Under the pieces are notes generated by a model. It was not told the DNA's origin. It was given only the letters and a program-made list of their open reading frames with translations, and ran no database searches. Source: Candidatus Bathyarchaeota archaeon (lineage in GTDB: Archaea; Thermoproteota; Bathyarchaeia; Bathyarchaeales; Bathycorpusculaceae). Taken from it: a stretch of DNA of 64,000 nucleotides. The stretch covers positions 416,001-480,000 of the forward strand of contig CAWHVC010000003.1 in assembly GCA_963832745.1 (NCBI GenBank). Reading direction: 5' to 3'. Position numbers and translations under genes: made by a program. Below, in pieces: positions 1 to 64,000 of the stretch (within the stretch, counting starts at the first letter, position 1; each line of letters begins with the position of its first letter).

Positions 1-85
1 AGACACCATCTCGTCTGAACCAAGCGGCATTTTTCCCACACTTAAAAGATGAGCACGATGGTGAACAAGCTTTTGATTGAGCCAA
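1..85 (-). CDS. 5' part of a small Cys-rich hypothetical protein (runs off the window edge)
   Basis: Manual translation from TTG at 85 gives MAQSKACSPSCSSFKCGKNAAWFRRDGV...; a GAGGTG SD-like motif lies upstream. Confidence 0.4.
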   Translation of the reverse strand, partial: MAQSKACSPSCSSFKCGKNAAWFRRDGV

Positions 86-262
86 CAGATACACCTCAAG
101 TTGCTTTCAAAATCTAAAGCGTCAGTATTTTTTTGTATTCCTTAGCTTTTACCTTCCGTTAAACAAAATATAAACTTTATTGTAATTCAATCACGATTAG
201 GACATCACAATCCTTGAGGAGAAGAAACTGTTTAGGAAAGGAAACATTATAAAAACACGTTT

Positions 263-1258
263 ATGGTATCTATTGGCAATTCATCTTTGGAATGTGCCGT
301 ATTGGAACAAACAATTCCAGACCAGCTTGTAGCGACCCTGAAGAAACAAAAATATCACCTCATAGGCAACCATTCCGCAGTTAAACGCTGTAAATGGCTA
401 TATGAATCATTAGTTAACGGCAGAGTCTGCTACAAAGAAAAGTTTTACGGCATAAAAAGTCACCAATGCCTCCAAATGACCCCGTCACTGTACTACTGCA
501 CGCAGCAGTGCCTGTTTTGTTGGCGGGCTCAAAGCGGCGATTTGCAGGTTACATGGGACGAAATGAAACTGCCCCCGCTAAACCAGCCTGAAGAAATCGT
601 GACGGCAAGCATTAAGGCGCAAGAAAAAATTTTAAGCGGCTACAAAGGGCACCAAAGAGTGGATTGGCGCAAGCTTACCGAAGCCTATCAACCTAGAAAC
701 GTGGCAATCAGCTTAACAGGTGAACCTACACTTTATCCAAGCATCAGCGAGTTGCTTAGAACCTATAGTCAGAAGGGATTTACTACTTTTCTTGTTACAA
801 ACGGAACCCTTCCGGGCAGGTTGTCAAAATTAAGTCAGGAACCAACACAACTGTATATTTCCTTATGTGCGCCAAATGAGCAGGTTTACAAGCAGGTTTG
901 TCGTCCACTTATGCCTAACGCTTGGGGCTTTCTTAACGATTCTTTGGAGCTGTTTCAAAGCTTCAAATGCCGAACAGCACTGAGGATGACTCTTGTTAAA
1001 AACCATAACATGAGCAACATCGATCAGTACGCTAAACTGGTTGAGAAGGCCAATCCAACCTTTATCGAAGCAAAAGCATACATGCATATTGGTTTTTCGA
1101 ATTTGCGGCTGGGTTTTGACGATATGCCTAATCTTGAGGAAGTCAGGGCGTTTGCTGAAGCGTTGGCGGAGAAAACAGGCTACAGCGTGATAGATGAATC
1201 ATCAGATAGCCGTGTTGTTTTGCTTAGCCGCAAGGGTGCAAATAGCAAGCAAGCATAA
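263..1258 (+). CDS. taw1: 4-demethylwyosine synthase Taw1/TYW1 (radical SAM, tRNA-Phe G37 modification)
   Basis: HSAVKRCKW, CYKEKFYGIKSHQCLQMTP, CxxxCxxC (CTQQCLFC), SLTGEP and FIEAKAYMHIG motifs; true start may be a later TTG. Confidence 0.93.
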   Translation: MVSIGNSSLECAVLEQTIPDQLVATLKKQKYHLIGNHSAVKRCKWLYESLVNGRVCYKEKFYGIKSHQCLQMTPSLYYCTQQCLFCWRAQSGDLQVTWDEMKLPPLNQPEEIVTASIKAQEKILSGYKGHQRVDWRKLTEAYQPRNVAISLTGEPTLYPSISELLRTYSQKGFTTFLVTNGTLPGRLSKLSQEPTQLYISLCAPNEQVYKQVCRPLMPNAWGFLNDSLELFQSFKCRTALRMTLVKNHNMSNIDQYAKLVEKANPTFIEAKAYMHIGFSNLRLGFDDMPNLEEVRAFAEALAEKTGYSVIDESSDSRVVLLSRKGANSKQA

Positions 1259-1403
1259 TGCTCAGAAATTTAAGCGTTAAAATGCAAATAATTCATTTTA
1301 AACAGTTTTTTTACTTCGTTAAAAGTAGCTTTAGGATAAACTTAAATAGCAATTATACAGCCTAAATTAAACTAGGCATTTAATTTAGCGGTGGTGACGC
1401 TGG

Positions 1404-1601
1404 GTGGTAAGCGAAGGAAGAGGACGCTTGTTTAGAAGAAAGGATGGAAAATATTTAGTTTATATTCCCAAAGATCTCGCCGAGGACAGCATGTTCCCAT
1501 TCAAAGGTGCTGACTCAATATTTGTAAAAGTAAGCTTCACATTAGGAGACCATGAACTCGTAATTGAAGAATGGAAAGGTTCCGAGCAAACTGAAGAGTA
1601 A
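1404..1601 (+). CDS. small hypothetical protein, AbrB/SpoVT-like swapped-hairpin DNA-binding candidate
   Basis: GKYLVYIPKDLAED...VKVSF...ELVIE resembles the AbrB pattern; GGTGGTGA SD upstream. Confidence 0.55.
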   Translation: MVSEGRGRLFRRKDGKYLVYIPKDLAEDSMFPFKGADSIFVKVSFTLGDHELVIEEWKGSEQTEE

Positions 1602-1687
1602 GCCTCAAAAAGACTACCCCCAGTTTTTCTTATTTTTTTAAAACGGATAAATAAGAAGCCGCTTTAACTATTCTTAAAGGTGAAACC

Positions 1688-2314
1688 TTGGCTACCCTAA
1701 AAGCTGTCCTTGAAGAAGTAAAACAGGACTTAATGCAGAAAGACAAAATCCATGAAGAAACACATGAAGACATGCGTAAAGCAACCAGTCTATCCAAACA
1801 GGCAATCCTTCTGATTCATCAAAAAAAGCAGGCTGAAGCAGAAAAAATGCTCAATGAAGCAACACAAAAAATTGCCAACCTGCAAGTTTGCGCCAAACAG
1901 TACCCTGACATAATCTACAGCGGCATGTTTAGCGCTGCACTTCAAGAATACGCTGAAGCCAACATTTTCTTAACACTGATAAAAGAAAATAGATTTGTTA
2001 CGCCCAAAGAAATCAATGTACCCTCCATTGACTACACACTGGGCTTAGCGGACGTCGTAGGCGAATACAGGCGTTTAGCCCTTGATGCACTTAGGGAAGG
2101 AGACGCAAAAAAAGGGGAAGAATGCCTCAAAGTGATGGATGAAATCTTTATCGAACTACTCGCTCTTGATGAAGCATACATGCTCGTACCTGGATTAAGA
2201 CGAAAATCCGATGTTGCAAGAAAAATAATTGAGACAACACGCGGCGACATTACACAAGAAGTAAGACGCAAATCACTTGAAGACTACCTAAAACGTTTCG
2301 AGCCAACCAACTAA
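1688..2314 (+). CDS. translin/Trax family protein
   Basis: ALQEYAEA, DYTLGLADVVGEYRR and GLRRKSDVAR motifs. Confidence 0.9.
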   Translation: MATLKAVLEEVKQDLMQKDKIHEETHEDMRKATSLSKQAILLIHQKKQAEAEKMLNEATQKIANLQVCAKQYPDIIYSGMFSAALQEYAEANIFLTLIKENRFVTPKEINVPSIDYTLGLADVVGEYRRLALDALREGDAKKGEECLKVMDEIFIELLALDEAYMLVPGLRRKSDVARKIIETTRGDITQEVRRKSLEDYLKRFEPTN

Positions 2315-2730
2315 ACCCAAAAAGCAGACAAGAAAAGCGAAAACTTGAAAACCCAAGCAATTTTTCTATCCAAAAAGCCCGTCATATTCAAACTTGTTTA
2401 GCCCAAAAAGTAATCAAGCAAAACATCCGTCTACAGAAAATTCTAAATGTAAGCCCAATTTATGAATAACCCAATTATCAAGTTGTAAACCACAAACAGT
2501 GCCAGAAAGTTAAATTTTCGTGCATAATGTTGCCAGCTATAGTAATTTAAATTCAACGTAATATAGGGAAGTATTTAAGAAAAAAATTGGTAAAATAATA
2601 CTTATCGTTCATTTTAGCTGCATAAAAAATGCCTTTAGACTTGTTATAGCAAAAATTTATATATTGACTTACTTAAATACAATAAATATGTTTTCATGTA
2701 AAATTAATATAAAAAACGGAGAACTATAAG

Positions 2731-3133
2731 CTGAAAAAGATATTTTTAGGAGTATAGGTGTGACTTTAGTTGCAGTGTTGTCTTTGACTGTTTTTCCAGC
2801 ATTTGTGCAGGCGGCAGGACATCGATATGTAGAATACGGAGACAGTGCGACTTTAAGCTGGTCAATAAATTCGTGGGTTGATTGCTACTGGGACGACAAT
2901 TATGTCATCAATCAACCGCAATCAACCAAAGGTCATTATTCTTCGGCCAATGGTATTACGGTCTTCTGTACGGAAAATTTCTGGGACAATGCGGAAAACA
3001 GCTATACATTATATGGGAATGTTGTGAGGCAACATTTGACTCGCTCATCGGCGACACTTGGCATATCTACACAGAGGCTTGGTGTAGCCCCGCATACCCT
3101 CTATCATATGGTGGCGAGTGTAGATACTTTTGA
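2731..3133 (+). pseudogene. secreted ~130 aa Cys/Trp-containing protein, frameshifted
   Basis: Signal peptide ending ..PAFVQA. Removing an AT duplication at ~3064 joins ORF 2760 to GIYTEAWCSPAYPLSYGGECRYF*, whose TGA (3131-3133) overlaps the next TTG start. The start codon is uncertain. Confidence 0.5.
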
Positions 3134-4006
3134 TACGAAAGCCAATCTTAGCAGTGTTTTGCGCGCTGCTTTGCCTACTCCCCCTTCATTTTTCTTTTTC
3201 TGTAGCCAGCGCAATTAATGATCCTTTGCCTTCAACTTTTCACGTTACATTTCAAGGCTACATGCAAGCGCCCTCAGGCTCATCTTCAACTGATGATGCC
3301 CCAGTTTTGACCTTGCAATTCTTGAACGGAACAATTTATAAGGCTGAAACCACGCGTTTCACTTTCTCTATGGACGAATCACCAAAAGGCGAATGTATTG
3401 CAAAGTTTACACTCTTATTTGGCGATTTTTATGACGAAATATCTTTACCTGCAAGTGTTTCAAATGGTCGTGTTTTTATAGACTCCATTCCAACAGTATT
3501 TGTTGTTAGTCCAGATTCTTTAATCGATGATAACACTATTGAAATTTATCGAACAGAGAACATATCGCTCTCGGGCACTGTTTCAGGTGAAGGAAGACCA
3601 TCAACTTTAAATTGAGGATTATCACGTCTTTTCAAAAGTAGTTCGAGCTTCATACGAACAAACTGATTCAGGGATGTTTGTCTCGTCTCCTCTGTTAACT
3701 TTTGATTCAAAAACAGGTATACTTACTAGCGCTACAGGTCAATTTAGTGATGTGCTTTTAAACAAGTTAGGAGTGTCCTTTATTTTTGGCGGACTTTTTG
3801 ATTTACTGGATTATTCCGAAAATTTAAATTTCACTTTAGTACGCCTTTCTCCACCATTTGAGCTCATTATATTACCTGCAGTGGGAATATTGTTTGTTTT
3901 AGTAGTGTCGTTAGCCTATAGATCCACAAAAAAACGAAGAGCTGCAGGCAAATCCTACTCAAAAAATTCATTAAAATCCGCCACTCAGGATATAAAAAGA
4001 CGGTAG
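3130..4006 (+). pseudogene. secreted protein with C-terminal membrane anchor, split by a +1 frameshift at ~3610
   Basis: N-terminal signal peptide. Deleting one A in TTAAATTGAG gives a continuous ..TLIEDYHVFSKVVRASYEQTDSGMFVSSP..; ends in a TM helix plus basic tail. Confidence 0.65.
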
Positions 4007-4015
4007 GTACACGTT

Positions 4016-4942
4016 ATGGCCTCTGAAGTTATTGGTGAATTTAAGTCTGTGAAAAAGCGGTTTAATGCTACAGTGGCACTTGATAACCTTAGTATGAAAG
4101 TGTATCGGGGAATTAATGGATTGATTGGCCCGAATGGGGCCGGTAAAACAACGGCCATACGATTAAGTTTGGGGTTAATTAAGCCTGATGATGGTAAAGC
4201 CGAGTTATTTGGGTTTGATTGTTGGAGCAATTCTTATGCTGTTCGTCGTAAGGTAGGTGTTTTGTATGAAAAGCTTGCTTTTTATGATAATCTTTCTGGG
4301 CTAGAGCAGTTAAAGTTAATGGCTAAGCTAAAGGGTGTGGGTGAGCCTTTAATTGAGATTAAAGAACTTTTGAAGCTTGTTGAGCTTGACGAGACTGCTC
4401 ATGATAGACGGATTGGCGGTTACTCAGCAGGTATGCGCCAAAGACTTGGGCTTGCACAGGCGCTTTTGGGCAATCCAGAGCTTGTGATTCTAGATGAACC
4501 TACTGCTAATTTAGACCCATTGAATCGTACAAAGGTCCTTGAGCTTTTATCGGTTTTGAATAAAGAGAAGGGCACGTCTTTTTTGATTTCAAGCCACATA
4601 TTACCTGAGCTTGAAAAAGTGTGCAATACTTTTGTTTTAATGGATAAGGGTAAAATGTTGCGTCAGGGGTCAATAGAGCAAATGTTTGATAACTCTTCTT
4701 TAGTGAATTTTATTGTTAAGGTGAAACCTGTTGAACCTTTGTTGACTCTTTTGAAAGATGAAAAGTATGTTGAGAACCTGTTAGTGATTGATGATTCTTT
4801 GCATGTGACAGTGAATGATGCTGTGCTGTTTAAGCAGCGTTTGCCTTTGCTTATAAGTCAAGAGGGGTCTTCTTTGGATGAGTTTAAAATCGTAAAGTCT
4901 GATTTGGAGTCAATCTTTAGATCAGCCGTTGAGGGGGTTTAA
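4016..4942 (+). CDS. ABC transporter ATP-binding protein (ABC-2 / CcmA / BcrA-like exporter)
   Basis: Walker A GPNGAGKT, signature YSAGMRQR, Walker B ILDEPT, H-loop SSH. Confidence 0.95.
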   Translation: MASEVIGEFKSVKKRFNATVALDNLSMKVYRGINGLIGPNGAGKTTAIRLSLGLIKPDDGKAELFGFDCWSNSYAVRRKVGVLYEKLAFYDNLSGLEQLKLMAKLKGVGEPLIEIKELLKLVELDETAHDRRIGGYSAGMRQRLGLAQALLGNPELVILDEPTANLDPLNRTKVLELLSVLNKEKGTSFLISSHILPELEKVCNTFVLMDKGKMLRQGSIEQMFDNSSLVNFIVKVKPVEPLLTLLKDEKYVENLLVIDDSLHVTVNDAVLFKQRLPLLISQEGSSLDEFKIVKSDLESIFRSAVEGV

Positions 4943-4947
4943 AGAGT

Positions 4948-5778
4948 TTGTCGGTTAAAACAGGTTTGGCATTATTGAAAGCTGAGATGGGTAAAGTTTG
5001 GGGTAGACCGATATTGGAGATTACGATTGCCCTTATGGCTATATTGTCCGTTTCTTCAATCAGACCTTTTACTTATATTGTTGAACAATCTACTTCTTCA
5101 GCTTTTTTTCAATCTATGGTAGCAGAGGGTATTGGTGCTGCAGTAGTCTCGTTGATGTTGCCTTTGATACTTATGTGTGCGATTTTAATTTCTTTGTCTT
5201 TTGCTAGAGATTATGAGCAAGGGTTAATGCAGTCGCTTTTATCTTTGCCAGTATCGCGCAGATTACTTTTCACAACGAAGTTTATTGCAGTAATTCTACC
5301 ATTAAGCTTGCTTTCTTGGTTTTTTACATCCTTCTTCGCAGGAATTACTTTTTATTCAAACCCGTTGCTTGTTTTACAGCTTTCATTTATTGCTCTTCCT
5401 GTTTCACTATTATTTTTGATGTTTTGTGGAGGTATCAGTGTTTTAATTGCTTTAATGATAAAGCGTACCATACCCTCCGTGCTGGCGGGGATGCTTACAA
5501 ACTTTTTCTTCTGGTTCATAGCATCGGTAAACTCTAATTATGCAAACTCACTTGGAGAAGATTTTGCTAATTATTTGTGTTTAACACCTTATAAGGGATC
5601 GCTTGTCTTTTTGGATAAATTACTGGGTATAGAGAATAATGTAGCACCCTCATTTGTAAACTCACTCCAGAATAGTCTTTCGGTGGATAGTTTTGGTGTT
5701 TTATCGGTTTTTTATGCTTGTGTATTTGTCATTCCAACGTGTATTTATTTCTGCAGGAGGTTTGAAATACGCGAATAA
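4948..5778 (+). CDS. ABC-2 type transporter permease
   Basis: Multiple TM segments; SFARDYEQGLMQSLLSLPVSR..KF motif; directly follows the ATPase. Confidence 0.9.
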   Translation: MSVKTGLALLKAEMGKVWGRPILEITIALMAILSVSSIRPFTYIVEQSTSSAFFQSMVAEGIGAAVVSLMLPLILMCAILISLSFARDYEQGLMQSLLSLPVSRRLLFTTKFIAVILPLSLLSWFFTSFFAGITFYSNPLLVLQLSFIALPVSLLFLMFCGGISVLIALMIKRTIPSVLAGMLTNFFFWFIASVNSNYANSLGEDFANYLCLTPYKGSLVFLDKLLGIENNVAPSFVNSLQNSLSVDSFGVLSVFYACVFVIPTCIYFCRRFEIRE

Positions 5779-6321
5779 ATTTTTTAAGGATTGGTTTAAT
5801 TCTGATGATCCTTGGCGCATTCTTACCGTTTTATTTTTGGACCGCTCCCCTGCCAATATATGGATTAGCAAGTATTGGGACAGCCGAACCAAACGAAACT
5901 TGGAGTTATAGCAAATTTTTGCCTCCTGTTGGTGTAGGAACCATTAAGGTAGGATACAATTTAGAAACGGGTAGATCCTCCTCAGCTACGATCACGCGGA
6001 AGTAGTGCTGCCTATTCATTTGGTAGTTACTAGTCCGTCGAATGTGACTTTAGTTGACGTAGAGGGTGTTAAGCCACATTGGTTCAAATAAATTTTGAGC
6101 GTTGGGAACATGGTGTTCATTGAACAAACATGGCGATGAAATTCTGTGGAACATGCCGAATGGTAGAAATTTTCCAAGAGACAATAACGGTTGTAAATAG
6201 AGAAAATGACAAGTTTCTTATTAGCATAATTTTAACGGTAAGTGGATTAGTGCTTTTTTGTTTAGGCTTAATCACATCTTTATTTTCAAAAAGCAAAACG
6301 GATAGGTACAAAAAATTATAA
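5760..6321 (+). pseudogene. membrane protein with N- and C-terminal TM helices, multiply frameshifted
   Basis: Fragments LKYANKFFK / IGLILMILGAFLPFYFW.. / EVVLPIHLVVTSPSNVTLVD.. / ..FLISIILTVSGLVLFCLG..KKL* occur in successive frames. Confidence 0.45.
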
Positions 6322-6491
6322 TATATGTTAACTTCGGGGTTTACTAAGTCGTTTGGTGGTATTGCCAGTGGAGCAACGACGCTATTTTGTATCGGAAAAC
6401 AAATGGCAACCAAAGAACACAACCGTTTAACCGCCGATTTAGAGCAAAAATAATATCTTAAAGTTCACCTAACGCTATGCAGTGAAAAAAT

Positions 6492-6846
6492 ATGGCTGCA
6501 CAGGAAAAAACGGAAAACAGCGGAAATAACATTTAGTGATTTCGAAAAACTTGACTTAAGAATCGGCAAAATCATAGAAGCAACCCCTGTTCCAGAATCC
6601 AAAAAACTAATCAAAATCCAAGCAGACTTTGGCACTGAAAAACGCCAATGCATCGCCGGCCTACTCAAATATTACAAGCCCGAAGACTTGGTAGGCAAAA
6701 AATTTGTGTTTCTACTTAACTTGCAACGCCGTATGATTGCAGGGCTTGAATCACAGGCAATGATACTTGCCGCTGAAGATGCTGCAGGTACCGTGTCAGT
6801 GTTGCAGCCGGAAAAAGACGTTGCTGAAGGCAGCAAAATCGGGTAA
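6492..6846 (+). CDS. stand-alone tRNA-binding OB-fold protein (Trbp111/CsaA/MetRS C-terminal domain); apparent +1 frameshift near the start
   Basis: Missed by the ORF track. Manual translation: EITFSDFEKLDLRIGKIIEA..KKLIKIQADFGTEKRQCIAGL..NLQRRMIAGLESQAMILAA..GSKIG*. The ATG at 6492 is one base out of frame. Confidence 0.85.
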
Positions 6847-6950
6847 GCAGGCAACACATTTTTTGCCTGTTCCAATTTTTAGGTTTAGGAAAAGTAAATT
6901 AATTATTTAGTTGGGATATTGTTAGTAATTTATTGTGGAAGGTTACGTTA

Positions 6951-7955
6951 ATGGCAGTTAATGAAGAAGCACTGATGTGGGTAGAAAAGTACCGTCCAAA
7001 AACCTTAGATGACGTAGTGGATTTACACGACATCGTAGAAAGTCTAAAAGCGTTTATGAGAAACCCAAAAACCATGCCGCACCTAATGCTTGCAGGCATA
7101 CCAGGCACAGGAAAAACTACAACTGCCTTATGCATTGCGCACGAACTATTTGGCATCCAAAACTGGAGAAACTTTACTTTGGAGCTTAATGCTTCAGACG
7201 AAAGAGGCATCGATACAGTTCGTGAACGCGTCAAAGATTTTTCACGTTACAGTCGCGGCGCGTTTGGAGATGTACCCTTTGCACTGGTTATTCTTGACGA
7301 ATGTGACCAAATGACTGGACCTGCCCAGACCGCACTTAGACGCATAATGGAAACCAGCAGTCGCACCTCAAGATTTATCCTAATTTGCAATCAATCAAGC
7401 AAAATCATTGAGCCTATACAGAGCAGATGCGCGATTTTTCGGTTCTCACGCCTTGACCGAAACGCAATGAAAGAGCATCTTCTATGTATTGCTAAAAAAG
7501 AAAAAGTTGATATTTCACCTGAAGCAGCAGAAAGAATAGTTGACTATTCTGAAGGCGATCTGCGTCATGCAATTAACGCCCTTCAAACTGCAGCAGCATA
7601 CAAGGAAGGTGGCGCAATTGACGAAAAAGTTGTTTCCCAAGTTATAGGTGAAGCCAGCCCCAAACAGGTCCAACTTATGCTTAACAAAGCCATTAACGGG
7701 GACTTTATGGAAGCCCGAAAAATCATGTATGACATCATAGGCACTTACGGTTTTACAGGGGGAGAAATTATTCGTCAAATGCAGCGGGAACTTTTCAAAA
7801 TCAGCTACATAACTCCTGAACAGAAAGCTGAACTCAGCAACATTTTGGGAGAATATGATTATCGTCTTACACAGGGAGCAAACAATGACATTCAGTTAAG
7901 TGCGCTTTTAGCCCAATTTGTCAAAGTGGGTAAAACTCAAGGGGAAATCAGTTGA
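6951..7955 (+). CDS. rfcS: replication factor C small subunit
   Basis: WVEKYRP, GIPGTGKTT, ELNASDERGID, ILDECD, PIQSRC. Confidence 0.96.
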   Translation: MAVNEEALMWVEKYRPKTLDDVVDLHDIVESLKAFMRNPKTMPHLMLAGIPGTGKTTTALCIAHELFGIQNWRNFTLELNASDERGIDTVRERVKDFSRYSRGAFGDVPFALVILDECDQMTGPAQTALRRIMETSSRTSRFILICNQSSKIIEPIQSRCAIFRFSRLDRNAMKEHLLCIAKKEKVDISPEAAERIVDYSEGDLRHAINALQTAAAYKEGGAIDEKVVSQVIGEASPKQVQLMLNKAINGDFMEARKIMYDIIGTYGFTGGEIIRQMQRELFKISYITPEQKAELSNILGEYDYRLTQGANNDIQLSALLAQFVKVGKTQGEIS

Positions 7956-9178
7956 AAAACGACCTATGGGTCGAGAAGTACCGGCCAAGCACCATAAAGG
8001 ACGTCATTGGAAATGAAGAAGCGAAAGCTCTTTTTGTTGAATGGCTGGAAAATAAGCATCACACCAAAAAAGCAGTGCTACTTTACGGTCCTCCAGGCGT
8101 AGGTAAAACCACTCTTGTTAACGCCGCCGCTAATGAGTACAATTTTAGAATCATCGAAATGAACGCTAGCGACACCCGAACAGAAAAAGCCGTAAACCGC
8201 ATAGCTGGGCCAGCCACATCGTTTGTGGGTTTGGACAAGTTTTCCAGCGACGTCAAGGGCAACATGCTGTTTATGGATGAAGTCGACGGCATAGCAGGCA
8301 ATGAAGACCGTGGTGGAGTTAGTGCAATCATAAAAATTGTGGAAAACGCCCGCACTCCAGTTATAATGGCAGCCAACGACCCAGAACTTGACAAGCTGCG
8401 ACCGCTAAAAAAAGTTTGCCTGCTTATACGGTTCCAGCAAGTCCGCGTCCCACTAATTATAACGGCACTTAAGAGGATTTGCGAGCAGGAACACATTAAA
8501 TACGAGTTTGAAGCGCTTGAGAAAATCGCTTTGAACAGCCGTGGTGATGTGCGGTCGGCTATTAATGACTTGCAGGGTTTAAGTGAGGAAGGCAAAACCT
8601 TAACGCTGCAGGATACGTTGGCGTTGGGTCTACGAAACAAGGATATCAGCATGTATGATACTTTGAAGGGTTACTTTTCTGCAAAAAACCTCGCGGAAGT
8701 TTCAAGCCTTCTCAGTTATTCAAACGTTGACTATGATGACTTGCTTATGGCAGTCGGTGACAACATGCCCCGCCGCTACAGCGACCCCGTTGAACTTGCA
8801 GAAGCATACGATTATCTTTCTCAAGCAGACGTTTTCCGTGGAAGAGTCGGAACAGAAAACTGGCATTTGCTGAAGTACTTCTTTAACAATCTTGCTCAAG
8901 CAGCAGCGGTTAACCCTGAATCATATAAGCCATTTGAGTTTATTTCGCCGCCAATTAAAGTCATAACGCTGTTTTGGACCAAAGGTAAACGTACAATGCT
9001 AGCCAGCATCTGCGCAAAAATCGGTGCTCAATGCCATGTTAGCAAGTACGAAGCAAAAATGATTTTTGTACCATACCTTAAACTGATGCTGCAAAAGAAA
9101 AAGGCAAACGAGCTTATTGAATGGCTAAAGCTTACGTCTGAAGAAGTAACTTTCTTAACAGGTTTGAAAATGTTTTAG
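7952..9178 (+). CDS. rfcL: replication factor C large subunit
   Basis: WVEKYRP, GPPGVGKTT, EMNASD, MDEVDG, GDVRSAINDLQ; overlaps the rfcS stop. Confidence 0.94.
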   Translation: MKNDLWVEKYRPSTIKDVIGNEEAKALFVEWLENKHHTKKAVLLYGPPGVGKTTLVNAAANEYNFRIIEMNASDTRTEKAVNRIAGPATSFVGLDKFSSDVKGNMLFMDEVDGIAGNEDRGGVSAIIKIVENARTPVIMAANDPELDKLRPLKKVCLLIRFQQVRVPLIITALKRICEQEHIKYEFEALEKIALNSRGDVRSAINDLQGLSEEGKTLTLQDTLALGLRNKDISMYDTLKGYFSAKNLAEVSSLLSYSNVDYDDLLMAVGDNMPRRYSDPVELAEAYDYLSQADVFRGRVGTENWHLLKYFFNNLAQAAAVNPESYKPFEFISPPIKVITLFWTKGKRTMLASICAKIGAQCHVSKYEAKMIFVPYLKLMLQKKKANELIEWLKLTSEEVTFLTGLKMF

Positions 9179-9191
9179 GAGCACATGAAGG

Positions 9192-9530
9192 ATGGTTGTT
9201 TTAAATAAGAAGGGGTTTAAGCTCCCACGTGTCGAAAGAGAGAAATTTATTTTGCTGATACGGTTGGGATTGGATTATAACCGCGATAAAATGCTTTTCA
9301 GCATAAAAAATTACAATAATATTAACCAACTGCGTGATGCTTTACAGGACATTTTAAAATCTGAAATATTGTTCACCCAAACCTGTGTTGTATGCGGAAC
9401 AGATTTTGGTTGCAATACTTGCAAATATGCTGAGTCCTGCCCAACCAAGGATTTGCCGTTTAGCTGCGTCTGCTCTCAATGCCTTCGTCCCAAAAAGAAT
9501 GCACAACAATCGCTGCTTAGCGGATTCTAA
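9192..9530 (+). CDS. Cys-rich (zinc-binding) hypothetical protein with C-terminal PIP-box-like motif
   Basis: CVVC..CNTC..C..CVCSQC; ends QSLLSGF; 13 nt after rfcL. Confidence 0.7.
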   Translation: MVVLNKKGFKLPRVEREKFILLIRLGLDYNRDKMLFSIKNYNNINQLRDALQDILKSEILFTQTCVVCGTDFGCNTCKYAESCPTKDLPFSCVCSQCLRPKKNAQQSLLSGF

Positions 9531-9606
9531 TTTTTCATTAAAGTTCTGTTGGAAGAAAAATTTTTTACAGAAAAATTTAAGACCAGTAAACCCTATAGAA
9601 GTAGTT

Positions 9607-9918
9607 ATGTCTAGTGAGTTTGCTGATTATCTTGCGGACTTTTTGAAGAGGCAGGCAAAAAACTATAAAACTTACTTGTTGTCCGCGTTAGAAGCCCAAG
9701 ACCACTGTATCTCAATATTAGGTTCAAGTGGAGGAGTAATCAATGATTCTAAGGACATCCGCAATTTGGAGTTTCTTTGTGATGCAAAAATTTTTGAAGA
9801 GAAACTGCAGTTTTCAAGATCAGGTCGCAATGAATACAAGATTTTCTGTTTGACAGATTTAGGCGTAAAACTGGCTGAAGACTTAAAAAAAGATAATATA
9901 GTGACAATTCAGCCGTAA
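9607..9918 (+). CDS. hypothetical winged-helix-like protein
   Basis: ATG at 9607; LEFLCDAKIFEEK..YKIFCLTDLG resembles the wHTH recognition helix, wing and LTxxG motif. Confidence 0.6.
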   Translation: MSSEFADYLADFLKRQAKNYKTYLLSALEAQDHCISILGSSGGVINDSKDIRNLEFLCDAKIFEEKLQFSRSGRNEYKIFCLTDLGVKLAEDLKKDNIVTIQP

Positions 9919-9977
9919 ATAGTGGTTCACACCAACATTATCGGCTAAGGTTACTCTCTACATAGAAGTTAGGATTT

Positions 9978-10240
9978 TTAGCAAGTTTTGAGTTTTACTG
10001 CAAAGTCTTGTCCTTTTTGCGTCAACCTAAACACCCTAACTTGACTTTTCCCATTGTTGAGCATTTTTTCTTCGAAGATTTCGGCATCCCTTAAGAATTC
10101 CAGTTTTTTAGTTCTTGATTGGACGGTTGGTCTGCAATTAATTGTTTATCTTCATTGTTAAAGGCGTCTATAACGTATTTTTCAAGAGTGACGGCTTTTT
10201 CTGTTATGTAGGTTGTTAAATATTCGTCTAACCCTGACAT
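9978..10240 (-). pseudogene. paralog of the 9607-9918 winged-helix-like protein, with a 1-nt deletion at ~10103
   Basis: Manual translation MSGLDEYLTTYITEKAVTLEKYVIDAFNNEDKQLIADQPSNQELK / LEFLRDAEIFEEKMLNNGKSQVRVFRLTQKGQDFAVKLKTC*; not in the ORF track. Confidence 0.7.
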
Positions 10241-10273
10241 TAAGAACCCTTATCAAGAATCACGCATGTAGGA

Positions 10274-10301
10274 ATATAAATGTGATTATGAATTGTTCAT
10301 A
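10274..10301 (-). promoter_or_regulatory. TATA box (TTTATAT) with upstream palindrome TATGAA-N3-TTCATA
   Basis: TATGAATTGTTCATA at 10287-10301; same spacing to the TATA box as the hppA promoter. Confidence 0.55.
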
Positions 10302-10417
10302 AAAAAGGTAAAAATATGAACATTATTTCATAAATAGAGACTAAACTCTGGACAATTAAAAAAACAAAAGAGGGCTGTTTTTAGGCAGCCACTTGCTTAA
10401 ACGCATTTACACCCAGT

Positions 10418-12508
10418 TTAAAGGAAGAACTGGATGATGATAGGCAAGAACACAAGCGTTGTCACGGACATTAACTTGATAAAGATGTTCTGTCCTGGCC
10501 CAGCTGCATCTTTCATTGGGTCGCCAACTGTGTCGCCTATAACTGCTGCTGCATGCGCTGGGCTGCCTTTGCCGCCGAATTGTCCACTTTCAACGTATTT
10601 CTTTGCATTGTCCCAAGTGTTCCCTACGTTTCCCATGAAGAGACCAAGTAGCAAGCCTGTGATGATAGCGCCAGCCACCATACCAATCATAGCTGAGGGA
10701 CCCAAAGTTATACCCACGATGATTGGTGCTAAGATTGCTACCGCGCCTGGGATGATGAGTTGCTTAAGTGCGTTGTCTGCAGTAATTTTGACGCATTGAG
10801 CATAATCGGGTTTAGCTGTTCCTTCCATTATGCCGGGGATTTGGCGGAATTGTCTGCGGATTTCTTTTACCATTCTGTCTGCACCGTTGCTTACACCTAA
10901 GACCACAACTGCAGTGAAGAAGGGCGGCATTGCTGCGCCAATTAGGATACCTGCAAATGTTCTTGCGTTAAGCAAACTCAGTATGGCGTCAGTTCCGCCT
11001 GCGATTGTGGCTGCGTATGCTGTGAAAGCTGGCAATTGCGTGATGGTTACAAAGAATGCGATTGCCGTTAGTGCTGCTGAACCGTCTGCGAAGCCTTTGC
11101 AAATTGATTTCATTGTGTTTCCGACTGAGTCAAGTTTGTCTGTGATGTCTCTTACTTTGGGGTCAAGTTTTGCTTGTTCTGCTATGCCTGCCGCGTTGTC
11201 AGTAATTGGTCCGTAAGCGTCTGCAGCTACTACGATGCCGATAATTGAAAGCATACCGACGGCTGAAATTGCTACGCCGTAGACTCCGCCCAGTAGGAAA
11301 GATGTCATTTCGGCTATGGCGATGAATATTATGGGAATAACTACGCTGTAGTGACCCATTGAGAAACCTTTTAGGATGGTCAATGCTGGCCCTTGTTCTG
11401 ATGCTGCTGCAGTGATTTTTGTTGGTCTGAAACTGCCGGAAGTGAAGTAGTTCGATGTTTGACCGATGATTACACCCGCGACTAAGCCGCTTATTAGTGA
11501 AATGAACACACCAGATGATAGAGTTTCATACCAGCCCAAACCAAGAACACCCATTAGCACAAAGAAAATTGCTGATGCAGTGACGATTGTGGCTATTATG
11601 GAAGCGCGGGTTAACGCTTTTTCTGGTGAACCTCTAACTGTGAATGTCGTAAATATTGATGAAATGATGCCGACGCCCGCGATGACTAAAGGAAGCAAAA
11701 CCCACGCCATGTTTGGAATGCCTGGTGAAATTTGAAATTCTGGAAGTACCGCGCCAAGAATCATTGTTGCAATGATTGAACCCACATAGGATTCGAACAA
11801 GTCAGCACCCATGCCTGCAACGTCACCTACGTTGTCGCCGACGTTGTCTGCAATTACACCGGGGTTTCTTGCGTCATCTTCTGGAATGTGCTCTTCGACT
11901 TTGCCTACAAGGTCTGCGCCTATGTCTGCTGCTTTAGTGAACATGCCGCCTCCGACACGCGCAAATAATGCAACAGTGCTTGCTCCGAAACTAAAGCCTA
12001 TAACTTCATTTACAACTGTGGGGGCAGTAGCAGCATCCAAACCGCCAAATAATGCAAAAACGCCCAAAACACCTAAAAGACCAATACCGACAATGCCAAA
12101 ACTTAGAACACTTCCGCCTTTAAAGGCGATGTCTAAAGCTTTTGATAAACCCTGAGTTCTTGCCGCGTTTGCGGTTCTTGAGTTAGACCGCACTGCAATG
12201 TTTAAGCCGATAAAACCGGTTGCGGCTGAACAGACTGCGCCAATAACATAAGATATTGCCATCAGGGGAGTTACAAATATGGCTATGCCGGCTGTGAGGA
12301 CGGCTACGATTATGGCAATAACGGAGTATTGTCGTTTTAGGTAAGCGGAGGCACCTTCTCTGATGTATGCAGAGATTTCTTTCATTTTATCGGTGCCTTC
12401 GTCCTGTTTTAGAATTTTCCATGAAGTGAATAATACGAATAATATGGAGAGTATTCCTGCGAGTGTTATAAACAGCGATAGCTCAAAGACGCCTATCATT
12501 TTTTCCAC
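10418..12508 (-). CDS. hppA: membrane-bound pyrophosphatase, probably K+-independent H+-PPase
   Basis: GGGMFTKAADIGADLVGKVE, DNVGDNVGD and GDTVGDPMKD; the GNTMKS Lys marks the K+-independent type. Confidence 0.95.
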   Translation of the reverse strand: MEKMIGVFELSLFITLAGILSILFVLFTSWKILKQDEGTDKMKEISAYIREGASAYLKRQYSVIAIIVAVLTAGIAIFVTPLMAISYVIGAVCSAATGFIGLNIAVRSNSRTANAARTQGLSKALDIAFKGGSVLSFGIVGIGLLGVLGVFALFGGLDAATAPTVVNEVIGFSFGASTVALFARVGGGMFTKAADIGADLVGKVEEHIPEDDARNPGVIADNVGDNVGDVAGMGADLFESYVGSIIATMILGAVLPEFQISPGIPNMAWVLLPLVIAGVGIISSIFTTFTVRGSPEKALTRASIIATIVTASAIFFVLMGVLGLGWYETLSSGVFISLISGLVAGVIIGQTSNYFTSGSFRPTKITAAASEQGPALTILKGFSMGHYSVVIPIIFIAIAEMTSFLLGGVYGVAISAVGMLSIIGIVVAADAYGPITDNAAGIAEQAKLDPKVRDITDKLDSVGNTMKSICKGFADGSAALTAIAFFVTITQLPAFTAYAATIAGGTDAILSLLNARTFAGILIGAAMPPFFTAVVVLGVSNGADRMVKEIRRQFRQIPGIMEGTAKPDYAQCVKITADNALKQLIIPGAVAILAPIIVGITLGPSAMIGMVAGAIITGLLLGLFMGNVGNTWDNAKKYVESGQFGGKGSPAHAAAVIGDTVGDPMKDAAGPGQNIFIKLMSVTTLVFLPIIIQFFL

Positions 12509-12550
12509 CTTTTGCGTGTAAATGTTTCTGCATAGTGTCCGTTCACTCCC

Positions 12551-12578
12551 ATATAAACCTATTTAATGATTGTTCATA
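12551..12578 (-). promoter_or_regulatory. hppA promoter: TATGAACAAT motif plus TATA box
   Basis: Minus strand reads TATGAACAATCATTAAATAGGTTTATAT. Confidence 0.55.
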
Positions 12579-12819
12579 GTTTTATTTAAAAAACAAAAAG
12601 TTTTTAATATAAACTCGTTTTTTCTGAAAAAATGTCATGGTACAGACCATTTTTGGGAACAAAACACAAATCACAAGTAGGCTTTTTATTTTTTAAAAAA
12701 ACATGTAAAAATGAACATTTGTTTTATTTATTTCATAAATCAAAAGTTTTTTCGCATGTTTGCTATTGCATAGTATTAAATACTAAACAAACGCAAAGAA
12801 GCTTTTTAGAGAAGGAGAA

Positions 12820-14439
12820 ATGGACAAAGTGAGTGAAAGAGTACATAAAAACGGTTCATACCTAAATGGAAAATCAACCGCAGGAACACACACCAGAGTA
12901 AAGGACACAAGCACAATCAGCGGCATGTGCCCAATCTGCATCCGCGACTGCCCAATCCTTTGCGAAATCAGCCTTTCAGCCTTCCGTGGAAGAGAAGCAC
13001 TCTACCCCGAACCAGCCCAATTCGGAACCAGCACTGCCGGTGCCTTGAAAAACTTTGGCCTTGACTGGTCACATTTCAGCATTCAAGCTGGACTCTTCGA
13101 TGCACAAGGAATAACTGAAACATCAGAAGAAGCCATATTCCCCAATGCCAACACAAAAGTAACCGTAGGCGGAATGCCCCTAAAACTCCCCATTTTAACA
13201 GGCGCGTTTGGTTCAACCGAAGTGGCAAGGGCAAACTGGGACGCGCTCGCCATCGGCGCTGCACTTTCCGGCGTCTCAGTTACAATTGGCGAAAACATTG
13301 CAGGCATGGATGTCCAGTCAGAACTAACGGATGGAAAAATTACCCATTCACCCGAACTTAAACGCAGAGTTGAATCTTTCCGCAAGTTTTGGGACGGAAA
13401 ATATGGCGACGTTATCATCCAAACAAACGTGGAAGACAAACGTTTAGGAATCGACGCATATGCCCTGTCCAAACTTGAAGCAAACATTATCGAACGTAAA
13501 TGGGGACAGGGTGCCAAAGCCATCGGCGGCGAAGTGCGTCTTAAAAATATTGAAAAAGCCATTTTACTAAAGAAAAGAGGCTACATTGTAATTCCAGACC
13601 CTGAAGACCCCGTGATTCAACAAGCATTCAAAGACGGCGTTTTTAACACGTTTGAACGCCACAGTCGAGTAGGCATACCTAAAGAACAAAGTTTCCTTGA
13701 AGACATAGACTGGCTACGCCATCAAGGAGCAAAAAAAGTCTTTCTAAAAACCGGCGCATATCGCCCCTCAGCTGTTGCTTACACTATGAAGTTTGCTTCA
13801 GAAGCAAAAATTGACGCGTTAAGCTTTGATGGTGCAGGTGGCGGAACAGGAATGAGTCCAGTTCCCATGATGGATGAAATGAGCATACCCACCATTTACC
13901 TGCAAGCACTCGTGTTGCAATGTGCACAGATTCTAAAGGCCAAAGGCAAATATGTTCCAGACTTGGTTATGGCAGGCGGTTTTATCGAGGAAACAAGCAT
14001 CTTCAAAACTATAGCGTTAAGCAATTTTGGTGAAGGCCCCTTGGTTAAGGCAGTTTTGATGGGTCGTTCACCAATAACAGCAGCCATGAAAGCAAGCTAC
14101 TTCAAACAACTATCGGCAGAAGGCAAACTGCCTAAAAGCTTCGAAGATAAATTTGGAGCTACACCAGACAAATTCTTCATAGCCACACCCGAGTTAAAGG
14201 CGAAGTACAGCAACCGTTTCGGCAAGATTCCGCTTGAAAGCATCGGAGTCTACACTTACCTAACAGACCGCGTCGGCGTTGGGTTAAAACAGTTGATGGC
14301 TGGCAACCGCAAATGGAACCTCAGCTTAATCAACCGCAGTGACTTGATGAGCCTAAGCACGCTAGCAACACAGGTTACAGGCATCCCGTTGGCACATGAA
14401 GTAGAAAATGATGCAGTCAAGAAAATCCTTGACTACTAA
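12820..14439 (+). CDS. FMN-binding glutamate synthase family protein (stand-alone GltB FMN-domain-like)
   Basis: N-terminal MCPICIRDCPILCE; ERKWGQGAKAIGGEV, LKTGAYRP, DGAGGGTGMSP and MAGGF motifs. Confidence 0.88.
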   Translation: MDKVSERVHKNGSYLNGKSTAGTHTRVKDTSTISGMCPICIRDCPILCEISLSAFRGREALYPEPAQFGTSTAGALKNFGLDWSHFSIQAGLFDAQGITETSEEAIFPNANTKVTVGGMPLKLPILTGAFGSTEVARANWDALAIGAALSGVSVTIGENIAGMDVQSELTDGKITHSPELKRRVESFRKFWDGKYGDVIIQTNVEDKRLGIDAYALSKLEANIIERKWGQGAKAIGGEVRLKNIEKAILLKKRGYIVIPDPEDPVIQQAFKDGVFNTFERHSRVGIPKEQSFLEDIDWLRHQGAKKVFLKTGAYRPSAVAYTMKFASEAKIDALSFDGAGGGTGMSPVPMMDEMSIPTIYLQALVLQCAQILKAKGKYVPDLVMAGGFIEETSIFKTIALSNFGEGPLVKAVLMGRSPITAAMKASYFKQLSAEGKLPKSFEDKFGATPDKFFIATPELKAKYSNRFGKIPLESIGVYTYLTDRVGVGLKQLMAGNRKWNLSLINRSDLMSLSTLATQVTGIPLAHEVENDAVKKILDY

Positions 14440-14501
14440 ACCCTCATCTTTTCATTTTTTTGTTTTTAGGCTATTTGGATCCTATTAGAAACTATATGGT
14501 A

Positions 14502-14522
14502 GAAACCTATAGAGGGTAGGCC
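14502..14522 (+). repeat. degenerate copy of a G-rich dispersed intergenic repeat
   Basis: GAAACCTATAGAGGGTAGGCC versus GAAACCTAAGAGGGGTAGGTCC (reverse complement near 47715-47736). Confidence 0.5.
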
Positions 14523-14526
14523 AGAG

Positions 14527-15021
14527 TTAGCTTTTTTTGGGCAAATCTAATCCGTCGCACCTGATTTGGATTTTTGGAATCAAAGAATAGCCGAAGTAAG
14601 TCTGCGGCAGTAACATGGTTTCTATGCGGTCAATCCCCTCACATTTTCTGATTTCGCCAATAATCAAAGCTATCTGCTCTAAGTCTCTAATCCTTGCCCA
14701 AACAAAAAAATCAAATTCACCCATCAATTCATTAACCAAGCACACATCCAGCACAGCCTGAAGTTTTTGGAAGAGCACCTTTTTATCTGCGCCCCTCAAA
14801 CAAGTTAACATCAGAAAAGCGGTGCCTTGCTCCCCAAGCTTGCGGCCGTCAACAAGAATAGTGATTTTATGTATGATTCCCTCATTTTTCATTCTTTCAA
14901 ATCTTTTTCTCACAGTTTCTCTTGAAACACCTATTCTTTGGCTGATTTCCGAGAAGGGCATTTGTGCATCTTTAATTAATTCAGTTAAAATTTGAGTATC
15001 GATAGCATCCATGTCCATCAA
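14527..15021 (-). CDS. Lrp/AsnC family transcriptional regulator
   Basis: MDAIDTQILTELIKDAQMPFSEISQRIGVSRETVRKRFERM HTH plus RAM domain (GEFDF). Confidence 0.92.
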   Translation of the reverse strand: MMDMDAIDTQILTELIKDAQMPFSEISQRIGVSRETVRKRFERMKNEGIIHKITILVDGRKLGEQGTAFLMLTCLRGADKKVLFQKLQAVLDVCLVNELMGEFDFFVWARIRDLEQIALIIGEIRKCEGIDRIETMLLPQTYFGYSLIPKIQIRCDGLDLPKKS

Positions 15022-15497
15022 TTTTCAGTCACCCTTAAGTCTCTTTCAAAGCTTCTATGACGACTGCCTGTCCAAATATTCACGTTAACGCTATTTACGC
15101 CTTGAATGTTCCGAATTTTAGAAATAGTTTCGTTTAACTCGTTTATGTCATGAGTCATAATGAATATGCATAAATTATATCTTCCAATGCTCTCAGCACA
15201 AATCACTACATGTTCTATCTGCCTAATTTTGGTTTTTACTTCGCTTACTAAAGTATTGCATACGTCAACAAGCACAGTAACCTCATAGGGGTCGCCAAAC
15301 ATTTCTTTATTTAGAAGCAGAGAGGTACCGATGATTACACCATTTATTTTCAGTTTTTTTATTCTTCTCAGAACCGCTACAGGAGTTATTCCACATTTTT
15401 CAGCAATGCTTTTCTGATTTTCTCTAGCGTCGGCTAAGAGAATTTTTAAAATTTCGATATCTACTTTATCGATTTTAGCGCCCGTACTAATCCCCAA
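15018..15497 (-). CDS. Lrp/AsnC family transcriptional regulator
   Basis: IDKVDIEILKILLADARENQKSIAEKCGITPVAVLRRIKKL HTH plus RAM domain (GRYNL). Confidence 0.92.
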   Translation of the reverse strand: MGISTGAKIDKVDIEILKILLADARENQKSIAEKCGITPVAVLRRIKKLKINGVIIGTSLLLNKEMFGDPYEVTVLVDVCNTLVSEVKTKIRQIEHVVICAESIGRYNLCIFIMTHDINELNETISKIRNIQGVNSVNVNIWTGSRHRSFERDLRVTEN

Positions 15498-15597
15498 ACC
15501 CAGCCCGTAACTATTACAAAATCATTTTACTAAAAAAACTTGCCCTAATTTTACAACAGGAGTTACAAAAAATTCAAAAAAGGCCTGTTTAAGTTAA

Positions 15598-15671
15598 TTT
15601 TTGCAACATATTTTTGTTTTGCAAAATATTCAAAAAAACACGTAAAAAATTAACTTTTGCAAAATATTTTG
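15598..15671. promoter_or_regulatory. candidate Lrp-binding boxes in the divergent lrp / beta-propeller intergenic region
   Basis: TTTTGCAAAATATT occurs twice (15617, 15655); TTGCAAAATATTCAA at 15619-15633 resembles the Ss-LrpB box. Confidence 0.5.
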
Positions 15672-15739
15672 ACATATTTTGAAAAGGCTTAAAAGGCAAA
15701 ACAAAGGAACGCTCTCTGAACGGAGGAAAAAAATTAAAA

Positions 15740-18305
15740 ATGCAAATGAAAATAAACAAAAAAAACAGAATGATACTTGCAACTATTGTAACAACGCTAT
15801 TTCTGCTGTCATCAATCGCTGCAATAATACCAGTAAATGCACAACAAATGCAAAACCCAAACACTGCCGGCGGCGCGTTACCCGCAGGAGTAAACCCTGA
15901 TGTTGTAATGGAAGGAAAAGTATTCCTCAGCTTCAGCCCTAACCCAATTGGAGTAAACCAAGAATTACTAGTCAACGTATGGAGCATACCTGCCCCCGGA
16001 GCCAACAGAGCCCACACAGGATACACTGTCACATTCACAAAACCAGACGGAACAAAAGACGTCATCGGACCCTTTAACTCATTTGTAGCAGATGGAACTA
16101 ACTGGTTCACATACACCCCAGACCAAGTTGGTAACTGGACAGTACAATTTACATATCCAGGCGACTACTATCCAGCAGGAAGATACGTCAACGGCGTTCT
16201 TAACAATTCAGCACCACCCGGATCAAGCTTCATGGACCAACGCGATTATCCAGAAACATGGTATAAACCAGCTGAAACCCCAGTACAAACACTTGAAGTA
16301 CAACAAGACCCCGTAATGTCATGGTATTCACCACTACCAACTGATTATTGGACAAGACCAATCTCTCCAGAAAACAGAGAATGGTCAGCAATCGGCGGCA
16401 ACTACCCTTACGCATACTACAACACTATGTGCCGTGATAATGGCCCATTCATCACAGCCCCAAACACATCGCACATAGTCTGGAAACAACAAGAAGCAGT
16501 AGCTGGCATTATAGGCGGTGAAGCAGGAACAATACAGCATATCAGCTCAAGCAGGCACTCCAAGCGTAATTTACCTCGGCAGATGTTACCAAACTCTAAC
16601 AGTACCAGTCAACGGCGTTCCCACAAGCTGTGCAGTATGCTATGATTTGCAAACAGGAAAACAATACTACGCCATACCGGTCGCGCAAGGCGGAGTAACA
16701 CCAACAGCAATATCTTATATTTCACCAACCGCAGTAGCAGGCATCGGAAGCATCGCTTCAGGCAGTTTCACTGTTGAATTAATAACATTAGCTGGTGGAG
16801 CAAGCATGTATGGGCCTCCAGCACCGCTGCGACTATACAAAATAGACCCATATACAGGCGCTGTCACTTTTAACATGTCACTACCTGCATTAGCATCGGG
16901 AACAATTTACAACAACGGCCTTGTACTAAGCACACAGACAATTAACGCATCACGCGGCGAATATAGGCTAATAAACTGGACTACCGCTGGATCTAGCACA
17001 AACTTTGCAACAAGAATATTCAGCAACGTAAGCTGGCCAACCAACATGGCACCTGGTGGACAGGGATTATCAGCCGATTTCAATACTGGAGTAGCGGTTG
17101 GAACAGTAGCAGGCATCTATGGATCAAACTCTAATGGAGCAGCCGTTACTGGAGGAGACTTCGGATTAGCTTCAGGCGCTTACGGAACACGGATAGTTGG
17201 AATCAGCCTAATAACAGGACAAGTACTCTACAACTTTACAACTACAGACACATCATTCCAGCCCGGAGCAAACTCTTACGTAGACGGAAAACTCCTAATG
17301 CCAATGGACATGGGCATTCTTAACTGCTATGATGTACTCACCGGAAAACTTCTTTGGACCTCTCATGATTTTGATTACCCATGGGGAGCATTCGGAGCAT
17401 ATAACGCTGAAGGAGCATACGGCTTATACTATTGGCAAACATACGATGGAGTAGTTGCATTCAACGTAAGCACAGGACAACGACAATGGAAATTCCAGGC
17501 ACCTGCACCAGCATTTGAAACGCCTTACACAATGTCTAACGGTAGTAGTCAATATGCCTTCTTTGGCGCAGCCCAGATAGCTGACGGAAAAATCTATACA
17601 TACAACACCGAACACACCGCAAGCCAACCAATCACTAGAGGTTGGAAACTCTATTGCATTGACGCATATACGGGCGAAGGATTATGGAACATCACAGGTC
17701 CAATGCAACCAGGCGCAATATCAGACGGATACCTAACCGCAGGCAACGCATATGACGGATACATGTACGTCTTTGGCAAAGGTCAATCAGCCACCACAGT
17801 ATCAGCACCTCAAACCCAAATCACCACCGAAACAAACGTCATAATTTCAGGAACCGTCCTAGACCAGTCACCAGGACAACCAGGCACACCATGCGTTTCC
17901 AAAGAATCAATGACGGGAATGATGGAATACATACACATGCAGCATCAAATGCCAGCAGACGTTATAGGCGTACCAGTATCTATTGACGCAGTTGACCCCA
18001 ATGGCAACTCAGTACATTTAGGGGATGCAGTAAGCGATGCAAGCGGCACATTCTCATACGTCTGGACCCCAACAGTGGAAGGCAACTACAAGATAACTGC
18101 AACATTCATGGGCGACGACTCATACGGCAGCAGTTGGGCAGAAACACACGCAACCGTAGTTAATGCCCCAGCAACATCACCTTCACCATCGCAGGTCAAC
18201 TTTGATTCAGTCAACAGCAACATAACAACCACAATCATAGCAGGAGTAGTAGCCATCATCATTACAGTACTACTAGTTGGTTTGCTAATACTGCGAAAGA
18301 AATAA
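15740..18305 (+). CDS. secreted PQQ-binding-like beta-propeller surface protein with C-terminal TM anchor; +1 frameshift at ~16527
   Basis: Signal peptide, repeated CYD/AFN..TGxxxW blades, Ig-like C-terminal domain, TM + RKK. Removing one A in GGAACAATAC fuses ORFs 15740 and 16518 (..GGEAGQYSIS..). Confidence 0.85.
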
Positions 18306-18323
18306 ATCGCAAAAACCAACACC

Positions 18324-18338
18324 ATTTTTTCTTTTTTT
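18324..18338 (+). terminator. oligo-T archaeal terminator candidate
   Basis: TTTTTTTCTTTTTTT just after the 18305 stop. Confidence 0.5.
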
Positions 18339-18424
18339 AAAAAAATCTAAGAAGGCATGTCTGGACTAAATTTTCAAGCCAAAATTATTTTGAAATTCAG
18401 GTGTTCAATTTCCCTATCAAATCA

Positions 18425-18520
18425 TATAAGGGTAGGTCTTTTCAGTAGGGGTAGGCTCTAACTGCGTTTTTTCAACCTCAAAATTGCAAATCACTAAGGG
18501 GGGTAGGTCCGTATTGGCTA
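18425..18520 (+). repeat. three GGGTAGG-core repeats, including a full 27-bp copy at 18494-18520
   Basis: TAAGGGTAGGTC, TAGGGGTAGGCT and CTAAGGGGGGTAGGTCCGTATTGGCTA. Confidence 0.65.
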
Positions 18521-18663
18521 ATTTTTGCGCTATTAACATGTTGAAAAACAGTGGTAATTATGAAAGAACGGTTTGTATACAAAAGCATCAACCAAACACA
18601 GTTTTTCACCATGGCAATTCTTATCTAGCCCCTCAGAATTACCGACAAGTATAGAAGGCACTT

Positions 18664-19917
18664 TTGATGTCGCAAGAACAAACACCCTTAAGCGTAGCCC
18701 AAACCCAACTCAGGCTCGCAGCCAAAAAACTTCACCTTGACGCAGGCATGCATAAAATGCTCAGCCAACCAAAACGCACACTCACTATCAGCATTGACGT
18801 GCACATGGATAATGGCAGTATCGGCGTCTTCAGCGGCGTTCGTGTGCAGCATTGGGATGTTTTGGGACCGTTCAAAGGCGGATTGCGCTTTTACCCCGGT
18901 ATAACTATAGAAGAAGTCACGGCGCTTTCGATGCTTATGACTTGGAAATGCGCGATTGCTGGGATTCCGTTTGGCGGCGCCAAAGGCGGCATCTGCGTTG
19001 ACAGCAAAAAACTCAGCAAACATGAACTTGAACGAATAACAAGACGTTATGTCAGTTTAATCTACAATTATTTAGGACCTCACCTTGATGTTCCAGCGCC
19101 AGACATGTACACTGACCAGCAAACCATGGCGTGGATAATGGACACTTACAGCCAATTAACCGGTTACAGCGTACCAGAATGCGTTACAGGTAAACCAGTA
19201 GAAATCGGCGGCTCCGAAGGAAGAACCGAAGCCACTGGACGTGGAGTAATTCATTGCATGCGTCAAGCTGTAGAAAACAATGGCATAAAACTCAAGAACG
19301 CAAAAATTGTCGTTCAAGGTTTTGGAAACGTTGGCTACCACGCAGCAGTCGCAGCACAAGAATTGGGATGCAAAATCGTTGCAGTAAGCGATTCCACAGG
19401 CGGAGTCTACAATCCCGATGGTTTAAACCCCCAAGCGGTTTTAGCTCATAAGGAGCAAACTCAAACGGTACAGAACTACAAGGACTCAAAGAGCATAAAT
19501 AACGAGGAGTTGCTTGAGTTGCCTTGTGATGTTTTGATTCCTGCGGCGTTAGAAAATCAGATTACATGCAAAAACGCTGACCAAATCAAGGCTAAAATGA
19601 TTGTTGAAGCCGCCAATGGACCGACCACACCTGAAGCTGACAAAGCATTATACGAGAAGGGTGTCTGCTTAATTCCAGACATTTTGGCTAATTGTGGAGG
19701 CGTTACAGTTAGCTATTTTGAATGGGTACAAAACTTAACTAGAGAGTACTGGCCGCTTGATTTGGTTAACCACAAATTGGAAGATAAAATGACCAAAGCC
19801 TTCAACGATGTTTACGCTCTTGCAAAGAAGGAGAACAGCGATTTGCGTACTGGTGCGTTGATGCTTGGCGTAGGCAGAGTAGCGGAAGGGGTTAAAATGC
19901 GGGGACTATGGCCTTAA
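18664..19917 (+). CDS. gdhA: glutamate dehydrogenase (Glu/Leu/Phe/Val DH family)
   Basis: GPFKGGLR, MTWKCA, GGAKGG, DVPAPD, QGFGNVG, EAANGP, VTVSYFEWVQN. Confidence 0.95.
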   Translation: MMSQEQTPLSVAQTQLRLAAKKLHLDAGMHKMLSQPKRTLTISIDVHMDNGSIGVFSGVRVQHWDVLGPFKGGLRFYPGITIEEVTALSMLMTWKCAIAGIPFGGAKGGICVDSKKLSKHELERITRRYVSLIYNYLGPHLDVPAPDMYTDQQTMAWIMDTYSQLTGYSVPECVTGKPVEIGGSEGRTEATGRGVIHCMRQAVENNGIKLKNAKIVVQGFGNVGYHAAVAAQELGCKIVAVSDSTGGVYNPDGLNPQAVLAHKEQTQTVQNYKDSKSINNEELLELPCDVLIPAALENQITCKNADQIKAKMIVEAANGPTTPEADKALYEKGVCLIPDILANCGGVTVSYFEWVQNLTREYWPLDLVNHKLEDKMTKAFNDVYALAKKENSDLRTGALMLGVGRVAEGVKMRGLWP

Positions 19918-19934
19918 CCTTTAACTTTCAGTTT

Positions 19935-20192
19935 TTAACCCCATAAATCGTCGGGAATCTCTGTTTCTGCGTCTTCGTTAGAAATGTATTCAACCGCGAT
20001 TTGCTTGTAATCGCCTACGTATTTGGCTTTAATTCGGTCAACAAGCTTTCTTATGTCTTTATCATGATCTAAAACAGCAAGATTCATAACTGCAACCCAT
20101 TCATCAATATATTTGCTGGATAGTTTGTCATAATTATCTATTATCCAACGGTTGTTTTCTTTAAAGCTTGAAAACCTTTCAGTCATATCCAC
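19935..20192 (-). CDS. DUF5678-like small protein
   Basis: WIIDNYDKLSSKYIDEWVAV..VLDHDKD pattern. Confidence 0.7.
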   Translation of the reverse strand: MDMTERFSSFKENNRWIIDNYDKLSSKYIDEWVAVMNLAVLDHDKDIRKLVDRIKAKYVGDYKQIAVEYISNEDAETEIPDDLWG

Positions 20193-20377
20193 GCACGGTT
20201 ATACTTAACTTTTGATGCTTTAAATTGCTTGCCAAAACTGTCAGCAATATGCAAAAAAACATCATCAAAAACAAAATCGAGCATAAGGACAATTCTTTAC
20301 TTTTTTAATTTTTTTGTTAGAAAACCCTTAAAGGTGGTTCTTGCGTTAACTGTTGAATCCCTAAAGGGCAAAACAGT

Positions 20378-20947
20378 TTGAGAGGGAAAAAAGGGATGCC
20401 AGCAAACATTGGAATATTGGATTTTTGTTACGAGAACTCGTTAACTACTGTTGTTGCCAACCGTAACTTTGCTGAAATGAAACTGGCAGGCTTAAATGTG
20501 GGCCCATTTGATGAGGGCAACGAGTACCAAGTCTACTACTGGATAGCTAAAGAGCTTAAAGAAGCAGGCATAGTGCACCTACGCGAAGAAGAAGTGTTAG
20601 ACGCAGGAAAACTGTACAAAGTGCAGTGGAAAGAAGGCGTTCAGATTCCAGGTATGATTTCAGAGTTACCGCAAGATTTTTACCCTAAACTACGCAGGTA
20701 CCTAGCCTTTGCCGAAACTGAAGCGGTTCAACCAGAAAAAATCCAAGAATACCACAAAGCCAAAGCATTAGCAAAAGACATAATCAACTCGCGTCTCAAA
20801 AAAATTATCGCGTTGTCATCAGCTTCTGCCCAAAGCGACCAAGTGCTAAAAAAATTAACCAGCGAAGAAAGAATTATCTATGACCAGCTTGGCAAAATAA
20901 TTTCTACTTGGAAAATCCAGATCCTTCAAAAACAAGAAAAAAAATAG
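20378..20947 (+). CDS. gins23: GINS complex subunit Gins23
   Basis: N-terminal B-domain with YWIAKELKEAG; ELPQDFY, RLKKII, LTSEER; immediately upstream of mcm. Confidence 0.82.
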   Translation: MRGKKGMPANIGILDFCYENSLTTVVANRNFAEMKLAGLNVGPFDEGNEYQVYYWIAKELKEAGIVHLREEEVLDAGKLYKVQWKEGVQIPGMISELPQDFYPKLRRYLAFAETEAVQPEKIQEYHKAKALAKDIINSRLKKIIALSSASAQSDQVLKKLTSEERIIYDQLGKIISTWKIQILQKQEKK

Positions 20948-20959
20948 GCGAAACCTTGA

Positions 20960-22996
20960 ATGGCTAAAGATGTTGAACTGATTGATCCACAAGAACGATT
21001 CTTAGAGTTCTTTAAGAAAGAAAAGTATAGAACTAGAATTAGCCAATTAGCCATTACAGGAAAAAGCAGCGTCACAATCGATTTTGATGAACTTTACAGT
21101 TTTGACCAAGCCTTAGCCGAGCAATTGCTTAACAAACCTGAAGAGTACATGCAACACGCAAGCAAAGCATCGTACGAGCAGTTAAGAATTGAGGATGCCG
21201 AGTTTGCGGAAAAAATAGAAAAAATCATCATACGCGTCACCAGACTTCTGGGCAAAGAGGTACTCCGCAAACTAGGCTCTAAAAACATGGGCAAACTAAT
21301 CCTTGTTGAAGGCATTGTTGTCCGCGCCACACCCGTCCGCCCAATGGTTCAGCAAGCAGCGTTTAAATGCAAACGTTGTGGAACTGTAATGAAGGTTGAG
21401 CAAACAGGACAATTCCTTAAAGCGCCAGCAATCTGCATGGCACCTGATTGCGGCAAGGACGGACCGTTTGAGTTTGCCCAAGAAGAATCTACATTCATTG
21501 ACTCCCAAGACCTAAGGTTGCAGGAAAAACCAGAAGATTTGCCGCCTGGACAGTTACCCCGAACTTTAGCTGTCAAACTAATTGGCGACGAAATCGTTGA
21601 CTTAGCCCGCCCTGGAGACCATGTTTCCATCGTCGGCATAGTCCGTGCTCATGCGCCTTCACTAATTGGCATGGGAAAACTACGTACATTCATCCTTCAA
21701 CTTGAAGCCAACTCTGTTGAATTATTAGGCAAAGAACCAGAAAGCTCTCCACCCTCACCGGAAGAAGAAGCAAAAATCCTTGAACTTTCACGGGACCCTT
21801 ACGTTCACAAGAAAATTATGAGTGCTATTGCACCCTCAATTTTCGGCAATGAGCACTTAAAAGAAGCTGTCATGTATCTGCTTTTTGGTGGAGTTTCAAG
21901 AAGTCTGCCGGACATGATGGTAAGAGGCGAAATGAACGCGCTCATCATCGGTGACCCAGGTACCGCCAAGTCACAGTTACTCCAGTACGTTTCCCGCATT
22001 GCCCCAAGAGGCTTGTACACTTCAGGCAGAGGCACCACCGCCGCAGGTTTAACCGCAGCCGTAGTTCGAGAAAAAGGAGGTTCAATGTCGCTTGAAGCAG
22101 GCGCACTTGTCTTGGCAGATAAGGGCATTGCTTGCATCGACGAAATGGACAAAATGCGACCTGAAGACCGAGTTGCCATCCACGAAGCCATGGAACAGCA
22201 CACCGTTTCAGTAGCTAAAGGAGGTATCGTCGCAACTCTAAACGCTCGCACGTCAGTTCTGGCGGCGGCTAACCCATCACTTGGCAGATATGAACCGAAC
22301 CGTACAGTAGCTGAAAACATTTCCTTGCCAGTCACTATCCTTTCACGTTTTGACTTAATCTTCGTGCTCCGCGATGTGCCCAACAAGGAGTCGGACAGCA
22401 GAATGTCTGAGCACATTTTGGAAATTCACAGACGTGGCATCAGCCCAGTTGAATCGCAAATCGACCGCGAACTATTACGAAAATACGTCAGTTACTCTAA
22501 GAGCGTGTATCCAGCTTTAAGTCCTGAAGCCTTAAAACGGTTAAAAGAGTTCTATTTGGCTATGCGTAACGCCAGCGAGACGGAAGGCTCTCCCGTTGCT
22601 ATTACCGCCCGTCAACTTGAGGCTTTGGTTCGGATTGCTGAAGCGCGTGCACGTGTTGCGTTACGTCCAGAGGTTACGGCAGAGGATGCGGAAGCTGCAA
22701 TTGCAATTATGAAGAAATCACTTGAAGAAGTTGGAATTGACTTATCATCTTTCAAAGTGGACATTGACATCATCATGACCGGCAGGCCTAAAAGCATTAG
22801 GGACCGCTTACACATTGTCCTATCAGTGCTCATGGATATGGAAAAGCAGACAGGCATTGTTGAAAGAGACGCGTTTGTCAGTGAACTGGAAACCAAACAT
22901 AAGATTCCCAGAGGCGAAATTGAACGCATGATAAGCCAACTTCTCCGTGAAGGCACCATCTATGAGCCACGCGAAGGATGTCTCAAGAAAACTTAG
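20960..22996 (+). CDS. mcm: replicative helicase MCM
   Basis: Zn finger, GDPGTAKSQ, IDEMDKM, EAMEQ, SRFD arginine finger; no intein. Confidence 0.97.
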   Translation: MAKDVELIDPQERFLEFFKKEKYRTRISQLAITGKSSVTIDFDELYSFDQALAEQLLNKPEEYMQHASKASYEQLRIEDAEFAEKIEKIIIRVTRLLGKEVLRKLGSKNMGKLILVEGIVVRATPVRPMVQQAAFKCKRCGTVMKVEQTGQFLKAPAICMAPDCGKDGPFEFAQEESTFIDSQDLRLQEKPEDLPPGQLPRTLAVKLIGDEIVDLARPGDHVSIVGIVRAHAPSLIGMGKLRTFILQLEANSVELLGKEPESSPPSPEEEAKILELSRDPYVHKKIMSAIAPSIFGNEHLKEAVMYLLFGGVSRSLPDMMVRGEMNALIIGDPGTAKSQLLQYVSRIAPRGLYTSGRGTTAAGLTAAVVREKGGSMSLEAGALVLADKGIACIDEMDKMRPEDRVAIHEAMEQHTVSVAKGGIVATLNARTSVLAAANPSLGRYEPNRTVAENISLPVTILSRFDLIFVLRDVPNKESDSRMSEHILEIHRRGISPVESQIDRELLRKYVSYSKSVYPALSPEALKRLKEFYLAMRNASETEGSPVAITARQLEALVRIAEARARVALRPEVTAEDAEAAIAIMKKSLEEVGIDLSSFKVDIDIIMTGRPKSIRDRLHIVLSVLMDMEKQTGIVERDAFVSELETKHKIPRGEIERMISQLLREGTIYEPREGCLKKT

Positions 22997-23006
22997 ATGA
23001 ACCGCC

Positions 23007-24098
23007 ATGAAGCCGATTGTAGTAGTCACAGGTACAAGGCCAGAAATTATTAAAATGGCACCCGTAATTCGCGCACTGCAAGCAGCCGGTTTGCCGTACG
23101 TGTTTGTTCATTGCGGCCAACATTACGATTATAACATGGCTCAACAGTTTATCGAAAACTTAGAGTTGCCAGCGCCAGACTTTAACCTCAAAATCGACGC
23201 CACCTCACCCGGAGGACAAACGGCTGACATCCTGAAACAGTTTGATAAGCTACTTGTTGAAGTTGACCCATCGATTGTTCTTGCGGAGGGTGATACTAAC
23301 ACGGTTTTGGCAACTTCACTTGCCGCAAACAAAAGCAGAGTTAAAGTGGGGCATGTTGAGGCGGGTCTTAGAAGTTTTGACTTACGCATGCCTGAAGAGC
23401 ACAACAGGCGCTTAGCCGACCACATTTCAGATTACTTGTTTGCGCCAACCCCAAGAGCCAAAACCAACTTAGAAAAAGAGAACGTTTGGGGCAAAACATT
23501 CGTTACAGGCAACACGGTCATCGACGCTGTTAACCAACATTTACCCATGGCGCAAAAAAAGGCAACCATCCTTAATCAGGTTGCTTTTGAACAATTCGCC
23601 TTGGCTACGGCGCATCGAGCAGAAAACGTTGACGATTTAGCAGTGCTTAAAACCTTCATGGAAGTCTTCGCTGAGTCACCATTGCCAATTGTTTATCCCA
23701 TGCATCCTCGAACAAAAAAACGTCTGCAAGAAAGTAGCCTCTACGACAAAGTTTTAGCTATGAAAAACGTGCTTGTCCTGCCACCATTGGGGTATCTTGA
23801 TTTTCTTGCACTCATACGCCGATGTGACGTGATTATTACTGATTCAGGAGGCATTCAAGAAGAGGCAACTGCGCCCAGCATACGAAAACCCGTCTTGGTA
23901 ATGCGTCTATCAACAGAGCGGCCTGAAGCGGTAGAAGCGGGTTTTGCAAAAATTGTGGGCACCGAGAAAAAACAGATTCTTTCTGCGCTTAACAAGTTTG
24001 ACAGTTGGGGTAAGTTGCCGAGTGTTTCACCTTTTGGAGATGGAACAGCTGCCAAGCAAATTGTGGATATCTTGAAAAAAGAATTTGTTATTAGTTAA
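23007..24098 (+). CDS. wecB: UDP-N-acetylglucosamine 2-epimerase (non-hydrolysing)
   Basis: GTRPEIIKM, GHVEAGLRS, PEEHNR, TDSGGIQEEA, TERPE. Confidence 0.95.
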   Translation: MKPIVVVTGTRPEIIKMAPVIRALQAAGLPYVFVHCGQHYDYNMAQQFIENLELPAPDFNLKIDATSPGGQTADILKQFDKLLVEVDPSIVLAEGDTNTVLATSLAANKSRVKVGHVEAGLRSFDLRMPEEHNRRLADHISDYLFAPTPRAKTNLEKENVWGKTFVTGNTVIDAVNQHLPMAQKKATILNQVAFEQFALATAHRAENVDDLAVLKTFMEVFAESPLPIVYPMHPRTKKRLQESSLYDKVLAMKNVLVLPPLGYLDFLALIRRCDVIITDSGGIQEEATAPSIRKPVLVMRLSTERPEAVEAGFAKIVGTEKKQILSALNKFDSWGKLPSVSPFGDGTAAKQIVDILKKEFVIS

Positions 24099-24112
24099 AG
24101 TTGGAAAAGAGT

Positions 24113-24889
24113 TTAGGATATGTAGGTTGTTTTCTTTTCGTCTTGCTTCTTTGTTTCTTCTGCTTGCAACACACGTTTCTCTTCGATTGCCTGTAAACGT
24201 GTAACCATGGTTTCTGCACGCGAGATTTCCTCGTTTAACCCGTTTAAGTCAACGTCAAAGTTGAAGGTGCTCTTTAAAATTTCAAGCACACTTTTTGCAG
24301 CTAACGGGTCGGGAAGGTAACCACGTGTTTCACCTAGCAAGCATAGTGCATCAATTTTTTTGAATTTGGACAAGCCTAAGATTAAGCCTGCGGTGCCAAC
24401 AATTGGACTTCCTGAAGTGCTTAAGGATGCGCCTGCGGCTAAGGATTTGTCTATTACAGTTTTAGAGGTGGCGGCGACAAAAACTTTTGGTTTGTCTTTT
24501 GCTTCCATACGGTATCCCCCGATGGTTGCAACTGTTTGAACATGGTTTTTCTCTGCATAGTCAAGCATGCGGTCGGCGATTTCGTATTGACCTTCAATAG
24601 TTTGTGATTGGCTGTCACCAGTGAACAGGATTAAGTCGCTTGCGTCTTCTTTTGGGTTTTTCCAGTAATAGAATGCGCCCCGTAGTAAACGTACATTACC
24701 TTTTTTGTTAACTAAAACAAAGTATGGAAAATGTGGTGAGTACAGGTAAGCGATTTTTTGGGCTTTAAGCTGTTTAATTAAGTAGCGCATGGCGATTTTG
24801 CCAACTAAGCCTAATCCTGGAAGTCCTTCGATTAAGACTGGATTGTTAGGGTGGATTTCTGTGAGTTCTTTAATGTAGGTTTCTTTCAT
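24113..24889 (-). CDS. PAC2-family proteasome assembly chaperone
   Basis: LIEGLPGLGLVGKIA, GDSQ, LLGETRGYLPDP; conserved position after nop10. Confidence 0.88.
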   Translation of the reverse strand: MKETYIKELTEIHPNNPVLIEGLPGLGLVGKIAMRYLIKQLKAQKIAYLYSPHFPYFVLVNKKGNVRLLRGAFYYWKNPKEDASDLILFTGDSQSQTIEGQYEIADRMLDYAEKNHVQTVATIGGYRMEAKDKPKVFVAATSKTVIDKSLAAGASLSTSGSPIVGTAGLILGLSKFKKIDALCLLGETRGYLPDPLAAKSVLEILKSTFNFDVDLNGLNEEISRAETMVTRLQAIEEKRVLQAEETKKQDEKKTTYIS

Positions 24890-25056
24890 TGTTCTTCGCT
24901 ACCTCTTTTCATTGCCATACGATATTTTAGGTATTTATCGTCTGGCGAAAACTTTGCTGGATGAGGAATCTTTACAGGACCACTACAGTAAGGACACGCA
25001 GTCTTGTTTAACGTGTAATGATTGCAGTTAACGCATTTTCTAAGTTGCCATACCAA
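24886..25056 (-). CDS. nop10: H/ACA RNP protein Nop10
   Basis: RKCxxC..YTL..CPYC..PHPAKFSPDDKYLKYR; TTG start at 25056. Confidence 0.92.
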   Translation of the reverse strand: MVWQLRKCVNCNHYTLNKTACPYCSGPVKIPHPAKFSPDDKYLKYRMAMKRGSEEQ

Positions 25057-25057
25057 A

Positions 25058-25843
25058 CTATTTTTCCCTTCTAAAAGTGCCTTGCCCGCCTGCTTTAGTA
25101 ACGTTTGACACGACACTTAGAGCAGCCTTCTCAAAGACATCCTCAGCTTTCTTGTAGTTTTCCGCTCGAGCTTCAATACTGTATTTTGGCGCAGCGATAA
25201 CGTAAAATTTTACGCTGGCTGCACGGATTTTTTCTGCCTTTGCGGCTTGGAATGCTTCTTTAATTACTTTTACACCATTTGGTTTTGTGCATCTGATTTC
25301 AAGGATGCCTTTAACCTTAACCATTTTTACGTGAATGCGGTCTTCAGCTACTTCAGCAAAAGCTTTAGCAATATTTTCAGGAACACCGATTTTAACTAAA
25401 GCTTCAGGTCCGTCTTTAACTGCTTTTTCAAAGCCCTCGTAAATGCCGAACTTTTCGTCAATTTTTTCGGCGGCTTGCTGGTAGAGTTCATCAACGCTTA
25501 AGCTAACTTTAGCTGCGACTTCGCGCAGTAAGGCTTCGCCTTTGCGTTCTTTTTTCCATAACATGATTTTTTCGATACGTTCACGTTTGGTTACTCGACG
25601 TAGTGAAAGGTCGATGTGCCCTTTTTCGGAATCTACACGTAAAACTTTTAGGACAACTTTTTGTCCTTCGCGCACAAAATCGCGGATATTACGAATCCAA
25701 GAAGAAGAAATTTCTGAAACGTGTAGTAAACCACGTTTTTCGAATTCGTCGAGTTTTGCGTAAGCACCGTAGTCAGTAACAGTCTCTATCGTAGCTATTA
25801 CTAACTCGCCATTCTCTGGCCATTCAGGCTTACGCTCCGCCAT
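25058..25843 (-). CDS. eif2a: translation initiation factor aIF2 alpha
   Basis: S1 domain YGAYAKLDEF..LHVSEIS..IDLSLRRV; IAAPKY. Confidence 0.96.
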   Translation of the reverse strand: MAERKPEWPENGELVIATIETVTDYGAYAKLDEFEKRGLLHVSEISSSWIRNIRDFVREGQKVVLKVLRVDSEKGHIDLSLRRVTKRERIEKIMLWKKERKGEALLREVAAKVSLSVDELYQQAAEKIDEKFGIYEGFEKAVKDGPEALVKIGVPENIAKAFAEVAEDRIHVKMVKVKGILEIRCTKPNGVKVIKEAFQAAKAEKIRAASVKFYVIAAPKYSIEARAENYKKAEDVFEKAALSVVSNVTKAGGQGTFRREK

Positions 25844-25860
25844 TTTGCACATTCACTCTT

Positions 25861-26058
25861 TTATTCTAACGCGGACAGTATTTCGCCGTTGATTTTTGCT
25901 TTTCCGCCTGAGGGTGCAGCTAAGGTTTCGTTGCATACGTTGCAGGTTACTTTGTTTGTGGCGTGGCTGAACACTAATTGTTCATTGCCGCATTTTAAGC
26001 ATTTGACACGTAGGAAACTGCTGCTTGGTTTGGGGATAAGCTTGTTCCATTCTGACAT
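25861..26058 (-). CDS. rps27e: 30S ribosomal protein S27e
   Basis: FLRVKCLKCGNEQLVFSHA..CNVC..PSGGKA. Confidence 0.96.
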   Translation of the reverse strand: MSEWNKLIPKPSSSFLRVKCLKCGNEQLVFSHATNKVTCNVCNETLAAPSGGKAKINGEILSALE

Positions 26059-26080
26059 AACATTTTACTCCTTTTAAAGT

Positions 26081-26356
26081 TTAAACTAGGGCTAGTTTTC
26101 GTAGCCTTATTCCATCTTTGTGGCGCATGTAACCGCATTTTTTACATTTCAAACGTAAAGTTTGTTTTTTGGTTGTTTTGGCGAATTCATGTTGTAGTGG
26201 ATATTTTTGTCCACCGTAGCCTTTCTTTTCTCTATCGTGGTGGCGTTCGCCTTTAGCCATGGCTCTACGTTTTCCAGCCTTGTATAGGGTTACATTGTGA
26301 GCTTCATGATCTTTACATTTTGGACAGTAAGTCTTGACTTCTTTAGGAACGTTCAC
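26081..26356 (-). CDS. rpl44e: 50S ribosomal protein L44e (eL42)
   Basis: VPKEVKTYCPKC..GYGGQKYP..AKTTKK..LKCKKC. Confidence 0.96.
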   Translation of the reverse strand: MNVPKEVKTYCPKCKDHEAHNVTLYKAGKRRAMAKGERHHDREKKGYGGQKYPLQHEFAKTTKKQTLRLKCKKCGYMRHKDGIRLRKLALV

Positions 26357-26629
26357 TTTGTTCACTACCAGCTTTAGCTTTGCATAAAAGTAACGCACAC
26401 ATTCTTATACTTTTTCGCTGACGAATTTTAAAAAGTAACTCACAGGTAACACTTTAACTATCAATTTTTTGTTTAGAAGTTGTTGCCGCAGAGCCTCTTA
26501 GCACAACAACAACCAACAGACTTAGTTAACGTTTGTGTTTTGGGCTTTGCTGTTTTAGGGGGTTTCAGGCTGGTTGTGGCATGTTCTACAAGTATATGGA
26601 TCCAATAATTGTAAATAGCCAACCGTCAT

Positions 26630-27475
26630 ATGGCTGATAGGGAAATGAGCATGTGCGTTGAAGAGATTAAACCAACCTCATGGCAAAAACTTGTTAACGA
26701 ACTTTTCAGGGATTGCGCCTTACAAGAACATATTATGCGGTACCGATCTCTTTACGCATATCGAGGACTTTCCGATAGCACTTATACCTTAAAAACCTCA
26801 CTGATACGCCTGCACGACAAAAACATTAATTGTTGTCAAAAAGTTGAGCCGCATCTTCTTAAAAATTTTATGAAATACTCAAGGGAGGATTATCCAAGCT
26901 ACTCGAAATGGCAATGGCTAGCACTTGCCCAACATCATGGCTTACCAACAAGATTACTAGATTGGACTTTTTCTCCTTTTGTTGCGTTACACTTTGCCAC
27001 TGCCGACAGCAAAAAATTCGATTGCGATGGTGCAGTATGGCTTGTCAACTTCGAAAAAGTGCATAAAGAATTGCCTACAGAAATATATAGCCAATTTGAT
27101 AAAGAAGGGTCATATGTCTTTACCGTCACATCTCTCTCAAAGATAGCAAAAGATTTGGAAACATTTGACAAGATCGATAATAAGGGTAAGCCATTTGCCT
27201 TATTTTTTGAGCCACCATCACTTGATGAACGAATTGTAAATCAATCTGCCTTGCATTCGATTATTTCCAGCCCAACAATGCGATTTGATGAACTCTTAGA
27301 GCAGCATCCTAGTTGGTACAAGAGAATAATTATCCCTAAGCAACTAAAAGCTGAAATTAGAGATAAACTTGACCAAGCGAATATAACAGAAAGGGTTCTA
27401 TTTCCAGGACTAGATGGATTGAGCAGTTGGTTGTCAAGATGGTATGGACCCAGCTATTTAACGAGTTTGCGCTAA
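26630..27475 (+). CDS. FRG domain-containing protein
   Basis: YAYRG, LAQHHGLPTRLLDWTFSPFVALHFA, ERIVNQSA, LFPGLDG. Confidence 0.92.
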   Translation: MADREMSMCVEEIKPTSWQKLVNELFRDCALQEHIMRYRSLYAYRGLSDSTYTLKTSLIRLHDKNINCCQKVEPHLLKNFMKYSREDYPSYSKWQWLALAQHHGLPTRLLDWTFSPFVALHFATADSKKFDCDGAVWLVNFEKVHKELPTEIYSQFDKEGSYVFTVTSLSKIAKDLETFDKIDNKGKPFALFFEPPSLDERIVNQSALHSIISSPTMRFDELLEQHPSWYKRIIIPKQLKAEIRDKLDQANITERVLFPGLDGLSSWLSRWYGPSYLTSLR

Positions 27476-27743
27476 GTCTTTCCGTTAGTCCAAATAGTCA
27501 AGTTATCATTTGCCTATACTGCTTAGAATCCTTAACCATAAGGGCTAGAACGCCAGTGACATGATGATACAGACAAAATCCACGACAACACCTAAAATAA
27601 CATTTGACTATCCTGTTGTATAAAATTTACAGATATATCCGACAAGATTGGAGTTACAAAGATATAACCCAAATAGGCAAACACAGCCTAATGCTGCCTT
27701 CATACTTATTTTTTCGGGTTCATAGACTATTAAATGTCTATTT

Positions 27744-28769
27744 GTGAATAACAGTAAAACTAATAATAGAACTAACGTTAATTTGCTTTTTATGAAACTA
27801 AACGAACTTGAGGAGTACTTACAACTAATTTTTGACAAGGAAATTAGCGATCAAAAATACGAGAAAAAGGACCTATTTAATTGCCCTAGCTTAGACCTTA
27901 CAAAACCCATTGTTTACCCTAACGGTCAAACCCTTGTGGATTTATTTTCGAACGTTAGCAATGAAATAGAACTAAATAAAAGGGTTCTCGAGAGACTTAA
28001 GAAAGAAATCATCAAAGCCCCAGAAGAGCAGAGTGCATCGGTGATGACTTATACATTTTATTGTGGAATTTCCCCTCTTTGTTTTTTTGCCTTAATAGAA
28101 TCAGGTTTTGTGAATGAAGCCATAGATTGTCTAAATCTAAGAATACAAACCTCGTATGGTATAACTAGATTAGTAAATATATATTTAGAAAAAAACATCT
28201 TTAATTACGATCAGTTAAACCATCTGGCAAAGCGATATAAAGACCCAGATTATTCCAGAAAGATCTTGGATAAAAAGTTTAACATTTTTAAAAAACAGCT
28301 AAAAACTATCAATTTAGAGATAAATCAGGACAAAATAATCGTTTCACAAAAAATTAAAAACTACGGATTCAGCGATAAATATAATGAGTATCTCAATTTG
28401 ATAGATGAATTTATTCGAACTGATGCTTCAAAAGTAATGAATGCAGGTATGATTAGCACTCTCAGATCATTCATGGCTGAGTTAATTACTGACATTGCAA
28501 ATAGAATCGCCTTTTACGAAAAAGAGACAATTCCAAAGTATGAGGGGCATCAAGAGTTGGGCAATATTAGAATTTACTTAAAAAAGAAGTTAGAACTGAG
28601 TGAAAAAGACCACAAGCTCATCAATGCTATTGTCGAAGTCTTACATGAAGAGGGCGCACATTCTATGATGACAAACAAAGAATATTTTCGGCTTTCAAAG
28701 AATATTGTGATAGAAGTAGCCCTTTTTATATTATTAAAATATGAGCAGAAATACGGAATAGCGAAATAG
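27744..28769 (+). CDS. AT-rich hypothetical protein, C-terminal Abi_C/HEPN-like helical domain candidate
   Basis: Low-GC ORF; ..STLRSFMAELI.. followed by LHEEGAH near the C-terminus. Confidence 0.6.
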   Translation: MNNSKTNNRTNVNLLFMKLNELEEYLQLIFDKEISDQKYEKKDLFNCPSLDLTKPIVYPNGQTLVDLFSNVSNEIELNKRVLERLKKEIIKAPEEQSASVMTYTFYCGISPLCFFALIESGFVNEAIDCLNLRIQTSYGITRLVNIYLEKNIFNYDQLNHLAKRYKDPDYSRKILDKKFNIFKKQLKTINLEINQDKIIVSQKIKNYGFSDKYNEYLNLIDEFIRTDASKVMNAGMISTLRSFMAELITDIANRIAFYEKETIPKYEGHQELGNIRIYLKKKLELSEKDHKLINAIVEVLHEEGAHSMMTNKEYFRLSKNIVIEVALFILLKYEQKYGIAK

Positions 28770-28908
28770 TAGTCCTTAAGTTACAAGGTAACTCGCTCAT
28801 AAGTGGTATCTACGATACATCTCAAGTTAATTTTCTCCTTACAGAGCGACGATAAGTTACTATATGCTCGCTTACTATAAGAGCAAAATAAAGTGATTTA
28901 AAAAAGTT

Positions 28909-30333
28909 TTAATCTCCTCGTGGGATTGTCAAAAAGAATGGTTCTGGCCCCATTTCTGCTGTTGCATAAACAGCTAAAGCCATAGCCCAAAAAGCGTCGT
29001 CGTTTGTTCCTTGTGGGTGGTGATACCCGATTGTGCCGTCTTTGTTTAGGCTATAGCGTTCAACGTTAAGTTCTGTGCAGATTTCTCCCCTGTAAGGTCT
29101 TTCCCAGTGAAGAAGGGGATAAAAGAGTTGGCGGTTTGCCATGCGTTGTTTGAGCAGGCTTGCCATTTCGCTTTTTCGTGGTACACTAAAGTTTACTCCT
29201 TCCGCGTTTCGGATGCCTGCGGCTTCCATGTCGGCGATTATGCTTGGGCCTTCGCGTGTGAAGTCTACGCGGATTTTTTGGAATCCGTGCCAGCGATCTT
29301 GCAGGGCTTTAAGGTAACCTAAAACGGTGGCGTATATGGTGGGTTGCTGGAAGATTTTGAGGTGCCGCAGAAACAGTCGCTCGTCAGCTTTTTCTATTAC
29401 GGCAAGGGCGGTGTAGTCGCGGGTTTGAGCCAAATCCAACCCAACAAAGAATGTTCCTCGGCGTTCGGTTTCAGGGTTGTATTCCTGCAGGTCTTCTCCG
29501 CAAGTGGCTATGGTGCCTATGCATTGGGCGATTTGGCTTTGGGTTAACCATACGTCTTGGTCTTCTGCCCATTCCGCCTGCATCTCACGGCGCCAACGGA
29601 TCGGGTCATCACCCATCTGGGTTTTGATTTTCTGTATTATGCCCTGCTTTAACGGTCCATTGGGTTCCATGGCTTGTTCGACGGTTACGTGTGAGGTTTT
29701 GTAGTCGGCAAAGTCTTTGTGGTTAAAGATTTTGAAAAAGACGCTGTCGGTGTGCCATGGTGTACTGCTGCAGACGAATTTGCCATCTGTTGTGCCAAGA
29801 GTGTAGAGAATGGCGTCGTATAGTTCTTGGTCGTTGGCGACAAAATTGAATTCGTCAGCGTAGACCACGTGGAGGGTTGGTCCTCGGATGGTTTCGGGGT
29901 TGTTTGGGAATGCTTCGATTGTGCTGCCGTTGGTGAAGTGGATTTGGGTGCGTTGAGGCTTAAACGCGTAACCCGAAGGCAGTTTGTGGGTGAATGCTGC
30001 GATGCGTGAGAGGATTCGTTTGGTTTGCCGCCAACTTGGACCTACTATGCCGACTGCGCTGTCTGGATGCGTTACTGCATACCATAATAGCAGGGCAGCT
30101 ACAATGAAGCTTTTGCCACTTTGGCGGCTCCACCGTGCCGCTGTAAACTGGTTACCCACAAATAGGCGAATAAACTGTTCTTGATAACTAAACGGCGAGA
30201 ACCCCAAGAGTTCCCTGCAGAAAACTATGGGGTCACTGCTGAGCAACTCTGTTTTTTCTTGCGCCAACTCTTCGGCTAGCTGGTTATTCTGTTGGAGCTT
30301 GTGCCACCGTGGTAGGAACTGGTTGGGGCGCAG
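28909..30333 (-). CDS. terminase large subunit (Terminase_6 / 6C type ATPase-nuclease)
   Basis: FSYQEQF adenine motif, Walker A WSRQSGKS, Walker B VYADE, coupling motif SST, nuclease VGLDLA..VDFT..NDDAFWA. The frame is open to CTG 30333; the ORF track start is TTG 30267. Confidence 0.9.
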   Translation of the reverse strand: MRPNQFLPRWHKLQQNNQLAEELAQEKTELLSSDPIVFCRELLGFSPFSYQEQFIRLFVGNQFTAARWSRQSGKSFIVAALLLWYAVTHPDSAVGIVGPSWRQTKRILSRIAAFTHKLPSGYAFKPQRTQIHFTNGSTIEAFPNNPETIRGPTLHVVYADEFNFVANDQELYDAILYTLGTTDGKFVCSSTPWHTDSVFFKIFNHKDFADYKTSHVTVEQAMEPNGPLKQGIIQKIKTQMGDDPIRWRREMQAEWAEDQDVWLTQSQIAQCIGTIATCGEDLQEYNPETERRGTFFVGLDLAQTRDYTALAVIEKADERLFLRHLKIFQQPTIYATVLGYLKALQDRWHGFQKIRVDFTREGPSIIADMEAAGIRNAEGVNFSVPRKSEMASLLKQRMANRQLFYPLLHWERPYRGEICTELNVERYSLNKDGTIGYHHPQGTNDDAFWAMALAVYATAEMGPEPFFLTIPRGD

Positions 30334-30751
30334 GGTTTTGGCTTATGTTTTGCAGGAGCGCGGCATATTTTGCCTCCATATCGTTTAGTTTGGCTTCGAT
30401 TTCTCGGTAATTGATGTAGTCAGCTAAGATTTCCTTGTAGGCGCGGGCTAAGGTGGCGACGACTTGGAGCCGCTGCACCTCGGTTTTGCTTAAGCCTGGT
30501 TCAGATGCGGCTTCTAAGGCTCCGGCAAGTTTTCTGAGAGTTTCTTCTACGCTTGGCAACTCTTCGGGCAACGGCAATTGTTTCTCGGTTGCTTGCCCAC
30601 TGATTTGCAGTCCAAGACGTTGACTTTTAACAAGAACCGCAGTTGGCTGCCTACACAACGCTGCAGCTATAACGTCAAGAGGCGTATTTGCCAGAACCAG
30701 TTTTCTTAGTTGGGCTTCTTCTTGAGGCGTCCAAGGTAATCCACGAGTCAC
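30284..30751 (-). CDS. Myb/GcrA-like HTH protein with C-terminal coiled coil; putative terminase small subunit
   Basis: WTPQEEAQLRKL..IAAALCR..SQRLGL; coiled coil YREIEAKLNDMEAKY; directly upstream of terL with a GGTGA SD. Confidence 0.65.
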   Translation of the reverse strand: MTRGLPWTPQEEAQLRKLVLANTPLDVIAAALCRQPTAVLVKSQRLGLQISGQATEKQLPLPEELPSVEETLRKLAGALEAASEPGLSKTEVQRLQVVATLARAYKEILADYINYREIEAKLNDMEAKYAALLQNISQNPAPQPVPTTVAQAPTE

Positions 30752-30919
30752 ATTTTCACCTGTACAACTGGAAACGCAAGGTTGCTTTTGGAGTTTTTTA
30801 TCGTTAAAAAAGGTGCATAATTTAATGTCTTTTGTAAACTAGTTAAATGTTAAAGCTTTTTTTAGAGCACATTTTTAAGTTTCTTACCGTTATGGGAAAC
30901 TTTTTTTATACAGACAACT

Positions 30920-31141
30920 ATGTGTAAGAGATACAAAGGATGGAACGATAAGCTGGACCAGTTAAATAACATTTTAATTTTCTTGGTTCTTATTCCAATG
31001 CTTGTGAGTTCATTTATCGGCATATTAGTCTACATCTTTGGGGTTAATAACACGTTAATTTTGTTTATAGTTGGAATTGTTTGTTTTCTAGCCTTTTCAG
31101 GGTTTGTTCGCTTACTATGCAAACTATTTAGTAGCAGCTAG
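30920..31141 (+). CDS. small two-TM hypothetical protein
   Basis: ATG start and two hydrophobic helices. Confidence 0.5.
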   Translation: MCKRYKGWNDKLDQLNNILIFLVLIPMLVSSFIGILVYIFGVNNTLILFIVGIVCFLAFSGFVRLLCKLFSSS

Positions 31142-31274
31142 ACACATGAATTTGCCATAAAAAATATTCAGCAAATCAGAGCGCCTAAATCAGTTTTCCT
31201 AGATTGCAACGTTTGGGAAACTCTTTTTATGACTCCGCTTCACCGTATTATGTTCAAGATGGATTGGTAACTCA

Positions 31275-32366
31275 ATGCCTAACGTTTTTGAGCAAATCAG
31301 AAATCAACCCAGCATGCTCTTGCCATTGTTACCACTGATAGCATTTGTTATTCCTCTGCTTGGATTATACCTATTCAATCCTGTCGAACCCTTCATAGGC
31401 ATAACATCAGATTATACAGCTCAAAAAACGTTCGAGTCAATGTGGAAAGGCAGAACCTTTGAATTATTCTTTGTTTGGTTAATCGGCCTTGAACTTATTT
31501 TAGGCTGGGAAAACTTTAAAGAAACAAAATTAAAAAAACTTGCAGCCCCACGCACCATAGCGCTCATAGTAGCTTTAATCCTTCCAACACTTTACGTTTT
31601 GGCATCATACACTTTTGGATTAAATGACACCATCGTAAATTGGGCGCTTTCAAACAATGTTCAGGGCGGCTGGGCTACAACAATGCCCGTATCCATTGAA
31701 TACTTAGCCTTTGCAGCCGTCTTCACGGCAGTAGCGTTTTTGATGTTTGGCAAAAAAGGCTTAATCAACTATGCCTTACCAGCGTTTTTCATGATAATGG
31801 TTGGAGTAATATACATCATTGACAACGTGTACCCGTACGGCCAGTTTACGTTGTTCCAGTTTTTTGTTCCAACCGCAGCCGCAACAGCCGCAGCATTCTT
31901 CAACCTAATGGGATACAACACAGTTTTAACTCAACAGACAGACATGGTCCATGGAACAATGCCAGTCTTAACTGTTTCAGGCCCAGCAGGAGTCACACAG
32001 TTCGGCATCGCATGGCCATGTGCAGGCATCGAAAGCTTCCTAATCTACACTGTTGTGGTGCTGCTGTTTTTGAAGCGTATGCCAATTTCTTGGAAAGCAA
32101 AAATCGGTTACTTTGCATTCGGCGCAATAGTCACATATTTCATCAATATCGCAAGAATAATGAACATTTTTTTAATTGGCATGCAGTACGGCGCAGCTTC
32201 ACCCGAAGTAGACCTGTTCCATAGCTATTACGGACCACTCTATTCGATAACATGGATAATTATGTATCCGCTTTTGATATTTTTAGTTCAAAACATGTGG
32301 CACAGGTACAAAAGCAACAAATTAACCAAAGCATCCGTGCCAAAAAACAATTTGCCAATAAAATAA
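31275..32366 (+). CDS. archaeosortase/exosortase family protein (thaumarchaeosortase-like)
   Basis: Multi-TM protein with Cys-Arg-His triad motifs WPCAGIES, NIARI and LFHSYYG. Confidence 0.85.
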   Translation: MPNVFEQIRNQPSMLLPLLPLIAFVIPLLGLYLFNPVEPFIGITSDYTAQKTFESMWKGRTFELFFVWLIGLELILGWENFKETKLKKLAAPRTIALIVALILPTLYVLASYTFGLNDTIVNWALSNNVQGGWATTMPVSIEYLAFAAVFTAVAFLMFGKKGLINYALPAFFMIMVGVIYIIDNVYPYGQFTLFQFFVPTAAATAAAFFNLMGYNTVLTQQTDMVHGTMPVLTVSGPAGVTQFGIAWPCAGIESFLIYTVVVLLFLKRMPISWKAKIGYFAFGAIVTYFINIARIMNIFLIGMQYGAASPEVDLFHSYYGPLYSITWIIMYPLLIFLVQNMWHRYKSNKLTKASVPKNNLPIK

Positions 32367-32371
32367 GCAGA

Positions 32372-32917
32372 TTAAGTTACATCAACTATTACGGCTAAAC
32401 CCTGCTTAACAAAGATTTTAGCGTTCTGAACCGGCAAAGAGGCAACGTCTTCAGCAATAAATGGCCCGTAGGCTTTCATGTCGGCGCCCATGATTTGGGG
32501 AATATTCTTGAAGAAACGCAGTGTGATACGTTTATGCAGTTCCTGATTTGACTGGCTAGTTTGTCCTTGAAGCAGGCTTCTTGCAAATTTTTGGTAAGCT
32601 TCAGTGAAGGGAACAAAGTTTTCAAAGATTTGAGCTTCCTCAAACGCTAACAGTTCAGTGGATAGTTTCTGGGTTTTTGTAGTAAATTTGATTAGTTTTT
32701 TGTATCTTGCCCACAGCAGTTCCCCAAGCATACGTTTAACGTTTACGGCTTCCTTTTCAAGCAGAGTTGCTTTAAGAGTCTTGTTTTCCATTAAACGATT
32801 CTCTTCTTTTATTTTACGCAGATAACTTGTGATGCGTTCATAAAAGTCACGTGGCAAAGTACCAAGTGTAGGCTCTGTTACTTCATGTTTCCATGCTTGG
32901 TATAGTTCGTCGTACAT
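32372..32917 (-). CDS. gins51: GINS complex subunit Gins51 (Gins15)
   Basis: LPRDFY, ARYKKL; C-terminal B-domain IMGADMKAYGPF..DVASLP..NA..VKQG; follows priS. Confidence 0.88.
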   Translation of the reverse strand: MYDELYQAWKHEVTEPTLGTLPRDFYERITSYLRKIKEENRLMENKTLKATLLEKEAVNVKRMLGELLWARYKKLIKFTTKTQKLSTELLAFEEAQIFENFVPFTEAYQKFARSLLQGQTSQSNQELHKRITLRFFKNIPQIMGADMKAYGPFIAEDVASLPVQNAKIFVKQGLAVIVDVT

Positions 32918-34162
32918 TTAATTTGCAACCTCAGCTCTGCCTTTTAGGATAAGCATAACAGCGGCAGCCGTGGACACCTCGACCTTAACGTTTTTGTATG
33001 GTCCCCATGTTTCTCCGCCTAACCTAAACTCAGGTGCGTCAGAGACCAACACTTTAGCTGTGCCCTTTTTAAAAGCTACTGCTTGCGTGAACGGGTCAAA
33101 ATCATCAAGTTGATGCGCTGGAAACTCTATCTTAAGCAAACCGGTTTTGCCGTGCAAGGTGCCGTTCATCCTGATTAACCGGTGAATATCTGTAGTTACA
33201 ACCGTATCAATGTTTGCTGACTCCAAGTTTTTCACCTGCTCAGCCAACTTTAACCATGTTGCCACGCTAACGCCGTCAATATTGTCCCAGTGTCCATCCT
33301 CAATGGCGCGTCGAATGATAAGGTCTTTGTTTTTCAGTAGATTACTGTTTTTTAAGCCTAATTTTTTTAGGTCTTCAGCCGTGGCGTTTGAAAGCAACTT
33401 TTCCATACCCACCTTTAAACGTCGGTTCCAGCCGTAATCATGCAGATTAAACTTTTTTGCCCCAGCCACCCGTTTTTTTCCTCGGGCAGGTTTCTCTTTA
33501 GCATCCTTATCAAGTACTGAGAGACCAAGACCAGTTACGTAATCAACAATTTCTTTTCTTGATAACGCATCAAGCGACCGCACCGCTTCATCCTCCACAT
33601 GCACGTGATAGCCTCGGTGACCAGAAAAATAGACATGCAACTCGTTTGCGGCAAACCCAAAATCCTTCTCCAACATATCAATCAGTTTAGCAGTTTCTAC
33701 ACGGGTTGATTCAAGACATTCGTCACAAGCCCAAATTTTAGTTGAAAATTTGTCGCCACTGCAGATTGGGCATTCTTCGGGTGTTATACCTTTACCGGTA
33801 AACTCACATTTTTGGCATGTCCATTCGTCGTGGATTTTGCCGCATGACGTGGGAATGTGGTCGGCGTCGATGTCGAAGACGAGGTCTGAGCCAGTCCAGC
33901 CTTTTTTGTCCATTTCAAGGTCAGGGTTTTCGTAGTAGGCGCAGGAGTGATAAACGTCTGAGGGCACGTTTCTTGCTAGCACGTTTTGGAAGACTTGTAT
34001 GCTTTCAAATCGTTTGTGGCGGACCATAAAACGTTCTTTAAACATTAGGTAAGCAAATTCGCGTTGTTCAAAATTTGCTGGCGCAGGAATCACCATTGAG
34101 GGGTCATTGTAAAACTCTGTGAATTTGGAGTAAACAAAATCCCTTGAAGACACATGCGTCAC
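32918..34162 (-). CDS. priS: DNA primase small (catalytic) subunit
   Basis: REFAY, DLVFDIDADH, FSGHRGYHVH, IDTVVTTDIHRLIR. Confidence 0.95.
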   Translation of the reverse strand: MTHVSSRDFVYSKFTEFYNDPSMVIPAPANFEQREFAYLMFKERFMVRHKRFESIQVFQNVLARNVPSDVYHSCAYYENPDLEMDKKGWTGSDLVFDIDADHIPTSCGKIHDEWTCQKCEFTGKGITPEECPICSGDKFSTKIWACDECLESTRVETAKLIDMLEKDFGFAANELHVYFSGHRGYHVHVEDEAVRSLDALSRKEIVDYVTGLGLSVLDKDAKEKPARGKKRVAGAKKFNLHDYGWNRRLKVGMEKLLSNATAEDLKKLGLKNSNLLKNKDLIIRRAIEDGHWDNIDGVSVATWLKLAEQVKNLESANIDTVVTTDIHRLIRMNGTLHGKTGLLKIEFPAHQLDDFDPFTQAVAFKKGTAKVLVSDAPEFRLGGETWGPYKNVKVEVSTAAAVMLILKGRAEVAN

Positions 34163-34239
34163 CCTAAACAGATTATATGCCTTGTTTCCCTAATTTAACC
34201 ATTAACCACCCTGCCAAAGCGTTTTCATGATACTTGAGG

Positions 34240-35964
34240 CTAAAGGTGAAGCATTGTTTTAAGATTCTCAAAAATCAAAACAGGATTAAATGATGAGCCA
34301 CCGAAAGAAAGCATAATCACCATGAAAACCAGCCAAATCATTGTTGCACCAAGCTCCTTTTTTTCCTGAGGGACTAAAATGTAAACAAACAAAAATGGCA
34401 GATACCAGTTTTGGATGTAAGGCATCAGGAAACTTGGTAACAACATAAACATGGCTGAAAGAGACAGCAAACTGTTTCGCCTGTACATGTAAGCAGCGTA
34501 AACAAGCGTAACTCCTAAAGTTAACATGACAGCTAAAGTTTGAAGCCACCAGGGAATCTGCGAATGTGAATTAAACGCGTTAATGCCGTTCATTATAAGT
34601 TCAGGCCGAGTTTGCATTAGGTAAGGAGCGCTAAGAACAGCTGTGAAACCACTGGCAACGGCTAAAGCAGCGCCAGCAAGCACAGCTTTATTCCGTATAA
34701 GCCCCGAGAACTTGTTTGCACGGTAAAGTTCAACAAGCGCGTAAATAATTAGGGGCAACAGGAAAATGCCTGCTTGATATTTGAAAATAATCGAAACCCC
34801 AACCAGCAAAATGAAGAAGTCATACCGTTTAGTCAAAAACATGATTAACCCAAAGAGGCTAAACAAGAATGCAACTGCGTCAAACATGCCGTTAGCCGCA
34901 AAAATGACCAATGAAACGTAAATTATGTAAACGCCGATAAGCTTCCAGGGTAAATCGAGAGGTTTCTTCCAGAAATATTTTAAGAAAAAGTACAGGCAAA
35001 CATGTGCTGCTACGATAAATAATGCTATTTCGAGTTTGAAAACTAAAGAGGGGTCAACGCCGTTTTGAAGCATCAACCCAAAAGGCATAAACAGTAAAAT
35101 GCTGCCCAACGGGTACAAATGCGGCATTTCCGGCCAAGTAACAAACTTGAAATATGAACCGTCAGAGCTTGACAGTACACCTAGCGGAGTATCAAAAACC
35201 GCTAAACCCTTGTCTAAAAACAGGGTTGACGTGTAGGAGTGCCTAGCGTGATCAGTGTACCAGCCCTCAAAATCGGCTAACGAATTAGTGTTAACCGCTA
35301 AAAGAGTAAACCAAACCATCAATGAAACCAGAAGTAAAATGATTAAGCGTCTACGTCCAGTTCGACCGATAGATGGCAAAACGTTGGATGAAGGATTTTT
35401 GGTGTTTTGGCTTATCGCTGTTTTCAAGGTGACAAGAATAATTACTGATAAGCTTACGGCAAAAAGCATTTTTGCAGGGCTACCAAGCATGCTCCAAGGG
35501 TATTCAACGGCGGGTTTGTTGATAACCACTGTTAAATGCACATTACCTTGGGTTTGGGGTAAACAGTAAAACACTGCTTCGTAGTAGTCGGCACCTGCAA
35601 GAAAAGAAAAAGTGATGTCTTCTCTGGATTGGTAGGTGAAGTTGATTGCTCGATAAGTTATAATTGAAACATTTTTGACAAAGTCAGGGTCGCCTTGGAC
35701 GTTAACAGTAAGGTTTTCTCCACCATGAAAAGAGCCTAAACCTTGTCGACGCGTCTCTAAAGAGCTTAAATGAAAGTTGCTGTCAAGCAAAACAGAACTC
35801 TGCAACTGACCATTCGGCACCGGATAAATGCTAACGACAGCCAAGGCAACACTTAAAACCAGTAAAGCAGCCAAAACAGCTATAGATACTTTTATTGAAA
35901 CTGCACGCTTCAACAGGTTTGCCCTCAACTTTCCAAGCCACATACAGTAAGCTAAACAATACAA
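34240..35964 (-). CDS. integral membrane protein, GT-C-fold (GT87/PIG-M-like) glycosyltransferase candidate
   Basis: Extracellular N-domain, then YTDHARH, HLYPLG, GMFDA and FKYQAG in a multi-TM region; downstream of a GT2 gene. Confidence 0.55.
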   Translation of the reverse strand: MYCLAYCMWLGKLRANLLKRAVSIKVSIAVLAALLVLSVALAVVSIYPVPNGQLQSSVLLDSNFHLSSLETRRQGLGSFHGGENLTVNVQGDPDFVKNVSIITYRAINFTYQSREDITFSFLAGADYYEAVFYCLPQTQGNVHLTVVINKPAVEYPWSMLGSPAKMLFAVSLSVIILVTLKTAISQNTKNPSSNVLPSIGRTGRRRLIILLLVSLMVWFTLLAVNTNSLADFEGWYTDHARHSYTSTLFLDKGLAVFDTPLGVLSSSDGSYFKFVTWPEMPHLYPLGSILLFMPFGLMLQNGVDPSLVFKLEIALFIVAAHVCLYFFLKYFWKKPLDLPWKLIGVYIIYVSLVIFAANGMFDAVAFLFSLFGLIMFLTKRYDFFILLVGVSIIFKYQAGIFLLPLIIYALVELYRANKFSGLIRNKAVLAGAALAVASGFTAVLSAPYLMQTRPELIMNGINAFNSHSQIPWWLQTLAVMLTLGVTLVYAAYMYRRNSLLSLSAMFMLLPSFLMPYIQNWYLPFLFVYILVPQEKKELGATMIWLVFMVIMLSFGGSSFNPVLIFENLKTMLHL

Positions 35965-35996
35965 AAACCTGGTTAAAGCAGATAAGCCTATCGTGA

Positions 35997-36746
35997 CTAG
36001 GAACGTTTGGGCATAGCAGCTTTAAAAGTGTAAGTTAAGTAGCTTTTAATTTCTGTTAACGTAAGCTTGGATTTGCCGCGTTTACGGTTGACAAACAAAA
36101 TTGGGGTCTCCTTGACCATAAAATCCTTTGAAACTGCCTGCCGGATGGTTTCTATTTGGATTTCATATGTTTGACTGTGCAGGTTGCTTATGGCTTCTTT
36201 AAGAAACGCGGTAGAATAACATCGGAAACCACTTGTGCAATCATGCAAGTTAAGCCCAAGCGAGTTTTGAGCAATAAAATTGGCAACGCGACTAACTATT
36301 TTTCGTGTAAAAGGCCACCCCGCGGTTTTTCCGCCCTTACAGTAACGGCTGCCAATTACCACGCCACAATTGTTTTCCATGCTTGAAAGAAGCTGCGGTA
36401 TAGCTTTTGGGTCATGCGAATAATCTGCATCCATTGTCACGACGTATTTAGGCAAGATTGGCATGGAAAGAAAAATTTTGAATCCATCTGTGATTGCAGT
36501 ACCTAACCCTGTTTTTTTGGGTCTGACGCACAACATTATGTTACTATATTTCTGCTGCATTTGCCTGACAATTTCTGCAGTATGATCGGGGCTTAAATCG
36601 TCGATTACCAAGATTGAAACGTTAAGATTTAGAGCTTCGATGTCTTTTATGAGGTTTGCAATATTTTCTGCTTCACCGTATGTGGGCAAAATCACGCCAA
36701 TCTTTGAAGAAACCTGCATGTTCCCTGACAACTCATAAGTCATCAA
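35997..36746 (-). CDS. polyprenol-phosphate mannose synthase-like GT2 glycosyltransferase
   Basis: ILPTYGEAENI, IDDLSPDHT, MDADYSHDP, GSRY, DCTSGFR. Confidence 0.9.
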   Translation of the reverse strand: MMTYELSGNMQVSSKIGVILPTYGEAENIANLIKDIEALNLNVSILVIDDLSPDHTAEIVRQMQQKYSNIMLCVRPKKTGLGTAITDGFKIFLSMPILPKYVVTMDADYSHDPKAIPQLLSSMENNCGVVIGSRYCKGGKTAGWPFTRKIVSRVANFIAQNSLGLNLHDCTSGFRCYSTAFLKEAISNLHSQTYEIQIETIRQAVSKDFMVKETPILFVNRKRGKSKLTLTEIKSYLTYTFKAAMPKRS

Positions 36747-36823
36747 AAAAATTCACTTCAAAAGTCCACTAAAACTAGAGGAGTGTGACCTAATAAACTT
36801 TTGATATTAAGACGCCTGCTTAG

Positions 36824-37933
36824 CTACTTTTTAGCTGCCTGCTCCTGCGACTGCTCAGGAGGCCTTTCAGATTTTATCTTATAATATTTTAAAGGATGAT
36901 AAATTCGTTTACAGAGTTCATCGCGATTTTTGCAGACATTATGGGTTTGAAGAATTGAACATTGAGGGCAAGTATATTTTGTCCCTGAACCCCGTTCGCC
37001 TGCAATGTGTTCAACTTGATAACGAGTAAGCCGCTCATTATAGTCAGAAAATGATTTGAAAAGTTCTGTTACAGATTCTGGGCTCATACCGATGTTAACC
37101 AGAAAAGCCACAAGCGCAAAACGACCCATGTGTGGTAAATGATGATTCTTTGAAGCCCCATCATAAAGGGCGTTGATACACGGTGGAAAAGCGTCCTGAA
37201 CAACAACTTTCGGAAACTCTGTTTCAGTTTGCCCGATACGTTCAGCGGCAAGAACCTTTAACTTTTCCGCTAAATCAGAAATTTCAGGCGGATATCTGTC
37301 TAAAGTTGAGTTGCTGAGCCGTTTTTCTATACGCCGTTTAACCTCTTCCTGAAGTAAGCGTACAACGTCATGCTTGTTAAGGTAAACGTTACCCTCAGAA
37401 AGGATACTGTTAACTAGTTTCCATTTTTCGTCATGCAAGTGACTAGCGTTCTGCAAGAAATCGGTAAAATATAAAACAAACTCAAACGCGGAGGTACCAT
37501 CGGAAGGAGCCTGAGCGATTTTCCAGCCAAAATCAAGGGCGACTTTGAGGATGTTTTCTTTTGATTCAATAGCTAACTCGCTTGTTGCCTGTTTGGCTTC
37601 GGCTAGCGCGTAACGTTTTTTGATCAAAGAGTTATCGGTTGCGGAAACAAGCATTATTGCAACAGGAAAGGATATTATTTCTTTTTGCAAGTCTTTTATT
37701 ATATACTTGTTTCCCTGCTCATCAGTTAACGGCCTAACAATCAGGTCAGTTATTGCTGAAGTCACCCGTTCCATTGCCCGGTCTAAAATTTGATGCATAC
37801 CAGGGCTGGTTAAATCTTCAATCTGTAAATCTAAAGGAGAAAGATACCTAGCGGTTTCTTTCAAAAAGGGATATTTAGCTAAATCGCTTTTTGTGAAACC
37901 CGCTGGTTCAATCGGCAAATTTCTAGCCATCAT
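36824..37933 (-). CDS. priL: DNA primase large subunit
   Basis: AKYPF, FPPCI, HMGRF, YQVEHIAG, YTCPQC, HPLKYY. Confidence 0.93.
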   Translation of the reverse strand: MMARNLPIEPAGFTKSDLAKYPFLKETARYLSPLDLQIEDLTSPGMHQILDRAMERVTSAITDLIVRPLTDEQGNKYIIKDLQKEIISFPVAIMLVSATDNSLIKKRYALAEAKQATSELAIESKENILKVALDFGWKIAQAPSDGTSAFEFVLYFTDFLQNASHLHDEKWKLVNSILSEGNVYLNKHDVVRLLQEEVKRRIEKRLSNSTLDRYPPEISDLAEKLKVLAAERIGQTETEFPKVVVQDAFPPCINALYDGASKNHHLPHMGRFALVAFLVNIGMSPESVTELFKSFSDYNERLTRYQVEHIAGERGSGTKYTCPQCSILQTHNVCKNRDELCKRIYHPLKYYKIKSERPPEQSQEQAAKK

Positions 37934-38688
37934 TATTCTGTTTCTATTCTTGGCGCCAAGAAGAACGTCAATTTACCTTCTTTAGTCTGCTGGAAATCAA
38001 TGCGTACAGGCATGTCACTTGAAAATTCAAGCGTTGCAATGTCTGAAGTAGCTGAAGCTGCCTTGATTATTTCAGAAAGATAACTTAAGCTGAAGGTGGC
38101 TTTGGCGTTTTCTTTAACTTCCAAGTCAAGCAAGGCGTCGCTGCCTTTTTGTAAGGTTATTGTTGCACCCATCAAGTCACCGGTTGCGCTGAGAACTAGT
38201 TTTTCTGGGTCAGCTTCGATTCGCACGTGGTCACTGACTAACTGTGCGTCTTCGATGGCTTGGCTTAAACCGCTAGTGGTGCTTTTTGCTTTAACATTGA
38301 AGCTTATTTTTGGAGTAGGAACCTCTTCTTCAGATGCTTCAAGAGTTGGCATCGTAAAGTTTCTGGCGTATTTGCCCATGATTTTTATTTGCAGACGTCC
38401 AGTTTTGTCATCAAGTGAAAGTTCGACGGATTCGTCGCGGCCTGCACGTTTGAGAAGTTTGAGGAGTTCACTTATGTTTATGCACATTTTTGTTGGTTCA
38501 GTGCACACGTATTCTTCGAAAATGGTTTTTGGCCATTCGAAATCTATCATTGCTACGCGTGATGGGTCCATGGCGCGTAGTTTCAATCCTTCAGTGTCTA
38601 TTTTGAAGGTTGCTTCATCAACTAGTATTGAGATTGCGGTAGCCATATCTCTTAAGAGTTTAGCGTCAGATACTTTGAGCTTAAACAC
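37933..38688 (-). CDS. pcna: DNA polymerase sliding clamp PCNA
   Basis: LRAMDPSRVAMID, FSLSYL, FFLAPRIE; GTG start at 38688. Confidence 0.96.
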   Translation of the reverse strand: MFKLKVSDAKLLRDMATAISILVDEATFKIDTEGLKLRAMDPSRVAMIDFEWPKTIFEEYVCTEPTKMCINISELLKLLKRAGRDESVELSLDDKTGRLQIKIMGKYARNFTMPTLEASEEEVPTPKISFNVKAKSTTSGLSQAIEDAQLVSDHVRIEADPEKLVLSATGDLMGATITLQKGSDALLDLEVKENAKATFSLSYLSEIIKAASATSDIATLEFSSDMPVRIDFQQTKEGKLTFFLAPRIETE

Positions 38689-38871
38689 GGTTCCTCTTCC
38701 TCGCCTAAATGCATATGTTGTATATTTATATAAGTTATCCTTAATCGCTGACCTTATAGATAAACTTGTTCTAAAACCCCTAAAACAACCCATAAAAGAA
38801 CAAAAATTTTAGAGAATCGCTAAAAAAACCAAAAACGGCAGATTAAAAATGAAAAAAGAGAATTTTTCAGT

Positions 38872-39225
38872 TTAACTGTATTCTCTATAAGTGTAATTGC
38901 ATTTTGTGCAACGCAGAAACTGCGTAGAAGACTCATCTGCCCCGCGTGTTTGCACTTGCCACACGTAAGCTTGATTGTTTCCGCACCTTGGACATTCCAC
39001 CCTAACTGTTGGCAACGTATTTAGTTTCTGTTCTTCCTTGCCTATCACAGCTACAAACTGTTGTGGATTATGCTGAATAACTTTTGCAGGTTTTGGTTCA
39101 AGTGCTGCACCAGTTTCAGGTTTTTTGTATCCGCATTTAGGGCAAGCAAGAACCAAAGAAGCTTCTTTACCAATTTTTGATTTCTTCGGTTCAAGACGAC
39201 TACCGCATTTAGGACAGAATTCCAT
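38872..39225 (-). CDS. tfs: transcription factor S (TFS/RpoM)
   Basis: MEFCPKCGS..CPKC; CPRCG..QTRGADE..CTKC. Confidence 0.94.
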   Translation of the reverse strand: MEFCPKCGSRLEPKKSKIGKEASLVLACPKCGYKKPETGAALEPKPAKVIQHNPQQFVAVIGKEEQKLNTLPTVRVECPRCGNNQAYVWQVQTRGADESSTQFLRCTKCNYTYREYS

Positions 39226-39292
39226 TTTGGTTCCCTCATCCGTTTTTGATTCCCTTATCTTTATCGCTTTTAAACTTTTTCTAAGTATTCGA

Positions 39293-39874
39293 TTACAAAA
39301 AGCTGATTCCCGAAGCAACTAGATGTGCCACCCTTAACGGTTCAGGAATACTGCTTCTTGTGGAAGTCAAAGCAATAATTTTTTGGGCATCCTCGCAGTA
39401 TAATCCGGCAGTTTGCATAAAAATTTTTTTGCCATTATTTTGTAGAGCAAAAATTTCGCCAGCTTTAAGCAAAGTTTCAAAGCGTACTTCTGAATGGTCA
39501 AGATTGCTTAAGGCTGAACAGATGCTATCCATGTTCGGTTTATCTTTTGTTATAGCAATAACAGGCAAATCGGTTGCCTTGTTAAGCTCGTCAATATCTA
39601 TGACGTTGAAGCCTGCAAACGTTAACCCATTAAGCATTATGACCCGCAGTTGCCTGTAATGCGTGGAAGCCTGAATCATTTTAGCAACGTTTTCTGTAAC
39701 ATCAAAGCCGTCAACCCAAACCTTGGTTGCCATTAAGCCTTCAAACCATAACCCACCTTTGTAAACCACGCCGACTACGGGCACTTGAGTTTTGGAGCGA
39801 AAAAGATGCTTTCCATCATCGACACCTACGACTCGAATCTCAGGCTTAATAGTTCTAAAACGTTTAACAGCCAA
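39293..39874 (-). CDS. DUF99/UPF0215 endonuclease V-like protein
   Basis: GVDDG, VDGFD, GLTFAGFNVID, IPEPLRVAHLVAS. Confidence 0.9.
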   Translation of the reverse strand: MAVKRFRTIKPEIRVVGVDDGKHLFRSKTQVPVVGVVYKGGLWFEGLMATKVWVDGFDVTENVAKMIQASTHYRQLRVIMLNGLTFAGFNVIDIDELNKATDLPVIAITKDKPNMDSICSALSNLDHSEVRFETLLKAGEIFALQNNGKKIFMQTAGLYCEDAQKIIALTSTRSSIPEPLRVAHLVASGISFL

Positions 39875-39951
39875 AATTCAGCCTCACAAAAACAATAGGG
39901 AAGCTAAACCAATTTAACACTTTATCAAAAATAAAAGAAAACAAGAAAAGT

Positions 39952-40233
39952 TTAAGCTTTTAGGGCTTTTTTGAGTTCTCGGCTGAACTCTTCATTGTCT
40001 GCTATTGCCTTTTTGGCTGCAGCAACTAATGTGTCTTCGGGCTTTAAGTCGCCTTTCATTCTGATGTAAATGATTGGGCTTGAAGCTAAAGGGTGAGGAA
40101 CGTCATAACCTGCTAAATCTACGTTTTCGTCTTGCAAGATTTTTTTCTGAAGCAGATTACATAGGCCATGGTCTGTGCCCTGAATCTCAATTTTTAATTC
40201 GTTACCGTTTTTCTTTAAAACATTAATTTTCAT
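39952..40233 (-). CDS. rpoL: RNA polymerase subunit L (Rpo11)
   Basis: GTDHGLCNLL, AGYDVPHPL. Confidence 0.93.
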   Translation of the reverse strand: MKINVLKKNGNELKIEIQGTDHGLCNLLQKKILQDENVDLAGYDVPHPLASSPIIYIRMKGDLKPEDTLVAAAKKAIADNEEFSRELKKALKA

Positions 40234-40246
40234 TCTTGGTTACCTC

Positions 40247-40828
40247 TTAGAGTGGTTCTGTTCCATAGTCAATGGCTGTTTTTCGTTTTTCGATGTTACC
40301 GCATTTGGGGCAACGCATTTCATACCGGTCAAGATTTAGAAGGCTACTGCATCTTGAACAGAAACCGTACAGTACACCCAAGTTTTTGTCTTGAGTAGTT
40401 AAATGGTAAATTTGGTTCTTTTCACTGATAACTTTAGCGCGGATGATGTCACCAGGTTTACAGACTTCATTCATCGAATTAATGTAACGGTCGGAAACAT
40501 CAGAGATATGAAGAATGCCGCCGAAAACACCGCTGATTTTTTTGTTACCCACTCTAAAGATTCTGACCAAAACATTGTCTGACTGAGCATTCCCAACTTG
40601 ACCAATAACGGTTGTTCCAGCTTTTGGAGTTACTGCGCCGTTAATTAATGGATAAACTGAAACACGCTTGTTAAGAAGATCCATTAATGCGCGTCCAACA
40701 ATTTTTGAGTAAATAACGCCGTCTTTAACGTATGTTCCTGAATCAGGAATAAACTCTTCAATAACACCTAAGCGTTCGCCCGGTAAAACTAGATGGCCGC
40801 TTTTTTGTTCCGGTGGTTTTAGACTCAT
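40247..40828 (-). CDS. csl4: exosome complex RNA-binding protein Csl4
   Basis: VLPGERLG..EEF, S1 domain GDIIRAKV, Zn ribbon CSRC..CPKCG..RK. Confidence 0.93.
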   Translation of the reverse strand: MSLKPPEQKSGHLVLPGERLGVIEEFIPDSGTYVKDGVIYSKIVGRALMDLLNKRVSVYPLINGAVTPKAGTTVIGQVGNAQSDNVLVRIFRVGNKKISGVFGGILHISDVSDRYINSMNEVCKPGDIIRAKVISEKNQIYHLTTQDKNLGVLYGFCSRCSSLLNLDRYEMRCPKCGNIEKRKTAIDYGTEPL

Positions 40829-40966
40829 GACAGTTCTCTCTTTAAACTTGTTTTAATAAGCGAAATTATAATCGCGTCTTGCTAAGTAGCATATGCTAAG
40901 ATTCTACGCTACGCAATAAACCTTTTGATTTAGTTCAGAAAATCAAACCTGACATAAAAAATGCCT

Positions 40967-41671
40967 CTATGAACATTTATGCTCTATAACGTAAAGGTCA
41001 ATGATAAAGTCATGATGCTCTTTTGTGTGAAAATCAAACATTTTAGGAATAGTCATAAGTGTAGCGTAAACCGCCCTAACAGCCCCACCGTGTTGCTCAA
41101 TTAAACGTTTCAAAAAAGCGTTTGGCTGAACCTCAACTAAACCATTCCCAGACGTTTTTAACTTGCCAATTAAGCGTTTGTCCACTTCAGGATGATTATG
41201 CAATGAGTAAACCATTTTGCCAGACTCTAAGGCTTTAACAAGAAAGGCGCGGTCAGCATTACGAGTTTGAACCCCAAAAGGCGGATTCTGCAACACCGTA
41301 TCAAAACAGCCTTCAACAGCGGCGATGTCACCGTTAATCCACTGCGTATTAGCTGCCAAGCCAACAGTTTGAGAGTTTTCAACGGCAACCTTCAACGCTG
41401 ACTTATCAACGTCAACGCCCAAAACGTTAGCGGCTCCAAGAAAAGCTGCACCCAAAGCCAATCGGCCAGTACCGCAACCTAAATCCAAGACACGTTTGCC
41501 GACAATATCGTTGTTTGCGTAGGCTGCAATATAAAGCATTGTTGCGGCGATACTCTCTGAAATGGTGTACTGTTCAAGGTCGACTTTGGGTGCGGGGTTA
41601 ACTTTGACGCCTGCTAGGAACCGTTCAAGGTCTAGTTTTCGAATAAGCCTTTTTTGAGCATACTCTCCCAT
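40967..41671 (-). CDS. METTL5-family SAM methyltransferase
   Basis: LEQY, LDLGCGTG, NPPFG, DRAFL, FHTK. Confidence 0.9.
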   Translation of the reverse strand: MGEYAQKRLIRKLDLERFLAGVKVNPAPKVDLEQYTISESIAATMLYIAAYANNDIVGKRVLDLGCGTGRLALGAAFLGAANVLGVDVDKSALKVAVENSQTVGLAANTQWINGDIAAVEGCFDTVLQNPPFGVQTRNADRAFLVKALESGKMVYSLHNHPEVDKRLIGKLKTSGNGLVEVQPNAFLKRLIEQHGGAVRAVYATLMTIPKMFDFHTKEHHDFIIDLYVIEHKCS

Positions 41672-42633
41672 GAAGCTTCGCCGGATGCAACCATAAACTC
41701 GTTAACGGTTAATATGGGCTTCGCGAATTTTCCAGGTGCATCAAGTGAGATTCTTGGGCAGGCAGTGTTCACGTAAGCGTCGATTGTTGGGAACTCAAGT
41801 AGGGATTCAGGCGTAACCTCACGTATTGCCATCAGATACGCGGTTTTACCTTGTTTTTCGATTAATTCTTTGACTTTTAGGGCTTCTTCAACACGTTTTT
41901 GGCCGGGTTTTAAGCCGATGATTATGCCGATGCTTTTGGCATTTTTTGCCTGCTCAATGCAGGCCCAATGCTGCTTGAGAAGCTTTTGCGCTTCTTCACT
42001 AAGGGAAAATGCTCTGTTATCGTATGGGTCAGCGACAATTGTCGGTTTTGAAGTGCTCAAAGCTATGCCCAAAGCATGAAAAATTCCGCCGCCGACAAAC
42101 AGGTACGCTTCCACATCGTCCGCTATAGATTTAACGTTACTGTAATCGCATCCGATAACTTGCCCAGCATACCCCACGTGTCCAGCTTCACCGATTATCA
42201 CTGTTTTTCCTGAACGAACTAGCAACTCGCGGGTTTCGTTTAAGGTTTGTAGGTGTTGAACAGAGGTTGCTAACCCAATTTTCGAGTAACTACTAAGTAG
42301 CGGCAGGGCTTTCTCTATTGCTTCATTAACGTTTGCTGAAGCTCTTGCTTCAACATAAATGGTGGGAACAGGTTCATGTTTAACAAGTTTTGAATGCCCA
42401 AAATGAATAACCAAATCCGCACCTAAACTTGCCGCTTCATTAGTGGCGATGTCACATGCACCGTAGCATGGGTCAGCTGAAATCATGGCAAGTGCGCCAG
42501 TTTTCTCCACTATTTTTCCTAGTCGGGTGGCTTCAGGTTTTAAGCCTTGGGGCATCTGGATTAAAACTCGTTTAGCGCCAAGGTTTTGGATTTCATTTTT
42601 GATTCTTTCTTCTTCAAAATCAAAATTTTTCAT
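41632..42633 (-). CDS. dph2: diphthamide biosynthesis enzyme Dph2
   Basis: QMPQGLK, CYGACD, HFGHS, GQVIGC, ACPRI. Confidence 0.95.
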   Translation of the reverse strand: MKNFDFEEERIKNEIQNLGAKRVLIQMPQGLKPEATRLGKIVEKTGALAMISADPCYGACDIATNEAASLGADLVIHFGHSKLVKHEPVPTIYVEARASANVNEAIEKALPLLSSYSKIGLATSVQHLQTLNETRELLVRSGKTVIIGEAGHVGYAGQVIGCDYSNVKSIADDVEAYLFVGGGIFHALGIALSTSKPTIVADPYDNRAFSLSEEAQKLLKQHWACIEQAKNAKSIGIIIGLKPGQKRVEEALKVKELIEKQGKTAYLMAIREVTPESLLEFPTIDAYVNTACPRISLDAPGKFAKPILTVNEFMVASGEASWESMLKKGLFEN

Positions 42634-42702
42634 GTTCTCAAGCCCTTAAGATAATATTAGTTGTCAAAAATTAAAAAAGAATTAGGTTAAACGGGGGATG
42701 TT

Positions 42703-45111
42703 TTACCATTCCCAGTCGGGAACGGGTCTCTTAAGCGGTTTACCTGCGGCGATTGCTGCTTGCTCGGCTAAGCGGTCAAGAACAATTCTTTGCTCTACAC
42801 CTGCAACATTCCTTCTTGTAGCTGCGACTGCATCATTGTTTACAGATATGCTGTCAATTCCAGCGCGGACGAGAAATTCTGCAAAGTCTGGCAGGTTTGA
42901 TGGTCCTTCACCGCAAATGCTCACAGTGCACCCGTTTTCATGTGCAACCTGAATTAAGTGTGCAATGATGCGTTTTACTGCTGGGTCGCGTTCGTCAAAG
43001 TAACCCATTTGTCCGAGACGTTCTGAGTCGCGGTCGATCATTAGAACTCCTTGGGTCATGTCGTTGCTGCCGATGCTAAAGCCATCTACGAGTTTGCTGA
43101 ATTCATCGGCCATGATTGCAATGCTTGGAGTTTCTGCCATGAACCAAATCTTGAAGTCGCGTGAACGTTCAAGACCTTCTTGGCGCATAATTTCAAGGAC
43201 TTGCTTTGCCTCCCAGAGGGTTCTGACCATTGGGAGCATAACGTAAACGTTCTTAAGACCCCATTCAGAACGGCATTTCTTAATTGCTTGGCATTCAAGA
43301 CGGAAGGCTTTCTCGTACCATTTGCTGATGTAACGACTGCAACCTCTCCAACCTAACATTGGGTTTTCTTCAACTATTTCGTATTTTTCGCCGCCTTTAA
43401 GGTCACGGTACTCGTTAGTCTTGAAATCGCTAAATCTAACGACCACTATGCGCGGCTGGATTGCACGTGCAACTTTGGCGACTCCTTCAGCGAATTTTTC
43501 AACCAGTTTTTGTTCTTGACCGGTTTCAACTAGATATAATGGATGTTCTCCAATGTAATCTGCGAAGATAAATTCTGTACGCATTAAACCGATGCCTTGG
43601 AATGGCAGGTTCTTGTAGTCATCAATCTTATCAGGAATGGCTAAGTTCATGTAGATTTTAGTTGCGGTTACTGGAGCAGGAGCATCAACAGTGTGAAGTA
43701 CCGTGCTTGTGGCTTCTGGGTCTTGTTTCATTATGCCTTCATAGATTATGCCGTTTCTTGAGTCAACAGTGTATTCTTTGCCGGTCTTCATAACTTCTGT
43801 GGCGGTTTCTGTTCCAACAACACAGGGTATGTTGAGTTCTCGGCTTACGATTGCTGCGTGTGAGGTGATTCCGCCTTTGTCTGTTACAATCGCGCTTGCG
43901 ATTTTCATGTATGGGACAAAGTCGGGGTTTGTCATGTCTGTAACTAGAACGTCGCCTTTTTGCATCATTGCGGATGCTTCATCAGTGGTTAGGGCAACTT
44001 TAGCTACCCCAAAGCCGTAACCGCGTTTACCAGCGCTGATGCCTCTGACGGCGACTTTAAGTTGTTCGTTAGTTTTTCCTTTTGACTCATCTGGGGTTTC
44101 CATAGTTTTTGACCACACTGTTTCTGGGCGTGCTTGAACCAAGAAGATGTTACTCGGATAAGGTAAGTCTTGATCAATTGCCCATTCAATATCCATGGGT
44201 TTACCGTAATGTTTCTCAATTTTGCGTGCAAGTTCTGCAAGCGCCATTATTTCTTCGTCGCTGACGCAGACTACCTTTTGCTGTTCAGGCGGAATATCCA
44301 AGTGTATAGTTTTTCCTGTTTCAGGGTCTCTAATGTACTTAATTGTTTTTCGTGCAATTCGGCGTTCCTTGATGTCCATAGCTGTTTTGTCGATAACAAA
44401 GTCATCGGGGTTAACAGCACCTGAAACCACTGATTCGCCAAGACCATAATTGCCTTCAATCACGATCTCATTTCGGTTTCCAGTAACAGGGTTAATTGTG
44501 AACATTACACCTGCAGCACGAGAGTTAACCATTTTTTGCACGCCGACACTGATAAAGACTTTATCGTGCGCAAAATTTTTCTCTGTTCGGTAAAATATGG
44601 CTCGTGGAGTAAAGAGGCTTGACCAGCATTTAACTACTTTGTCAACCAGGTCATCTGCGCCTTTCACGTTCAAATAAGTTTCTTGTTGACCCGCAAATGA
44701 AGCATCTGGCAAATCTTCTGCAGTTGCGCTTGAACGGACAGCAACAAACGTGTCTTTAAGATTGAAACGTTTGTTTAACTGTTTGTAAGCTTCTCTGATG
44801 GCTTCTTCGATGTCTTTAGGCATCGGAGTTTTTTCCATTAATTCACGGATCCGTTTTGAAGCCACTTCATACTGCTTAGGGTCATTAGGGTCAGTGACGG
44901 TTTCTTTAATTACAGCATAGATTTTTTTTGCAATCTGCGTCTCTTCAATAAATTTTTCATAAGAAAAAGCTGTAACGGCAAAACCGTTGGGAACCGGCAA
45001 CCCGGCATGGATCATTTCACCAAGGCTGGCGTTCTTGCCGCCAACAATGGGGACGTCATTATTTCTTACATTATCAAATAATAAAACCAAAGCTTTGCTT
45101 GGATCACTCAA
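42703..45111 (-). CDS. ppsA: phosphoenolpyruvate synthase
   Basis: VGGKNASLGE, RSSATAEDLPDASFAGQQET, GGITSHAAIVSRE, EENPMLGWRG, SIGSNDMTQ. Confidence 0.96.
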   Translation of the reverse strand: MSDPSKALVLLFDNVRNNDVPIVGGKNASLGEMIHAGLPVPNGFAVTAFSYEKFIEETQIAKKIYAVIKETVTDPNDPKQYEVASKRIRELMEKTPMPKDIEEAIREAYKQLNKRFNLKDTFVAVRSSATAEDLPDASFAGQQETYLNVKGADDLVDKVVKCWSSLFTPRAIFYRTEKNFAHDKVFISVGVQKMVNSRAAGVMFTINPVTGNRNEIVIEGNYGLGESVVSGAVNPDDFVIDKTAMDIKERRIARKTIKYIRDPETGKTIHLDIPPEQQKVVCVSDEEIMALAELARKIEKHYGKPMDIEWAIDQDLPYPSNIFLVQARPETVWSKTMETPDESKGKTNEQLKVAVRGISAGKRGYGFGVAKVALTTDEASAMMQKGDVLVTDMTNPDFVPYMKIASAIVTDKGGITSHAAIVSRELNIPCVVGTETATEVMKTGKEYTVDSRNGIIYEGIMKQDPEATSTVLHTVDAPAPVTATKIYMNLAIPDKIDDYKNLPFQGIGLMRTEFIFADYIGEHPLYLVETGQEQKLVEKFAEGVAKVARAIQPRIVVVRFSDFKTNEYRDLKGGEKYEIVEENPMLGWRGCSRYISKWYEKAFRLECQAIKKCRSEWGLKNVYVMLPMVRTLWEAKQVLEIMRQEGLERSRDFKIWFMAETPSIAIMADEFSKLVDGFSIGSNDMTQGVLMIDRDSERLGQMGYFDERDPAVKRIIAHLIQVAHENGCTVSICGEGPSNLPDFAEFLVRAGIDSISVNNDAVAATRRNVAGVEQRIVLDRLAEQAAIAAGKPLKRPVPDWEW

Positions 45112-45647
45112 GCGGTTTCAGTCTCCGTCGGGGCCTTCTCGGCGGCAGCTGACATAGGAGATTTGGTCACCACGATTTTGCAGTGGATTGGGAGTTTTGC
45201 GCTGCCACGTTTAAGAGATTCTTTTGCAATCTCAGCGGATGCTGCTTTCACTTTCACAGTGATGATTGGTTGATCTACCTCAACTTTCGCTGCTGTGCCT
45301 ACTGCTGTTCCGAATGAGCGTCTCATTCCTTGCTGAAGTCGGTCAGCATGGGCACCGAAGATCATCTTGTTTTCCCGTAGGATAATGTGTGGATATGGAT
45401 GGACAACCATAAGATATTCATTAACCAGTTTGTCCATTAGAACACGGTTTGTGGCTACACGCGCCGCTTCGAGTGCGCTATGGCGTACTTGCACTCTTTT
45501 TGTTGATAAGAGCTGGACTTCGAAGTCAAAGTTGCCTTTTGTGTCGCCCATAGTGAACTTTACGATTTTTGGTGGTGGAAAGCCTCGAGCGTATTCTTTT
45601 CTTGTGTAAGCTCGATTTTTAACGTGCCTGAAATTTCTTGCGTGCAT
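45108..45647 (-). CDS. rpl10e: 50S ribosomal protein L10e/uL16
   Basis: YTRKEY, ALEAARV, LRENKM..ADRLQQGMRRSFG. Confidence 0.96.
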   Translation of the reverse strand: MHARNFRHVKNRAYTRKEYARGFPPPKIVKFTMGDTKGNFDFEVQLLSTKRVQVRHSALEAARVATNRVLMDKLVNEYLMVVHPYPHIILRENKMIFGAHADRLQQGMRRSFGTAVGTAAKVEVDQPIITVKVKAASAEIAKESLKRGSAKLPIHCKIVVTKSPMSAAAEKAPTETETA

Positions 45648-45797
45648 TCAGCGTCCCTTTTTAACGTAACACTTTCAGCGGTATTTAAACAATTTGCAAT
45701 TTTATGTCAACATTTACGTGAGTTTTCCGCTTATCCACTAATTAAGCGCTTTATGCATGGATAATGATGTTTTTTGTAATGCGCTTAAATAGTTTAG

Positions 45798-47114
45798 TTG
45801 ACTTGTAGGTTTTTAATGTTTACGTTACTGTTCATTTCAGGAAAGAATTGGCAACTTTCCCTAGCAGAGGTTACAGCCTACCTGCAAGCAAGGCAAATTA
45901 GCTTTGAAGTACAGCATTTTAACAAAGAATTTTTCACAATCCAAACACAGCAAGCCTTAGACCCAGCGGTTATAGAGGATTTAGGCGGCACCATAAAAAT
46001 CGGTCAAGCCATGCTGACGCTTCCAACCCAGCAAGTAAAGGAAGCCTACGTAAAGCACGACAAACAAGCAGAAAAACAAGTTGCAGAAGCTTTAGAGAAA
46101 AGTGGCATAGTTGACCAGATGGCCAAACAAGCACAAGGCAGAGTCTTCTTTGGTGTTAGTGTTTACTATGAAGAAAACCAACTTAAGTCACGTGCCGGTG
46201 AAATCCAGCGTCTTTTAGGAAGCGCCGTTAAAGATGAGCTAGCTGAGTACGGCAAGAAAGCTCGTTTCATGGGGTTTGCAGACAAGTCACAGGGGCAACT
46301 TAGCCACGTAGAAGTTTTAAAGAAGAAGCTTGTGGAAACCAAGTCCGAGGTTCTTTTGTGCATTGGTAAAGAAGCCAGCTGGATAGCAACAACCATTGCA
46401 GTCCATAACCCGTTTGAGTTTCAGAAACGTGACATTTACAAGCCAAGGCAAAGAAAAATTTTCGGCATGCCACCGCGACTTGCTAAAATCATGGTTAACC
46501 TTTCAGGTTGCACAGAAGGAAAAACTTTGCTTGATGCTTTCTGTGGTGTAGGCACGGTCTTGCAGGAAGCATTGCTAAGTAAAGCCCATGTTGTAGGCAC
46601 AGACATTAATCCTTGGTGTATCAAAGCGGCAGAAGACAATCTTGAATGGCTAACACAGGAATATGAACTTAGAGATGTAGATTACCGTGTTGTTCAAAGC
46701 GATGTGGGTTTTCTGTCAAGAAAAATTGGCAGAGAAACCGTTGATTGCATCGTATCAGAACCGGATTTAGGTCCAGCATTGCGGCAGGTTCCAACCACGC
46801 CCTACGCACAAAAGGTCATCGATAAACTTACGCCACTGTTTTTCAGCTTTGTTGAAGAAGCCTACAGTGTCCTCAAACCTGACGGCAGGCTTGTTGTGGT
46901 TACGCCGTATATTGTTGCACGTTCGGGCCAAGTTGTTACGATGCCAATTGGCGAAAAAGCTCAGAACGTTGGTTTTGTGCGTGTTAAACCGTTTAGCCCA
47001 GAAATCTTTGCAAAAAACGCAGTTGACATCGAAGCGTTAACGGGTTTGGAGTCGCTTGTCGAAGTTGACTCAAGGCATTTGATTGGCAGAGAAATTCATG
47101 TTTTCCGTAAATAA
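45798..47114 (+). CDS. Trm11/TrmG10-like (UPF0020) RNA methyltransferase
   Basis: LGGTIKIG, MPPRLAKIMVNL, LLDAFCGVGT, SEPDLGP. Confidence 0.78.
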   Translation: MTCRFLMFTLLFISGKNWQLSLAEVTAYLQARQISFEVQHFNKEFFTIQTQQALDPAVIEDLGGTIKIGQAMLTLPTQQVKEAYVKHDKQAEKQVAEALEKSGIVDQMAKQAQGRVFFGVSVYYEENQLKSRAGEIQRLLGSAVKDELAEYGKKARFMGFADKSQGQLSHVEVLKKKLVETKSEVLLCIGKEASWIATTIAVHNPFEFQKRDIYKPRQRKIFGMPPRLAKIMVNLSGCTEGKTLLDAFCGVGTVLQEALLSKAHVVGTDINPWCIKAAEDNLEWLTQEYELRDVDYRVVQSDVGFLSRKIGRETVDCIVSEPDLGPALRQVPTTPYAQKVIDKLTPLFFSFVEEAYSVLKPDGRLVVVTPYIVARSGQVVTMPIGEKAQNVGFVRVKPFSPEIFAKNAVDIEALTGLESLVEVDSRHLIGREIHVFRK

Positions 47115-47176
47115 TCGTTAATGTTATTAGTTTGGTTCTTGTTTGTTTCTAAAACAAAACTGGGCAGTGTAAACCA

Positions 47177-47671
47177 TTGAGCAGTGAAAAAGTTAACACA
47201 AGACCCGATTGGGACCGATACTTCCTCGACCTTTGTGAAGCAGTTTCTAAACGTGCAACCTGTGACCGTGGAAGATGCGGCGCCGTAATTGTCAAAGACA
47301 AACGCATAATGACCACAGGTTATGTGGGAGCGCCAGCAGGTTTACCACATTGCGACGAAGCTGGACATGACATGCGCAAAGTCTTCAATGGAGACGGAAC
47401 CATAACACAACATTGCGTACGAACTTTGCATGCAGAACAAAATGCCATTATCCAAGCTGCAAGGTTTGGAATCAGACTTGAAGGTTCAACATTGTACTGC
47501 AAGATGACGCCGTGTCGGGTTTGTGCCATGATGATAATTAACGCGGGCATTAAACGAGTGGTCTGCGAGAAACGTTACCACGCCGACGCCGATACGATTT
47601 TGTATTTTAAAGAGGCAGGCATTGAGTTAACGATAATGAATAACGAGTTTGAGCAATACAAAAATCAATAG
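47177..47671 (+). CDS. dCMP deaminase (ComEB family)
   Basis: RPDWDRYF, RATCDR, HAEQNAI, PCRVC. Confidence 0.92.
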   Translation: MSSEKVNTRPDWDRYFLDLCEAVSKRATCDRGRCGAVIVKDKRIMTTGYVGAPAGLPHCDEAGHDMRKVFNGDGTITQHCVRTLHAEQNAIIQAARFGIRLEGSTLYCKMTPCRVCAMMIINAGIKRVVCEKRYHADADTILYFKEAGIELTIMNNEFEQYKNQ

Positions 47672-47704
47672 CACTGTTTTTTAACATATTAATGGCTTAA
47701 AAAG

Positions 47705-47731
47705 TAGCCATTACGGACCTACCCCTCTTAG
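47705..47731 (-). repeat. 27-bp dispersed repeat copy between convergent genes
   Basis: Reverse complement CTAAGAGGGGTAGGTCCGTAATGGCTA is 25/27 identical to 18494-18520. Confidence 0.7.
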
Positions 47732-47749
47732 GTTTCAAAGATTGCTGTT

Positions 47750-48112
47750 TCATCTTTGCAAAGGGTTTAATGAAGAGCGACGTTTTACACTGGTCAAAGT
47801 TGCAATCCATTTTACATTATCAAACCCATACTTGGTTATAAGCGGGTCAATAAAGCTGGGTGCCAAATTGTCATCAATTTCAGCAAAGACCACAGTGTCA
47901 CCTATGCGGTAAACAATTCCCACAACCGTCAAGTCTTTTAGGGGCGCGTATTTTGCTTTGATTTCCCAGTAACCGGGCTCGTCACGGCCTGCCTCAATAA
48001 TCCAAGAATACTTATCCTCGGGATGCTCGCCTTGAGTAAAATTGAAGGCACAAACTGCTTCGCCGACAGCTTTAGGCTCGTCCTTTGTTTTAACGTAAAA
48101 CCACAACGTCAT
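47750..48112 (-). CDS. hypothetical protein
   Basis: ORF from ATG 48112 (MTLWFYVKTKDEPKAVG..) with protein-like composition. Confidence 0.65.
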   Translation of the reverse strand: MTLWFYVKTKDEPKAVGEAVCAFNFTQGEHPEDKYSWIIEAGRDEPGYWEIKAKYAPLKDLTVVGIVYRIGDTVVFAEIDDNLAPSFIDPLITKYGFDNVKWIATLTSVKRRSSLNPLQR

Positions 48113-48160
48113 AAAAACCACTATAAAATAACTACCAGCCACTTGCTTTTAACAGTTTTT

Positions 48161-48796
48161 TTAATGCACAGCTTTAGCTTCGATTAAATGGATAGTTTCA
48201 AAGAAGGGCAGTTTACTTTCAGCCTTAACCGACGCCTCAAAGCCGCATTCTTGGAATTTGTGGATTGTCAATTCTAACCCTGTCAAGCTTGATTGTAACA
48301 AAAGGATTCTTCCAGACGGTTTCAAGTGGACGGTTACTTGGGGAATGAAACGGTCAACCACGTCGCGTCCAGTGGTGCCGCCAGCCCAAGCGCGACCAAT
48401 CCAAGTTTTAACTTCATGAGGCTCCGAAGGCAAATAGGGAGCATTAAACAATACCAAATCAAACAAGGCGTTGGCAGTTAAGGCCGTGAACAAGTCCGAC
48501 TGCATGAAAGCCATTTTATCCCGTACATGGTTAAGTATAGCGTTTTGTTTGGCACACCGAACCGCGTAAGGGTTAATATCGATGGCTAGCACGCTTTTTG
48601 CCCTTTGAGCCGCCAGTATGCCGAGGATTCCGCTGCCTGTGCCCAAATCTAAAACCTCCTCTGCAGCCTGAACATCAAGATTTTCAGCGAATAGAAAAGA
48701 ATCCTCAGAGGGCTCAAAAACGTCATCGGTTATGTCAAACTTGAGGTTGCCAAACCAGACGCGTTTAATTGGTGAATGCATTAGCGAGGTCTCCAA
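48161..48796 (-). CDS. HemK2/PrmC-family protein methyltransferase
   Basis: VFEPSEDSFL, LDLGTGSG, FNAPY, WAGGTTGR. Confidence 0.9.
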   Translation of the reverse strand: METSLMHSPIKRVWFGNLKFDITDDVFEPSEDSFLFAENLDVQAAEEVLDLGTGSGILGILAAQRAKSVLAIDINPYAVRCAKQNAILNHVRDKMAFMQSDLFTALTANALFDLVLFNAPYLPSEPHEVKTWIGRAWAGGTTGRDVVDRFIPQVTVHLKPSGRILLLQSSLTGLELTIHKFQECGFEASVKAESKLPFFETIHLIEAKAVH

Positions 48797-49583
48797 AGTT
48801 TTTGGGGGTTAGTTCGCGGGGACGCATTTCTCGGAATGGTGAAGACTGAATGATTTTTTTGTATTCCTGTTTGCTCAGTTTAAGGGAGGATTTGATAAAG
48901 GGTTCAAGTGCGTTTGAGAGTTTTTTGTTGCGTTCAGTAAACAGCCATTTAACCATCTTAGCAAAGAACACTTCGTCCTTAACGGTGAAGGGCGGAGTCG
49001 TCCAAGGTTTTATACGAAGAATTACAGAGTCAACTTCTGGTTGCGGGAAAAACATGTCTTTAGGGACAGAATCAAGCAGTTCAACGTGGGCTTTTTGATA
49101 AACGGTGACTGTTAACCAACTGTAGTTTTCAGTGCCGACTTTTGCGTTGAGGCGGTCGGCGAATTCTTTTTGCACAATCAACACGGCACAGTCGACCTTG
49201 TGTGCCAGAAGGAAAAGCACGAGTTTTGATGATAAATAGTATGGTGGGGCAGCAATCGTCTTGTTAAAATTGGGTAACTCTGATTTTAGCACGTCACCTT
49301 CAACAACAGCAACATTGCTATAGCCACTCACCTGTTGCCTCAACACCTCAACGATTTGCGGGTCTTTTTCAGCAGCAACAACGCCACGGCATTTGTCTGA
49401 GAGAAAACGTGCCAGAAACCCAAAACCAGCCCCTGCATCTAGCACCACATCGGACTTGGATAGCCCAGCGTATTCTGCAAGCTTGGGATAGAATGTGGGC
49501 TCAATCATAAAGTTTTGCCCAAGAAGCGTGTTTGGCGTAATCTGAAAAGTCCGTAGCAACTGCTTAGTTTCTTCAATGCTCAT
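48765..49583 (-). CDS. rsmA: 16S rRNA dimethyladenosine transferase
   Basis: LGQNF, DAGAGFG, PPYYLSS, VQKEFADRL, FFPQPEVDS. Confidence 0.92.
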   Translation of the reverse strand: MSIEETKQLLRTFQITPNTLLGQNFMIEPTFYPKLAEYAGLSKSDVVLDAGAGFGFLARFLSDKCRGVVAAEKDPQIVEVLRQQVSGYSNVAVVEGDVLKSELPNFNKTIAAPPYYLSSKLVLFLLAHKVDCAVLIVQKEFADRLNAKVGTENYSWLTVTVYQKAHVELLDSVPKDMFFPQPEVDSVILRIKPWTTPPFTVKDEVFFAKMVKWLFTERNKKLSNALEPFIKSSLKLSKQEYKKIIQSSPFREMRPRELTPKNFGDLANAFTN

Positions 49584-49588
49584 GTTGG

Positions 49589-50164
49589 TTACTGTGCCCG
49601 AGTGAAAAGACGGTATTTGCTGTCGCCTTCAAGCTCCTCCATAACTCGTTTCGTTATAAGTTTGGCGGGACTTGGCAGTTCGGTTCGTTTCTGCAGGTCG
49701 TCAAAGCTTTCAAAGGGTTTGCGTGTGCGTTCGTTGATGACTTGCCACATGTATTTTTTACCGATTCCAGGGACCAACTCGAGTGCATGCATGCGGGGTG
49801 TAATCGCGCGTGCAGTATTAAAGAAGTTGACGAACCATTGCTCACGGTTAACCACGACTTTGTTAATGACGCTTGGAAGCTCAGCTTTGGCTGAGGCAGT
49901 TAATTCTTCATAACCGATTCTACCGATAATGTACGTTACTTCTTCGCGTGAATCTTTTCCGACGTAAACTCGATCGCCTGGCTTAAGCATTAAACCTTCT
50001 TTCACTAATGCTTCAAGAACAGTAAAGAATTCTTCGCCGACGCATTGAATAAGAGCTCCCGCTCTGTAACCAGCTCTTCCAGTTGGACGGAACCCAGGCT
50101 TACCGTGTGGCAGGAAGTCTAACACGTAAGCGTACTCTTCGTATCGCTTCTCCATAATAGTCAC
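49589..50164 (-). CDS. DUF655 family RNA-binding protein
   Basis: EEYAYVLDFLPHG, RMHALELVPGIGKK, PFESFDDL. Confidence 0.92.
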   Translation of the reverse strand: MTIMEKRYEEYAYVLDFLPHGKPGFRPTGRAGYRAGALIQCVGEEFFTVLEALVKEGLMLKPGDRVYVGKDSREEVTYIIGRIGYEELTASAKAELPSVINKVVVNREQWFVNFFNTARAITPRMHALELVPGIGKKYMWQVINERTRKPFESFDDLQKRTELPSPAKLITKRVMEELEGDSKYRLFTRAQ

Positions 50165-50217
50165 TAGACCCTCATCTGTAATTACATTTAATGCTTAAAA
50201 ATACTTACTCGCTTGAA

Positions 50218-50556
50218 CTACTTGAGGGTTCTGCTTTCATTTAGAATTGAAACTATTTTTTCTAGCTTTTGGGTTTCTATAATTTTACGTCCGCCGGCAA
50301 GAAAGACACGTAATTCATCAACAGTTTCGGGCATACAATTTATGATTTGAACAGCTTCAACCTCGTCAAGCTCGTACTCTTTAACAAGCATCGCCACCAA
50401 CTCCTCTGCTTTTTCTGGTTCAACTTTGGTGAATTTGCTTACGTAGTCGAGTGTGCGACGTTGGAATTGATCGAGATTTTCCTCGCCTATAGATTCCAGC
50501 ACCTTCTTGACTTGCGGCAAAGTAAGCCGGGTTTCGCTGATTTCTTTTTGGCCCAT
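50218..50556 (-). CDS. rpoF: RNA polymerase subunit F (Rpo4)
   Basis: QRRTLDYVSKF, AVQIINCMPETVDELR; rpl21e-rpoF-DUF655-ksgA synteny. Confidence 0.92.
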   Translation of the reverse strand: MGQKEISETRLTLPQVKKVLESIGEENLDQFQRRTLDYVSKFTKVEPEKAEELVAMLVKEYELDEVEAVQIINCMPETVDELRVFLAGGRKIIETQKLEKIVSILNESRTLK

Positions 50557-50562
50557 TTCTGC

Positions 50563-50859
50563 TCAGTTCCCAGTGTATGGCTCTAAATGTTCACAGCGTA
50601 CAATGATTGTTTTGATTGATTCACCTTGTGGAACATTAACGACGTATCCTCGTCCACGCTTTTCCTGAATGACTCCGATTTTGCCATGGAACCGTTTGTG
50701 AGGCATACTTTTCTGTACGCTAGAATTCATTTTTATGATTACTTCTGAACCAAGCTCATACTCGTGGAGTAGCTTGCTGATGTTGGGTTTTCCGCGTTCA
50801 CGTTGGGGTTTGCGTAGCAAACTGCGAGTTCCAGAGTAATATCCTTTTGAACCTCTCAT
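50563..50859 (-). CDS. rpl21e: 50S ribosomal protein L21e
   Basis: SKGYYSGTRSLLRK, MPHKRFHGKIG, EHL. Confidence 0.95.
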   Translation of the reverse strand: MRGSKGYYSGTRSLLRKPQRERGKPNISKLLHEYELGSEVIIKMNSSVQKSMPHKRFHGKIGVIQEKRGRGYVVNVPQGESIKTIIVRCEHLEPYTGN

Positions 50860-50872
50860 TCTATTTTCACCT

Positions 50873-52204
50873 TTAATTATCATCCATTATGACGTTGAGC
50901 ACGTCAAGCTTAAGCGTCTTTGCCCTGAATCCAAGCAAACCTGAAACGCTTGGAACTGTTCGGCCTTCATCTCCAGAGACCAATTCTTTTACGTAAAGGC
51001 CACCTTGGCAACGAATTTCCATCAGAGCCGTCTTAAGCGACACCTTCTTAACTTTAACCTTATATATGTACCTTTCTCGAATTAAATCCGCCCTTCGATG
51101 CAAAACACGCAAAGGCGTTTGCTGTTTAACAGTAACTCCCGTAAGTTTTTCTTCAATCAAACGCAAACTCTCATCATCAACATCGTTTTCAAACTCGGCA
51201 AGCAACCGATACTCTTTCTGGGCGCCTTCACCTTTCTTGAGCCGACGCACCTTGTCCTTGGTTGTAAAATGAAGCTCTGAAACCTCAACCTTATCAACGG
51301 CACCAGCGTTAATTGCCACTTCCGCTGCCTTTAGATCTATAAAACGTTTTTTGGGTTTAGAAATTTCAACAATAAAAGGTCGCCCAGTGCCGAGCATGCG
51401 TGCATCGATGTCTTCGCGTCCTGAGGCATGGAAAAAGGAGTCTTCACCTTGGGATGCTTCTAAAATCGGTTTGGATGTTAATTGCTCAACTGATTCAGGA
51501 TAAAGCTTACCTGTTCCACCACATTTCTCGCATCCTCTGCCTCGACAATTTGAACAGAACCATTCGGATTGCGGGATAGTGCGGACGAGTTTGCGGTATC
51601 TACCACCGACAAACAGGGGATTAACTTGAAGCCTAATTTTACCCGAGAATGGGTTGAATACAACAACGATGTCAGGAATTAGATATTCTGCTTCTTTGCC
51701 TGTGCGTGCACCCAACGCTTTGCCAAAAATCCTGCCGAATTCATGCTTCATACTTTCAGCGGTACCAATGCTGAATGAGGCTTTGAATTCGTCTTCGCGT
51801 TCTTCTATTTTTACGGGCAATTCTATGCCTACAAGATAAGTTGTGAATTCGTAATCGTTAAGGGTAGAGAGGGCTTTTTGGGTTAACTCTTCAACCTGGT
51901 CAAAGGTACCGTTACAAAGATAACATTTCTCTGCTTGGGGAGCGGGTTCTTGTTTTAAGTGTTTTAGGGTTTCCTGTGCAGTTTTACTGAAACCATTAAC
52001 GGCTAAAACTTGAAGCTGCAGGATTCCTTGGTCAGGTTTTTCTTTTGCAAGGTCGTTGGCTTGCATGGTTAAAGACACCTTCAGCGAGGAGCCTCGAATA
52101 TTGTTTTCCATGCTGTAACCTAAAGCTGCAAATTGTCGACCCAAACAGTGGTCGCATAGGGGATATTTGCTAAGAAGTTCAAACGCTTTTTGCTGTACAT
52201 CCAT
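50873..52204 (-). CDS. pus10: tRNA pseudouridine(54/55) synthase Pus10
   Basis: CDHCLGR, GRYRKLVR, HASGREDIDARMLG, QQTPLRV, GGLYVKELVSGD. Confidence 0.95.
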   Translation of the reverse strand: MDVQQKAFELLSKYPLCDHCLGRQFAALGYSMENNIRGSSLKVSLTMQANDLAKEKPDQGILQLQVLAVNGFSKTAQETLKHLKQEPAPQAEKCYLCNGTFDQVEELTQKALSTLNDYEFTTYLVGIELPVKIEEREDEFKASFSIGTAESMKHEFGRIFGKALGARTGKEAEYLIPDIVVVFNPFSGKIRLQVNPLFVGGRYRKLVRTIPQSEWFCSNCRGRGCEKCGGTGKLYPESVEQLTSKPILEASQGEDSFFHASGREDIDARMLGTGRPFIVEISKPKKRFIDLKAAEVAINAGAVDKVEVSELHFTTKDKVRRLKKGEGAQKEYRLLAEFENDVDDESLRLIEEKLTGVTVKQQTPLRVLHRRADLIRERYIYKVKVKKVSLKTALMEIRCQGGLYVKELVSGDEGRTVPSVSGLLGFRAKTLKLDVLNVIMDDN

Positions 52205-52215
52205 AAGTTGTGTGC

Positions 52216-53574
52216 CTACTTGAAGTTTGGTGGAATACCGCCCATTCCCATGCCGCCTTTTCCGCCAAGACCGAAGGGCAGTTTCTTTTTGCGCTTAAAC
52301 ATCTTTAACATTTTACGCATCATAACATACTGTTTAAGCAGTTCCTTAACGTCTTTCTCCGTTGTTCCGGAACCACGAGCGATGCGTCTTCCGCGTGAAG
52401 AAGTGATAAGCTTGGGGTTTTCTTTTTCTTCAGGAGTCATTGACTGAATGATTACGCGCCATTTATCTAGGCGACCTTCAGCAGTGTTCAGCATATCGTC
52501 TGGTACATCATAGGACATGCCGGGCAACATTTTTAGAACTTTACCAAAAGGCCCCATGTTTTTAACGGCACTAAACTGTTCATACATGTCAGTTAATGTG
52601 AATTTGCCACTTAGGATTTCTTTGGCCTTCTTCTGTGGAACCTTTACTTCAGCGTCATGCACTTTCTCAAGCAAGGTTTCCAAGTCACCCATGCCCAGCA
52701 GGCGACCAACAAAACGGGAGGGTACGAAGGATTCGATATCCTCAATTTTTTCTCCTGTACCAATAAACTTGATTGGCGCACCGGTTGCTGCTACTGCCGA
52801 AAGGGCACCGCCTCCGCGTGAGGAACCGTCAAGTTTGGTGACGATGATGGCGCCAATCGGTGTTGCTTCATGGAAACTTTTTGCTTGAATAAGCGCTTGC
52901 TGACCGATAGTGCCGTCGATAACCATTATGACTTCATCAGGATGAATGTTCTTTTCAAGGTCTTTCATTTCTTTGATGAGGTCTTTTTCTTCTTTGTGTC
53001 GACCCGCAGTGTCAACAATGATCAAGTCTTTATCTGCAAAGACCTTGAGTCCTTCACGGACGACTTTGACGGGGTTATTGGCTTTTACGTCGCCGAAAAC
53101 TGGAAGATTTATTCTGTTGCCCAACTGCAAAAGCTGAGCGTAAGCGCCTGGACGAAAAGTGTCAGCCGCAATCAATCCAGGTTTAAAGCCGCGTTTCTGG
53201 TAGTAACGGGCTAGTTTGGCGGCGTGAGTGGTTTTGCCTGAACCTTGAATGCCGACCAGCATGACAATTTTCTTTTTGCCTGGCTCCACCTTTAATGGAA
53301 CTGGCTTGTCGCCGACGAACCGTGTCAATTCTTCGTACACGACTTTGATAACGTGTTCGCGTCGTGAGATTCCCGGAGGCACTTTTTCTTTTAACGCTCG
53401 GTCTTCGATGCGTTTGGAGATTTCGAGCACTAACTGTACGTTAACGTCTGACTGAAGCAACGCACGTTGTATGTCGCGGACGAGTTCTTTTACTGCTGCC
53501 TCGTCAACTACGCCTGCTTTAAACAGTTTTTTTATAGCGTTAGTTAGTGATGAACCTAAACGATCAAGTGCCAT
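52216..53574 (-). CDS. srp54: signal recognition particle protein SRP54
   Basis: GIQGSGKTT, DTAGRH, TKLDG, LLGMGD; Met-rich M domain. Confidence 0.97.
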   Translation of the reverse strand: MALDRLGSSLTNAIKKLFKAGVVDEAAVKELVRDIQRALLQSDVNVQLVLEISKRIEDRALKEKVPPGISRREHVIKVVYEELTRFVGDKPVPLKVEPGKKKIVMLVGIQGSGKTTHAAKLARYYQKRGFKPGLIAADTFRPGAYAQLLQLGNRINLPVFGDVKANNPVKVVREGLKVFADKDLIIVDTAGRHKEEKDLIKEMKDLEKNIHPDEVIMVIDGTIGQQALIQAKSFHEATPIGAIIVTKLDGSSRGGGALSAVAATGAPIKFIGTGEKIEDIESFVPSRFVGRLLGMGDLETLLEKVHDAEVKVPQKKAKEILSGKFTLTDMYEQFSAVKNMGPFGKVLKMLPGMSYDVPDDMLNTAEGRLDKWRVIIQSMTPEEKENPKLITSSRGRRIARGSGTTEKDVKELLKQYVMMRKMLKMFKRKKKLPFGLGGKGGMGMGGIPPNFK

Positions 53575-53890
53575 CCATTCTCACTCCAGCTTTAATCATT
53601 CACATCTGCCTTTAAATAAATATTACAGCATAAAAACCTATCAATACAGGCAAAACCGCACAGGAGAAAATTTTTGTGAGGAAAATGTTTGCCGCAAGTT
53701 GAAGCCTCAGTTCCCCATAAAATATTCTTCACAATTCAGACGGCTCTTCATGCATCATTGGCTTCAATCCACAAAGAGGCAGTAAGCTAACAAATAAACC
53801 TATACCGAAAAAACTCGGCAACAAATACAAGCAAATATTGACAAAAAATCGGACTAAGATAGATTGGAAAATAATTTGGTTAGGGCAGAA

Positions 53891-54283
53891 CTATTTGACC
53901 CTACTGATTTTGATTTTGCCCAAGATTTTCCAGTACTCGATTTCTGCGCCGGCAACCAACTTGGCCTTTAAATCTTCCTCGTCTGGAAATGGAGCATCAA
54001 TATACTCGTATGTTTCCAAATCCATGATTTGTACACCGGTTGGATTTACTGCGAAAATTTGGCCTGCACGTTTGTCAATAATTGGAATTTCAGCGCTTCC
54101 GTCAACTGGTTTTACGAATTGTCTTTTTTGGTTATCAAAAACGCCAATGGCAACGATTCTTGCTTTTGCTGCGCCGTGTTTTCCAGGTTTAGATTTTGCA
54201 ATGTCCATAATGCGGCAGGGTTCTCCATCAATCATCATATAGCCGCCGACACGAAGTTCTCCTACATCAACTGGTTTGCTCAT
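53891..54283 (-). CDS. eif5a: translation factor aIF-5A
   Basis: Hypusine motif KSKPGKHGAAK. Confidence 0.96.
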   Translation of the reverse strand: MSKPVDVGELRVGGYMMIDGEPCRIMDIAKSKPGKHGAAKARIVAIGVFDNQKRQFVKPVDGSAEIPIIDKRAGQIFAVNPTGVQIMDLETYEYIDAPFPDEEDLKAKLVAGAEIEYWKILGKIKISRVK

Positions 54284-54378
54284 TCTCTCACCACAATTTC
54301 TTTTCTATTTATGCAAAAAACTGAACAACACCCATAATATAGATTAAGGTGACGGTATTAAGGCTGAAAGGTGACATT

Positions 54379-55218
54379 GTGTTCAAAAGCGTAGGGTTAG
54401 TCGCTCGTTATGATAAAGATAAGGCTCTACAGCTAACAGAAGAGCTGGCAGTGCACCTTAACAGCAAGGGCCTCAAAGTTTTCATCGAAGACACTCTGGC
54501 AGACAAGATAAAGGTAAACGCTGAAGCGGTTACACTTGAAAAAATGAAAACTGACTTCATCATCACCATAGGGGGCGACGGCACAATCCTGCGCACCTGT
54601 CTAAACAGTCCAAAACCAGAACCACCCATCCTAGGCATAAACATGGGTGTCAGGGGATTCTTAACAGAAGTCGAGCCCAATGACGCCTTAAAAGCTGTTG
54701 ACAGAATCCTCAAAGACGACTTTAGAATCGAAAAATGTACCAAACTTTCAGCCAAAATCGGCGACATAACCCTGCCAGACGCTTTGAATGATGTAGTAAT
54801 TTCTGCGGGAGAACCCTCAAAAATTCTTTACACCGAAATTTGCAAAGATGGAAAAGCAATTCTGAAGTGTCAAGCTGACGGTTTGATTGTAGCAACCCAA
54901 ACAGGCTCTACGGGTTACTCGCTTTCCGCTGGTGGTCCAGTGCTTGACAAGGCTATGGACGCAATTTTGGTTACTCCAATATGCGCATTGACCGTGTTTA
55001 GGTCTCTTGTGTTTCCTGCTGATTCCGAAATTACCTTAAACGTTATCAGGCCAAAGCAAATGCTGGTCATGATTGACGGAAATTATCATCACATGGAAAG
55101 CGAAAAAGAACTCACGGTTAAAGTTACAAAGTCGAAGAATGTTTCAAGCTTTATAAGATTTGGAAACGACTTCTATGACCGTTTAAGCTGCAGGTTACTA
55201 TTTCAAGGATCGAGATGA
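54379..55218 (+). CDS. ppnK: NAD kinase
   Basis: GGDGT, GINMGVRGFL, ALND, DGLIVATQTGSTGYSLSAGG. Confidence 0.94.
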   Translation: MFKSVGLVARYDKDKALQLTEELAVHLNSKGLKVFIEDTLADKIKVNAEAVTLEKMKTDFIITIGGDGTILRTCLNSPKPEPPILGINMGVRGFLTEVEPNDALKAVDRILKDDFRIEKCTKLSAKIGDITLPDALNDVVISAGEPSKILYTEICKDGKAILKCQADGLIVATQTGSTGYSLSAGGPVLDKAMDAILVTPICALTVFRSLVFPADSEITLNVIRPKQMLVMIDGNYHHMESEKELTVKVTKSKNVSSFIRFGNDFYDRLSCRLLFQGSR

Positions 55219-55773
55219 TAAAAAATACAGGCACGCAACAATTCTCAGAAAAAAATTGTCGTTTTAGATACCTCCGCGTTTATAGCTGGATTTGACCCGT
55301 TTTCGCTTGGAGAAGAGCAAGTAACTGTGCCAAAAGTGGGCGATGAAATAAGAAACAATTCGATGGCTTGGGTTCGTTTTAACACTGCTGTTGAAAGCGG
55401 CAAAATCAAAATTAAAATGCCCCACGAAGAATTTTCAAACAAAGTAAAAACCTCCGCAAGCAAAGTAGGCGATTCATATCTTCTTTCAGAAACCGACATG
55501 CAACTTCTTGCCTTAGCGTTAGAATTAAAAGCGCAAGGTGAAAATCCAGAAATAATTACGGATGATTACTCAATTCAAAATGTTGCTAAACAAAACGGCA
55601 TAGGGTTTTACGCGCTTGCCACCTTTGGCATTAGGCGGCTTCTGGAATGGATTCGCTATTGTCCCGCGTGCCACCGAGAATATCCCGTTAACAGTAGTTT
55701 TAGTGCTTGTCGAGTTTGCGGAACAGAACTCAAAAGAAAACCTAAACGAACAGCCAAAAAAGTAAAAGCCTAA
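55215..55773 (+). CDS. nob1: Nob1 family PIN endonuclease; apparent +1 frameshift just after the ATG
   Basis: The frame of ORF 55327 extends upstream to KKIVVLDTSAFIAG; LSETD, TDDYSIQN and a C-terminal Zn ribbon. The ATG at 55215 overlaps the ppnK stop and is one base out of frame in an A run. Confidence 0.88.
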
Positions 55774-55783
55774 AAACTGTTTG

Positions 55784-57616
55784 TTAAAGCAGGGCTAAAA
55801 TCAGAATCAACAGTAAACCTTCAACAAGGAACACTGGAACAACTATCTTTTTTGCTTTTACAAGCGCTTTGTCTACAAGTAGTGATAGGGATGCAATGCG
55901 TGACCCTCCGATAACTCGGACCTGGGGGATAATTAGGTGTTTGCATCCGGCTTTGGCTGGTTCCAAGTTGGCAACGGCGGCTTTTGCAGCGTCTATAATG
56001 TAATTGATTAATGCTGTGTGATTCATGACTTCTCCTACTGGATGATAACCACGGCTGCCTGTTACGAGTGCGCTTACGGCGTGGGTGTCGGTTGTGAAAA
56101 CTTCGCTTGCATTAAACCCAGCTGCGTTTATGGCGGGCAAGATTTTTTCTCGTAGCCCAGAAATCATGTTGTTGCCGTCTATGACAATGTAAGCTGTTTT
56201 TTGCTCTTCAACTTGGACAATTATGGCTGTGATACCGCCAGTGCCCATGCCCTCTTTGAGCGTGAAGTCTTTCGGGTAAACTGTCGAGGAGCCAACTTTG
56301 AATGGTTTCTTTGGCATCGCGGCTGCTTTTTGGAGGCATTTGAAAGCTGCAGTCTCAAATTCTGCAAGATGCTCAACGGTGTCAATTACATCGTTTAAGC
56401 TGTTGTGACAGTTCACTACGATGGTGCAATTTAACCCGTATTTCTTGGCTTCTTCCTGAACTGCTTGTCCCAGTTCCTGAGGCAAATCCTCGGTAGTTTT
56501 CGGTGAAAGCGTGAATGAAAGGAAAGCTGTGTCTCCGAAGATTTGGCATGAAGCTGTAGCGTATCCTTCGGAAACTTGAACAAACGGTGTAGCCACAGTT
56601 TCCTCAGCGTCATACTTGGCGGCTTCAATCACCTGATTAATAACCTTAAAGTTTTGAGATTGTGAAGCCAAGTCTAGTTCGTGACCTAAAATGCCTAGTG
56701 GTGTACAAGTTTGACATCCGTAGGCTTCTTCAAAGTGTTTCTTAAGCAGTGAAGGCAAAAGACTGCTGCCAATATTCTTGAATGGTCCCGGATGTACAAG
56801 AGGCACGATTATCGCCGCTTTAGGCTTAGATGCGTCAAACCGCAGCATTGTAACGTCGATGTCTTCATTTTCACCCATCTTTTCCAAATACGCCTCTAGA
56901 GGCGCGTTTGCAGCGACAACCCAGTTAAGCATAAAAGCCCTAAACAATGGCAATGCAGGCATGCCGTTAAGCTGTTTACCGATTTTGTCGAGTGCGTTTA
57001 GGAATATGAAGACTGCCGCGTAAGCAATTATTGGCGTTACTATGAGGTATGGTAAAGTTTGGGTTACTGCGTTGCCTGTAATGTTTGACCAGAATCCTAT
57101 GAATACTCCAACGCAAAGGTAAGGCCAAAGCAGGGCAGACAAAACCTGCCGAGCAGCACCCGCTGAGGATGTTGCAAGCAGAACGATTAAACGCAGGGTC
57201 AAAACTGCGCCAAAACCTAACAGCATCAGTTTGAACCACCATGAGGCGTCAAACGATAGTCCCAAGACGGCGCCTAGTATGAGGAAGAATACCCAAAATA
57301 TCCAGCAGAAAAGCGACATTGCAACTGTTCGGCGCAGAATAAAGATGGGGTCTTTTAAGATTGCTTTGCTCATTACAGCATCAACAACAATGGTTATAGC
57401 AAACAGGGTAATGCCCAGAGCTAAGCTGTTTATTAGTCCCTGAGTTGTGGGAAACAAGGCGTAAGTTGATAGCCCAATTATGCCAATACAAATCGCGGCT
57501 ATAGTTAAGACTGCACGTTTGTAAGGTGGAAGAAAGAACATTGCTGAGTAATGTTTCAGGGCGCCATCCATTGAATCACTTAAGGAATTGCCAGAATTGT
57601 TGTTCGCCATGTTCAA
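55784..57616 (-). CDS. DUF2070 family membrane protein
   Basis: N-terminal TMs; VHPGPFKNIGSS, NCHNS, IDGNNM, TTDTH. Confidence 0.88.
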   Translation of the reverse strand: MNMANNNSGNSLSDSMDGALKHYSAMFFLPPYKRAVLTIAAICIGIIGLSTYALFPTTQGLINSLALGITLFAITIVVDAVMSKAILKDPIFILRRTVAMSLFCWIFWVFFLILGAVLGLSFDASWWFKLMLLGFGAVLTLRLIVLLATSSAGAARQVLSALLWPYLCVGVFIGFWSNITGNAVTQTLPYLIVTPIIAYAAVFIFLNALDKIGKQLNGMPALPLFRAFMLNWVVAANAPLEAYLEKMGENEDIDVTMLRFDASKPKAAIIVPLVHPGPFKNIGSSLLPSLLKKHFEEAYGCQTCTPLGILGHELDLASQSQNFKVINQVIEAAKYDAEETVATPFVQVSEGYATASCQIFGDTAFLSFTLSPKTTEDLPQELGQAVQEEAKKYGLNCTIVVNCHNSLNDVIDTVEHLAEFETAAFKCLQKAAAMPKKPFKVGSSTVYPKDFTLKEGMGTGGITAIIVQVEEQKTAYIVIDGNNMISGLREKILPAINAAGFNASEVFTTDTHAVSALVTGSRGYHPVGEVMNHTALINYIIDAAKAAVANLEPAKAGCKHLIIPQVRVIGGSRIASLSLLVDKALVKAKKIVVPVFLVEGLLLILILALL

Positions 57617-57874
57617 GCATCTCAGGTTTGGTTTTCTATTGAAACTTGTTAGAGTTATTAAAATGTAGCTTAAGTTAAGGGGTTAAATATCTGACAATAA
57701 ATACAAAATTCCATACTTTCAAATAAGCAAGCAAGCCAACTTTAGGCATAAAAAACGCAAAACTCAAAGACACCTCAGACGCCAAAAGCTTCCAGATATC
57801 ATGCCCAGAAGGGTTTTTCACAGGGAGAACTGTTTTATCCCCAAAACGACAACTATGTTAATTCTGCAAAGCCT

Positions 57875-58174
57875 ATGCCAGCGCAAGATTTGCCTCCATC
57901 CATATTTCAGATGCTTGAAAGGAATGTTGGCAAGAAAGTCAGAGTAATATTGGATTCAGCCTACGGTTTTGAAGGCACCTTGGAAGCGGTCACTCAGGAA
58001 CCATCAGGTGTCTGGTTATCAGGCGTAGACGCGATAGTTTTGCGTTCAACCCTTGCGCAGCCGATTCCGCAAGTAGCAAGCCGAGAAGAAACAGGCGATT
58101 TGTATCTCCATTTAAACTCGGTGCAAAGAATTGAAGTATTACACGAAACGCCATCTAGAACAAAGATAAAATAA
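57875..58174 (+). CDS. Sm/Lsm-like protein
   Basis: LERNVGKKVRVILD..FEGTL (Sm1-like) and GDLYLHLNSVQRIE (Sm2-like). Confidence 0.65.
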   Translation: MPAQDLPPSIFQMLERNVGKKVRVILDSAYGFEGTLEAVTQEPSGVWLSGVDAIVLRSTLAQPIPQVASREETGDLYLHLNSVQRIEVLHETPSRTKIK

Positions 58175-58202
58175 AACTGTTTTTTAGAAAAGAAATTGTT
58201 GT

Positions 58203-58373
58203 TTAGGTTGGGAAGAAAACTTTTGCCAGAATTGAAACAACAATTAAAGTTACAGAGAGAACCACTAAGAGTTCAGGTCTAACTTTGATGCCTTCGGTTT
58301 CTTCCTCAAAGAACCTAAGTAAGCCTGCACTTGCAGCTGGCATTGGACCTGCTTCTTTTCGTTTTCGACTCAT
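58203..58373 (-). CDS. secG: preprotein translocase subunit Sec61beta (SecG)
   Basis: Below the ORF-track size cutoff: MSRKRKEAGPMPAASAGLLRFFEEETEGIKVRPELLVVLSVTLIVVSILAKVFFPT. Confidence 0.92.
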   Translation of the reverse strand: MSRKRKEAGPMPAASAGLLRFFEEETEGIKVRPELLVVLSVTLIVVSILAKVFFPT

Positions 58374-58505
58374 TAACATCCCACTATTACGATTAAGTAG
58401 GTATCCTATAATTTCTTGTAGATTATTAATGTTGCGTAAAAACAGTCAACATTGCTACCTTATGGTTTTAAAACATGCAAAGCAATACGTAAGCGAGGAC
58501 TTTAC

Positions 58506-58829
58506 GTGCAGATTTACGATTTTCAAGAAATGATGAAAAGACTATACATACAAAGTGACAAGGAACGCGGAGTAGATGCAACCTTCAAATGGCTCTCAGA
58601 CGAACTGCAGGAACTAAAAGAAGCTTTAAACGGACAAGATAAAACAGCCTTAGAGAAAGAGTTCGCCGACGTCTTAGCCTGGCTTGCATCTTTAGCCAAC
58701 ATCACAGACGTAGACCTTGAAAAAGCCGCTTTAGAGAAATACAATCACAAATGCCCAAAATGTCAACAGGCGCCATGCACCTGTAAATTTATCAAAATCA
58801 AGCCAGACGTGTCTGCCCAACACCCGTAG
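58506..58829 (+). CDS. MazG-like nucleotide pyrophosphohydrolase
   Basis: WLSDELQEL..EKEFADVLAWLASLAN; C-terminal CPKC..PCTC. Confidence 0.88.
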   Translation: MQIYDFQEMMKRLYIQSDKERGVDATFKWLSDELQELKEALNGQDKTALEKEFADVLAWLASLANITDVDLEKAALEKYNHKCPKCQQAPCTCKFIKIKPDVSAQHP

Positions 58830-59088
58830 GCAACCAAACATATCGCCTACCGCCCTTACGTTCCACGATGTCTTCCCGGCACAGCAAGCGTAAATGATGC
58901 ATTACAACATTATACGACAGATCTGTTTTGTTGGCTAATTCACTTGCGCTGCAATATTGGGTATCAAGCAACACTAAAATTTTTGTTCTTGCCTTAAGAC
59001 CACATCGAACGTTACGGATTTTTTTTAGGTAAGCATTTGGATGAAACGCGCCAGTGATACCCTTTTTCCCCCCCAAACATAAATGCAC
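58798..59088 (-). CDS. ArsR-like winged-helix protein
   Basis: RTKILVLL..SASELA..LSYNVVMHHLRLL..IVER; start uncertain. Confidence 0.75.
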   Translation of the reverse strand: MHLCLGGKKGITGAFHPNAYLKKIRNVRCGLKARTKILVLLDTQYCSASELANKTDLSYNVVMHHLRLLCREDIVERKGGRRYVWLPTGVGQTRLA

Positions 59089-59110
59089 AGGTTTATTTGT
59101 AAAGCTTTAG

Positions 59111-62100
59111 TTAACCAAAATCAAAAAGCGTTGCCTGCTTAGCTTTCTTGTTATCAAACATTAAAGAAATTTCTTGTTTAATCAAAATCATCCGTTGAGT
59201 GTAATATTTAGGCAACCCATACTTATCCACAAGATGCTGAGCAACAGCCAAATACTTTTCAATGTTACCACGATAAACTGTAAGCGTAAGGTTTCCGCCA
59301 CAGAAAGAGCATTTCCCAGTTAACGGCAGCCTACGAAACTTTTTGTTACAACTCTTGCACCTAAAAGATTGTGTAGAGAACGCACGCAAGTTTCCAGCGA
59401 TGTCACGCATGAAATGAGTATTTATAACTTTAAGCGCGACTCGTTTAGCATCAACGGCTTCAATCTGTTCACCCAAACTTAACTGCATATTAAGCTTGTC
59501 AATCATTGATTTGAATTCCTTGTAGGCGCTATTTGCGTTGCCAAGATTAATATTTGTACAGGGCACAGTAAACATGAATCCTTCAAACTGCGCTTCAGTA
59601 CCTAACCGGTGGCTGATGGTATCCATAATCGAGCTTATTGGTCTAGCTTCAACTTTCTGCCAAGACCTCTGATAAAACTCTAATGGATAAGTTGCACTAA
59701 CATCAAAATCGTGCGCTTGCCGTTGCACTTCTTTAGTGTTAACAAAAGGAATCATTAAAATGGGGGCATCCATGATTCCGCCGATTTGAGCCGGCAAATA
59801 ACGTCTTGAGAAGTTGATCAAGGTATCAAGGGCTAGCATTATTGCATCTTCGTCGCCGTCGCAATCTCTACGCTTGGCAGAATGCCAAACAGGATGAGCA
59901 TAAATCAAGTTACGGTCAGTATATCCGATTACACGTCCAAGAATACAAGCGCATGTGTGAGGAGCCAACCCAAAAATCAATTGCCCTACAAGATCCTCTG
60001 CCTTTTTAACGTTATAGAAACGCGGCATCTTGTAAACGCGTTCCAGCAGGTTATCAATGAAATCAGCTATTTGGAGAAAATACTCACCTGCTTTACAAGG
60101 AATAACAACATCTTGAATTTTAAGTTCCAAAACTTGATGGGGGTCAGTTAATTCCTTACCATAAACATCATAACTGTAACCTAACGAGCGGAGTCTTTCA
60201 ACTGAGACACCAACTTCGGCAGGCGTAATGTGCGTTAGGGGGGCGTTGGTACCGTCAAAACGGATAGTACCATCCTTGTAAACAGACACACCGTACTTAG
60301 CCCGCAAAACTCCCTTCTCAAGGATTTCAGGCATTTTATCCTCATTAGTCAACCCTTTAACCCCACGTAGCATCTTTGGAGCAGAAACACCCAAAGAAGA
60401 ACAAGCCGATTCAAGCATCTCCTTAAAGTTAACGGCCTGTCTAGAATACAATACCGATTTAGTCTTGCATCCACCACAGTAATTATCTTTTAGGGCTCGA
60501 CCACAACGTGGACAAGTATTTTCTGCAACCGTGTCACAACCGCAGGCTGGGCACTGCACTTTTAACGTGTAGGTTTTACATTGTGGACATTTGCGTTTGG
60601 CTATTTCAACAAACACGGGACCTTTTTTTCCTGCTTCCACAAAATCCCTGTGCGAGCCGCCAGCCAACCCAACTGGGAACAAGACATGAACAAGAGGTCT
60701 CATTTCACGGTGCTTGGCTTTTTCGGGTCTACCCATACGCCCACCTACATAGCTGGGCGCTTTATCCTTAATCTGCACACCACTGAGCAGAGTCAGCAAA
60801 TCCAAAACTGAAACCACTTCAAAAGAAGTTGTCAGCCTAGGCGTGCCATAACCAAGAGTAAACGCAAAAGCAGCGGCATCTTCACCCTCAATTACCACTT
60901 TATCCTCAACGATTCGGTGAGGCACCAAAATTTTCCTCAGCAACTTAACAACATCATCGCTAGCGGTTCCGCTGATAGTGCATGCAAGCCCATCAGTTAA
61001 AACAACGTCACAGGTTGATAGCCAGTTTCTTAGGGAATCAACTTCTTGAACAGTAGAAAGGCTCGTCCAAAAGAATATACAGTTAGGCGCTAGGGGAACA
61101 TCCAAGTTTTTGCTTAATGCGATGGCTTCTTTGACTGTGGGCTTGTTTTTGAAGGAGTCAGAAAGAAAATCCTCCAGCTGATGCACTGGAATGCAACAAA
61201 TTTCTGCTGCTTTTGTGTTGTCGACGCCAAATTTTGCGGTGATAGCGTTTTTCAGGTCTTTTACCCACCATTCCTCCACGTAGCCTGAAGGTAATAGTGC
61301 CTTGTTGCAGTAGAGAAAGTCGCCGAAATCAATCAGCATATCACCTAGGAAAAGGATTTTCTGAATCTTACCTTTAACTTCCGGAAAGCTCTCAAGTGAC
61401 ACACGCACTACGGAATTGTCTTTAAGCAGTACGATGGGTTTCTCAAGGCTGTCTACAGGCATTGTGACACCGCCTTTTCCAGGCAGTTCCAGACGCATTT
61501 GTGTACCCGCCGCCAAGAAGCCTTCAACTACAGACATTGTAGCAGGATGTATGCCAACCGCTGAAAGCCCTGTGTTTCGGGACCGCCCATACCTTAACCT
61601 AAAACCGCCCTTAGTAGACGGAAAAGCAAAAATCGGTCTGCCAGCAATTACATCATCCATAAAGCCGCCAGATTTTTTCTCAGACTTTTTCTTAAAATTT
61701 TTCAGCCAGTCCCAACCCTGGAAGCCCAGCTTGTCGATGATTACAAATACTTTCTGTGCACGACCAACAATGCCGTCGTTGATGACTCTTAAGGCGCCAC
61801 CTCGGACACGGTTGGTTTCAACCCGTTCCAGATTACGGTAGGATGATACTTCAACGGGGTCTGATTCCGTCCCGGTGCATTCAACGGGAACAAGGTTAAG
61901 CGCTTTTCGCAATTCCTCATCTGGGATGTGATACTGGAAACGTCCCACAGAGCGTTCATAAAGACGCAGTTCCTCAACAAACCGTGAAACCTCTTCTTCG
62001 GTGGGCTTATAAGTATCCAAAGCGAGTTCCCGTCGCACGTAGTCCCCCACGACCAAAGTTAAAGCTTGGTCAGTACCGCCTGCAGACCTAATTGGTCCAG

Positions 62101-62539
62101 CGAAATAAACGGCTAGATAACGGGATTGGTCAGCATTCTTTTTAATTTTAACTTGAGCTATGCCCTGAATTGGGGCGGCGGTTAAGCCTTCAGTGAAAAT
62201 TGCAAGCGCAGTCCTAATAGCCTGCTCAGCTAGCTGTTCCTGATTTAAGTCTTCTTCAGGCTGATTAAATTTGCCTTGGGCAATTTCCTGCGCAACCTTG
62301 AAAGCTACTTCTTCACGGGGCATTTGACTGCTGAGCCTACGGATGCTTAAGGCAACATTTTTTGGTCCCACGAGACCTTCTACGAGATCAGCAATGTCTT
62401 GAGCTTCGATGCATTCAGTTTTAAGCGCGGGATCTAAGCCTTTAGCTCTGGCGTTATCGCTAATCACGTATAACTCTTTTAATTGGCGCCTCATCTCGTC
62501 AATGTAATCTTGGTAACTTCGACTCAGTTTACTGCTCAA
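59111..62539 (-). CDS. polC: DNA polymerase D large subunit DP2
   Basis: AGPIRSAGGT, GFRLRYGR, RMGRPEK, catalytic RRDCDGDED, C-terminal Zn finger and PIP box QATLFDF; no intein. Confidence 0.97.
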   Translation of the reverse strand: MSSKLSRSYQDYIDEMRRQLKELYVISDNARAKGLDPALKTECIEAQDIADLVEGLVGPKNVALSIRRLSSQMPREEVAFKVAQEIAQGKFNQPEEDLNQEQLAEQAIRTALAIFTEGLTAAPIQGIAQVKIKKNADQSRYLAVYFAGPIRSAGGTDQALTLVVGDYVRRELALDTYKPTEEEVSRFVEELRLYERSVGRFQYHIPDEELRKALNLVPVECTGTESDPVEVSSYRNLERVETNRVRGGALRVINDGIVGRAQKVFVIIDKLGFQGWDWLKNFKKKSEKKSGGFMDDVIAGRPIFAFPSTKGGFRLRYGRSRNTGLSAVGIHPATMSVVEGFLAAGTQMRLELPGKGGVTMPVDSLEKPIVLLKDNSVVRVSLESFPEVKGKIQKILFLGDMLIDFGDFLYCNKALLPSGYVEEWWVKDLKNAITAKFGVDNTKAAEICCIPVHQLEDFLSDSFKNKPTVKEAIALSKNLDVPLAPNCIFFWTSLSTVQEVDSLRNWLSTCDVVLTDGLACTISGTASDDVVKLLRKILVPHRIVEDKVVIEGEDAAAFAFTLGYGTPRLTTSFEVVSVLDLLTLLSGVQIKDKAPSYVGGRMGRPEKAKHREMRPLVHVLFPVGLAGGSHRDFVEAGKKGPVFVEIAKRKCPQCKTYTLKVQCPACGCDTVAENTCPRCGRALKDNYCGGCKTKSVLYSRQAVNFKEMLESACSSLGVSAPKMLRGVKGLTNEDKMPEILEKGVLRAKYGVSVYKDGTIRFDGTNAPLTHITPAEVGVSVERLRSLGYSYDVYGKELTDPHQVLELKIQDVVIPCKAGEYFLQIADFIDNLLERVYKMPRFYNVKKAEDLVGQLIFGLAPHTCACILGRVIGYTDRNLIYAHPVWHSAKRRDCDGDEDAIMLALDTLINFSRRYLPAQIGGIMDAPILMIPFVNTKEVQRQAHDFDVSATYPLEFYQRSWQKVEARPISSIMDTISHRLGTEAQFEGFMFTVPCTNINLGNANSAYKEFKSMIDKLNMQLSLGEQIEAVDAKRVALKVINTHFMRDIAGNLRAFSTQSFRCKSCNKKFRRLPLTGKCSFCGGNLTLTVYRGNIEKYLAVAQHLVDKYGLPKYYTQRMILIKQEISLMFDNKKAKQATLFDFG

Positions 62540-62634
62540 GCAATCCCTTCATAGAATAGTTAAGGTTAACAGGAGAGTATTTTGGCTTTTCTAAGGGAAA
62601 AATTAAAACTCAAACATCAAAGAAGGGGCAGTTA

Positions 62635-63384
62635 TTACTTTTTTTGCTTAATCCCTTCAATAACCTCAGCGATGCGTTGCTTATTATCATCTGCCTCAAT
62701 AAGGTTTCCAGTAACGATAATGTCTGCGCCCGCTTGAGCTGCTGCCGCCGCTTGCTCACGAGTTCGGATACCGCCACCGACAATCAAGGGAACATCAAGG
62801 TATTTCTTTACAGTTTTAATCATTTCTGGCGGAACAGGGTTTGCAACTCCAGAGCCACCTTCAAGATAAATAAACTTCATACCGAAGTATTGTCCAGCTA
62901 AAGCGTGTGCTGCTGCCAAGTCTGGTTTATCGTAGGGTATGGCGATTGCTTTTCCGACGATTCCTGCAGTTCCACCTTGACCAACAATAATGTAGCCCAT
63001 AGAGATAGGTTCAATATTGAATTTTTTGATTAAAGGTGCACCTAGGATTTGGGCGCCGACTAAAAAGTACGGGTCTACAGAATTTAGCAGTGACATGAAC
63101 CAGATGGCGTCAGAGTACCTACTGATGCCGCTTACATTGTTGGGGAATAGTATTGTTGGTAAATCAACAGCGCTTTTAATTGCCTTTACAACTGAATCCA
63201 AATGTTCCTGAGAAGAAAATGTTGAACCACCAATCATTATTGCAGCGGTTCCACTGTTCTTTGAGTTCTCTGCCACAAGGGAGGCTTGAGTCGGAGTAAT
63301 CTTTTCTGGATCAATAAGGGTCATGTGGATTGCTTTTTCAGCCGCAATTTTTTCAAGGAGATATTTTTCTACTCGCCCAAGCAT
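62635..63384 (-). CDS. geranylgeranylglyceryl phosphate synthase
   Basis: HMTLIDPEK, MIGGST, ILFP, SLLNS, YLEGGSG, VGGGIR, VTGN. Confidence 0.93.
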   Translation of the reverse strand: MLGRVEKYLLEKIAAEKAIHMTLIDPEKITPTQASLVAENSKNSGTAAIMIGGSTFSSQEHLDSVVKAIKSAVDLPTILFPNNVSGISRYSDAIWFMSLLNSVDPYFLVGAQILGAPLIKKFNIEPISMGYIIVGQGGTAGIVGKAIAIPYDKPDLAAAHALAGQYFGMKFIYLEGGSGVANPVPPEMIKTVKKYLDVPLIVGGGIRTREQAAAAAQAGADIIVTGNLIEADDNKQRIAEVIEGIKQKK

Positions 63385-63399
63385 TGGCTATCTCTCAAG

Positions 63400-63666
63400 T
63401 TACTCTTTAGGTTTGGTAATTGGTGTACGCTTTAAAGTGCTGTACACACGGTCGGTTAGCATGCAGTAAACGTCAACTTCGCCTTGTGCTTGTTTCACTT
63501 GGAATTCTTCTTTAAGACCACAACTGCTGCATTGTGCAACTGCGTGACCGCCTTCATCCCTGTTTATTTCAACGAGTACCGTTTCTTTTCCGCATCTAGG
63601 GCAAGAGAAAAATTTAGGTAACCGTTTTTTTGGAATATGAACAACTTTTTTCCTTCTTCGCCCCAT
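63400..63666 (-). CDS. elf1: transcription elongation factor Elf1
   Basis: MGRRRKK..LPKFFSCPRC..CSSC..VDVY. Confidence 0.9.
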   Translation of the reverse strand: MGRRRKKVVHIPKKRLPKFFSCPRCGKETVLVEINRDEGGHAVAQCSSCGLKEEFQVKQAQGEVDVYCMLTDRVYSTLKRTPITKPKE

Positions 63667-63763
63667 GAAATAACCTTCACTATCGATGTTATGTTCCTTT
63701 AATATTTATGCTTGTCCTTAAATACTTGCCTACCAACCATGAAAATAGAGAAGTGCACAAACC

Positions 63764-64000
63764 GTGAAGTTGACACCTTCCGTATTAGACACGAATTTCT
63801 CCGAAGTAGAAACAAGAATCAGTCGCTTCATCAAAGAATATGTTTCTAACAGTCAAGCAAAAGGCGTCGTGCTTGGGCTTTCAGGCGGAATCGACAGCGC
63901 AACCATCGCCGGCTTATGCAGTAAAGCCTTGGGAAGCGAAAACGTCTTAGCATTATTATTGCCTGAAGAGGAAACAAGAAACCAAAAAGACATTAACGAC
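63764..64000 (+). CDS. nadE: NH3-dependent NAD+ synthetase (5' part, truncated by the window edge)
   Basis: Manual translation from GTG 63764 includes KGVVLGLSGGIDSA..ALGSENVLALLLP. Confidence 0.88.
   Translation, partial: MKLTPSVLDTNFSEVETRISRFIKEYVSNSQAKGVVLGLSGGIDSATIAGLCSKALGSENVLALLLPEEETRNQKDIND

Follow-up and report, generated by a model that had tools for sequence, protein, structure and literature searches.

A terminase operon between host genes

The window (the whole stretch of DNA that was analysed, 64 kb) carries a two-gene operon on its minus strand, consisting of a gene for a terminase large subunit (terL) and, directly upstream of it, a gene for a small helix-turn-helix (HTH) protein. 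Both lie, together with variable cargo, in a segment inserted between host genes. The features are given below in window positions.

26081..26398, minus strand: host flank, presumably an L44e-like ribosomal protein, an assignment made by reading its sequence rather than by a family search; 91-93% identical in three congeners (G008, G017 and G024)
26417..31211, no strand: inserted segment of ~4.8 kb, the pair plus variable cargo, delimited against the empty sites of G017 and G024
26630..27475, plus strand: cargo, FRG-domain protein (Pfam FRG 3.1e-28; phrog_4962 2.7e-32; PDC-S15 2e-48)
27744..28769, plus strand: cargo directly 3' of terL, 341 aa, no family match
28909..30267, minus strand: terL, large terminase (open reading frame; Terminase_6N, Terminase_6C and phrog_2)
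30284..30751, minus strand: HTH protein of 155 aa with a TerS-like layout (open reading frame; AF2, Foldseek, profile search and phrog_323)
30752..30833, minus strand: presumed promoter or leader of the operon, ~80 bp, alignable with the G008 orthologue and a G007 copy
30920..31141, plus strand: 73-aa hydrophobic ORF, between the two copies of a 17-bp direct repeat (30893-30909 / 31214-31230)
31275..32366, plus strand: host flank, archaeosortase-family (Exosortase_EpsH 2.7e-10; TIGR04178 2.9e-14)

Besides L44e and archaeosortase, the gene content of the window includes S27e, eIF2-alpha and a PriS-like gene, which marks the organism as an archaeon. No tRNA was found within the 64 kb. The archaeosortase-family gene also matches the thaumarchaeosortase model at 1.5e-17, which is below that model's cut-off. 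In the two congeners whose sites are empty, the distance from L44e to archaeosortase is 362-373 bp. Homology to the empty sites stops at ~26416 and restarts at ~31212. Because the empty-site spacer (~280 bp) is too diverged for alignment, the insertion breakpoints are approximate. Around the insertion no att-type flanking repeats rose above shuffled controls.

The FRG-domain protein matches the PADLOC defence-candidate family PDC-S15. The 341-aa cargo gene is single copy in the genome, and both genes are missing from the orthologous locus of G008, a sister species. The 73-aa ORF is a separate small insertion, absent in G008, where the alignment jumps from 30832 to 31213. The second copy of the 17-bp repeat (31214-31230) matches the conserved archaeosortase promoter region of the empty sites. 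On the 5' side of the HTH gene, blastn alignments reach 30831-30833 at two loci (L007 and L016) and end at 30750 at a third (L008).

An earlier note on this DNA had described the pair as GC-richer than its neighbours. This is so: GC content is 49.9% for terL and 50.2% for the HTH gene, whereas the genome has 41.8%, the 341-aa cargo gene 31.9% and the archaeosortase gene 41.0%.

TerL is 452 aa long counted from the first TTG, within an open frame of 477 aa. Pfam Terminase_6N was matched at 2.6e-18 (66.9 bits, cut-off 22) and Terminase_6C at 4e-4 (20.8 bits, slightly below the cut-off of 22.6), while the PHROG family phrog_2, 'terminase large subunit', was matched by residues 23-435 (1.2e-36). 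The N-terminal ATPase contains Walker A (WSRQSGKS, residue 46), Walker B (VVYADE, 134) and SST(P) (167). The acidic residues of the C-terminal RNase H-like nuclease lie in GLDLA (273-280), RVDFT (333) and NDD (422-424), at positions D278, D335 and D423/D424. Relatives show all these motifs unchanged or almost unchanged. When 23 intact solo copies (see below) and six copies from full elements or packaging modules were aligned, R-Q-x-G-K, D-E and S-T-P were invariant in 23/23 and 6/6, as were the D of GLDLA, the D of RVDFT and HDD. TerL thus joins an ASCE ATPase, complete with both Walker motifs and the coupling motif, to an RNase H-fold nuclease, and the intact terminase-type ATPase-nuclease that the earlier note had read from these motifs is borne out by the open reading frame, Pfam, phrog_2 and the motif alignment.

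The HTH protein is made up of a GcrA/Myb-type HTH (residues ~5-50), a disordered linker, a conserved helical core and a variable tail. In an alignment of relatives the core reads LPSVEE...YKE.LADY..YR..E.KL and closes with a ~50-residue helix. The AF2 model (pLDDT 73.6) has a three-helix bundle at 9-45 (helices 9-20, 25-31 and 36-45) and further helices at 68-82 and 89-137. Its local Foldseek match to the DNA-binding domain of GcrA (5yiv) covers 45 residues, with an rmsd of 1.1 Å and 36% identity, and a profile search matched GcrA (5yiu) at 4e-4. These results agree with the Myb/GcrA-like HTH protein claimed to lie directly upstream of TerL. The HTH of Tc3 transposase (1tc3) is as alike in fold as GcrA (Foldseek, rmsd 1.1 Å over 42 residues).

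The PHROG family phrog_323 was matched at 6.5e-6. No TerS family in Pfam, NCBIfam or PHROG was matched, and neither Foldseek nor the profile search recovered a solved TerS. The HTH gene lies immediately 5' of terL at 31/31 solo loci and likewise in the full elements of three congeners (G014, G052 and G005). As expected of a TerS, the gene immediately precedes terL and shares its orientation, and the protein combines an HTH with a helical core. Sequence and structural model together suggest that the HTH protein is a putative TerS-like DNA-recognition subunit. A true TerS would in addition form a ring of 8-12 subunits and bind both TerL and a pac or cos site.

Two observations from the ESM Atlas are given as leads only. 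An Atlas Terminase_5 cluster scored 0.81 against the HTH protein, and the look-alike cluster of this protein has few labelled members, mostly from Candidatus Bathyarchaeota.

Solo pairs and complete proviruses among relatives

The genome itself contains three intact pairs, one broken (frameshifted) pair and decayed fragments. HTH and TerL are the only genes common to its four copies within ±15 kb. A sample of 60 relatives, from a genus that holds more, yielded 31 stand-alone (solo) pairs in 16 congeners, 27 intact and four broken. DNA similarity with relatives' loci was restricted to 28916-30833 in 24/24 cases by blastn, and the two-gene unit of ~1.9 kb occurs in ~11 different genomic contexts within one clade. 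On a TerL tree, which leaves out one intact solo (L035), the window TerL falls in a clade of 17 TerL, all of them solo, with no full element (SH-aLRT 100). This clade has its own long branch (0.24), apart from all sampled full-element TerL, and solos originated at least 4-5 times on the tree. The stand-alone module of the earlier note is intact and the rest of a provirus is absent, but it is not a lone module, being multicopy and spread through the genus.

Decay has left traces at some copies. One solo (L033) has an ABC/GNAT remnant immediately after TerL, and the remnants in the own genome have ragged ends. With the several origins on the tree, these indicate that some solos at least arise via ordinary decay.

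The same TerL family is found in complete temperate head-tailed proviruses of congeners and in virus contigs (14/14 IMG/VR contigs). The complete proviruses encode cement, HK97 major capsid (MCP), portal-like, tube, Neck1 and tail proteins, TerS-TerL, ABC/GNAT and a tyrosine integrase. The integrase lies beyond ABC/GNAT, and no TerL repeats flank the elements. TerL relatives just outside the solo clade are 64-67% identical and lie in complete proviruses with MCP, portal-like, tail and integrase genes. Likened by description, the congeners' complete elements are of the general kind of Fuxivirus and Kunpengvirus of Bathyarchaeia, which are small and head-tailed with HK97 MCP, portal, TerL and tail tube, some of them with an integrase (10.1101/2023.08.24.554615). 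Unlike the present study, the main text of that paper mentions no stand-alone terminase pairs and uses the word 'terminase' once.

The own genome (99% complete, 5 contigs) has no homologues of MCP, portal, tube, neck or tail genes. The search consisted of tblastn with the proteins of five elements together with PF05065, PF04860 and MCP and tube profiles, all of which were negative. Two congeners, G010 and G022 (both >90% complete), had no MCP or tube match either, though both have solos. When all proteins of five related complete elements were compared with the window by tblastn, TerL and HTH alone matched. No integrase was found in the window; the genome has nine PF00589 matches, the nearest at C3:403990, 12 kb outside. 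For the element-protein tblastn and the PF00589 search, then, the earlier statement that no other virion or integrase gene lies in the 64 kb holds. A TerL is expected beside portal and capsid genes, which are absent at this locus and from this genome and are present beside relatives of 34-67% identity.

These results bear on the option, raised in the earlier note, of a dispersed gene transfer agent (GTA) component, in which the solo terminase serves host-encoded head-tail clusters elsewhere in the chromosome. GTAs with multi-locus genomes, such as RcGTA, are virus-derived, under purifying selection, vertically inherited and encoded at dispersed loci (PMC5026251). The solos are similarly virus-derived, vertically inherited, under purifying selection and present at several loci. 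In three congeners, intact structural clusters end after the tail gene without a TerL module (L088 in G030, L089 and L090 in G014, L091 in G008), and G030 and G008 have separate e0-e19-TerL-ABC/GNAT modules elsewhere in the genome. The modules that accompany the TerL-less clusters, however, are of the five-gene packaging type and are not two-gene solos. Furthermore, the head and tail of a GTA come from genes of its producer, whereas the own genome combines three intact solos with no MCP, portal, tube, neck or tail, and G010 and G022 are alike. Because structural genes are missing, the GTA option is disfavoured for the own genome, and overall we regard it as quite improbable.

Selection on the pair and variability of its 3' flank

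A syntenic orthologue of the pair is present in G008. Pairwise Nei-Gojobori estimates, which are not codon-model fits, gave an omega of 0.048 for TerL and 0.108 for HTH against this orthologue at a dS of 0.55. The 14 flanking host genes have omega values of 0.02-0.20, so the pair is within the housekeeping-level range. Median omega was 0.10 between solos (46 pairs) and 0.084 between full-element or packaging-module copies (8 pairs). At a second solo locus, the upstream host genes are common to five species and the copies are intact in at least 5 species; TerL is 74-84% identical there, compared with 81-91% for the upstream host genes. The pair is under strong purifying selection and is vertically retained.

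An ordinary prophage remnant would be the last functionless genes of a decayed provirus. The family is viral, the same genome has decayed remnants and a frameshifted copy, and 4/31 solos are broken, with L033 retaining its ABC/GNAT stub. The earlier note had named two signs of such a remnant, namely closest homologues in complete proviruses and relaxed selection. The relatives outside the solo clade do lie in complete proviruses, but selection is not relaxed, since the omega values of both genes equal those of housekeeping neighbours. In addition, the catalytic motifs are invariant in 23/23 solos, one locus is intact in at least five species, 17 TerL form a solo-only clade, and the boundaries of the window locus are clean, without viral gene stubs. 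The selection data already contradict a remnant, and we give this reading very little probability. The retained minimal module proposed in the earlier note, with the rest of the provirus absent, is instead supported by omega, synteny with G008, the 17-solo clade and the lack of structural genes. Very probably the pair is a complete terminase operon, predicted to be functional, that descends from a family of small temperate head-tailed proviruses in this archaeal lineage and is now a vertically inherited, selectively maintained solo module of the host chromosome.

The 5' flanks of solos are syntenic across species, while the DNA straight after the TerL stop is different in every genome. Upstream genes are common within each of three groups of loci (ownA/L026, ownB/L034/L052/L072 and L063/L064/L073), and within each group the first gene past the TerL stop differs. 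TerL fragment matches near the 31 solos were downstream and on the same strand in 9/9 cases (5/31 loci), and at each of the five loci the fragment tract reaches the TerL C-terminus. Searches of 241 kb and 247 kb gave no fragment on the upstream side or the other strand. At L063 these features are stacked in the order TerL, 4.1-kb insert, 3' fragment, MazE cassette, 3' fragment. At two different loci the gene after TerL belongs to the same cassette, which includes MazE and is 94% identical in nucleotides. G008 has a 44-bp duplicate, and an IMG/VR contig (L105) shows the same downstream TerL 3'-fragment feature.

Candidate defence or toxin-antitoxin genes (PDC-S15, PDC-S01, a TIR protein and MazE) stand beside some solos. 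Defence enrichment 3' of terL was not demonstrated, as PADLOC models were matched on both flanks. The downstream side gave 56 models for 89 ORFs and the upstream side 18 models for 79 ORFs, each model being matched by 1-2 proteins; these are counts of members per family, not of proteins with any match.

The fragments could be read as signs of a recombination landing pad, in which the conserved terL 3' end serves as a homology or attachment site and insertions regenerate the pair. The strictly downstream, same-strand fragments with tracts reaching the C-terminus, the stack at L063, the G008 duplicate and contig L105 would all fit. The inserted 3' cassettes, however, contain no recombinase, and the complete proviruses have their integrase beyond ABC/GNAT and no flanking TerL repeats. 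Fragments occur at only 5/31 loci, the window locus having none, and a landing pad gives no reason why the motifs of the ATPase and the nuclease should be under purifying selection. The landing pad is therefore improbable in our view.

Two candidates concerning the same end of the gene were tried and rejected. The terL 3' end as attB of the integrase-bearing proviruses was discarded, the full elements being without flanking TerL repeats. A crossover ~25 nt inside the terL 3' end, where blastn alignments end at 28934-28937, was dropped because TerL is conserved right up to its stop codon, in full elements as well as solos, and the last codons of the window copy are divergent.

A sharply bounded unit of ~1.9 kb in ~11 contexts of one clade, with several copies per genome, could also be an autonomous mobile element. 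The RNase H-fold nuclease of TerL would then act as a transposase or homing endonuclease, and the HTH, as close to that of Tc3 transposase as to GcrA, would recognise the site. Inverted and direct terminal repeats were searched for at 33 solo loci with 30 shuffles each, and none was convincing; the highest shuffled score was passed in 5/66 tests, by ≤2 points each time, and the sequences involved were unrelated. The solos thus lack the terminal inverted repeats of a DDE/RNase H-type transposon, and no conserved end sequence was found beyond the coding region. Precise excision of the two-gene unit was also considered and rejected, as no footprint was seen and remnants are ragged. Vertical descent, moreover, accounts for much of the copy distribution. 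The self-transposing mobility unit among the earlier note's options is accordingly unsupported, and such an element is highly improbable.

Possible roles of the pair and known systems

The pair resembles the TerS-TerL holoenzyme of Caudoviricetes in its two-domain ATPase-nuclease, in having all motifs and in the small HTH-helical protein encoded upstream. Unlike the holoenzyme, the pair in the window is without portal, capsid, tail and integrase at the locus, in a genome without portal, capsid and tail. It is also multicopy, vertically inherited and in a clade of its own, and its small subunit is outside the described TerS families.

The reading that we put forward is a domesticated or satellite-like terminase operon that acts in trans with related viruses. 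It may apply, and we would place its chance somewhat below even. As to mechanism, we tentatively propose that the pair acts on the procapsids of related viruses and loads them with chromosomal DNA. Without capsid genes of its own, the pair would operate when a related virus provides procapsids. Its HTH subunit would recognise a cognate site within or near the operon itself, and TerL would cut at that site and fill the foreign capsids with chromosomal DNA in the terS-to-terL direction. DNA just 3' of terL would be mobilised in the style of lateral transduction, and the diversion of capsids from the virus would amount to satellite-type interference. Incoming DNA would always begin with terL sequence and recombine there. 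A start of incoming DNA at terL would account for a 5' flank that is conserved beside a 3' flank that is hypervariable, and for TerL 3' fragments being found downstream only. Fit with present-day portals is uncertain, because of the long branch that separates the solo clade from full-element TerL. Alternatively, the 3' variability could be that of an insertion hotspot unrelated to packaging.

Action in trans can be compared with lateral transduction, of which we know no description in archaea. The predicted packaging from terS through terL into downstream DNA matches the hypervariable, fragment-bearing side of the solos. The known pac sites and terminases, on the other hand, are part of an inducible complete prophage or PICI, whereas a solo would need foreign capsids. 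In bacteria, defence and accessory genes gather downstream of pac sites (PMC12829572, PMC8575950); they lie on the side towards which packaging runs, and lateral transduction moves them (PMC12829572).

Phage satellites are chromosomal, have an incomplete virion gene set, carry packaging-specificity genes and often accessory or defence cargo, and interfere with their helpers. Some redirect packaging: SaPI/PICI have their own TerS, capsid-forming PICIs have TerS and TerL, and PLE manipulates the packaging motor. Satellites of this kind have been described (10.1101/2024.04.22.590561, 10.1101/2025.02.11.637232, PMC12829572). The solo pair is like them in being chromosomal, in having packaging genes without a virion set and in its adjoining cargo. 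It is unlike PICI and P4 in that the window solo has no integrase, att repeats or replication/excision genes. A solo is also limited to two genes, is stable at syntenic sites rather than excisable, and has an archaeal host.

A bolder form of this idea is that the solo terS-terL is a new kind of minimal archaeal virus satellite, a 'pac island' that lacks capsid, integrase and replication genes and is passed on with the chromosome. On infection by a related virus it would seize procapsids, package the chromosome directionally from its own site, interfere with the virus and shuffle its own 3' island. We think this rather unlikely; if true, no lateral-transduction system would have been known in Archaea before it, and no terminase domesticated alone. 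Action in trans on related viruses' capsids would make the pair the smallest satellite-like element known, and would provide a directional route of gene transfer in an uncultured archaeal lineage without a known transfer mechanism.

The pair might instead serve pure anti-virus defence, the resident terminase recognising and cutting or sequestering the replicating DNA of related incoming viruses, or occupying their portals, so that packaging aborts. No DNA transfer would be involved, and the pair would be kept for the protection it gives the host. Strong purifying selection and vertical retention would be in keeping with defence, as would the presence in each genome of several diverged paralogues whose DNA-recognition subunits evolve fast (identity among own-genome copies is 26-49% for HTH vs 60-71% for TerL). 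The same is true of the birth-and-death turnover with its many fragments, and of the PDC-S15, PDC-S01, TIR and MazE genes that adjoin some solos. Yet TerL and HTH matched 0 families in PADLOC-DB 2.0, the defence neighbourhood is not enriched relative to the other flank, and defence alone does not explain why TerL 3' fragments are strictly downstream and on the same strand. To our knowledge no experiment has yet shown a terminase on its own to act in defence, and we consider this role unlikely. Were it correct, it would represent a new principle, a packaging enzyme turned on its own virus family.

Terminases count as hallmark genes of the complete head-tailed virus and are scored as such by virus-detection tools. 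The terminase pair described here resembles a resident cellular gene family that is multicopy, syntenic across species, constrained at housekeeping level and present in capsid-free genomes. Solos will cause false provirus calls in archaeal genomes. Stand-alone terS-terL pairs are undescribed in the literature searched, where the tables of provirus surveys (PMC11705971, PMC13573593) might list them as 'incomplete proviruses'. Among public sequencing runs, no RNA run was listed as a match, and only three DNA metagenome runs had small shares (0.05-0.08).

The HTH-terL pair and its insertion site

Both open reading frames of the pair were found exactly where the earlier note had placed them in the window. 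TerL (452 aa) was identified as a large terminase using Pfam (Terminase_6N, 2.6e-18; Terminase_6C was slightly below cut-off at 4e-4) and a PHROG profile search, in which residues 23-435 matched phrog_2 (1.2e-36). The HTH protein (155 aa), encoded upstream of terL, has a predicted layout (AF2, pLDDT 73.6) of a GcrA/Myb-type three-helix HTH, a disordered linker, a conserved helical core and a ~50-residue helix. It matched GcrA locally by Foldseek (5yiv, rmsd 1.1 Å across 45 residues) and in a profile search (5yiu, 4e-4), and matched no described TerS family in Pfam, PHROG or NCBIfam.

The window's genome, G000, comprises 3.02 Mb in 5 contigs and is 99% complete; the window spans 416001-480000 of contig 3. 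In G017 and G024, two congeners without any TerL, the L44e and archaeosortase genes are neighbours spaced by 362 and 373 bp. The pair sits in an insertion into this housekeeping spacer: homology of the window to the empty sites stops at ~26416 and restarts at ~31212.

Insertion and its flanking host genes
L44e side: L44e, S27e, eIF2-alpha
Insertion (~4.8 kb): FRG-domain gene, 341-aa gene of no assigned family, terL, HTH gene, 73-aa ORF
Other side: archaeosortase, 181-aa gene, 414-aa gene (which we take to encode the small primase subunit)

The sister species G008 also has the pair at this site (TerL 96%, HTH 91% identical), with other genes between terL and L44e and without the 73-aa ORF. DNA similarity between the window and relatives' loci was limited to 28916-30833 in 24/24 loci.

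The FRG-domain protein matched PADLOC candidate PDC-S15 (2e-48) and phrog_4962. For the adjacent 341-aa protein (32% GC), Pfam, PHROGs, NCBIfam and PADLOC gave no family match. The two genes (window 26630-28769) are single-copy in G000 and missing at the sister species' locus, and they may be a two-gene defence candidate. The hydrophobic 73-aa ORF (30920-31141, GC 33%) is enclosed by a 17-bp direct repeat (30893-30909 and 31214-31230, 16/17 identical). At the empty sites, the second repeat copy is the conserved promoter region of the archaeosortase gene. The ~380-bp segment with this ORF is absent from G008 and looks like a small separate insertion or promoter duplication.

Copies of the pair and the parent virus family

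TerL matches were found in 45/61 genomes (60 drawn relatives plus G000) and in 29/36 congeners, with at most 10 matches per genome; fragments make up many of these. G000 has three intact pairs, namely the window copy, C3:49350-51204 and C3:179089-181021; the single TAA in the TerL of the last is its own stop codon. It also holds a frameshifted pair (C4:141750-143596) and a C-terminal TerL fragment. Within 15 kb on either side, the four own-genome loci have only HTH and terL in common, bar an unrelated repeated family ~12 kb off. Window ~15900-18300 has tblastx similarity to regions 10-12 kb from two other own-genome pairs; its family is multicopy, with several copies near C4:141-143 kb.

A census of 70 stretches (66 fetched loci and 4 own) identified 31 pairs standing without virion genes, hereafter solos. 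Of these, 27 are intact and 4 broken, and the 16 genomes that carry them all belong to the window's genus. There were 10 full elements (complete proviruses of the same TerL family), 13 divergent TerLs in other contexts, and 6 packaging modules (e0-e19-(HTH)-TerL-ABC/GNAT, where e-numbers are protein clusters) without nearby head-tail genes, L060 being the exception with MCP and portal-like genes upstream. Isolated N-terminal TerL fragments were truncated solos (HTH plus TerL residues ~5 to 96-163) at 5/6 loci inspected. In these five (L110, L111, L112, L113 and L115) TerL is kept to residues 96-163 (139-163 in 4/5), and the break region recurs slightly beyond the Walker B motif.

In G014 (2 loci), G005 (4), G052, G038, G042, G049 and G057, one end of a conserved block is occupied by the pair or by TerL without HTH.

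Gene order of the viral block
First part: wHTH protein, e16, e17, scaffold-like protein, cement protein (PF09956), HK97 MCP (PF05065, PF25209)
After the MCP: portal-like protein (weak, phrog_9232, 6e-6), two unassigned proteins, tail tube (PF18906)
After the tube: Neck1/HK97-gp10-like protein, tail proteins, e0, e19, HTH, TerL, ABC-ATPase/GNAT fusion

A tyrosine integrase lies some kb beyond the block in one G014 element (G014b) and in G052. The e0-e19-(HTH)-TerL-(ABC/GNAT) context was seen in 14/14 IMG/VR contigs whose TerL shares 50-63% identity with that of the window. The parent of the pair is a temperate head-tailed virus family.

The fusion of an ABC-type ATPase and a GNAT acetyltransferase (~480 aa; L037:10474-11913 and homologues, cluster e2/c4) matched phrog_293 (1.5e-35), phrog_11143 and, weakly, PADLOC mad3. 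It comes after TerL in almost every viral or packaging-module copy and never in solos.

The earlier note had also reported the pair as GC-richer than its surroundings, and this was confirmed (both genes ~50%, genome 41.8%). Mean GC of the TerL family is 47.7% in solos and 46.4% in full elements. High GC as a mark of recent arrival was rejected because the whole family is GC-rich.

Descent and selection

A tree of 55 intact TerLs (IQ-TREE, quick search, LG+G4; L035 outside the sample) placed the window's TerL in an all-solo clade of 17 members (SH-aLRT 100), separated from full-element TerLs by a branch of 0.24. Smaller solo clades and singletons adjoin full elements. The solo state requires at least 4-5 changes on the tree. 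Solos therefore have repeated origins in the virus family, and one or more of their lineages has persisted and diversified. Members of the 17-solo clade occupy ~11 distinct flanking contexts.

The earlier note had named two marks of an ordinary prophage remnant. One is present, because relatives lie in complete proviruses; the other, relaxed selection, was not found (TerL versus its G008 orthologue, dN 0.026, dS 0.547, omega 0.048). Omega was 0.108 for the HTH protein and 0.024-0.199 for 14 flanking host genes (dS 0.31-1.7) against G008. Pairwise omega had a median of 0.10 among solos (range 0.048-0.264, 46 pairs) and was 0.084 among full elements and packaging modules (8 pairs). Walker A, Walker B, S-T-P and the three nuclease acidic positions are invariant in 23/23 aligned solos. 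At a second solo locus, with upstream host genes common to five species, identity is 74-84% for TerL, 81-91% for host genes and 59-80% for HTH. Neutral decay of the pair is contradicted because omega is low, the motifs are invariant and the second locus is kept in five species.

Capsid genes, flanks and possible function

The full protein sets of five complete elements were run by tblastn against G000 in a search for capsid genes, and no MCP, portal-like, tube, neck or tail protein was found. Pfam Phage_capsid and Phage_portal gave no match in G000 and were positive in control genomes; MCP and tube family profiles gave none either. G010 (92% complete) and G022 (95%) contain solos and likewise had no MCP or tube match. 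Beyond solos, the family has left only ragged remnants in G000. These three decayed remnants are C5:453446-458811, C2:230227-232004 and C1:402928-411789. In the first, a deletion fuses cement-protein residue 30 to TerL residue 425 (TerL residues 425-480), and the piece shares 92-95% identity with a full element of G014; a broken integrase lies nearby (C5:452372). The C2 remnant joins e0-e19 to the second half of ABC/GNAT (residues 234-479), HTH-TerL being absent. The terminase operon looks functional, is selectively maintained and of viral descent, and resides in a genome without capsids.

A role of the pair in a gene-transfer agent (GTA) is disfavoured in G000 and conceivable in congeners with TerL-less structural clusters. 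Four such clusters are intact and stop after the tail gene, without the TerL module: L088 (G030:C1:170000-189999), L089 and L090 (both in G014), and L091 (G008:C9:180000-199999). Separate e0-e19-TerL-ABC/GNAT modules occur in genomes with these clusters, as L041 (G030:C3) and L065 (G008:C9:223000-242999); in G030 (97% complete) L041 holds the only TerL match. Such clusters and modules could form a split, GTA-like system.

For the comparison of flanks, every locus was read in the terS-to-terL direction. Solos have 5' neighbours in common within three groups (ownA/L026, ownB/L034/L052/L072 and L063/L064/L073, "own" marking G000 loci), and the first gene past the TerL stop differs inside each group. 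The solo unit stops at the TerL stop codon. In solos and full elements, conservation of TerL reaches the final residues of its C-terminus. Extra TerL pieces were sought around the 31 solos (241 kb upstream, 247 kb downstream): 9/9 matches, spread over 5 loci, lay on the downstream side in the same orientation, and neither the upstream side nor the opposite strand gave any. In each of these 5 loci the tract of fragments extends to the TerL C-terminus (residues 336 to end).

Solo cargo
FRG/PDC-S15 candidate defence gene (this window, 2e-48)
AAA_14/DUF4143 PDC-S01 gene
TIR-domain gene
MazE
PQQ-propeller surface proteins

Defence enrichment near solos was not supported in a controlled scan of all ORFs within 3 kb each side, as PADLOC matches occurred on both flanks. 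L063 has the order TerL, 4.1-kb insert, 3' fragment, MazE cassette, 3' fragment, host. Its first 3' fragment is 92% identical to the orthologue's TerL and the second 75% to a different solo lineage; the 4.1-kb insert is absent from the orthologue, L064. The MazE cassette (94% nt identity) also follows TerL at a different locus of another genome.

The solo pair is best read as a viral module that is satellite-like or has been domesticated. The lack of terminal repeats leaves a self-transposing unit without support. Since we know of no job for a terminase without procapsids or viral DNA, the pair most likely works in trans when related viruses infect the cell. Like a satellite or a driver of lateral transduction, it may fill the capsids of these viruses with DNA packaged from its own putative site. 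Alternatively, it may interfere, by cutting or sequestering the viruses' DNA or portals; the two roles are compatible. Packaging, with a putative pac site, helper virus, operon expression and transfer, predicts the observed flank directionality. It has a reported precedent in bacteria (PMC12829572), where accessory and defence genes accumulate on the downstream side of pac sites and lateral transduction carries them.

No description of selectively maintained, stand-alone terS-terL pairs was found in the literature searched, the supplementary tables of archaeal provirus surveys being outside its scope, nor in passages of a Bathyarchaeia virus paper (bioRxiv 10.1101/2023.08.24.554615).

Three host genes (clusters s42-s44) are upstream of the solo in ownB (G000:C3:39350-61204) and downstream in L034 (G014:C1:179000-198999), so the solo locus is also the place of a rearrangement breakpoint. 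At the left border of the complete G052 provirus (L048:2130-2509) there is an HTH gene with a short piece of the TerL N-terminus (residues 21-42), which looks as though the provirus lay beside or inside an older solo.
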